Source: Macrostomum hystrix (lineage: Eukaryota; Animalia; Platyhelminthes). From it: a stretch of DNA of 64,000 nt. The translations under genes were made by a program, and so were the position numbers. The notes under the pieces were generated by a model. That model ran no database searches and had not been told where the DNA came from. It saw only the letters and a program-made list of their open reading frames with translations. Location of the stretch: NCBI GenBank assembly GCA_950097015.1, contig CATNEN010000030.1, forward strand, positions 2,170,001 through 2,234,000. Direction: 5' to 3'. Shown here one piece after another: positions 1-64,000 of the stretch (positions are counted from its first letter, which is position 1; every line of letters starts with the position of its first letter).

Positions 1-580
1 TGGGTGTGTAGCCCTGAGGATGCTGGGGTGTGTAGCCCTGAGGATGCTGGGTGTGTAGCCCTGAGGATGCTGGGTGTGTAGCCCTGAGGATGCTGGGTGT
101 GTAGCCCTGAGGATGCTGGGGTGTGTAGCCCTGAGGATGCTGGGGTGTGTAGCCCTGAGGATGCTGGGGTGTGTAGCACTGAGGATGCTGGGGTGTGTAG
201 CCCTGAGGATGCTGGGTGTGTAGCCCTGAGGATGCTGGGGTGTAGCCCTGAGGATGCTGGGGTGTGTAGCCCTGAGGATGCTGGGGTGTGTAGCCCTGAG
301 GATGCTGGGGTGTAGCCCTGAGGATGCTGGGGTGTATAGCCCTGAGGATGCTGGGTGTGTAGCCCTGAGGATGCTGGGGTGTGTAGCCCTGAGGATGCTG
401 GGGTGTGTAGCCCTGAGGATGCTGGGGTGTAGCCCTGAGGATGCTGGGTGTGTAGCCCTGAGGATGCTGGGTGTGTAGCCCTGAGGATGCTGGGTGTGTA
501 GCCCTGAGGATGCTGGGGTGTGTAGCCCTGAGGATGCTGGGTGTGTAGCCCTGAGGATGCTGGGGTGTGTAGCCCTGAGG
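1..580. repeat. Minisatellite, ~22-25 bp unit GTGTGTAGCCCTGAGGATGCTGGG, inside an SLC30A7 intron (runs off window start)
   Basis: Direct tandem repetition; explains the spurious CSPEDAGV / CVALRMLG ORFs. Confidence 0.97.
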
Positions 581-669
581 GAGCCTTGGGTATGCGGTCC
601 CGAGGATCGTGTGTAGCCTTGGTGACCTAGGGGGAGCTGTAATAAACAAAACAGAGTTTAAAAGCTTAC

Positions 670-1141
670 CTCCACAGCCTCAGAAAAGATAAAGAACGCG
701 ACAAACAATAGGAACAGTCCATTCACAAAGCCGCCCATTATCTCGGCTCGGACGTAGCTAGATAGGGAGAAAAATATTAGACTTAGGAAGCATTTCAGTG
801 AACCCAGACTAACATATAAAATTTGCTTACAAATTAATAAGTGCTTACCCATATGAGTAGTTTGGGTTCGCGCGCCATTTAGAAACCAGCGAGGCTGCCA
901 ATCCAGTTAGGAGGGCTGTGCAGTCGAAGAACATGTGAAATGAGTCGGATATCAAGCCCAGGCTGTTTGTCCAAACGCCGTAGAACAATTCAACAAAGGC
1001 GAATGACAAGTTCAGAAGCAGAAAGAAAAATAGATTGCGCGAGTCGCGATCAGAGAGGATTAACCTAATCCAGCCTGCAATCTTGTCACAGATTCCCCAG
1101 CTAGCTTTCACGCCAGTGTCCTTAGAGTGCAAAGGCAGCAT
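670..1141 (-). CDS. SLC30A7: Zinc transporter ZnT7 (CDF family), first two coding exons; gene continues off the left edge
   Basis: Exons 1141-849 and 757-670 with GTAAG donors and a CTAG acceptor, in frame. Protein MLPLHSKD...ILSDRDSRNLFFFLLLNLSFAFVELFYGVWTNSLGLISDSFHMFFDCTALLTGLAAS...YSYGYVRAEIMGGFVNGLFL closely matches the ZnT7/ZnT5 N-terminal TM region. Confidence 0.92.
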
Positions 1142-1720
1142 TTCTGGCCTCTTACCTGGAATGCACCAAATATGCGAATGTATATTTTTCATATACACAT
1201 AATATATATTAATATATACTTATATCACACTTCACGAATAAACACATTTAAAAAATTGCTGTCCTTTTACTCCTATTACGTTGCTTTAAAAAACTAAATT
1301 GAGATGTGGTCCAATTCTTAATATTGTCTTACAAATCAATTTAAGTAAAGATAATAATTTTCTTAGAAGAAAATATTAAATAAAAAGTAGTAAAAAATAA
1401 TAATATATGATTACTAAGAATTCTACTACTTTGAATAATATCTCAATAGATTAATTCTAAAACTAGTTTAGTGTAAAACACTGAATAAAATATAGAAAAG
1501 GCAAGCTACCAGGTTATGTTTTAATTATATATATATATTAATATATACCTACCCACACAATTCTGCACTCTAATATCTATAAAAATGTTAAAATATATAA
1601 CTTGAAAAGACAAGTATATATTGGTTTCAGGCAAACAGTACAACAGTACAGGTGGATATGTATGAACAAGATTAACTAATTTCTTGGAAAGAGATTGGAA
1701 AGACAGTGAGTTGAGATTAA

Positions 1721-2177
1721 ATGGTCCCAGGTCATTTCGGTGACAAGACATTTCGGTGACACAATTGGTCAGATTGGAGACAACTATTTTTGCACCTAAA
1801 TATGCTAAAAAACTGCCTTTCATCTTAACTATGCACACTTATAAAGTATTAATTAAATAATGCTATAAGTATTAATAAGTAGCTGTACATCGCTCTGATT
1901 AAGTCTGGGTTTTACTTTAAATGAGTTAAATTATTAAATTATTTAATGAGTAGTCAATAGTTTCAATAGTTATTCATTCCTAATTAAATGTGTATAATAA
2001 TCTTTTTTTAAGTTTTGGATTGACAAGGTGAGTGCAGACTTTAAGCAGCTGCTGGATCATGGAAGGCTGTTTTCTCAGCATATTTAGGTGCAAAAATAGT
2101 TGTCACCAAACAGACCAATTCTGTCACCAAAATGACTGTCACCGAAATGTCTTGTCACCGAAATGACCTGGGACCGA
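1721..2177. mobile_element. MITE (non-autonomous DNA transposon) with ~100-130 bp imperfect terminal inverted repeats, flanked by TTAA on both sides
   Basis: Left end ATGGTCCCAGGTCATTTCGGTGACAAGACATTTCGGTGAC matches the reverse complement of the right end (...GTCACCGAAATGTCTTGTCACCGAAATGACCTGGGACCGA). TTAA at 1717-1720 and 2178-2181. Non-coding AT-rich interior. Confidence 0.85.
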
Positions 2178-3379
2178 TTAAACTACTAAACATGAAATGC
2201 CCACAAGGTGTGCCCATCTAAAGTAGACAAGAAAGAAAAGGCTTAAATGTTTACCAGATAATTTAGCTTAGCATCTGGCTTTATTGGATTGTAATTGACT
2301 GATATAATTGTACATTTGTTGAATACTACAAATTTTATACTATAACTATAACAGCAACAATGCTATGATGCTGAAATGGGACAAATGGCACAGTGAGAAT
2401 ATTCTCGAAGATTACCTAATTTAGACAATACGGTACACTGCAATGTTACACACTCATACGCATAGTTATTTACATTAACTGGATTACGGGAGCGCATTTT
2501 ACACTACAATAATTAAAAACTAAAATGTAAGGGTGGACAAACAAGGACGCTAAATGCCTAAATTATATATAGTGTCAGGTACCAAACATTTTTGGTATTT
2601 TTTTCGTCGTAAGGTACCTGGCGTTACTTGTTTCGTGTAAAACTGCCACGCGTTAGTTTATTTACTTTGCAGGAAAGCAAACATCAATAAAATGCTATTT
2701 AGGGGACAATTTGCAGCAAATAAATGAAAAATTAAGAGATTACGAGTGTCTATAATATTTCTTCTAAACTCTGTTCAAAATTTACTTGGTAAATATTCTA
2801 GTGTTTTGTTATATAAATCATGTTCGATTTTGCGGCATGCAACATATACTTGACGAATTATTTTTTAAGATGTGAAATATATGTCCCATGTTTTATTTAG
2901 AAGAATGGAAGCGAACCCGAATTTGTCATTGAAAAAAATAAAAACAATTGTGAGAAGAAGATCTAATCTGAAGCTTTAATGTATTTTTGGAATAAGCAAA
3001 CTTAATTACTTGAATTGGAATACCCTAGTTGGGTATGTGGCTCTCCGCCACAACAAATGAAGCTAAGGCGATGAATTTGTATTTCGGTTAGCAGGGTTAA
3101 GAATGGGAGCCTTGGCCCCCGTGGTCGGCTTTATTTGGTTGAGCTGAGTACAGATAATCTATGGGAAAAAGGGAAGGCTAGTATTGCTTGGTGGAATAAG
3201 TGGGTTGTTTGTGGAAATAAAAGAAAGTTAACTAAGCCTCAAATAACAAAGTCTCAAATAAAAGTTCATTGGAGACGCTACAGGTAACACCATCCGAATA
3301 CTCACATTATTCATGTAATGTTCATAATGAGACGTTTAATTGGCTTCGAAGCAGAAGAATCTACTTCTGTTCAGTGTCT

Positions 3380-3642
3380 CTAAGGTCCACTTTGTTTCAT
3401 GCGATTGCGAGATTTCTTACAGTGCTCGAGACTGCATGCCGGCGTCGAGCCAAGGACGACTAGGAGCTTGCAGACTTTAGCTACTCCTTCCATAGAGGTC
3501 CTGGCATCAGGCATTGTCCAAGCACTGCCGCTTCGAAAGCGTTGCACTTTGGAACATTCTTTAGTTGCACATAGCTGGTAGCCAAAGACAATGAACAATA
3601 TGAAAGTTACCACAAGAATGAAATTTTTTTTGCGATTATCAT
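3380..3642 (-). CDS. Putative small secreted 4-Cys protein; the ATG is one base out of frame across an A8 run
   Basis: ORF 3380-3613 has a hydrophobic start (VVTFILFIVFGYQLCA) and 4 further Cys. Adding one A to the homopolymer gives MIIAKKNFILVVTFILF..., a signal-peptide-like N-terminus. Confidence 0.35.
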
Positions 3643-4819
3643 GAAATGCAGATTGTCACGCAGTTGCGATGCCATGCAGATCAACGCCGGAAATCTTTGA
3701 CGTGACGCTGCATACAATTAAATGTCATATACTTGTATTTAAGTTCATACCAATTTTTTTGTGTAGCTACTGAAACGCGTGAAACATGCATTCTTTTTTC
3801 CATAGACCTGGTCGAAGTTAGACCTAAACAATTGTATCATGTAAACATTTTTCATTCAATCTGATAAGGGCGTATAATGCCATTCATTCTGATTAATTTG
3901 ATACGTTCAAATTAAAACGACACGACTTATGTTTTGTTTAGCTAAAAGTTTAGAGGGAAGCCACTTTTTTTTTATATTTTGGCCTATAGTGGGTGGAATT
4001 TCATTCATCCGCACTAATATTTGATCAAGCCCTGTGCCCGTGCCAATAAAAAGACTCAACTATAATTAGGGCTCGATCCATCTTCCTCTACCGAGCAGAA
4101 AATTGCAGGAAACGGAACAATTCAGATAAAATCGGATCGACTGCTGCCCGAGGCTACCCACAGTTGCATTCTTTGAGAATAGAACTCACTATATCAGAAC
4201 AGGGTTTCATCAAGTGGAAAAAATAATTGCAGTGTTTTCCTTCCTATCACATTTTCCATGCCTGCAAAAGATATCGATAGAGAATGCTTGCGATCAATCT
4301 GGCCCTAAGTCGATGCTCAAATTAAAATGTCTTCAGGCGCTGCGTAATTGCTCTCTTCTTGCCAGATTGCGACACTGATCCAGTGAGTCGCCCCATCCCC
4401 TAAGGCGTCAGAGAAGAAGTAATTCATAATTACTCGCAGAAGTCTCGACTTATTCCTGTTCTCTCTGCAGCTACATGGTTTCTGATCGCGGCACCGATGC
4501 AGCTCAATGGTTCCGATCCATCCCGATCTCAAATTGACTTCCAACGAATTGGAGCAGATTATACAGGATGAAGGGGGCGGGGGAGGGGGCAGACAGTGGG
4601 CCAAGGTGAGGGGAGAAAGTGTTTAAAAGGAGAAGTTGTGATCTCGAACTCGGACCAGCCTAGTTTGGTCAAAGCACAAGCCCAGTATAGCTCACTTTGT
4701 CGACTTGCACATCGCAAAATCTGTTCAGGTAAGTCCTCGTATTAATGCGAGCTTACTTTTATTTGGATTATTGCTTTAATATAAAATGACCCGCATCCTG
4801 TGCTGTCAATCAATCAAGC

Positions 4820-5345
4820 ATGAATCAGCTGGTCTACCTGTCCACTCTGGCCTGCCTGTTGCTGGCCGCCACAACCTGCGCCCAGGCCTTCAGTCTGCGC
4901 TCGGACGCCACGGCCAATGGACCGGACGATCTGACGGAAATGCCAGTGGCCGCGTTTCCTCACATGTCGGCCTGGCAGCGCTGCCTGTTTGTGTGCAGCT
5001 TCTGCTTCCGCGGCGAGGGCAAGGTAACGACTGGCCTAGCGGGGTCAGAGTGCTGCGCAATCTGGGATGTCTATGTCCTAATTTTTCCTTTAACCGGGGC
5101 TTATGGGGCAAGGAATTTTTTTCAGGGGGACAAAGCACATTACACCCGAGGAAGATTAACAAGTTGTTACCTGCCAAAACCAAATACGATGAGCGGTCGA
5201 TTTGATGGGGGACTTTTGTTAATTTCTGACGCAGGAGAGCGACCTGTTGAGCTGCGCGAACAGCTGGTGCCTGGAGTCGCTAGGAAAAACCGGCGTCCTG
5301 CCCAAGGTGGCCGTCCAGATGTGCCCAGCCATGTCTCTGGTCTGA
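4820..5345 (+). CDS. Eclosion-hormone-like 6-cysteine secreted neuropeptide precursor, 104 aa, 2 exons
   Basis: Exons 4820-5023 and 5235-5345 (AAG|GTAACG donor, CGCAG| acceptor, phase 0). Signal peptide, then RCLFVCSFCFRGEGKESDLLSCANSWCLESLGKTGVLPKVAVQMCPAMSLV = C-x3-C-x2-C-x12-C-x4-C-x17-C. The gene model is solid; the family call is by Cys spacing. Confidence 0.75.
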
Positions 5346-5802
5346 GTCAGTCGGAGGATCACTACGAGTAGCGAGGATGACTTGGATGACGTTGCTAAAT
5401 TTTGTTAAAACTCGATTTGCTTTTTCCTTTTTGAACATTTGAGGCTCCAAAATATATAAAGTGCAAGCGACAAGCTTTGGAAGGCATCGGTTTAAAACTC
5501 ATAATAAGGAATACATAAAGCTGCTCTAGCATCTTTGTGATGATCTCAAAAGTCTTTTTCTGCTTCATTGCTGTTATGAGCTTCTATAAATATTATATAG
5601 GCGATAGCTACGCTCGTATAGCAGTTAATTTAATCGTGCATTAGGATTAGGATAACACCTGATAATAATCTCTAACATAGGACAATCCGATGGCGCGATG
5701 GTGCTGTCTAACAGTTTCTGTCTAACATTTCACACACTGCTGTTAGGTACGATGCAAATTTAAAACTGCTGTCAAATAGGTAACGCTTTGTGATGTCTTA
5801 CA

Positions 5803-6385
5803 TGTAACACTATCTACTGTCTAACAGGTAACACTATCTACTGTCTAACAGGTAACACTCTCTACTGTCTAACAGGTAACACTCTCTACTGTCTAACAGG
5901 TAACACTCTCTACTGTCTAACAGGTAACACTCTCTACTGTCTAACAGGTAACACTCTCTACTGTCTAACAGGTAACACTCTCTACTGTCTTACATGTAAC
6001 ACTATCTACTGTCTAACAGGTAACACTCTCTACTGTCTAACAGGTAACACTCTCTACTGTCTAACAGGTAACACTCTCTACTGTCTTACATGTAACACTA
6101 TCTACTGTCTAACAGGTAACACTCTCTACTGTCTAACAGGTAACACTCTCTACTGTCTAACAGGTAACACTCTCTACTGTCTAACAGGTAACACTCTCTA
6201 CTGTCTTACATGTAACACTATCTACTGTCTAACAGGTAACACTCTCTACTGTCTAACAGGTAACACTCTCTACTGTCTAACAGGTAACACTCTCTACTGT
6301 CTTACATGTAACACTATCTACTGTCTAACAGGTAACACTCTCTACTGTCTAACAGGTAACACTCTCTACTGTCTAACAGGTAACC
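5803..6385. repeat. Minisatellite, 24 bp unit CTACTGTCTAACAGGTAACACTCT
   Basis: Direct tandem repetition with a recurring variant (CTTACATGTAACACTAT). Confidence 0.97.
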
Positions 6386-6680
6386 TGTAAAACACGGGCA
6401 AAACGAAACTGCAGACGACAAACTCACTTAAAAGATTTATTTTGACTTTTGCAAAGTACTAGTTTTTAAAGCTTTCATTTTTCAAAGTTTTTAAAACTTT
6501 ATTAAGCTTCATTAAGCTTTCAGTGGCATTCGTCATTAAAAAACTATAAATTGGTGGCTAGCGAAGATAACTCGATAGGAAATGTGAATTTTTGATAAAT
6601 AGACTGCAAATAGAAATTGGCGAACTTGTGAAAGATAGGTAATGCAAGATGTACAAAATATTTACACTTAAAACTACATC

Positions 6681-7079
6681 TGACTCACGGGCTGTATCCC
6701 AGAACTCAAAACTGACTCACGGGCTGTATCCCAGAACTCAAAACTGACTCACGGGCTGTATCCCAGAACTCAAAACTGACTCACGGGCTGTATCCCAGAA
6801 CTCAAAACGGACTCACGGGCTGTATCCCAGAACTCAAAACTGACTCACGGGCTGTATCCCAGAACTCAAAACTGACTCACGGGCTGTATCCCAGAACTCA
6901 AAACTGACTCACGGGCTGTATCCCAGAACTCAAAACTGACTCACGGGCTGTATCCCAGAACTCAAAACGGACTCACGGGCTGTATCCCAGAACTCAAAAC
7001 TGACTCACGGGCTGTATCCCAGAACTCAAAACGGACTCACGGGCTGTATCCCAGAACTCAAAACTGACTAACGGGCTGT
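6681..7079. repeat. Minisatellite, 32 bp unit CTGACTCACGGGCTGTATCCCAGAACTCAAAA, about 12 copies
   Basis: Direct tandem repetition, near-perfect. Confidence 0.97.
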
Positions 7080-7421
7080 GATTCACAAAATTCCGAAGCA
7101 GAGACTGTGTTATTAAAAATTCACAAGTCACAAGTTCTATCCCAAACCCTGGTTTTCTCCAGACTATACAAAAAATCTGATTTCAAAACTGACAGAAATA
7201 TAGTTTGGCGATATATCCGAGGCAAATTGTGAGTGCATAAAGTTCTACAGCTAGAATGGGTTAGTGCTGAAAAAATCAGGAGTTAACAACAAAAAACGTA
7301 AAATTGGTCTTTTGTTTTTGAACATTGTAGAAAAAAGTGAGTGCTTCAAGAAGAAAACTTAAAATTAAGCGGAAAGCAAGCAGGGCTCCCCCAGCTGTTG
7401 TAATACGAGCTGCAGCTGCTC

Positions 7422-9717
7422 TCAGCCGCGACTGCTATGACATCGCCGACGCCACTTCTTGCAGCCGCGACCTCGATACTGCCGAGCCTCACACCTGGAG
7501 CACGTCTGCCTAGTGAGGGTTTCCAGGGCCTCCGACTCCGCATCGTGATTGGCACAGGCGCCATCGACGAGGCGCAGAATCTGCGGAAATGATTTAAATG
7601 ATCAACTGAGGGATTGGAGGAAGGCAGCGGATGATCAACTGAGGCATTGGAGGTAGGCAGCGGATGATCAACTGAGGCATTGGAGGTAGGCAGCGGATGA
7701 TCAACTGAGGGATTGGAGGAAGGCAGCGGATGATCAACTGAGGGATTGGAGGAAGGCAGCGGATGATCAACTGAGACATTGGAGGTAGGCAGCGGATGAT
7801 CAACTGAGGCATTGGAGGTAGGCAGCGGATGATCAACTGAGACATTGGAGGTAGGCAGCGGATGATCAACTGAGGAATTGGAGGTAGGCAGCGGATGATC
7901 AACTGAGACATTAAAGGTAGGCAGCGGATGATCAACTGAGGCATTGGAGGAAGGCAGCGGATGATCAACTGAGGCATTGGAGGTAGGCAGCGGATGATCA
8001 ACTGAGGCATTGGAGGTAGGCAGCGGATGATCAACTGAGGCATTGGAGGTAGGCAGCGGATGATCAACTGAGGCATTGGAGGTAGGCAGCGGATGATCAA
8101 CTGAGGCATTGAAGGTAGGCAGCGGATGATCAACTGAGGCATTGGAGGAAGGCAGCGGATGATCAACTGAGGCATTGGAGGTAGGCAGCGGATGATCAAC
8201 TGAGGCATTGGAGGTAGGCAGCGGATGATCAACTGAGGCATTGGAGTTAGGCAGCGGATGATCAACTGAGGCATTGGAGGTAGGCAGCGGATGATCAACT
8301 GAGGGATTGGAGGTAGGCAGCGGATGATCAACTGAGGCATTGGAGGTAGGCAGCGGATGATCAACTGAGACATTGGAGGTAGGCAGCGGATGATCAACTG
8401 AGACATTGGAGGTAGGCAGCGGATGATCAACTGAGGCATTGGAGGAAGGCAGCGGATGATCAACTGAGGCATTGGAGGTAGGCAGCGGATGATCAACTGA
8501 GGCATTGGAGGTAGGCAGCGGATGATCAACTGAGGCATTGGAGTTAGGCAGCGGATGATCAACTGAGGCATTGGAGGTAGGCAGCGGATGATCAACTGAG
8601 GCATTGGAGGTAGGCAGCGGATGATCAACTGAGGCATTGGAGTTAGGCAGCGGATGATCAACTGAGGCATTGGAGGTAGGCAGCGGATGATCAACTGAGG
8701 CATTGGAGTTAGGCAGCGGATGATCAACTGAGGCATTGGAGGTAGGCAGCGGATGATCAACTGAGACATTGGAGGTAGGCAGCGGATGATCAACTGAGAC
8801 ATTGGAGGTAGGCAGCGGATGATCAACTGAGACATTAAAGGTAGGCAGCGGATGATCAACTGAGGGATTGGAGGAAGGCAGCGGATGATCAACTGAGGCA
8901 TTGGAGGTAGGCAGCGGATGATCAACTGAGGCATTGGAGGTAGGCAGCGGATGATCAACTGAGGGATTGGAGGTAGGCAGCGGATGATCAACTGAGGCAT
9001 TGGAGGTAGGCAGCGGATGATCAACTGAGACATTGGAGGTAGGCAGCGGATGATCAACTGAGACATTGGAGGTAGGCAGCGGATGATCAACTGAGACATT
9101 GGAGGTAGGCAGCGGATGATCAACTGAGACATTGGAGGTAGGCAGCGGATGATCAACTGAGACATTGGAGGTAGGCAGCGGATGATCAACTGAGGGATTG
9201 GAGGAAGGCAGTGGATGATCAACTGAGACATTGGAGGTAGGCAGCGGATGATCAACTGAGACATTGGAGGTAGGCAGCGCATGATCAACTGAGACATTGG
9301 AGGTAGGCAGCGGAGAAGCCTCAGAACAAGGTGGAGAGCAACTGGTGCAGGTCCACAGTCAATCCTCTGGTCAAACCTGCGAATCGCTGGAGCAGACATC
9401 CGCGTGCATGTGGCACAGGCTGGGGAAGGTCCGTTCAGCAGGGAGGCCGCTGAGCTGCGCGCATACTCGGCCAGAGAACTGGAGTTCCAGACTCGAGATC
9501 GGCGATAAAGACGACGCTGATGATGCGTTGCCGAAATCGTCGCGTCTTTGTCGTCGAAGTCGGCGAAGTCTATGGCGTCGTCCTCGGCGTTGACGCAGTC
9601 GGCGACGTTCGTTGACGCAGTTGACATTGGTGACGCAACGGCAGACGGGCAGGTCCTGGATGTTGGCGAGGCAGAGCTCGCCTTTGGCCCGGTTGCAGGA
9701 CACTCGACGGCAGGCCG
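7422..9717 (-). CDS. Follistatin-module (FOLN + Kazal) protein, last two exons; 5' exon(s) not identified
   Basis: Exons 9717-9377 and 7580-7422 (CAG|GTTTGA donor, TTTCCGCAG| acceptor, phase 0). CRRVSCNRAKGELCLANIQDLPVCRCVTNVNC is FOLN-like. VCAQ...RTFPSLCHMHADVCSSDSQ|ILRLVDGAC is Kazal-like and is completed only by the splice. Confidence 0.7.
7597..9313. repeat. Intronic minisatellite, 33 bp unit ATGATCAACTGAGGCATTGGAGGTAGGCAGCGG, about 52 copies
   Basis: Direct tandem repetition; fills ~95% of the 7581-9376 intron; source of the 718-aa repeat ORF. Confidence 0.98.
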
Positions 9718-10518
9718 CTGGAGGCGATGGTATAAAATGGGATTTCTCAAACATTGCTCTGAATAAAAACTTCTTCGGCGAATCCATGCGGCTCAAAAAT
9801 GAAAAAAAATCCAAAAATTGTATGAACAGAAATGAATACGCTAATATTTGTGGTTCTTGCCACCAGGACACCCCGACGAGAATCGTTGAATATCTCGACG
9901 ATGCCGATGTTTTGTGACTCTGGAAGTTGTTTCTTCGGATTGAGAGAAAAATTGCAGCCCATGTTCTGGATTTTCACGGCGATTGGTTGAATGTTTTGTG
10001 TAACACACTAAAAGTGGGGAACGAACCTCGCGCTGGCAGACCGAGACCTGTTTCTGGCTTGTTTGCTTCGTCAGTCAGCCATAGCCACACGCAGTCCTCT
10101 CCCACCACTCTTAGTGTGCACAGAAGTCTCTTTTAAGCTAGCCAATTTTATGGCGATATTTTTTAGTGTTATGTGAGAGTTTTACAGCCAAGTCTTTGCT
10201 TTTCTACTGTTGTCAGTAGTCTGAATTGTATCTCTCACATTTTGGGAGATTAGGAAAACTGAAAAATTCTGGTATTTGAAATACCCCCGTGCTCTTTCTA
10301 CTGTCAATTGGTTCAGATATTTTTTAGGAATATTTGTTTTATTGTATATTTAAATAGCGAATGAAATATATTATATTGAGATTGGATTGTTATGCAAGTC
10401 GAATATGAGTACACAAGGGAATTCAGCTCGCACCGTTTCAAAGTTTACGAGCTAAAAATTTAAAATAAGAAGCCAATCGAGTTTCTAGCCAATCAGATTC
10501 GAGTGTGGGGTGGTTGAG

Positions 10519-13500
10519 TCAGGGAGCTACGGTGAACACGGGATGCTGCAGCAGCTGGCTCACTGTGGGCCTGGCCAGTGGATTCTTGGCAACGCAGGCG
10601 GCATAGAATGAGCAGAGGCGCTGCCCAATACCCAGCCGCTGCATGGCCTCCAACGGCAGCGGCTGGTCTTTGTTCTTGGCGTGGTGCAGCAGCCGGGCCA
10701 GGATCATGTCGTTCTCGGCGAACAGCGGCGGCAGACCGGTGCACAGCTCGTGCAGGCTGCAGCCAAGCGAGTACACGTCCGCCGCCTTCGGATCGTAGCG
10801 TCGACGTCGTTTTGTGAAATCCTCGGCGTGCAGTAGCACCTCCGGGGCCATCCAGAGCAGGGTGCCAACGCCAGAATGATAGATCTCCATGGCGTGGATT
10901 CGCTTCGACAGGCCAAAGTCGATGATCTTGATGATTCCAGTTGGTTGCTGCAGCATGAGGTTCTCGCACTTCACATCCCGATGGCATATGTTTAGGCCGT
11001 GCAAATAGTCCAGGCCGGCGCAGATCTGGCCAAGGTAATTCACAATGTCCCGCTCAGCCAGGCGGCCAAGCCGCTGCCGGTAGTGCCGCAGGTTCTCACC
11101 CTGGACGTACTCCATGCAGATTATGAGGGAGCCGGGAACTAGCTGGGCGCTGTGGAACTGCACAATGTTCGGATGCGTCAGGGACCGCATCAGCTCCACT
11201 TCGCGCCTATTGGCAACCGACAGAGCCTCGGCCTGATCTGATTGGTTGGTTCGGAACGGAGCTGAGACCACTTTGAGCACTAGATACTGACCGGCGCTAT
11301 TCTGGGCGCGGTAGACACAGCCGAAATGGCCCTGGTTGAGGTACTGCAGCGTCTCGCGTCGGATGTTCAAGCTCTGCAGAAAGCCGCTGAAATTGGTTTT
11401 AAAGATTCACGGGATCAGTGATTAATATCCCGAATGTCAATTCGGGATATCTCCGATCAAATGGGATATCCGGGATAACACGGGGTATCTAGGATTGCAT
11501 GGGATATCTAGCATGACGATGTATATATAGGGTAATTTAGGATCGCGATGGTTATCTAGGGTCATGAGGTTTATCGAGGGTCATGAGGGTTATCTAGGGT
11601 CATGAGGGTTATCTAGGGTCATGAGGGTTATCTAGGGTCATGAGGGTTATCTAGGGTCATGAGGGTTATCTAGGGTCATGAGGGTTATCTAGGGTCATGA
11701 GGGTTATCTAGGGTCATGAGGGTTATCTAGGGTCATGAGGGTTATCTAGGGTCCCGTAGGTTATCTAGGGTCTCGTGGGTTATCTAGGGTCATAAGAGTT
11801 ATCTAGGGTCATGAGTGTTATCTGGGGTCATGAGGGTAATCTGGGGTCATGAGGGTTATCTGGGATCACGTGGGTGACAATGTGCCTTAAATGGGAACTC
11901 ACGGTGGTAGGACGACTTGGTTGCTAACCATTCGGGTGAGAGTGCCGTTCACTTGAGCTGGAACGGCCGTGGCGGCTGCCCCGATGCTGTCATCTTTAAC
12001 GGACTGGCCGGGCTTTGATGCAACCAAGCCGGGGATCAGATTGTTGCTCTGATTGTCCACCACGCTGCAAGGATTGGCGTATGGTTGCTGTGGTTAGGGC
12101 GAGAATCGATATAATGTGTCAAGGTGAGAGAGAACATCACGACAAGACAGATTAAAATGTTTGATTACGTCGTCGAGGGTGTGTTACGTCGAGAGTTGAG
12201 CTGGGTGTGTTGCGTCGAGAGTTGAGTAGTGTGTGTTAGGAGGAAAGAGTTGAGTAGGATGTCTAACAGGGAGATAAGAGTTGACGGGGTTTGGTTACGC
12301 AATAGCAGTCATTATCAGAGTCAAAGTTAAGATAACAATGAAAAACCGCTCGCCCAGCAACTCACTCATCCTGAGCCGCCTCCAAGAGGCCGCAGATTTT
12401 CCTCAGCTTTGTCCGCTCCAGAAGCCTTCCAGCTTGGCCAGCCAGGGTGCTGAGCGCCGCGCTGATGGCCACACGCCTCTCGACGCCGCCGTCCGGCGAG
12501 CTCAGCAGGCGCTCCAGAACCACCACGTGGCCGTTGCAGGCAGCCAGCGTGATGGCCGACTGGCCGGATGCGTTGACGCGGCCGGGCCGAGCGCCGTGGT
12601 TCAACAGAGCCTCCATGGCTTCGGCATGGCCCGACTGAGCCGCCCACATCAGCGGCGTGTGTCCGTCGCTCTCGTCGGCTTTGTCAGCTTCAGCGCCAGC
12701 GTTCAGCAGAAGCTTCACCATGGCAGCGTTGCCAGCTTCGGCGGCCTTGGCTAGAGCAGTGCCATCGTCGGTTAGACGGTCAACGTCTGTCCGCCTGTCG
12801 GCCAATAGAACCTTGGCCACATCGGTGGAGTCGGTGTGCACGGCAGTGACCAGCGGAGTCCATCGGTGCCGCGGCTCGGCCAGGTTCGGATCGGCGCCGA
12901 AAGTCAAGAGTACCGCGGTGACTCCGGCGTGGCCGTTGAGTGCGGCAAGGATGAGAGGCGTTCGGCCCAGAACGCTGGTCACGGCATCCGCCCTGGCTCC
13001 GGCGCGCAGTAGCAGCTCGGCGCACTCGCGATGCCCACCGCAGGCGGCGTAAGCCAACGGTGAATAGCCGTCGATGTCGTCAGGACTGGCGTAGGGATCG
13101 GAGTCTGGATCGGACGCGGCGGCCAGGTTCGGATCGGCCCGCCGCTCCAGCAGCAGCCGGACCAAGTTGGCCTGGCCTCGGCTGGCTGCCATGGCCAGAG
13201 CGGTGCCGTCGGAGCTCATCGCGTTGGCGTCGGCACCGGCGTCGAGGAGAAGCCTGGCCAAGTCCAGCCGGTCGATGCTGACGGCGGCCAGCAGGGGAGT
13301 CCAGTTGAGCGTCGGCTCGAACTGGTTGGCGTTGGCGCGGGCCCGCAGAAGTTCGCTGGTCAGGCCCGCGTGGCCCCGGTGGACGGCCAGCAGCAGCGCC
13401 GGCTTGCCGTCCGGCCGGCTTGTCTGGTCGGGCCGGGCGCCGCGGGCCAGTAGGAGGCGCGCAAGCTCCGGACAGTCGCGATTGGCCTGCTGGCAGGCGG

Positions 13501-13702
13501 CAACGAGAGCGCCGGAGAGCTCAGGGTCGGCACCGTTGTCCAGGAGGACGGCCGCCGTGTCCGGCCTGCAGGGCTGACCAGCGGCCACAGCCAGCGCGGC
13601 TGACAAGGAGTCTGGCGAGGCTGGCGCCATTGCAGCCAGGAGACGGCGCAACGCGACGGCGTTGTCGCGCAGCACAGCCTCGTTGAGTGCGGACGGAATC
13701 AT
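10519..13702 (-). CDS. Ankyrin-repeat Ser/Thr protein kinase (N-terminal ANK array, linker, STE/MEKK-like kinase domain), 788 aa, 3 exons
   Basis: Exons 13702-12366, 12064-11903 and 11386-10519. Both donors are GTGAGT; acceptors CCTTGCAG and ATTTCAG; both junctions phase 2; total 2367 nt in frame. About 10 ANK repeats (G.TPL..A). Kinase motifs QGHFGCV, LVLK, HRDVKCEN, DFG, GTLLWMAPE, DVYSLG. The kinase ORF lacks its own ATG. Confidence 0.85.
11560..11865. repeat. Intronic minisatellite, 19 bp unit GGGTTATCTAGGGTCATGA
   Basis: Direct tandem repetition with degenerate flanks, inside intron 2 of the ANK-kinase gene. Confidence 0.95.
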
Positions 13703-14781
13703 GAGTCGCTCGGCTGCTTTTTTAAAATGTCAGTTCTATAGCAGACTGACGGCAGGCTTGCACTATTCTGGCGCGTGAGTTTCAGTTTTATACAGAGCGG
13801 CTGAAAAGAGAGCCAAATCTTGGCCTGGCTCAGTGGAAGGAAAGAAAGGCGAGCTGAAGCTTGTCGAACAAAAGCAGCGGCATTGTTTATTAGATGTCCT
13901 TCTCCTGCGCAGTCTGCTCAGGGTGCAGTGGTCGCGTTTAGGTCGCTTCTAGTGGCCCCTTCTCAAATTTCAGTAGCCTTTTTATTGAACAATAAAACTC
14001 TTTTCGGATTGCCTTGAGCATGCCTTGAGTCTAAAGAAGCAGGTGTCTTTGAAAAGAAATTCAAAGCTCGCATTGCATACCTGCCCAAGGTAAGGCTTGA
14101 GCGCAATGGAGTGACGTCAGAATAGGGTTGTTTCTTAGAAAGTATACTTCAAAAAACGAAAAAAAAATTTTGCATCGCACTTTTAGTTGTCTTTTAGAGG
14201 ATAGTCTAGTCTGCGCATTTTCCGATTATGGTTTTTTGTCACTATTTTTGTTAGAATCGCATTTTTTGTTGGCAAGAAAATATTCCTGGGTGTTATTGGC
14301 TATGAAAGGTGTTGTTAAGTATGTTCCGCATCTTCTTGTTTGAACTGCAACCGCGACTGAAGTAAAAATACAATTTTGTGACACGGGCAGACAACGCATT
14401 CCAGTCTATTAATTGCGCCAGTCGGTTTCATATAAGTGCGGAGGGCACAAGCCTTTCTCTAATAGTAGATGGCAGAAGTGCCAGGCAGGTAATAAAATTG
14501 TGCGCATGTTCAACTGCTTCTGTAGCTCGTATAATTAATGTTCTGCGCACTTTCACGCTTTTACTAAATTGAAGCAGACAGACACGCGAGCAGATGATGG
14601 ATGCGCAAAGGAATCTGGGACTGCTGCTGCTGCTGCTGCAGACACAACTGGTAGCTTTTCCAGTTTCGCTAATAGCTTAGTGTGCCTCTGCAGCTGCAGA
14701 GAACTAGGCGAGTATGACTACTGAACTGATGGCATTCCTACCTGAAGCGATGCGCTTTGTAAGAATACAAATAGACTAGAC

Positions 14782-15597
14782 TCATTCGGGATACACAAAA
14801 CAACGTGCTTTCCTACCTTTAACCTTCTCGGTTCTCTGGTCCTCCAAATGACTTAGCCAGGCGAGCGGGTCCCCTTGGTTGGCAGTAATTGGCTGTGTTA
14901 ACCAGCTCTTGTCAGGCGCAATTGAAGCACTGCTGGCGTTCGGAGATCCGCCTCCAACGCTGCCGAGCACAGGGTAGTTGACAAAGTACCGCTGCTCAAG
15001 ACTGTCAGTCTTCCATTCAGTATCCTTTTGGCGTGCACTTTTACCTCCGCCAAGCTTATTTTTCACGTCGCCCTCGTGAGTGGCTCGGCTGCGAACTCTT
15101 CTGTTGTTTCCTTTTCTATCGCCGTCGCGTGAATTTTTCGCCTGGCCCCTTCTCAGGCTGAGCAGGCGCAGCTCAAGTTCCAGCAGCCGGCGCATCATTG
15201 ACTGGCGACGACTGCTTGACAGTTCCACATCGCCGCCGAGTCGTCTAACCAGACGTCGCAGACGGCGCCGCAAGTGGTGTCGAACACCGACGCTCTGGAG
15301 CCTATTCTTGTTTTTGTCGATCTCGGCTGGCTGTCGACATTCTCGGCGGCAGCAGCTGCACCACAGTGGCTGGTGTTGGCGTTGTCGGCGGCGCCTACCG
15401 TCGGATATCGCCGGCTGACATCGTTTGTCTAGCAAGCCTCTAGCGGCAGCTCTAGTGCAGAGCCGAATCTCCGTCGGCGAGCAGCTGTCCGCCGCGGGCG
15501 CTGATTCGCAGCCGCCTCCACTCGCAGTGCCGGCATCGGCCACGGCTGCTGCGGCTGTCAAAGCCGCGAAAATCATCAGCACTCTCAACAGAAGCAT
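14782..15597 (-). CDS. Orphan secreted protein, 271 aa, single exon: signal peptide, Cys-rich N-terminal module, Arg/Lys-rich middle
   Basis: ATG at 15597 (MLLLRVLMIFAALTAAAAVADA); Cys cluster ending LWCSCCRREC; GC-rich coding-like composition; TATA-like element ~160 bp upstream. Confidence 0.7.
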   Translation of the reverse strand: MLLLRVLMIFAALTAAAAVADAGTASGGGCESAPAADSCSPTEIRLCTRAAARGLLDKRCQPAISDGRRRRQRQHQPLWCSCCRRECRQPAEIDKNKNRLQSVGVRHHLRRRLRRLVRRLGGDVELSSSRRQSMMRRLLELELRLLSLRRGQAKNSRDGDRKGNNRRVRSRATHEGDVKNKLGGGKSARQKDTEWKTDSLEQRYFVNYPVLGSVGGGSPNASSASIAPDKSWLTQPITANQGDPLAWLSHLEDQRTEKVKGRKARCFVYPE

Positions 15598-15754
15598 AGA
15601 ATATTTCCGTAGTGAGGAAAAGGTGTTCAATTGAAAATCAGTTGCAATTCGTGACTAACAATGATTTTTTGAAGACCAAATCGATACTGCTGCAGGTGAC
15701 TAACCTCTGGGCACAGCTAAGAAATAGTGTGAAGATCTCTCTGGTGCGCGCTGG

Positions 15755-15768
15755 CTCTTATATATAAA
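15755..15768 (-). promoter_or_regulatory. Candidate TATA box for the 15597-14782 gene
   Basis: Minus strand reads CTTTATATATAAGAG, ~160 bp upstream of the ATG. Confidence 0.35.
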
Positions 15769-16324
15769 GCCAAATTGGATGTGCACATCGGCCTCACCTT
15801 CGCAATTCATACCTGCCTCTGCTGCTGCATATACAAGCTTTTATACAATTTAGCCATCCAATGCACAGTTGGCCCGGCGAAGGCTTTATTCATTAGCATT
15901 GCTTAGCCAAGCGGAATCACTTCCTCTCTCGCTTCTCCGGTGTTTTTCTTGGCGACTTCAGTCAAGAGTGGGCTGGGACCAGTGGCATATAAAAGCAGAC
16001 TAATCTAGCCTTATCTAACTAACAGCTGCAGGTAGGGCCAGCCTCCGGGCATGCATGCAGCGGGGCCAGGCCTGCTCCGTTTATTTGGATAGGTGCGCGA
16101 GGACGAGGAATGTGTGAGCCAGGGCGCACAGTCATTTATTCAAACAATACTACCAATACTGAAGGGACAGATTGATTATTCAAGTTCAGGGGTCCATTGA
16201 AGCTATGAAGGTCGATTGCGGCTCTGCAGATAGGGACACGAAATTGTTCGAGCATCCACGAGACAGAAGTCGGTCATTTCTGGCGTCTCTTACTTCTATA
16301 ATAAGATAAGATACCCCGCGGAAC

Positions 16325-17069
16325 TGACTCCTGAGAGACAGTCTGGAACTTCAAGCTGAGACAGTCTGGAACTTCAAGCTGTAGACTCTGAGAGACAGTC
16401 TGGAACTTCAAGCTGTAGACTCTGAGAGAGTCTGGAACTTCAAGCTGTAGACTCTGAGAGACAGTCTGGAACTTCAAGCTGTAGACTCTGAGAGACAGTC
16501 TGGAACTTCAAGCTGAGACAGTCTGGAACTTCAAGCTGTAGACTCTGAGAGACAGTCTGGAACTTCAAGCTGTAGACTCTGAGAGACAGTCTGGAACTTC
16601 AAGCTGTAGACTCTGAGAGACAGTCTGGAACTTCAAGCTCAGACAGTCTGCAACTTCAAGCTGAGACAGTCTGGAACTTCAAGCTGAGACGGTCTGGAAC
16701 TTCCAGCCGAGACAGTCTGGAACTTCAAGCTGTAGACTCTGAGAGACAGTCTGGAACTTCAAGCTGAGACAGTCTGGAACTTCAAGCTGTAGACTCTGAG
16801 AGACAGTCTGGAACTTCAAGCTGAGACAGTCTGGAACTTCAAGCTGTAGACTCTGAGAGACAGTCTGGAACTTCAAGCTGAGACAGTCTGGAACTTCAAG
16901 CTGAGACAGTCTGGAACTTCAAGCTGAGACGGTCTGGAACTTCCAGCCGAGACAGTCTGGAACTTCAAGCTGTAGACTCTGAGAGACAGTCTGGAACTTC
17001 CAGCTGAGACAGTCTGGAACTTCAAGCTGTAGACTCTGAGAGACAGTCTGGAACTTCAAGCTGAGACAG
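16325..17069. repeat. Minisatellite with mixed 23 and 34 bp units GAGACAGTCTGGAACTTCAAGCT(GTAGACTCTGA)
   Basis: Direct tandem repetition, immediately 3' of RPL24. Confidence 0.96.
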
Positions 17070-17308
17070 TCTTTTGGAGCAACCGACTGGAAGCACAAAC
17101 AGTATATGAGTAGAAAAAAACAAAGTATTTTTGGAGAGACATCGGTAGCACAAAATTTTCATTCCAGACATTTCCCGATAGTCTATTCAAAATAGACTAC
17201 AACTAGCCGAACATTCGACAGTGCAAACTGTCCAGCCTCAACAATATATTTTAGCTGACACTCGAACAACAAAAACAGCCGGAGACACAGTCAACACGGG
17301 CCAGCCAA

Positions 17309-17788
17309 TCAGCGCTTGCCGCCAACCCTGGGCGCGCTCGGCTTGACCACCTTGGCAGCCTTCTGCTTCTGACCGGCGCCGCTGCGAGCCTGCTTGGCCT
17401 CCGCCTGCTTCTGCGCCTTCTTCTCGGCGTCCTTAGCCTTGGCCTTCTCCTTGGCGTTGCGGACCGCCTGCTCGCGCTGGGCCTTGCGGAACTCCGGCTT
17501 CTGATTCCTCTTGGCCATCAAGTCGGCCATAGACAGGCCGGCCACCGCCCGGATGGCTTTGTGCGACTTGCGCGACTTCTTCTTCACGGCCTCCTCAACC
17601 TGGCCCTTCTTGTGCTTGCGCCTGTACAGCACGGTCCAGCTGACCTCGCGCGGATTCTTCTTCTGATAGTGCGAGCGCTCGCATTTGGAATTAACGAAAT
17701 GAAAGGTCTTGCCGTCGGTGCGGATTAACCAGCGGCCACGGCCGGGGTACACCTTAAAGCCGGAGAAGCTGCACAGTTCGAGCTTCAT
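17309..17788 (-). CDS. RPL24: 60S ribosomal protein L24 (eL24), intronless CDS, 159 aa
   Basis: [18 protein letters not shown]...KCE...[20 protein letters not shown]...[15 protein letters not shown]...PRVGGKR; splice acceptor ATTTCAG 11 nt before the ATG. Confidence 0.98.
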
Positions 17789-17865
17789 GCTGCGTGGAGC
17801 TGAAATGTTTTACCAAGCAGTTCGCCTTGCCAACTACATAAAATAAGCCTGATTTGCTAGACCCT

Positions 17866-18678
17866 ACCAGGAACTTCAGTAGGCTGATAGCTACCCCCCA
17901 ACACCAGGCACTTCAGTAGGCTGATAGCTACCCCAAACACCAGGCACTTCAGTAGGCTGATAGCTACCCCAAACACCAGGCACTTCAGTAGGCTGATAGC
18001 TACCCCCCAACACCAGGCACTTCAGTAGGCTGATAGCTACCCCCCAACACCAGGCACTTCAGTAGGCTGATAGCAACCCCCAACACCAGGCACTTCAGTA
18101 GGCTGATAGCTACCCCCCAACACCAGGCACTTCAGTAGGCTGATAGCTACCCCCCAACACTAGGCACTTCAGTAGGCTGATAGCTATCCCCTAACACCAG
18201 GCACTTCATTAGGCTGATAGCTATCCCAAACACCAGGCACTTCAGTAGGCTGATAGCTATCCCCTAACACCAGGCACTTCATTAGGCTGATAGCTACCCC
18301 CAACACCAGGCACTTCAGTAGGCTCATAGCTATCCCAAACACCAGGCACTTCAGTAGGCTGATAGCTATCCCAAACACCAGGCACTTCAGTAGGCTGATA
18401 GCTATCCCAAACACCAGGCACTTCAGTAGGCTGATAGCTATCCCAAACACCAGGCACTTCAGTAGGCTGATAGCTACCCCAAACACCAGGCACTTCAGTA
18501 GGCTGATAGCTATCCCAAACACCAGGCACTTAAGTAGGCTGATAGCTATCCCAAACACCAGGCACTTCAGTAGGCTGATAGCTACCCCAAACACCAGGCA
18601 CTTCAGTAGGCTGATAGCTATCCCAAACACCAGGCACTTCAGTAGGCTGATAGCTATCCCCAACACCAGGCACTTTAG
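17866..18678. repeat. Minisatellite, ~36 bp unit ACCAGGCACTTCAGTAGGCTGATAGCTATCCCAAAC, just upstream of the RPL24 CDS
   Basis: Direct tandem repetition. Confidence 0.97.
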
Positions 18679-19314
18679 TAGACTTCTGCATATCCCAGTT
18701 TCTCTGCTTTAAAAAATGCTATCCTACTACTGATAGTAATTATATAATCTTGCGAAGTTTAAGAAAAATCGAAAAAGAAAGTTCTGCAGAAGAAGACACT
18801 TTAGTCATCATATATTTATTATTAAGTTTCACCGAAAAAAGAACTATACTCGATTAATATTTAAATGCACATTTGAATAAAATATTAATTGACATTACAC
18901 TGCATTCATCTAATTGTAAAGAAAACGAATGTAACAAAAATAAGGGAAAGCGAAATACACGTTCTTCGCTTTTTCCACCTTGACACGCGTTAACAAATGC
19001 AAATATGTAGTTCTTGAGAACAACAAGTGATCTTGAGAACTACAAAACTACATACTTACAAGTGAATAGTTTATTAAGCGCAATTTGCTACTTACAAACA
19101 GCTCACAGAATTGTTGCTTCGCTAAAGTAGGACAGCGGAGAAGCGGCAAGGATCTTAAGAATGACTGATGCTAGGGCTAATAGACCAGCATGTCAAGGTT
19201 AAATAATCCGCTTTTTAAGATCAAATAATCGGTAATATTCGTGTTTTGGACTGGTGGCCAATTAATTAACCGGCGACACATATAAAACACCGCTAATGTC
19301 TAGGTTAATAACTG

Positions 19315-19471
19315 GCGGCCAAGATCAAATAGTTTCTCATGCCTGGGTTAATAACTGGACTGGCGGCCAAGATCAAATAGTCTCTCATGCCTGGGTTAAT
19401 AACTGGACTGGCGGCCAAGATCAAATAGTCTCTCATGCCTGGGTTAATAACTGGACTGGCGGCCAAGATCA
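19315..19471. repeat. 48 bp tandem repeat, about 3 copies, downstream of the PMF1-like stop codon
   Basis: GGCGGCCAAGATCAAATAGTCTCTCATGCCTGGGTTAATAACTGGACT repeated. Confidence 0.9.
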
Positions 19472-19515
19472 AAGAATCGCGGAGGCTTAAATTTAAGCGA
19501 GTTCAAAGCTAATGG

Positions 19516-20109
19516 CTATTTACTATTCTGAGAAGGCTTTGAGGGCTGCTGCTGCTCCTGCTGTGACGATTCGGCGGCCTCCATAAGAGAGCCGAGCACA
19601 TCGGCGTGCGCCTCCAGTTCAATAACTTCAGCTTCGGCGCGAGCCAGTTCAGCGCGCAGCTTGACCCTAGCATCGGCGCATTCAGCTTTCAACTCGGCAC
19701 AATGCCGCCTCAACCAGCTGTGATAGGCCAGCATGTCAGGGTAGGCGGCATCCCGCAAGACTGCCAGTGGCAGCGCCGATCCTGGCGCATCAGGCGATGG
19801 TCGCCAGGCGAGCCGGCCATTCACGAGTGCCTCATCACAGGCCCTGTCCAGCCTGGCACAACCGGCCTCAATAGACAAGTCGCTGTCGCCATTGCTTAGA
19901 TAATCAGCAAAATCAGTCAGCACAGCAGACTGCATCTCAGCTAGAGGGTCTGAGCTGGCGCCTGTACAGCTGGAGCTCATGCTGACTGTGGGCAGGCAGT
20001 CTGTCAGACTGTCACAGACAGCTTGCACTGTCTGCTTGCATTGGTGATGCAATTGGGCAAATCGGCAATTAGGTTCAGCTGGTTCAGGGCCAATGTTAGA
20101 TGTATCCAT
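19516..20109 (-). CDS. PMF1/Nnf1-like kinetochore Mis12-complex subunit, 197 aa, single exon
   Basis: ARLDRACDEALVNGRLAWRPS resembles the PMF1/Nnf1 LD.i.eE......AWRPS motif, followed by a coiled-coil C-terminus; size typical of the family. Confidence 0.65.
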   Translation of the reverse strand: MDTSNIGPEPAEPNCRFAQLHHQCKQTVQAVCDSLTDCLPTVSMSSSCTGASSDPLAEMQSAVLTDFADYLSNGDSDLSIEAGCARLDRACDEALVNGRLAWRPSPDAPGSALPLAVLRDAAYPDMLAYHSWLRRHCAELKAECADARVKLRAELARAEAEVIELEAHADVLGSLMEAAESSQQEQQQPSKPSQNSK

Positions 20110-22333
20110 TTAATCAGCTGTGAGATTGTGAGTTGGTTGAGTTATTAGTTTATGAAAAAATATTGTTTCAAGTGGAAAATAAAACTTTTCCTTGATTTAT
20201 TTTCTTAACAAGATACTTTAAATAAATTTTAGGGCTTTTTGTAACTACATTATAATAGCTTAAAAACTAGCATGAAAATAAGATAAGAAGGCCTTATATG
20301 AGATGTGATGAGAGGCCTACACATGTATGATGCAAACACTTAATTCCACAGACTTCCAGCAATTTTGAAACAAATGGCAAAGTAAGACGGATATTTGGTG
20401 ACGGATATAAAGTATATTTGGTGAGATAGGTAGAGGAACACTATAAATATACTTAATGGGAACCAATAAGACTATGTTGATACGATAAGCACACATGCAT
20501 GTGTAATTCCTTTTAGAAGAAAGTTGTGATGGGGCTATGATAAAATGTAGAGATTTTTCTATGTTAGGAAAAGTTATAATTAAAGTTGTCAAAAAAGGCA
20601 AATGCAGATGCTAATTAACAATTTAATGTCAAGTTTTTTCAATTAAGCCTAGAGCACTGTAACAAGACTAGAACCTAGAGCATGTATAAGTGATTTTATC
20701 CTCAAACTTGAAATTTATTCAAACTTGCCAAGACTCAACACATATCTATAGTGAAGATTATATCTTAGCTACATGAAAAATTGAGTATGCATTAGTGTTG
20801 CCTGCCAAATTTGACATAGGCCTACATGATTTTTGTGTACTTGGCCCACACCAAGGTTGTTAAAAAATTGACCTTGTTTCACTGCCCATATATCAGATTT
20901 TTTGTATATAAGCAAGGGGCAATATATGCTTAGACTTTATATAAGACCTAATTTTTTAACTCTGATTTGCAATAAACTTCTTTATTTACACTTTGATAAT
21001 GCAAACCATTTTTGCCAACTTTTTGGCACATACCCAGCAATGCCCCAGCATGATAATGACTATGGACTAAAGTAGTAGCAGTCTTAATCATGTCTTCCAA
21101 ATAGCTAGCCCTAAAGCTTAGCATCAAGTTAGGAGTAAACAGGCCAAGCAAAAAACGGCCTAGTCATAATGACAAATATTTGGGGGCCTACTTCCTTTAA
21201 TACAATCGTCAAGAAAAGAATACAGGCGTAGCTAGCTCAATTTAACAAAAATGGGACAAGGGGTTAGACAAAAAGGCTCAGACTAATAGTAAAAGCTTGC
21301 AAGCATATGAAAATAAAATGCACAGCGAATTTAAGTGAAATTTGTAAATATTTACCTATAAAATGCCATGTGTGTAGGGTGTAGGCCTAATATAAAATAT
21401 CAATGACATCTTGGAATTTTTACTTTAAAAAGCTTGGTCTTGCTAATTAGGAATGTAAACTAGTTGTTATTTGCTTTTACTGGTTTTTCTCTATTAAATT
21501 ACGGTCACTAGTAAGCACTCATCATTTGATATAATTAGCTAGGTCCCAACAAAAGCTAACTAGCTAGGGCCTAGCTAAATAGGGCATGAGCCTAAGCTTT
21601 GTTAAACACAAATACAATATCAAATTCGGGCCAGGCCAGGTTCATTATTTAAATCAAATAACTAGATAATGGCCGCAAATATAAAATCTAGAGCTAGTCA
21701 GACCTAGTAACTTAGAGCAAATGATGAAGCTTTTGTAGCCTTAAGAGTTAAGCCTAGTTTATTGTTTCAATTAAAATTTCATAAGCTCCCGCCTTTTCGT
21801 CCAGGTTAATTGTTAATAAAAGAATTAAAAACGCATTAATTTAGAATTTCTGACAAACATGTGAGCAGGTTGGATTACGGTCAATAAGTCTAGTCCTAGC
21901 CGCCTAGTTCTGGCTATTATGTAATGTATGCAGACCAGACCTTAGGTTTTAACATTTTACGACTGATGCATACTTCGGCTACACTATCGTTGAAAATGCG
22001 TTTTCGTTGCATTATAAAAAGCCGTTGCGCAGGGTTTGAAACAAAGACTCTTATATAAACACAAAAAAATGTTTTATTTGAGCATTGAAAAAACTAAAAT
22101 GCGTTACATTTTTTTCTGTTTAATTTAAATCGAAACCGCGTGAGTATTTTTTTACTTGTAACTCCTCTGGAATTGTCTAAGTTGTAAATTTTTAACTCTA
22201 GCTATTATAAGCTTTTGGCCCAATGAGTTTTCAATTAACCATTTGTTTTTTAAAGTTACTACTTCTTTTTGTAAATTGTTTCGCTAAGTACCACAGAGAA
22301 TTAAAATAAAATTCGTTTAAACATTAGCAGAAA

Positions 22334-24108
<1,775 letters not shown>

Positions 24109-25930
24109 TTGGCTAGCTGCTGCTCGCTGCGATCTGCAGATCCGCATGTTATTGCTGCCAGTAGTAAATGAATAATGTATGAGGTTTTGTATAAAAAACC
24201 GGTCATAGAAATCATTATAGGCACGCTATCGATCTGCAAGGTTTTTATTTGAGCACCAATTTTGTGATTTGTTTTGTTCCTTGTGACCCGCAGTTACAAA
24301 CAATGTTAAATGATAAAATATTTTCGTCAAGAAAATTTCACGAAAAATGGGTGTACATTTTCTGATTTTAGGTTTAATTTTCGATTTTGTTAAGTTAAGC
24401 TCTTTTAAGATCTTTATATTTAAAATGTTGTGTGTCGTGATTTTTTAGACCGGAAAATCACATTTTTATGATTTTTTCTATTTTTCATTGTCGTGCAATT
24501 TTTCTTCTTGCTAATGCCAAGCATGCTCTGTGTTAGAGTTAAATGCACTTTTGGATCCATTCATTATTGTTCTCTAAGATTTAGTTTTTAACATTTGTTC
24601 CGTCCAAAACTTAGCTTTTTCTTCTCTATCAAGCATCTCAAAGCAGTTTTCCTTCCCGTATATTTTAGCTAGCTAGTGTAAGCATGAAACCCATACTTCA
24701 TATGTTATATTCGTATTAATATGCCCAGTGTAAAAATGCTATTAGTGCCTTTGCTCATATTTTGCCTTTAAAATTCTTTAATTGAACCAGACGCATCTAT
24801 TAGATTATTAGTTAGTTAATCCGTAGTTCCATTGAAGAAAAAGAATTATCTTCACTGACTTAAATAAAAACGTTGCATATTTGGATTGATTGAAAGTTAT
24901 TTCGCAATTTATCAATAAATGCATAAGTGCATAAATCAAAGGTTAGCTTAAGAAGTGCTGAACTCGTATCTCTGTTTATTCAATAGTATTTACATGCATA
25001 AACGTTGGACTTGGGAAATATATTTAAAGTACGCATCTCAATCAGGCCTCAATATCAAAGGCAGTTTTGTCCAGCCTCACCCCTGTCTCCATGCAGTATC
25101 TGGGGCCGCAGACATTGAGCTCGCCAAATAACTATCGGCTGCCATCGTTTCCCTTTATCATTCAATTTAAGATAGAGTGACATCCAGTTCACTAAAACAA
25201 CGCTGAGTGCTTTCAGTCCGTTCGTCCACCTGAATGGATGCGTTCGATCTAAAAGCGATCCTCGCAGATGCCTCACCGTCTGCTTAACTCGAGTTTCCTT
25301 GGCGTGCCTCTGTCCAGTCTACCGACAAATCGCAGTCTGCAGCCACCCGTCACGCTCCGCCCGCCCTCCCCCTGAGCCAGCCAGCATCGACTCAAATTGT
25401 AGGACGGGGACTTCTGTCACCCCCCACCACCGCCGATGGCATCCGGGCGGGCCCTGTCAGCGAGTCTGTCGGGCATCAAGTAAAGAAAGAGATTGCGAAA
25501 AAGCAGACGACAAGAGAGGACGAAAAGTGTTGTGCAGATGCGAAGCTTGTGGGCTGTGGCGGGAGAGGCAGGGAGAATTCAGAGGCAGGGCAAATAAAGA
25601 AAATCATGGGCGTTCCCCTCCATCGAAGCGCCGGCTTAGGCCTCAAAAACAAGGCTGTGGAGGAGTCGGATTGGCTGCTTCAGTGAGCCGAGAAACCATT
25701 TGCCCCTTGCCGGCCTGCCAGCCTCCGCAAATCAAGCGGAGGTTCGCTTCTTCTTATTTCCGCTTCATTTTCGCCTCCGTTCCAAGCCGCTTTGCAAGAC
25801 GCCGACAATCTCTACTCGAGCGGAGTGAGTAGTGCTCAAACAGGGGGTCCGAGAAAGTAGAAGAAACACCACTTGGAGTGCTTTCGCCGGCTCAATACTA
25901 AGAATCAAGGGTCCTTTAGCCGGGTTCACG

Positions 25931-36675
<10,745 letters not shown>

Positions 36676-37444
36676 GACAGCTTGAGCACTCAGACTGCCG
36701 TGACTGACTGTGACGGCTAGCTTGGGTATAAGGGGCTGGTCAGTAAATTAAACCTTAAACTTGATGAAGAACAGTGATGATTTAAAAAACATATTACAAG
36801 GTCTAGATAGAGTGACTAGATCCTAGATAGAGTCAACACTATTGATTGGTGACAAGATAAAGGTGATAAATATCACAGGTGACTAGATAGCGATCACAGA
36901 TGAATCGATGAATAGATACCGATCTACAGAGACTAGATGAAGTCACCTGGCATAATATAGGTAACAAATAAAGGTCAAATAGTTTAAATATCATTGTTGT
37001 TTTACTGTCGGCTTATAAACGCGTATTTATGTACTGTACGTATTTATTTTGCACATTAATATTGCGCTTATAACTGCGAGTGTATTAAGCAATCTAGGCA
37101 GTAGTTGAGACTATTTTAGACAATAAAACTATTTGTATTTAGTGCAATTCAGGCATTTTTTGTTTTCCTTTTTTCTATCAGGTATCTATTCGGTTGCAGC
37201 CCCGAAATAATTAAATTGCAGTCTTTGGTCCCACAGGGACTAAAATTCCCCAGAGACTAATTCGCGATCAAATATAAATCTATTCATTCTCGCGTATTTG
37301 GAAAAACAAGCTCCCGCTGCAGCAGCTGCTGCTGCAATCTCATGAAATCCCTAGACACAGTTCATTTTTCACTCTCATTATCGACAAAAAATCCAAGCCT
37401 TAATCTCACAGATACTATCAACTTTCAAATCCTGTAAAATTTCT

Positions 37445-37830
37445 GACACTCCTGTCCAACAGATAAAATATTCATCCAACAGATGTCACTACGGTTCAAC
37501 AGATGACACTACTGTCAGTTAGATGACACTCCTGTCTAACAGATGACACTCCTGTCCAACAGATGACACTACTGTCCAACAGATGACACTACTGTCAGTT
37601 AGATGACACTCCTGTCTAACAGATGACACTCCTGTCCAACAGATAACACTCCTGTCTAACAAATGACACTACTGTCTAACAAATGACACTACTGTCTAAC
37701 AAATGACACTACTGTCTAACAAATGACACTACTGTCTAACAGATAACACTCCTGTCTAACAGCTAACACTGCTTTCTAACAGATAACACTGCTTTATAAT
37801 AGATGATACTGCCGTCTGACAGATAGCAAT
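37445..37830. repeat. Minisatellite, 20 bp unit CTGTCTAACAGATGACACT(C/A)
   Basis: Direct tandem repetition between the convergent TRPC and SLC22 3' ends. Confidence 0.93.
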
Positions 37831-38489
37831 ACAGGTGTAACAAATGAAATCTACTGAAAATTGAGGAAGTGTTTATTAACTTCGTGCATTTAAAGGCAGT
37901 GCATCAAGCACTAAAAACACTTCTGATGTACAAAAGCAAAAAGCAGCGAGCTTGTTCGATACATAAATCACGAGCTAAATCGCGAATTCTCAGCTATGGA
38001 CAGAGCATAAGAACTGCTCGTTAACATCGTGAAGCTTTCATTGGCTGAATTCAGTCACGTGCAGGGATTGAGGTTGGTAATCCAATGTTTCTAAAAATAG
38101 AAACAAATAAAAGCTTCTTTAGCCAGTCAATTTTGTTTTTCATTAATTATTTCTTGCTTCCCAAAAACAGAAAAACGATGCAAATAGTTAAAAAATCGTG
38201 AGTTCAACATCTAGAAATTGTATTCACAGAACACAAAAAATCGCATACTCAGTATAAAGTACTCATGGAGGAATGTGTCTCGGTTCGGGAAGTATCTGCA
38301 GAGAAAATTCCAAGAAAACGTCGTACGATTTCAAAACTAAAAAGTTTACTAAAGCTACTTAAACAAAATTTAAAACGAAATTCTACACCAAAACAAATTG
38401 GTAGGACAGAAAATCAAGCAACGTACAGTTTATCTGTACCAGCGTAAGGAAATTCGTTTTGGTCAAATTTCATGCTTCTCCATTTAGAT

Positions 38490-38649
38490 TCAAGCGTCGA
38501 TTCCGACCTCCAACGGATCATTGGAGCCGCGAGTGGCCAGGTGAGACACGGATGACGAATCTGACAGGTCGCTGACATCCGGGCCGTAGTCCGACACCCG
38601 CCGGCTCGATCCGTCCGCGGAGCCGCCAACTCCGCCGTTCAGTTTGTGT

Positions 38650-38709
<60 letters not shown>

Positions 38710-41404
38710 AAATCCGATCCCGAGTTCAGGCGCAGAGTTGGGATCTGGAAGGCTGAACTGTTGGCCAGCTTGTTGACCTTGGCGTCCTCTGAATCATCAG
38801 CAGCCGCATCCTTGGCCCCGTCAGCCAGGCGTTGATTCTGCTTTTCTCGTCGACGCAGCCGGCGTCGAAGACACCAGCCACGGCAGGAGGAGACCGCGGA
38901 GCCGATGCTGTCAACAATTCGACCGCTGCCGCTGAGCTGCTCCGCTTCGTCTAGCGTGTCGGGCGGCCGGCAGCGCCGTGTCTCCGGCAGGAGCAGCGCC
39001 AGGCAGCAGCCGGCCGCAGCCAGAAGGCCGCACAGCAGCGACGGCAGCGGCTGCCAGACGCCGGCCAACAGTCCCAGCTGGGCAGCGACGACTCCGCCGA
39101 CCCTGGCCGACGTCGACGCCACGCCTAAGCAGGAATTTCTAGCCGACGTTGGAAAGGCCTCGCTGGCGTGCAGCCAGGCGGCTTCGAATGCCAAAAGAAG
39201 GCCGAATCGACCGGCCAGAGCCGCGGTCAGGCGGCCGGCGAAGCTGGAAGAAGCGCAGGACATTGCCAGCAGGGAGACGGCGCCGATGCCATTTGCGGCG
39301 AAGAGCAACGCGACGCGGCCGCTGAAACTGCCGGCTGCCATGCCGAAAAGGCGTGCGGCCACCTCGGCTCCGGCCGCCATGGTAGCGCTGGCGAAAGCGT
39401 CTCCGCCGCCGATCAAGTCCGTCCAGCCGAGCGCCAGGCCGTAATAGCCGGCGCTGACTATCGCAAAGACGGCCCACACTGTCAGGGCGAGGCGGCGAAG
39501 TGCGGGCCGGCGAAGCAGATTTAACAGTGGCAAGGAGCCCGCAGTGGCTTCTCGGTGTTCTGCTTGGCTCGAATCTCCAGGGTTGTTGAATTTGGTCTCG
39601 TCCCTAAGCATGGGGTCAAATGATGGTCATGAAAGATAAAAAGAATCGAGCATAAATAAATCCACGAAACATTGCTGTAACTCAATAGGGTCTGCGTAAA
39701 TCGACAGTCAGCCTACCTTCAATGATAAGAATAATAATTGCAGGAAGGCAACGCTCACGCAGGTGTGTACGAGTACATCTGCCCTGAATTTCTCATCGTC
39801 AGGCAGTGTACACTTCACTGTGCCTTGAAGGTTGGCCCTCAAGGGCGTAAATGGAATGACAAACTCCCAAGCCTTCTCTCCGCGACTGTGCCCCAAGTGA
39901 ATGTGGCCTCCCTATGACCCCCAATCACCCCCAACCAACCTTTTCGTTAGCATCAGCTGCTCCTCGTGCTGCTGCTGCTGCTGCTGCTGCTGCTGATTCT
40001 GATGATTGTGATTATTGTTTTTTACTTGCAGGGGCTGCCTCTCCAGCAGCCGCTGCAGCCGACTTGCGGTCCGATTAATCCGGGCCATTCGGCACAGAGC
40101 TGCAAGAGCGGCCTCCGTACGGCCGCGCGAGAGAAGCCATCGCGGAGACTCCACTGCGAACAGCCATGCTGGCGGCAGCAGCAGCAGCGCCGGGCCCGAC
40201 GCCAGCAGCTCCGTGGTGCGCCAGTCGCGAGTCCACATGGCCGCTCCTGTCAGGGCCAATAGGCCCAGGCTCCAGCCGTTCTTCATCAACAGGCTGAGCA
40301 GGAAGCGGTCCCGATGGTGCATGGTCTCGGCGTGCCACGTGTAGCTAACGCTCAGCAGGCCGGCTGACGCGAAGCCGGCGAGGCAGCGGAGCCCGGCGTA
40401 GGTCACGACGTCCTTGGCCACCGCGGCGATGGAGCCCGAGACGGCCAGGTTCACACAGGCCACGACGAAGGCGCCACGGCGGCCGCATCTGTCCGACAGT
40501 AGGCCGTAGCAGGCGCTGCCGGCGAGGAAACCCAGCATAAACAGCACCTTGACGACGGTTGCTAAGTACTCTCGATCACAAACTAGACGAAATGTCTCCA
40601 GTGAGGTCTCCGTCATCTGGCGATTGTTGAAGACTAGCCGCTGACAGCCCCCGCTTGCCGTCCAGTTGGCCGAGCAGGCGTTCATTTCTGTTGTGAAATT
40701 CGCAGTCGCAGCAGAATTAGCCAGTCTAGCAGTTGCCGAGCCGTTGCCGCCCTCCGCAGCTTCCATTGAGTTGTCAAGACAGGCGAACGGTCGGCGAAGC
40801 ATGGTGAAGTTCACTGACAGGGTCTGCATCGCCGGAAACGCTGACGACAGCGCCATCAAGCAGAGGAAGCCGGCCTGGTAGGCCCGGCGGCGTCCCACGG
40901 CTTCAAGAAGCTCCTCGCATGTTGGCGATTGAACCGGCTGCGGCTGATGTGGCTGCTGCAACTGCTCAGGCTGCTGCGGCTGATGTTCTTGTTGACCTAC
41001 CTGCGGCTACAGGGGGGTGGGTGGCATGGCGCGTTTGCCTCTTGTACCAACTTGCTGAGCTCCATTCCGCGGCGAGGCCGCATTCATTTGGGGCGCAGCC
41101 GCGGAGAAAATACTTGATGGGCTTGTCGTGCAATTTTCGCCTTTTCTAAAGGCGAACTTCTAAAGCACTATGAGAAAGTCAGGGCAGATGTACACACCTG
41201 TGTGAGAATGCGCCCCTGCGTACGGTATCTGTGTGCGTGTGTGCTCAGGAGTCAGCAAAATGGGCAGAATTGTCTTTCTTAGCCCGTTGCTCTACTGCAA
41301 TTATTTTATAATTACCTGCGGCTGCTGCTGCTGATTTTCGAGTTGCTGCTGCAGCAGCGTCTGTGGCTGGTCAGCCAGGTTGCGGCTGTTTGAGGAGATC
41401 AGGT
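38490..41404 (-). CDS. SLC22-family (MFS) organic cation/anion transporter; the start-codon exon is unresolved
   Basis: Exons 41404-41316 (probable), 41000-39940 and 39603-38490, in frame. Motifs EELLEAVG...YQ, FRLVCDRE, LSDRCGRR, ESPRWLLSRG, SEAFPTSARNSCLG, LLLPET. Confidence 0.9.
39752..39911 (-). mobile_element. SINE family A, partial copy in an SLC22 intron
   Basis: Reverse-complement match to the 52398-52838 element (GTGTACACTGCCTGACGATGAGAAA...CAGGGCAGATGTAC). Confidence 0.85.
41040..41280 (+). mobile_element. SINE family A copy in an SLC22 intron
   Basis: ATTCCGCGGCGAGGCCGCATTCATTTGGGGCGCAG...GAGAAAGTCAGGGCAGATGTACACAC...AATGGGCAGAATTG shared with the other copies. Confidence 0.85.
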
Positions 41405-42414
41405 CTTACAAAGAAGATCGCACGCCACGATTGCAGCGTGATAGAATAGCATAAATTTTTCTCAGCCTGGCCGGTAAATTTTATTAGGAGTAGAATCTGG
41501 TGCCAGCCCTGGGCAGATCGGGGCTTGTCCACTTTTACCCACCGACCAATCCGGAGGCAGAGAATGAGAGAGAAGAGCGACACGCAGCTTGTGGGTGCAG
41601 GGGAATCGCGACGCGTCCCCATTTTTCCTCCAGCGGATCCCCCAATAGCCTGGCTAAGCATGCGGCTTCTCAACCCTCACCTGGCGATGGCACTTTAGTC
41701 TTCAGCCACTCCGACTGGCTCTTCGGCTCCCATTGCAGAGAAGCATTGTTTCTGCGCGGCGCTGGGCCTGACAGCGGTGGGGGGGGGAGGCCTGGGGGAC
41801 AGGATTCTGGGCGAGGGCCTCCTCATCTGCTCTATTTCTTCTCTCAGAGCTGCTTCTCGCCTCATCGCAACAGTCTCCTCCCTGCTTCTCTTCTTGTCCC
41901 GCCCCGCATGCGTCACTAGCTAGCTGCAGATGTCCCCAGTCTCTAGGGGAAAGTAATCCCAGTTGAAGTCATTGCATCGCCCTGTCTGTGGCTCAGGCCT
42001 GAGTCGCTGGGATCTTCCAGGATGGGAGCAGTTTTTAGTACGTCACTCAGCTCAAAATTTGTTGAGCAGACCTCCTCAAAAAACGAGGCCCCCAGGCCGA
42101 TCGTTGCTACATAAAACGGACTAATTTTCCTTTTTTTCGAGTACTTATCCCCAACGGATGTTTACCATGTTATTTTCTGGGGATTTCATAATTCGCTAAT
42201 AAAATTAGCCGTATACAGTCTAGTCCGGCTCTTGCTTTCCATTAACAATAATGTCACTGCAAGCTAATCTAAATTATTGAACATTCTCATGTGTCTGATG
42301 TCTTTTCGCGCCCTTTGAAACATTTGTTTACGCTGCCTAGGATAGAACAGGTGATATTTTGAATGCCAATTTTAGCTTTAGTTGGGAAAATATTGTGTTC
42401 ATTTCACAGACACT

Positions 42415-43690
42415 GATGTGTAGCACAGGTAGACGGAAGTGTAACACAGGTACACGGAAGTGTAGCTAATACAGGTACACGGAAGTGTAACACAGGTACA
42501 CGGAAGTGTAGCTAATACAGGTACACGGAAGTGTAACACAGGTACACGGAAGTGTAGCTAATACAGGTACACGGAAGTGTAGCTAATACAGGTACACGGA
42601 AGTGTAGCTAATACAGGTACACGGAAGTGTAGCTAATACAGGTACACGGAAGTGTAGCTAATACAGGTACACGGAAGTGTAGCTAATACAGGTACACGGA
42701 AGTGTAACACAGGTACACGGAAGTGTAGCTAATACAGGTACACGGAAGTGTAGCTAATACAGGTACACGGAAGTGTAGCTAATACAGGTACACGGAAGTG
42801 TAGCTAATACAGGTACACGGAAGTGTAGCTAATACAGGTACACGGAAGTGTAGCTAATACAGGTACACGGAAGTGTAACACAGGTACACGGAAGTGTAAC
42901 ACAGGTACACGGAAGTGTAACACAGGTACACGGAAGTGTAACACAGGTACACGGAAGTGTAACACAGGTACACGGAAGTGTAACACAGGTACACGGAAGT
43001 GTAACACAGGTACACGGAAGTGTAACACAGGTACACGGAAGTGTAACACAGGTACACGGAAGTGTAACACAGGTACACGGAAGTGTAACACAGGTACACG
43101 GAAGTGTAACACAGGTACACGGAAGTGTAGCTAACACAGGTACACGCAAGTGTAACATAGGTACACGGAAGTGTAACACAGGTACACGGAAGTGTAACAC
43201 AGGTACACGGAAGTGTAGCTAATACAGGTACACGGAAGTGTAACACAGGTACACGGAAGTGTAGCTAATACAGGTACACGGAAGTGTAGCTAATACAGGT
43301 ACACGGAAGTGTAACACAGGTACACGGAAGTGTAACACAGGTACACGGAAGTGTAACACAGGTACACGGAAGTGTAACACAGGTACACGGAAGTGTAACA
43401 CAGGTACACGGAAGTGTAACACAGGTACACGGAAGTGTAACACAGGTACACGGAAGTGTAACACAGGTACACGGAAGTGTAACACAGGTACACGGAAGTG
43501 TAACACAGGTACACGGAAGTGTAACACAGGTACACGGAAGTGTAACACAGGTACACGGAAGTGTAACACAGGTACACGGAAGTGTAACACAGGTACACGG
43601 AAGTGTAACGCAGGTACACGGAAGTGTAACTAACACAGGTACACGGAAGTGTAACTAACACAGGCACAATGATGTGTAACACAGACACAC
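42415..43690. repeat. Minisatellite with 21 and 25 bp units ACAGGTACACGGAAGTGT(AAC/AGCTAAT)
   Basis: Direct tandem repetition. Confidence 0.98.
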
Positions 43691-44087
43691 TGATATGACA
43701 GGTACATTAATACCATTGCTCTTATTTGAATTCGCGTATACGCAGCTGAGTGCATCATTGAGGAAACGAGATGTATGATGAGGTTCAGTTTGAGTTGATG
43801 CTCTATTCCTGCAAGTCGGCTTGTTAGGCTGAGGCTTGCCAAGTAAAACAAATAAATCTCCACCACCCTCAGAGATTTTTCAAGCACGAGTATAGAGAAG
43901 AAAGTTAAATTTCTGGCGGTTGCCATTGGATACAGAGCATAACAAAAGTTGCTCTCATGAACTATTTCTCTCTCTCTGGCTCTCTGCATAGACCAAATTT
44001 TTATTTATTGGCTTTTTAAAATGTTTTTTTTCAGCACAGTTTGAGTTCTATCCCTAGTGAATAGTTCTAGCTTTGGCTCAGATCTCA

Positions 44088-45044
44088 AGCTGAGAGCTGC
44101 CACCAGGCAGCTGATGGAGGCGACTGTCGCAGGCCAGTCAAAGGCTGGGGAACGTCGCCAGCAGCATCACCGGCTTTCACTGAACTGTAGGACAGCTTGA
44201 GCACTCATACCCTAGCCAGTCGTCACAGTCAGTCACGGCAGTCTTAGGGCCCTGTTAGAAGTGATAAGTCAGTAAATTAAACTTTAAACTTGATGGAGAA
44301 CAGTGATGATTTAAAAAACATATGACAAGGTCACAGGTGACTAGATAGAGTCAACACAATTGATTGGTGATAAGATAAAGGTGATAAATATCACAGGTGA
44401 CTAGATAGAGTCAACACAATTGATTGATGACAAGATAAAGGTGATAAATATCAAAGGTGACTAGATAGAGTCAACACAATTGATTGGTGACAAGATAAAG
44501 GTGATAAATATCAAAGGTGACTAGATAGAGTCAACACAATTGATTGGTGACAAGATAAAGGTGATAAATATCACAGGTGACTAGATAGAGTCAACACAAT
44601 TGATTGGTGACAAGATAAAGGTGATAAATATCACAGGTGACTAGATAGAGTCAACACAATTGATTGGTGACAAGATAAAGGTGATAAATATCACAGGTGA
44701 CTAGATAGCGATCACAGATGAATCGATGAATAGATACCGATCTACAGAGACTAGATGAAGTCACCTGGCATAATATAGGTAACAAATAAAGGTCAAGTAG
44801 TTTAAATATCATTGTTGTTTTACTGTCGGCTTATAAACGCGTATTTATGTACTGTACGTATTTATTTTGCACATTAATATTGCGCTTATAACTGCGAGTG
44901 TATTAAGCAATCTAGGCAGTAGTTGAGACTATTTTAGACAATAAAACTATTTGTATTTAGTGCAATTCAGGCATTTCTGGTATCTCTGGTATCTATTCGG
45001 TTTCAGCCCGAAATAATTAAATTGCAGTCTTTGGTCCCACAGGG
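44088..45044 (+). pseudogene. Duplicated fragment of the TRPC last exon and 3'UTR (source 36572-37239)
   Basis: Colinear high similarity from AGCTGAGAGCTGCCACCAGG to TTGGTCCCACAGGG, with substitutions, a small internal inversion and a 60 bp unit amplified six-fold. Confidence 0.92.
44339..44706. repeat. 60 bp tandem repeat x6, arisen inside the duplicated TRPC 3'UTR
   Basis: CTAGATAGAGTCAACACAATTGATTGGTGACAAGATAAAGGTGATAAATATCACAGGTGA recurs every 60 nt; single copy at ~36821-36881. Confidence 0.97.
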
Positions 45045-45046
45045 GA

Positions 45047-45445
45047 TCAGGAATCGAAGCAGTCGTAGAGGCAGCGCAGGTATTCGTGGTAGAGATTGAA
45101 CCAGTCAATTTTGCTCTTGTATGACGCTCCGCTGGTCCTACCGTCTGTCCGTTGTCTGGCATATTCCCTGTATCGGCGCAAATTGGTTTGCATCTCAGTT
45201 GACAGGTAGTCCTTATGCTGATCCTGAGTCCGCTTAACATAATCTCGAATTATTAATAGGCGCGTCTCCACATCCCGGCCAATCAGCACCGCCCTGGAGC
45301 CCTCACGGAAGCGGAAGCTGCACCATTGGCGGCAGCGAATATCCGACAGGCTGTTGATGTGGTTGGCCGGCCAAGTGGCTGCAACTCGGTGGTGACCGGT
45401 GCACAGAAGTGTCAGCCACAGGCTGGCAAGCAGGACTGGCTTCAT
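45047..45445 (-). CDS. Small secreted protein, 132 aa, with two C-x3-C motifs
   Basis: ATG at 45445; signal peptide MKPVLLASLWLTLLCTGHHRVAA; RCRQWCSFRFR near the N-terminus and LRCLYDCFDS at the C-terminus; single exon. Confidence 0.72.
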   Translation of the reverse strand: MKPVLLASLWLTLLCTGHHRVAATWPANHINSLSDIRCRQWCSFRFREGSRAVLIGRDVETRLLIIRDYVKRTQDQHKDYLSTEMQTNLRRYREYARQRTDGRTSGASYKSKIDWFNLYHEYLRCLYDCFDS

Positions 45446-46251
45446 ATCGGAGCAGAAGGTGCGTTGGAAGATAGGTAGCAGAAGAGCTTTTCTAGTCAAT
45501 AAAACCCGGCAGGACTCACAGCCATTGGCTGACCCGAAAATACACTTTAGCAGATAGGAAATTCTAGCTTACCGCTTGAGAAAAACACTGATAGCTTCGG
45601 TGTCGGTGTAACATATGTTCAAAATGTTTGTTTCATTAGAAAGCTCTAATGAAATTCTCTATAGTTTAATTGAAGCTTGTGTGTCTACCTGTTTTAGCTA
45701 GTGAGCTGTGCTTAAATAAGCTTGAGTCAGAGAAGAAAAAACCCGCCGATAAGAAGTTACTGGATCTCAATGCAGGCCACACTTGTTTTATCGGACAGAT
45801 TTATAACTGAATTAATTATTTTAGCTTTATTACGTGACCTTTAGGCGGTAAATTACTGCCCACGAGAAAAGCATTGCCTAGGTGCAAATAAAAAATAAAA
45901 TTACTAAATTGTAATAAAAAAAATTGTACTAAACTCGAACTAACTGAACTACAAAACTTTGTACTGGAATTGCAGAAGAAAACAACATCCTATTTTATCT
46001 GGACGATCTTGGCATTGAAGACAGCGCGTGTGGGAATGTACAGCTCGCCTGCTGCTCTAGTGGCAGTGTCTGATTGTATCTGATTGGCCCGTTTTGGCAG
46101 AGTCAACACCGATTGTTAATGTGCAAACAGAAGCTTGCTGATAATGCCTTCCATGCCAAGGCGAAATTTTATGCAATTGCTTTCTTAAACAGTTAAACAA
46201 ACTAATCTGAGCTGTAATTAGATTCCTTCTCTGGTATAACACCTTCTCAAT

Positions 46252-47270
46252 ATCTTCCTCTCTTTAATCTCACCTCCTCTCCTCTCTCATCTCACTCTCC
46301 TCTCCACTCTCATCTCACTCTCCTCTCCACTCCTCTCTCTTCTCACTCTCCTCTCCTCTCCTCTCTCATCTCACTCTCCTCTCCTCTCTCATCTCACTCT
46401 CCTCTCCACTCTCATCTCACTCTCCTCTCCACTCTCATCTCACTCTCCTCTCCACTCTCATCTCACTCTCCTCTCCTCTCCTCTCTCATCTCACTCTCCT
46501 CTCCTCTCTCATCTCACTCTCCTCTCCTCTCTCATCTCACTCTCCTCTCCTCTCTCATCTCACTCTCCTCTCCTCTCTCTTCTCACTCTCCTCTCCACTC
46601 TCATCTCACTCTCCTCTCCTCTCTCATCACACTCTCCTCTCCTCTCTCATCTCACTCTCCTCTCCTCTCTCATCTCACTCTCCTCTCCTCTCTTATCTCA
46701 CTCTCCTCTCCTCTCTCATCTCACTCTCCGCTCCTCTCTCATCTCACTCTCCTCTCCTCTCTTATCTCACTCTCCTCTCCTCTCTTATCTCACTCTCCTC
46801 TCCTCTCTCATCTCACTCTCCTCTCCTCTCTCTTCTCACTCTCCTCTCATCTCACTCTCCTCTCCTCTCTCATCTCACTCTGCTCTCCTCTCCTCTCTCA
46901 TCTCACTCTCCGCTCCTCTCTCATCTCACTCTCCTCTCCTCTCTCATCTCACTCTCCTCTCCTCTCTCATCTCACTCTCCGCTCCTCTCTCATCTCACTC
47001 TCCTCTCCTCTCTCATCTCACTCTCCTCTCATCTCCACTCTCATCTCACTCTCCTCTCCTCTCCTCTCTCATCTCACTCTCCTCTCCTCTCCTCTCTCTT
47101 CTCACTCTCCTCTCATCTCACTCTCCTCTCCTCTCTCATCTCACTCTCCTATCCTCTCTCTTCTCACTCTCCTCTCATCTCACTCTCCTCTTCTCTCCTC
47201 TCTCATCTCACTCTCCTCTTCTCTCCTCTCTCATCTCACTCTCCTCTTCTCTCCTCTCTCATCTCACTCA
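46252..47270. repeat. CT-rich low-complexity satellite, (CTCTCCTCTCATCTCA)-like units
   Basis: Direct observation; near-pure pyrimidine strand. Confidence 0.97.
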
Positions 47271-48244
47271 ACCTGCCGAACGCCTATCCGTTACCATCGT
47301 TTCCGGCCAAGACAGCCTATGCATTCAAAACTGCTATGTCCCACCTGCCAGCTCCTGTCCTGCGGATTACCAGCTCGAACCTGCGTAGTCCTGGAGAATA
47401 CATCGGCCGGGACTCATCAGGTACTTCTGGTACATCTGGTACTGGTACCACTGCTCTTCGCCTTCTACATGAGTGACATCCTGGCTCCTCCTGTCAAGAT
47501 CCAGCTGACGCAGTATGCCGACGACCTCACGGTTTACACCAGAGGCCCTAGTGTCGAAACTTGGCAATCGTCATCCAACCGTACCTGGACCAGCTCTGTG
47601 ACTACCTCTCGAAGAAGGACCTTGCGCTGTCACCGACCAAGTTCTCCGCTACTCTTTTCACGAGCTCAAACCATGAGTTCAACGCAGCTCCGACGGGTCT
47701 TCCTTTGTGGAATTCCTGTCCCAACGGCTCACAAACCTAAGCTGCTTGGAGTCCCTTTCGACCCGCTGCTGAAATTTCACCTGCACGCCAAGGCCATCAC
47801 CGGTGGCATCAAAAGTAATGATAACATCCTGAAAGCCCTGTCTGGAAGCACCTGGAGACAAGATAAAGAGACTTTGCTCGTAACCTACAAAGCTATCTCC
47901 GGGGCCTACGTCAACTACTGCGCCCCCAGAGGGCGCCTTACCTCAGCCCCACTAGCTGGGCGCTGATCTGCAGAACTCAGCGCTCCGCATCATTACCGGA
48001 TGCCACAGCTGCTCGGGCATTGATTGATCATCTTCATGACGAATGTACCATCCTGCCGGTGTCCCTTCACTCCGAACTCCTGTCAGCGCAGTTCTGGGTG
48101 CAAGTGCTTTACCCATGCCATCCGTGTCATCACCTCTCGCTCGATCCGGCACCGCAGGTGACCAGGAGTCGCCTGCCACCTGCCCGCGGTGCCATGACGA
48201 GGAGGAGTCGGTCGCGTACTTTTCGCACACACACACACACACAT
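47271..48244 (+). mobile_element. 5'-truncated, frameshifted non-LTR retrotransposon (LINE): reverse transcriptase C-terminal part with a (CA)n tail
   Basis: PLLFAFYMSD, QYADDLTV, KLLGVPFDPLLKFHLH, LKALSGSTWRQDKETLLVTYKA and LQNSALRIITGC occur in shifting frames; ends in CACACACACACACACAC. Confidence 0.9.
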
Positions 48245-49470
48245 TAAATTGTCAATCTTCATTTTTGGCACCACGAATCTATCGCTATATCATTCAACTG
48301 TCTTTAATTCACTTCGACTAATTTATTTAAAAACGGATAATTTCAGTTATAAAGTAAAACCTATATTTCGCGAATTTAATTAATGTAAATTCCTAGAAAA
48401 GCATTTGCATGACTAGATATTTCTGGAAATAATAGAATGCTTCTCTAAAATGTTATGCTGCATGACCTGAATGTTATTCCGATGATTGACAGTTTGATAA
48501 GCGTATTATCGATTTAGTTCCAGCTAGCTGCTATCGTTGAGTAGTCGCCTCACATAGATTTGAAGCTTAAGTAAACATAGATTAACTAGCTCGGACAGGA
48601 ATGAGTTAGGTATGTGTTTGATCAGTTTACGAAATATCGTAGTATTACTACTTATAGTAGAATTGGCCATAAACTTGAGTTTCCAAAATTCTGCGGTGTT
48701 GGTTCTGATCTGACGTTGAGATCATAAACGATCAATAGTGAATTATTTAAATTTCTCAAACAACAAAGATTGATTTATCATTAAAGGTTTTCCACAAAAT
48801 CTCGCCTTATCTCTCGTGTTCGCACTCATTATCAACACATTCTCACATACTCATTGCTTCGTAACTGCCTCTATCTCCCTGTGCAACCCAGCCCACCTGT
48901 ACGATATTAAAAGCCTATGTTCGACCAGTCACCATGACCACCAGCCCGCCTGCTGTGCTCATGGCGCTATGCTCAAAGTACGCGGCTGGCAAGAGTAGAA
49001 CAGACTTGCCATCGCCCCTAGTGTCGCAGCAGTTATGAAATTCTCCCTTCAAATTTTTTCTGATAGACCAGGCCAAGACTGGAGGGAGGTGGCGGACGGG
49101 GTTGAAAGAATGAAAAAGCAGCAGAAGACGCATTGGTATGAAAGGAATTTCAATGCAGCAACCCCCCACTATTTCATTCTCTCTCTCCCTCCCTCTATCC
49201 AGTGCTCAACCAGTGCTCAGACAACCCCATGTAAAGGAGACCGTGAGCATATTGCCCGCTATCCAACAACAGACTCAACCCTCTCCAGCCAAGTCTTCTT
49301 CCAGTTTGGTTGTCAAGGCCTCGGCCTCTGCGGCTGACGCCCACCCCGCGCCCGCGAGACACCGCAGACTGAATGAAAGAGACAAGACAAGGAGCGGTTT
49401 TTGCGGCAGTCTGGAGCGAGCTGGCTAAACCTACTGGAGCCCTTGCGCTAAACTGCTCTGACTCTCCGGC

Positions 49471-52400
49471 ATGGAGGACACCGAGCTCTACCGCCTGATC
49501 TGCAGTCCCAGCAAGGTGAACTATGAGCGAGCTCTCAGCCTGCTAGACGATCTCGAATTGCCGGAGGTTCGCCGGCGCACAGCCGAGCAGCAGAACAGTT
49601 ACCTGCACCTGGTTGTGCTCAATCTCAAAGCTCTGGCTGCCAGGTGCGGCGGGGACATCCGGCCAGCCGTGCCGCTGCTGTACAAGCTGGCCCTCCGTGG
49701 TTGCGATGTCAACGCACAAAACCGGGTTGGCAACACAGCGCTGCACACAGCCTGTTTTAGACCGCTAGGAGACCGTCTGGTGCAGCACCTGATACGGCTG
49801 GGTACTAACACCTGAGATCGAATTTTTATTCTGTTTGCAGCGAGTCACGAATCGGTTTTCTTTTCTACCAATATCCAGGCATCGATCCGGGCATCACAAA
49901 CGAGATGAACTCTCGCGTCATTCACGACAATGCCCAGCACAAGGCCTGGCTGGTGCGCGGCCAGAAGGGAGCCAAGTGCAGCCTGTGGAGCGCTGGTAAG
50001 TTACCATTAGAAACTATCGATGCGATTTACCCGGAATTTTGAGTTATTTATAATATTGACCATAGCTGAGTAGCTCAAACAGCAAAACCGACGATTCCTG
50101 AGTCGTCGGTTCCTGAGTCGTCGATCCCTGAGTCTTCGAGACCTGAGTCGTCGATTCCTGAGTCGTCGATTCCTGAGTCGCCGATTCCCGAGTCGCCGAT
50201 TCCCGAGTCGCTGATTTATGAGTCGTCGATTCCTCAGTCGCAGATTCCTGAGTCGTCGATTCCCGAGTCGCTGATTCCTGAGTCGCCGATTCCCGAGTCG
50301 CTGATTTATGAGTCGTCGATTCCTGAGTCGTCGGTTCATGAGTCGCCGATTCCTGAGTCGCTGATTCATGAGTCGTCGATTCATGAGTCGTCGATTCATG
50401 AGTCGTCGATTCATGAGTCGTCGATTTATGAGTCGTCGATTCCTGAGTCGTCGGTTCCTGAGTTGCCGATTCCTGAGTCGTTGATTCATGAGTCGCCGAT
50501 TCCTGAGTCGTTGATTCCTGAGTTGTCGATTCCCGAGTCGCTGATTTATGAGTCGTCGATTCCTAAGTCGTCGATTCCTGAGTCGCTGATTCCTGAGTCG
50601 CCGATTTTTTAGTCGCCATGCTGAAGAGGTTGATTTACACCCACCTAGACCATTGCAAATACATAAAAGTGAATGAACTATGTATGGCCTACAAAATTAT
50701 CCTGTAGCAAATATCTCAGTAACCAATAACAGCTAATCTAAATGTTTTTACTGAGCTAGAAATCATTTATTTTTCGATTAACCATGCACTCAAACTCCTT
50801 CAAGTGTGTGACGGCATCTGGTTCGCAGGTAAAAGGATCGATTGGTATTGCATAGCCCAGCCTAAATGAAAGTTTTCATTCACTCGAGTGCACTGTAGTT
50901 TATGTTTTTTAATTAAATTTCAGTTTGTCTCTAAGTTGCATTTTCAACATCGCTATGCAGATCACTGGTCACTGATCACTGGAAGTCTGTCTATTGTTTT
51001 TTGTCTGAATTTAATGTTTTCATCTATAATGCACAATGAAATTTTGTATGTGTGAGCACCTGCACACTGAACTGGAGCAATGGGCAATTTTATGTGTCTT
51101 GCTTAATGGGCTGAGATTCGAACTCCTGACCTCTCGGTCAGAAGTCGAAAGCTCTTACCACTGGGTCTTTCTACTGTTAAGAGGCCTTCAATACGGTCTC
51201 TTTCTGCGAAAAATCTATTCAAAATACTACATTTTCAAGGTGTAAGATAACATTCGCCACGCTAGTTAGTCTAGAGATCACATCCCGTGCTTTCACGGAT
51301 AATGATTTTAAACTTTGGGTGTGATTTTATACAGAAAATTAGGCTGACATTTTAATACGACAAAGACTGACGGTGTGATATTCATATGTATTGCTGGTAA
51401 AAGTAATTGTCAGCAAAGATATTTACAGTCAAGCTGCTGTTTGCAGAAATGTTTTTTTATGACAAGATATTTTAAATTTGTTGTTTTATAGACGTCTTGC
51501 ACTTCATTTATGTGCATTTAGCATTTTCTGTATTTCGATTTCTATTTCTTAGCAAATATTTTCAACGAAAAGACGAATATATTTTTTTTCTACATTTTGT
51601 TTTGCATGCTATCGTAAGTTATTCAAGGGATCGTTGAGCTTTTTAATCAAGCAAGAAGGTGTTTTGAGGGGCTGGGTAGCGGGACGGTAACAAGCTCAGC
51701 ACCTGGTTCCTGAGGTCCTAGGTCTCCAGTACTAGGTCGTGCGGAATTCGCGTAATTGCCTCCTCGCTGGCTGCGGGTCTGCTGTCGCCTAGCAATGCGA
51801 CAATCAATAAATTATTTATATAAGGAATTTTTACCTGACACTTTTACGCGACAAATATAATATGCCATCTGTGCAGTGGCTCGCGAAGACAAGGAACTCA
51901 TGACTCGCTACCTGACGTCCTGGGTTCGAACCGAATGCCGACGTCGTCGCAAGACACTCATGGACCTGGCCTACGAGACAGGCAATTACGAGATTGTTGA
52001 GCTGCTGAAAAAGTACACAAGCACCAGTGAGCTGGTCTGCGCTGCCCTGGCCTGCGACGTCAAAAGGGTGCAACAAATGCTGGCTCTGAAGTCCGGTGAG
52101 TTGGTCTTGATACCTTGAGGTCTCGGGTTGGCATGGCCTGCTCATTGTAGGCATTAACAAACTAAATTTGCCCAACTACTGCAGACAAGCCCAACCTGCG
52201 TACCAAGGACACTTCGCAAAAGGTACCGAAGCCGCTGCTAGCAGAGGTGAAACAGCTGTCTGGCCTGGCTGGTGCTGACAAGGTGTACCAACTGCTCAAA
52301 GCTGCAGGAGCATCAGATGACGAAGATTATTTCAGTGAGAATTCTAATGACACTACTAATGAATTAATGAAGACACTACTACCAAAGCACACTTAAACCA

Positions 52401-55400
52401 GGGGGTTAATGGCAAAGCGGTTAACGCGTTTGCCTCACGCACCAAGGTCCCAAAGTTCGATTCCGCGGCGAGGCCACATTCATTTGGGGCGCAGTCACGG
52501 AGAGAAGGCTTGGGAGTTTGTCGTGCCATTTACGCCATTGAGGACCAACCTTCAAGGCACAGTGAAGTGTACACTGCCTGACGATGAGAAAGTCAGGGCA
52601 GATGTACACACTTGGGTGAGCGTGTGCTGTGTACGGTATCTGTGTGCATGTGTGCGCGCCCAGGCTCTGAAGCGTGCACTGTGACGCTGCCTTTTCCACC
52701 TGACAGCGTACTTTGTTGTTGTTGTTGTTGTTGTGCTCAGGAGTCAGCGAAATGGGCAGAATTGCCTCCTCGCTGGCTGCGTGTCTAGTGTCACCAAATG
52801 ATGTGCCACTGCCCGCAGCCCTCCAGCAAATAATATTAAAAGCACACTTAAAATTTTAACGAAAACTTCGCTTGACAGACCAACTGGAAATCAGCAAGCA
52901 GGCATTCAGAGCGGCAAAATTTGTGGCCCTGGTTGAAGAGATGTCAGCCGACAGCCTCATGGACGCTTGGCAACAATTGGACTCGCACCGGGTCGACCTG
53001 GATTGCTCCGATCCTGAGACTGGGGGCACCTATCTGCACTTCTTGGTGCAGCAGTGAGCAAAAAACATTTATTGAGAACATTTATTGTTGCGCGGAACAT
53101 TCGCGATGTTTATAGGAAGCTTCTGAAAACTGTCAATTAGATAATTCTGGTCTGATTTAAAACCTGGTTGCTAATAAGGGCTGCATAATTTGTTTGCAAT
53201 TGGTTTGTCTGCTGGAACTTAAAAAAAGAGAACTTATTCCCTTACAAATGTACGAACATTAGCATGGGGTATAAATTTGAGTGAGTGCATCCATCTTGTG
53301 TTCCGTCAAACAAATTTACTCTCGCAATTACGGTTATTTACAAATTCTTTAAAGAGGCCAACTAAAATCAATATTCCGCAGCTATCTGAAAACTGAGGAG
53401 CTGCAGCTGAAGCGCCTGCTGATCCGCCTGATGTACAAGGCCGCACTTGAAGGCATCGACGTGCACGCTCGCAACAACCAAGGCGAGACAGTCCTGCTGG
53501 CAGCCTACAGCCAGCCGCCTGACCGCATCCTTCTCGACCACCTTATCTGCTTGGGCGTTGACGCTTCCGTGCGCGCCAACAGCGGTCATGTGATCATGCA
53601 GAACACCTACGCCACTAGGGGCGATCTTGTACGCCAGCGTCGTCACACTCGACGCCTGCTGCCCGGGCTTCATGTGGCGGTGGAGGACGGCGATGCTGAG
53701 CGAGTGCGCCACTGGCTCGGCTGCCTCTGCCGAGTCAGCGTTGTCAAGAATGGTCGCAGTCTGGCTGAGTTGTCTCGCGACATTGGCGATGAAAGCATTC
53801 AGCGTCAGCTTGAAGACAGTCTGCACACGTGCGAGTTCGCGGCCGCCTCCATCGCTGGAGACGTGCGCCGCATGAAGCACCACATCGCCATGGGCAACGG
53901 AGAGAAGAAAGCCAATGCTTGCTATCGGTAAGTCGACAAGGCCTATCATGAAAATCAGTGCTAAAACCTGTCGGATTTAGCACTGCATGTACGAGCTATA
54001 ACAAATCACTCAAAAAGTAGAACAACGGAGGCAAATTCAAACTTTTGTTGCTTGTTAGCCGTATAATGATCCAATCAAATTCCAGCCACTACTTCGCCGG
54101 CTTCACTGACGACTGGCGTGCCGAATTCGTGCCCCGGCCTCTCATAGCCAGCGTGATGGAGTACGGCACAGCCGAGATCGCCAGCTTCCTGTTGCAGTTC
54201 GGTGCCAGGCTGGACGTCCAGTACGAGGAGTGCGCGCCCTGCGGACCCGTCGCCTTCTGGGCCTTCCGAGACGACATCGCCAGCGACGTCACTGAGGCGA
54301 TTGCTGCGCACGCCGACGTGCGGCTGCGCGATGAGCTCGGCCGCACTATCCTGCACGCGGCGGTGATGAAGGACGACAATCCGGCGGCGAAGTGCCGTGT
54401 CGTTGAGCAGCTCCTGTCGCGTGGTGCCAACGTAGCCGCCCGCGACATGCGTGGCTGGACGCCGAGAGACTACTGCACCAAGGGCGGCGTCGTCGGCGGC
54501 TCTCGCATCGGCCAGATCATCGATGACTTCGTGCTGAACCTATCCTACGTCGGCGATATTGATGCCATCGAGCAGCTCATAATCGATGGCTACGATCATA
54601 TCAACGACATTCGCGGAACGTCGCGAAACAAGACTGCCAAGGAGCTGGCCACGCTGCGCTACTACAAGGAGCTTCTCGAACTACTGGACGAGGAGCCGAA
54701 ATATCACGAGGAAATCCAGCTGATTCACACGGCCGTCATTAATGACGATCGCAAGAGCTTCGTGAAGTTTGCCAATGAGAAGCGCGTACCATTGGGTGTC
54801 GACCGGCGAGGCCGGAACCTGCTGCACATGGCCGTGCTCATGGAGAACCACGACATGGTGGCCGCCATCTGTGAGCAGTTTCCGCAGATGATCTACAAAG
54901 GCGACAATCTACTAAGGACGCCTGTGCACTATGCCGTCTGCATTCGCGACCAGCGAGCCACTCTCTCGGTCATCTCTACGTCAAACAGCGTCGACATGTC
55001 CGCCAGGGACGCCGTAAGTATGAAATTCAATGGAAGAGTACAAAAATTGGGGTGGGTGAGTATACCGTACACAGACTGAACTGCCTTTGGAAGCGCCACG
55101 CAATGATTGCGGCTGTGCCACTGTACATCTGTGCTCTGCACATCTGTGCCACTGTACACATCTGTGCTCTGCACATCTGTGCCACTGTACATCTGTGCTC
55201 TGCACATCTGTGTCACTGTACATCTGTGCTCTGCACATCTGTGCCACTGTACATCTGTGCTCTGCACATCTGTGTCACTGTACATCTGTGCTCTGCACAT
55301 CTGTGCCACTGTACAACTGTGCTCTGCACATCTGTGTCACTGTACATCTGTGCTCTGCACATCTGTGCCACTGTACATCTGTGCTCTGCGCATCTGTGCC

Positions 55401-56088
55401 ACTGTACAACTGTGCTCTGCACATCTGTGTCACTGTACATCTGTGCTCTGCACATCTGTGCCACTGTACATCTGTGCTCTGCACATCTGTGCCACTGTAC
55501 ATCTGTGCTCTGCACATCTGTGCCACTGTACAACTGTGCTCTGCACATCTGTGTCACTGTACATCTGTGCTCTGCACATCTGTGCCACTGTACAACTGTG
55601 CTCTGCACATCTGTGCCACTTTACGTTTAGCCCAAATGGGCTAGATGTCATTTCTGCTCTCTTTCTCAGCTCAATTCTACTCAATTGACACCGCAGAACA
55701 ATCTGAGTGTCCTGGATTATATTGACCAGCTGGATAGGCCCACTCCGACCAAGCTGAAGACGCGAGGCCGGCGAACCCACGACTACAAGGTAAGCGAGCG
55801 CCTTCTTGAAGTATGACTCCCAAGATGTCACCAGCTGAGATTCCGGAAAACTGTGGCAGTATAGGTGATTCACGTACTAGACGTGCTAAAGCAAGTCCGT
55901 GCATTTTTGCGCAGGTCGGTGATCTACTAGAGACCGAGCGCAACCAGACGCCGCAGTACTTGGCCAGGCTGGCTGCCGAGGTGGAGGCAAGAGCTGCTGC
56001 TGAAGAGGAGGCGGCGTTTGATCCGGAGCGAGCTGATCGCCTGGCGTCGCCGCGTCAGCTGAGCGGTGCCATCGACTCAGCGGCCTAA
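49471..56088 (+). CDS. Multi-ankyrin-repeat protein, 910 aa, 9 exons, no catalytic domain recognised
   Basis: Exons 49471-49801, 49879-49995, 51877-52095, 52185-52334, 52879-53053, 53382-53927, 54086-55013, 55697-55789 and 55915-56088, all GT-AG, total 2733 nt in frame. ANK motifs DVNAQNRVGNTALHTA, DELGRTILHAAV, DRRGRNLLHMAV, DNLLRTPVHYAV. Confidence 0.85.
50085..50615. repeat. Intronic minisatellite, 15 bp unit GAGTCGTCGATTCCT
   Basis: Direct tandem repetition in intron 2 of the ANK gene. Confidence 0.96.
51030..51175 (-). mobile_element. SINE family B fragment (head plus part of the core)
   Basis: GTGTCTTGCTTAA...GATTCGAACTCCTGACCTCTCGG...ACCACT resembles the family B copies. Confidence 0.55.
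52398..52838 (+). mobile_element. SINE family A, full-length copy with a 14 bp target-site duplication
   Basis: tRNA-like head with A box TGGCAAAGCGG and B box GTTCGATTCC; AAAGCACACTTAAA at 52384-52397 and 52839-52852. Confidence 0.92.
55110..55620. repeat. Intronic minisatellite, 31 bp unit CTGTGCCACTGTACATCTGTGCTCTGCACAT
   Basis: Direct tandem repetition in intron 7 of the ANK gene. Confidence 0.97.
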
Positions 56089-56946
56089 GCGGCATAGGCT
56101 GAGCACTTTTTTACCTGACTGACAATTTCCTTTGGATTAATTGAAGCAGAAAAAATTACTTGGAATGTATTTTTCTATTCGATTTATGGATTTTTACGCC
56201 CTATTATTTCGTTGTAATGCTATCACTGCACGTGCCGTGCATCAACTTCTATATTTACTGAACTTTGCATTCACCATGTCCTCTAGGAATAGAAAAGTTC
56301 GCGGTTCCAATCCCAATGTTAAGATTTTCGATAAACATTAGTTTATTGTTTTTTGTTGTAGTTTACCTTTGAAGATAATAGAAGTAAATTAGCAGAACTG
56401 CCACGGTCCCACGGTCAGACTGATAGTGCTGAGCAAATGCAAAAGATATTTTCATTGAAAAAATGTTACATTAGCTAAAATAGCTCATATCTTCTACATG
56501 TAATTAGAAACTTTTGCTTCAAAGGTTTTCCTGTTGTATTAGAATGTATGTACGCCCTTACTACTGGGCTAAAATCAGTTGTGATTTTCTGTAATATCGC
56601 CTTTTTATCAAATAAATTTTGTGACATAACTGGAACAAAGCGTCTATATTTTTGTACCACAATGCTTTAAGAAATAACTTCAGATATAATTAATAGCAGT
56701 TTTTTTCAAATTAAACGCCCCTCGAGGACATACCACTGCATGCTTTTAGCTTTATCTAACAAACAGTGTTGCTTCTACAGAATTTATACTTTAAAGCGTC
56801 GACAAGGAAGGGCCCATTTCATAATTACGCAGTGTCACCGCGAATGGGACAACTGGGTGCGATTTTAACTCAATCAGTCGACTGGTGTGCATCGGAAGGG
56901 AGAAAGCTTCGATTAATTAGAATTCTCAGTTCAGCCATCGCTACGC

Positions 56947-57285
56947 TCAGTAGGACTCAAACGGCCAGGCGCCAATCTCGTTACAGAACAGGCCATATCG
57001 GATGCACATTCGCAGTATCATGGGCATGTTTCTTTCGGCGCGCTTGTTAAAAAAGCCTCGCCGATTGATGAAGCCCCTCTTGTTGAAGTAGCCCCGCTTG
57101 CCCGGGACTAGACGCGCCGGCGATTGTCCGGCCTCCGTGATGGCAACGGATTCATCCCAACTGGCTAGCTCCGGCACATTTGGCGGCATTAGTGCCGCTG
57201 CCGATGCCTCCTGACCGAGACCCACGCAGGCGACTAAAGCAGCAACAGCCAGAAGCCAACTTAGTCGAACCAGCTGGGACGTCAT
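56947..57285 (-). CDS. Neuropeptide precursor, 112 aa, releasing GYFN, GFIN and GFFN tetrapeptides (achatin-like) plus a C-terminal C-x6-C peptide
   Basis: Signal peptide MTSQLVRLSWLLAVAALVACVGLG; KR-GYFN-KR-GFIN-RR-GFFN-KR; acceptor TTTCGACAG 9 nt before the ATG and a GTGAGT donor at ~57372 (5'UTR intron). Confidence 0.88.
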   Translation of the reverse strand: MTSQLVRLSWLLAVAALVACVGLGQEASAAALMPPNVPELASWDESVAITEAGQSPARLVPGKRGYFNKRGFINRRGFFNKRAERNMPMILRMCIRYGLFCNEIGAWPFESY

Positions 57286-58087
57286 GCTCGCTTTCTGTCG
57301 AAATGTAGTTTGATAGATAATAGTTTTTTCAGTTGATATTCAGAAACAAGACAGAATCTAGGAGATCACTCACCTTAGTAGCCAAGGTATGCTTTCCGCA
57401 GTTGTTGAAGCGTAGCAAAGAATTTCTGCCGCCTGGGAGGATACCTCGCTTTTAAAGGGAATTATTTTACCTCAGAAGCTCACAGATGCTTCCCCGATTG
57501 GAAAGCCGCGGATTGAGTCAACTGTACCCGCGGCAGCAGGATTTTGGCCGCAAGTCGCGCCAGATGCGCCAGGTTCAGTTTCAGTCTCTAGGTGCCGAGT
57601 TGGAGTGGAGACAACAGACGCAGGAGATTAATCAGCTTCTCATCCTCAGTGACTATCCGATGTTAGAAATTTAAATCTTTTTAAGACCCCATAGTCCGGG
57701 GTGGACATTTCCAAGTCCTGGTTTTATAAGGTAAGGTCCATTACCGGGAGTTCCGAATAAATTCTCATAAAAAAATATTCGAACTGACTCGGCAACTGAT
57801 TCCACCCACTCATTTTAGGCCGAGTAATTGAATTTCTATTCCTGGACATCTTATTGACTGGCGAATTGCAAGGCAGCTGACGAACAGTAAATAACCATTC
57901 GAAAGTATTGTTACTTATATTTAATACGAATGCTAACTATTTTTACTATACAAATACAATTGACAGTCTACTAGCAGTTAGCTTTATCCTCCTAAAATCC
58001 GTTGGACGAAAAATCTGGCATAAGTTGTGCCGAAATAGTAAAAAAATTCTTCATTTCGCTTCATCTCATTGGGCTTTCCGACCTCAA

Positions 58088-58345
58088 GAGGGGTTGTGTT
58101 GTAGCCTAGTGGTTACAGCGTCCGACTCACGAATCGAAGGTCGGGGGTTCGATTCCCGACAGCACTGGAACCACTTGTGTCCTTTTGTTCACCCTTTCCT
58201 TTAGTTTAGCTTGCCTATAGTATGCTTCTTTTCACCGAATTATTAAGAGGGTATTGGCTGGTGAAATTTAGGGTGGGTGTGGCGTCCACCCTCCAGTCCA
58301 TTGACTGAAAAGCCGTATGCAGCCTTCAGATACGCCACACACTAT
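58088..58345 (+). mobile_element. SINE family B copy with an intact tRNA-like head and a degenerate core
   Basis: TAGCCTAGTGG (A box), GGTTCGATTCCC (B box), then the 3' tail GGGTGTGGCGTCC...CAGTCCA.TGACTGAA shared with the other B copies. Confidence 0.8.
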
Positions 58346-58794
58346 CTGCGACTGTGCTGCCGGCTGCACATCTCAATGCATAAAAGCCCAAAAAATAACT
58401 GAACCGAATATCATAGCCTGGAGCAGTTCTTCTTGAATTTGCCGCGACCTAAATGGTGAACCCAAAATCTCGCCGCTGTCCATTCAACTAGTCCCTTTCT
58501 CGATGCAGCCATGTCGTCCACTATTGTTGGTCAGCATTGGCTCTGTTAAAGTTGCATTACCAAGGCTTGATAAACATTTCTCTCCTCGACTGTCTGCAAC
58601 ACTTTTAAATTGACCAACCTGATCCATTAAAAATGACACTTCTACGTTTTAGTATGTATTTTTTAGACATTGGATATGAACATAAAGCCCAGATCCTATT
58701 GAAGGATCTGGCCTCGCAATGCTTCTTGCTAGATTAGCTTGCTGGGGTTAAGCGCACTGATCAAGAAGTGTAGTCTAATAATAATAATTATAAT

Positions 58795-59246
58795 TGATTA
58801 CACCTGTCCCAATCGGGCCAGATGTGCAGCCGACAGCACAGCCGCAGCTATTGCGCGGCACATCTGAAGGCTGCGTACGGCTGTTCAGTCCATGGACTGG
58901 GGGGACGCCACACCCACCTTCAATTATCCCAGCTAATGCTGGTACTCATTTAACAGCTGGGTGAACTGAAGCAATGCAGAGTTAAGTGTCTTGCTAAAGG
59001 ACACAAATTGATTGAGTGGAGTCGAGAATCGAACCCCCGACCTTCAAGTCGTAAGTCCGACGCCCCAACCACTAGGCTACAACCTCTAATGTCTTGCTAA
59101 AGGACACAAATTGATTGAGTGGAGTCGAGAATCGAACCCCCGACCTTCAAGTCGTAAGTCCGACGCCCTAACCACTAGGCTACAACCTCTAATGTCTTGC
59201 TAAAGGACACAAATTGATTAAGTGGAGTCGAGAATCGAACCCCCAA
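58795..59246 (-). mobile_element. SINE family B (CORE-SINE) copy whose tRNA head is tandemly repeated with a 103 bp period
   Basis: Minus-strand core TGTGTCCTTTAGCAAGACACTTAACTCTGCATTGCTTCAGTTCACCCAGCTGTTAAATGAG resembles the MIR CORE; repeat starts at 58988, 59091 and 59194. Confidence 0.88.
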
Positions 59247-59709
59247 GAATTAACTTGGGGGTTGATTGTCGAATAAACCAAGAATTTTAGTTAAGCCTCA
59301 TGGCATAAAACAAAAACAGCGCTGAAAAAGTGTGTAAATGAGCTATCGCAAGGCTAGATGAGTTTAAAAATGTGCACCTCAGTCACTGCCGCCCGTTTTC
59401 TCTATTCAGTATAACTAGAGCATTATCGCATGTACATTTGTGCACATAGACAGACAAGCTGTTTCCTTTCCTCGGTAGGACTGACTATCTGGTTAGCCTT
59501 GCCTGAAGAGACAGTTTAAATAGAACACGTGTAGCTAAGAATTATCAGCTAAATTTATTTATTTTATGCTCGTATAAACTGACTTTTAAGACCATGAGAA
59601 AAACTATTTCTGAATTTCAATGAAAACGCCTTTTTCAGTTTAAAAAGTACAAAGTGGTGAGTTTATCTGCGTTTTACGAGTATTATTTTACATAAGTCAG
59701 ATAGAATTC

Positions 59710-60150
59710 ACACAATGCCCAGTTGGATCAGTTGTAACGCTGCACAGCCGCAGCTAATTGTTCTGTGCAAGGCTGTGTACAGCTGTTCAGTCCGTGGACT
59801 GGCGAGGTCGCCACACTCATCCGAATTTCTAACCCCAGCTGTTGGCACATTATTTGGTGACCCTAGACCTGCAGCAAGCGAGGAGGCAATTCTGCCCATT
59901 TCGCTGACTCCTGAGCACACACGCACACAGATCCCGTACGCAGGCACACGCTCACGCAGGTGTGTACATCTGCCCTGACTTTCTCATCGTCAGGCAGTGT
60001 ACACTCTCACTGTGCTTTGGACGTTGGCCCTCAAGCTCCCAAGCCTTCTCTCCGCGACTGCGCCCTTAATGAATGTGGCCTCGCCGCGGAATCGAACTTA
60101 GGGACCGTGGTGCGAGAGGCAAACGCGTTGGACCACTCTACCAGTCACCC
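59710..60150 (-). mobile_element. Chimeric SINE: family A head and body joined to a family B 3' tail
   Basis: 60150-59850 matches family A; 59850-59710 matches the family B tail (CAGTCCACGGACTGAACAGCTGTACACAGCCTT). Confidence 0.75.
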
Positions 60151-60261
60151 CCTCTGGCACCCTTTCTATATAGCTAGGTAAAATGAAGCACTAGTTTTTT
60201 GCAGTAGGAAAATGAGAAAGTTAACTAAGCTAATATTTTTATCCTAAGAGCCATTTTTTTA

Positions 60262-60556
60262 TATTACACCTGCCCCAATCGGGCCAGGTGTGCAGCCGAC
60301 AGCACAGCCGCAGCTATTGCGCGGCGCATCTGAAGGCTGCGTACAGCTGTTCAGTCCATGGACTGGGGGGACGCCACACCCACCTTCAATTATCCCAGCT
60401 AATACTGGTACTCATTTAACAGCTGGGTGAACTGAAGCAATGCAGAGTTAAGTGTCTTGCTAAAGGACACAAATTGTTTCAGTGGAGAGTCGAGAATCGA
60501 ACCCCCGACCTTCAAGTCGTGAGTCCGACGCCCTAACTACTAGGCTACAACCTCTA
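60262..60556 (-). mobile_element. SINE family B (CORE-SINE), full-length copy
   Basis: Near-identical to the 58795 copy but with a single tRNA-Val-like head. Confidence 0.88.
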
Positions 60557-60603
60557 AGAGCAATTGAAAATCAATAACGCGAAATCTTATGTTCTTGTAG
60601 GCT

Positions 60604-60680
60604 ATGAAGAACGCAAACTATTTAATTCTGATTGTCCTCTGGGCGGCTGTTTCTGCCAGCAGTCATAAATACCAGTCCTC

Positions 60681-60714
<34 letters not shown>

Positions 60715-62178
60715 GAGTACTGCACTCGCGACAGCGGATGCAGTGAGGAGTCACAGCGGGACCCAGCAGGCCTAGATTGCACAGAATGGGCCCGCGATGA
60801 GGCAGCCAGCGAGACCGTTCCAGATTGGCTCGATCGGCTGCGACTGAGGCATCCATGCCCGTCAGATGCGGCCGCGGCAATCGCAGCTGTTGAAGCCGGC
60901 GCCTGGCAAAGCGACTTCTGCTGCAGCGGAGCAGACGGTCTGCTGACTGGCTGGCTGAAGCCGTGGCTCTGCGGCGGCTCCGACTGCGGCTTCCACATCG
61001 GTGCGGACTTCTGCGTGCGCAGCTTGCCACTGGAGCTGCCGGATGGTACCTCGGCCAGGCAGCAGTGCTGCTACGCCACGGCCAAGGGACTGCCAAAAAG
61101 GTTAGGCCCGGTAAAATTTTCTTGGAAACCATCGTCATCTCTGCTATAATAACCTCAGTGACTCGGTGCCACCACAACTGCGGGTAACTCCACAAATCTT
61201 TGACACAGGGGGTGACACAGGGTAGATGGAGAGTGATATTAACTAACATTTGAAACAAGAAACTGAAATTCATTTTGACGCCTTGATTATATAAAATTGT
61301 TAATATGGCGAGCGAATGTGTAAAAACTTAATGGCCTCTTTACCGAGTTGTTTTTTAAATAATATTTTGAAAGACGTTGAAAACTTTGTAGAGGCGTTGT
61401 GAAGTCGCAAATTTTGAGTTAATTGAGCTTGTTTGGTAACATCCAGCGTTTTTGGCAGCATTTTCAGTTGCTTCTGAAACCCGATAAAGCGGTACTGGCA
61501 TGTCTGTCACCGCTGTCACTATCAGCATCAGAACAATTATGATTGCAATCGCCTGGTCACAGAAGCGTTTGCAAATGATGGTCATATCTTCACACGAGCT
61601 CACGAGCCACATGAAAAATATCCTCAAATCAAAGCGGAACAGTTGGGGATTGAGGCAGAGCGGTTAACGCTATTGCACCTCGCGCCATGGTCCCTGAGCT
61701 CGATTTCTCAGCGAGGCCATTCATTTCGGGCTTGGCAGCTTGTTGAGCAATTGAATCCCTTGAGGGCCAACCTCGAAGGCACATTTAAAGTGTACAACGC
61801 CGGACGATGATAAAGTCAGGGCAGATGTACACACCCCTGTGTGAGTGTGTGCATGCGTACAGGATATGGGCAGAATTGCCTCCTCGCTGGCTGGGGGTCT
61901 ATAATCATCAAACGATGTGCCAATGCCCGCAGCCCTCCCGCAATAATTACAGTATTTTGTATTATTATTATTACTCTTGCAGTAGCGGCCACTTACTGAT
62001 TGATCCTACCGCCGGGGCTGGAACGGCTGACAGACGAGCCGACGTTTTCGGCCACTGGTCCGTTGACGTTCGACCATTTCTAGCGTGCTGCCGTCTGGCT
62101 GACGGAAGCAATCGGCTTGTTCTAGGCAGCGCCGCCTGCGCTGTTTACTTCAACAGGAGACCGTCAAATCACAGATAA
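60604..62178 (+). CDS. Secreted stand-alone AMOP-domain protein, 230 aa, 2 exons
   Basis: Exons 60604-61100 and 61983-62178 (phase 2, in frame). Signal peptide, poly-Q, then CTEW...PCP...WQSD...CGFHIGADFCVRS...QQCCY...GAGTADR...HWSVDVRPFLACC...CAVYFNRRP, the AMOP pattern of isthmin/MUC4/SUSD2. Confidence 0.85.
61646..61945 (+). mobile_element. SINE family A, diverged full-length copy in the AMOP gene intron
   Basis: GGCAGAGCGGTTAACGC head, GATGATAAAGTCAGGGCAGATGTACACAC body, GGGCAGAATTGCCTCCTCGCTGGCTG tail. Confidence 0.85.
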
Positions 62179-62694
62179 ATGTTTGCGTGCGTGAAGACTA
62201 CAGAGTTTTGCGTAACAAAAGTATTTGCAATAAACTGTACTGTATGCATGCAATACTTGCCTAGTAACAAGTGGAAATGAGCAAAAATATATGACAAATG
62301 AATCTACTTCCTAGATACACTCATTCTTTGCTTCAAATTCTAATCATAGATGAACTATTATAAAAGTCACTGGCGAAACGTTGAAAACGTTTTAAGAGCG
62401 AAAATTGAGGTCACCGTGAAGCACCATGAAGCACATTGTCCTTGCAATCATGATAGGTTACTTCCGCATTTCCTATAGTTTGATTGCTAAAATCCGGATA
62501 GCTGTGCGTCACTGCGATCGGAGTTTATGGTACCCGGGTAGCCGTTTTTTAACAGCTTTTTGTCATGAGATCTAGAAATTCAAAAATCAGCTCGCGACTG
62601 TACAAAGTTTTGTGCTTGAAATGAGATGAAATTAAACAAGACAAAACAAATGAAAAAAGGCCGTATGCAAACTCAGAAAAAGTGGCCTAGATGA

Positions 62695-64000
62695 GGGAAA
62701 TAGCATATGAGAGAGAGAATGAGACAATGGCACAGAGGAGTGAGAGAATGGCACATAGGAGAAAGAGAGAATGACACAGAGGAGTGAAAGAGTGGCACAG
62801 AGGAGTGAGAGAATGGCACAGAGGAGTGAGAGAATGGCACAGAGGAGTGAGAGAGTGGCACAGAGGAGTGAGAGAATGGCACATAGGAGAAAGAGAGAAT
62901 GACACAGAGGAGTGAAAGAGTGGCACAGAGGAGTGAGAGAATGGCACAGAGGAGTGAGAGAATGGCACAGAGGAGTGAGAGAGTGGCACAGAGAAGTGAG
63001 AGAGTGGCACAGAGGAGTGAGAGAATGGCACAGAGGAGTGAGAGAATGGCACAGAGGAGTGAGAGAGTGGCACAGAGGAGTGAGAGAATGGCACAGAGGA
63101 GTGAGAGAGTGGCACAGAGTAGTGAGAGAGTGGCACAGAGGAGTGAGAGAATGGCACAGAGGAGTGAGAGAATGGCACAGAGGAGTGAGAGAGTGGCACA
63201 GAGGAGTGAGAGAATGGCACAGAGGAGTGAGAGAATGGCACAGAGGAGTGAGAGAATGGCACAGAGGAGTGAGAGAATGGCACAGAGGAGTGAGAGAGTG
63301 GCACAGAGGAGTGAGAGAATGGCACAGAGGAGTGAGAGAATGGCACAGAGGAGTGAGAGAATGGCACAGAGGAGTGAGAGAATGGCACAGAGGAGTGAGA
63401 GAATGGCACAGAGGAGTGAGAGAATGGCACAGAGGAGTGAGAGAATGGCACAGAGGAGTGAGAGAGTGGCACAGAGGAGTGAGAGAATGGCACAGAGGAG
63501 TGAGAGAATGGCACAGAGGAGTGAGAGAGTGGCACAGAGGAGTGAGAGAGTGGCACAGAGTAGTGAGAGAGTGGCACAGAGGAGTGAGAGAATGGCACAG
63601 AGGAGTGAGAGAATGGCACAGAGGAGTGAGAGAATGGCACAGAGGAGTGAGAGAATGGCACAGAGGAGTGAGAGAATGGCACAGAGGAGTGAGAGAGTGG
63701 CACAGAGGAGTGAAAGAGTGGCACAGAGGAGTGAGAGAATGGCACAGAGGAGTGAGAGAATGGCACAGAGGAGTGAGAGAATGGCACAGAGGAGTGAGAG
63801 AATGGCACAGAGGAGTGAGAGAATGGCACAGAGGAGTGAGAGAATGGCACAGAGGAGTGAGAGAATGGCACAGAGGAGTGAGAGAATGGCACAGAGGAGT
63901 GAGAGAATGGCACAGAGGAGTGAGAGAATGGCACAGAGGAGTGAGAGAATGGCACAGAGGAGTGAGAGAATGGCACATAGGAGAAAGAGAGAATGACACA
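62695..64000. repeat. Minisatellite, 21 bp unit GAGAGAATGGCACAGAGGAGT (runs off window end)
   Basis: Direct tandem repetition; source of the LCHSLTP / AQRSERM ORFs. Confidence 0.98.

Follow-up and report, generated by a model that had tools for sequence, protein, structure and literature searches.

Achatins belong to the small set of animal neuropeptides that depend on a D-amino acid, and to our knowledge the neuronal enzyme that makes this residue has never been identified. The published tetrapeptides begin with Gly or another residue, carry Phe or Tyr at position 2 and have a variable residue (Gly, Ala, Trp, Ser, Val or Phe) at position 3; they end with Asp in molluscs and annelids, with Glu in some nemerteans, and with Asn in the form GFGN. 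Precursor variants include GFGD, GFAD, GYGE, GFGE, GISD, TFFD and MFGD, with one GFGN copy in Notospermus, and GFGN achatins have been described from hemichordates, amphioxus, priapulids, Xenoturbella and nemertodermatids. The precursors of Achatina, Helobdella and nemerteans contain runs of tetrapeptides with KR alone as the separator. Both Aplysia peptides, GFFD and GYFD, are isomerised. For flatworms, the literature that we searched yielded no report of an achatin peptide or receptor and no Macrostomum neuropeptide catalogue, and a planarian prohormone catalogue does not mention achatin.

We analysed a 64-kb stretch of the Macrostomum hystrix genome (hereafter the window) and examined an open reading frame (ORF) on its minus strand that reads as a candidate achatin-type precursor. 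Its features, from the coding sequence inward and then upstream, are as follows:

56947–57285, minus strand: complete coding sequence in a single coding exon, 112 codons plus a stop codon at 56947–56949 (ORF list and translation).
57214–57285, minus strand: predicted signal peptide, residues 1–24, with a basic n-region, a hydrophobic core and small residues at −3/−1 before Gln25 (Kyte-Doolittle profile; cleavage site placed by inspection under the −3/−1 rule).
57100–57213, minus strand: acidic N-terminal propeptide, residues 25–62, beginning with Gln and ending with Pro-Gly before KR (translation; processing predicted from general prohormone rules).
57082–57093, minus strand: tetrapeptide GYFN, residues 65–68, flanked by KR (57094–57099) and KR (57076–57081) (translation).
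57064–57075, minus strand: tetrapeptide GFIN, residues 71–74, flanked by KR (57076–57081) and RR (57058–57063) (translation).
57046–57057, minus strand: tetrapeptide GFFN, residues 77–80, flanked by RR (57058–57063) and KR (57040–57045) (translation).
56950–57039, minus strand: C-terminal 30-residue peptide (the tail), residues 83–112 (translation).
56983–57006, minus strand: Cys94–Cys101 loop in the tail, CIRYGLFC, a C-x6-C of the form C-x3-G-x2-C (translation).
57295–57373, minus strand: putative 79-nt intron in the 5′ UTR, GTGAGT...CAG (sequence reading).

The initial annotation had described three non-amidated G-aromatic-x-N tetrapeptides between dibasic sites, and the translation of the ORF reads exactly so: the layout is KR/KR/RR/KR, the tetrapeptides stand in tandem and a basic pair is the sole separator between them. 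GYFN, GFIN and GFFN are predicted to be non-amidated because no Gly follows any of them. The amidation site noted upstream, LVPG-KR, is likewise present, the propeptide ending in Gly before KR. Since the propeptide starts with Gln and ends with Pro-Gly before KR, it could yield a 37-residue Pro-amide peptide, or it may be a plain acidic spacer. The hydrophobicity profile and inspection both identify a secretory signal peptide, as in an achatin-type precursor, with a Kyte-Doolittle maximum of 3.06 at residue 11 (11-residue window). The start codon is preceded by A at −3 and by no in-frame ATG, with or without splicing of the putative upstream intron, whose CAG acceptor, 9 nt before the start codon, could alternatively be a trans-splice acceptor. 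By sequence reading, no canonical AATAAA occurs within about 300 nt downstream of the stop codon.

The window holds several other features. On the plus strand, 25832–27376 is a large TRPC channel exon with ankyrin and TRP_2 domains that matches vertebrate TRPC5/4/3 with higher scores than Drosophila TRP-gamma. Two ankyrin-repeat ORFs lie at 12362–13702 (minus strand, 446 residues, in a stretch of 62% GC) and 54045–55079 (plus strand), and a 15/31-bp tandem repeat at 55500–55624 overlaps long plus-strand ORFs of the ankyrin-gene region (55052–55688). On the minus strand, an MFS/sugar-transporter-like gene is represented by two ORFs at 38490–40961 and has a C-terminal part that ends in about 22 glycines, and 29342–30739 is a 465-codon ORF made entirely of an in-frame 42-bp (14-residue) minisatellite in about 33 copies, with a single weak and probably spurious Pfam match.

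Is the precursor frame a gene? An ORF of 112 codons is by itself unremarkable in a 64-kb window, and the collections searched held no transcript record, annotation or orthologue for it; both points are consistent with a chance or decayed, unexpressed ORF. However, the six-frame amino-acid frequencies of the window predict only about 3e-10 occurrences per whole genome of three G-aromatic-x-[N/D] units enclosed by four dibasic sites. A fresh expansion of repetitive DNA does not account for the units either. The three 18-nt units are identical at only 10–14 of 18 nt, and Tandem Repeats Finder reports an 18-bp period with matches of 66% only. The Arg codons at the four dibasic sites are CGG, AGG, CGA and CGC, Phe is encoded by TTC and TTT, and Asn by AAC and AAT. 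The tetrapeptide array is thus an in-frame repeat that has diverged and no recent DNA repeat, and because conserved residues carry differing synonymous codons, its pattern is the one that selection on the peptides would be expected to leave. Codon usage also speaks against a chance ORF. A codon log-odds score, for which 28 intronless GPCR ORFs from this genome served as the training set, gave the precursor frame +0.35 bits per codon and the other five frames −0.10 to −0.50; for reference, real coding chunks scored 0.545 ± 0.25 and gene-flank ORFs −0.31 ± 0.23, with a maximum of 0.19. Coding-type codon usage is thus confined to the precursor frame among the six. A good signal peptide and start context point the same way, and we consider a chance or decayed ORF improbable.

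How does the predicted precursor compare with known achatins? One close likeness is to the achatin-like precursor of Aplysia (GdFFD and GdYFD), which also carries non-amidated Gly-Phe-Phe-x and Gly-Tyr-Phe-x peptides cut at dibasic sites. The Aplysia peptides GFFD and GYFD differ from GFFN and GYFN of Macrostomum solely in the last residue, Asp versus Asn, and Macrostomum has a third peptide with Ile at position 3. Aplysia is a mollusc in which the D-residue has been demonstrated, whereas M. hystrix is a flatworm whose peptides are predicted from the gene. What links the Macrostomum peptides to the GFGN achatins is the Asn at the C-terminus, the dibasic sites on either side and a start with Gly-Phe; at position 3, Macrostomum has Phe or Ile instead of Gly, and spacers often separate the copies in GFGN precursors. 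The initial annotation had presented an Asn-ending achatin as a variant, and this feature proved not to be novel, since GFGN achatins are already known from several phyla and from the nemertean copy. Neither Ile at position 3, as in GFIN, nor a hydrophobic residue at that position together with a final Asn has been reported among achatins.

The nemertean, annelid and snail precursors (GFGD, GFAD, GYGE, TFFD and others) resemble the Macrostomum precursor in that their tetrapeptides abut with a basic pair between them. They differ in copy number (5 to more than 25, versus three in Macrostomum), in ending with Asp or Glu except for the one GFGN copy, whereas all Macrostomum copies end with Asn, and in having extra Cys pairs before the repeats, whereas the Macrostomum precursor has no N-terminal Cys pair. 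In five heteronemertean precursors, the tetrapeptide run is followed by a spacer with the loop CEILGYPC or CGLLGYPC, of the same size and with the same Gly position as CIRYGLFC in the Macrostomum tail. This likeness was compared by eye and after the fact, and was seen in heteronemerteans alone; the similar C-x3-G-x2-C loop lends modest support to the achatin reading.

Sequence searches added little to this comparison. The precursor ORF matched no Pfam family and had no homologue at E ≤ 10 among 5.8 billion protein clusters, and a full HMMER search of 1.84 billion representatives returned a spurious bacterial repeat protein as the sole match. We found no orthologue in related species, with Macrostomum lignano proteins included in the collection searched, and no exact-protein record in assemblies, where the records of this genome may be missing. 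A protein language-model search placed the precursor near the neuropeptide precursors DH31, NPS, gastrin, PDH and galanin, with a weak score of 0.87. As literature strings, GYFN, GFIN and GFFN returned unrelated acronyms or nothing. Thus, the proposed clustering of the precursor with known achatins did not materialise, as no sequence search grouped it with anything. This blank weighs little, since searches of this kind often miss short, repetitive precursors. For a sense of the distances involved, the best matches to an intronless NPY-receptor-like gene of this genome come from M. lignano, at 68% and 57% identity, followed by other flatworms and lophotrochozoans. These matches fit a macrostomid other than M. 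lignano and no human source, and together with the TRPC exon scores they led us to reject an insect (Drosophila) origin of the DNA. With the nearest GPCR orthologue only 68% identical, a small precursor may be beyond search reach. Since the searches were blank, the case for an achatin rests on the anatomy of the precursor set against published sequences.

The locus could alternatively be a real secreted-peptide gene that is a lineage-specific orphan, with tetrapeptides that are achatin-like by convergence or that serve as a mere basic linker; bioactivity would then reside in the C-terminal 30-mer with its disulfide loop or in the N-terminal Pro-amide peptide. The lack of a detectable homologue in the protein collections searched fits this alternative, as do the presence of only three tetrapeptide copies, where most achatin precursors have many, and a tail with a defined Cys loop; moreover, four-residue motifs can arise convergently. 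However, the family assignment made in the initial annotation holds up in the residues allowed at each position, the non-amidated ends and the KR-type tandem layout, all of which fit published achatins, even though no sequence search supports the grouping. These same traits argue against an orphan, and the tail loop has its counterpart in the nemertean achatin precursors.

The precursor gene is single-copy in the 220-Mb genome (42 contigs). No second ORF with G-[F/Y]-x-[D/N/E] units, in tandem or flanked by KR, emerged from pattern scans of the whole genome. We rejected the other matches as achatin genes: some were DNA microsatellites, out of frame or lacking dibasic sites, and others were tiny ORFs. 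The tiny ORFs included the matches on contigs 2, 10 and 3. Chance out-of-frame matches came from a 29-bp satellite on contig 29 (1842156–1842868, minus strand) and a 19-bp satellite on contig 7 (11635904–11636022, minus strand). The (GYGDHS)n match on contig 34 (1674417–1674782, minus strand) has no basic sites; it is an 18-bp in-frame array that repeats GYGDHS about 20 times inside a 138-codon open frame, and it could encode a repeat protein rich in Gly and Tyr or be no more than a minisatellite. A single match on contig 27 (607098–607124, plus strand), R-G-F-E-E-K-R-G-F, recalls the nemertean GFGE achatins, with about one chance match expected.

If the tetrapeptides are achatins, a matching receptor might be found in the same genome. 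As a reference we took eight published achatin receptors from Platynereis (AKQ62997), Capitella, Lottia, Branchiostoma and Saccoglossus. The ECL2 motif C-x-S-x-G-Y-[T/S]-x-x-W-Q-R is invariant in all eight and missing in the neighbouring GPR19, GPR150 and 'unch_2' receptors. Back-translated as C-x-S-x-G-Y-T-x-x-W-Q-R, it had two perfect matches in the genome and none in reversed controls. The matches identify two candidate genes:

Contig 25, 1282669–1288256, minus strand: candidate GPCR gene with ECL2 CESEGYTEPWQR (ECL2 signature and 7tm_1 match).
Contig 38, 21221612–21222229, minus strand: candidate GPCR gene with ECL2 CGSSGYTADWQR (ECL2 signature and 7tm_1 match).

Both ECL2 matches lie inside 7tm_1 matches (model positions 86–260), about 55–60 codons in, which is the expected place of ECL2. 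About 4.5 kb upstream, the contig-25 gene has a TM3, YVQFVCLASTAFLLLAMTVDR, that is identical to the achatin-receptor consensus at 13 of 21 positions, with the LAST.F block in register, and its TM2, NFFLINLAVGD, keeps the Gly-Asp of NLA[I/V]GDL. The position of TM2 and TM3 on an upstream exon suggests an intron right after the DRY region. By motif scan, the TM2/ECL1-border motif TE[IL][LV]F.xF was not found in the contig-25 gene, and no TM2 or TM3 match was seen in the contig-38 gene. The achatin GPCR that had been predicted for this animal may therefore be encoded by one or both genes: at the level of motifs, the ECL2 signature in two GPCR genes and TM2 and TM3 in the contig-25 gene speak for it, but the TM2/ECL1 motif there does not. 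What the two Macrostomum genes have in common with achatin receptors is the ECL2 signature, and the likeness is one of motifs.

A 7tm_1 profile scan of the genome gave at least 155 matches. Among 30 GPCR loci examined, we saw no relevant receptor; three peptide-type clusters were galanin/somatostatin-, QRFP/NPFF- and NPY-like. Two further motifs, FQVLPQ of vasopressin receptors and QVV..DR as a strict form of TM3, returned chance matches only, and we rejected an achatin reading of a TM3 match on contig 5, which looks like a trochozoan FMRFamide-type receptor. Two GPCR ORFs on contig 29 (5310925–5311851 and 233325–234251), 5 Mb apart, are 100% identical over 419 residues, through a duplication that either is very recent or was introduced by the assembly.

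The achatin-receptor signatures in the genome, and the fact that the pattern scans revealed no other candidate ligand gene, count further against an orphan precursor, an explanation that we regard as unlikely. We favour instead, with reasonable though far from complete confidence, the reading that the locus is a real single-copy gene for a small secreted achatin-type prohormone. That the relation to achatins is one of homology, as opposed to resemblance, we infer from the compared sequences.

What would such a prohormone release? After removal of the signal peptide, prohormone convertases would cut the four dibasic sites and a carboxypeptidase would trim the basic residues. The products would be non-amidated GYFN, GFIN and GFFN, together with the disulfide-looped 30-residue tail and an N-terminal peptide that may carry a Pro-amide. 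The tetrapeptides may then act on one or both of the achatin-receptor-like GPCRs (contig 25, about 1.283–1.288 Mb; contig 38, about 21.222 Mb), a pairing proposed from their joint presence in the genome.

Would residue 2 be converted to the D-form? By analogy with achatin-I and Aplysia GdFFD/GdYFD, isomerisation of GYFN, GFIN and GFFN is plausible, and we would give it roughly even chances provided that the rest of the reading holds. The initial annotation took the locus to imply a peptide isomerase, an enzyme not to be read from a genome, since the neuronal isomerase is known as an enzyme activity only. In Aplysia this activity acts on peptides with Phe, Tyr, Trp or Leu at position 2, and the Gly-aromatic start of the three Macrostomum peptides is compatible with this substrate preference. 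Alternatively, an achatin-type precursor could give rise to all-L peptides in a flatworm system that works without isomerisation. A D-residue is unreadable from DNA, the enzyme responsible is recognised by its activity, and the replacement of Asp by Asn together with a bulky position 3 might alter what the receptor requires. Against all-L peptides, a review reports the D-residue as conserved across protostome and deuterostome achatins, and the Aplysia activity takes both Phe and Tyr, the residues at position 2 here. All-L peptides thus strike us as possible, on the doubtful side. Only tentatively do we go beyond the prohormone reading to a complete flatworm achatin system, which would join the ligand gene to two receptors and to a conversion of residue 2 from the L- to the D-form, and would combine a possibly ancestral Asn ending with an Aplysia-like hydrophobic position 3.

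The precursor locus reveals no new kind of system. If the gene is real, it would extend the achatin family to Platyhelminthes, and the Asn ending would not be confined to deuterostomes, priapulids and xenacoelomorphs. It would also provide a concrete candidate ligand-receptor pair in a genetically tractable worm. Should the complete system prove true, it would be the first neuropeptide system with a D-amino acid among Platyhelminthes, and Macrostomum, which is transgenic and amenable to RNAi, would become an animal in which to hunt for the neuronal peptide isomerase.
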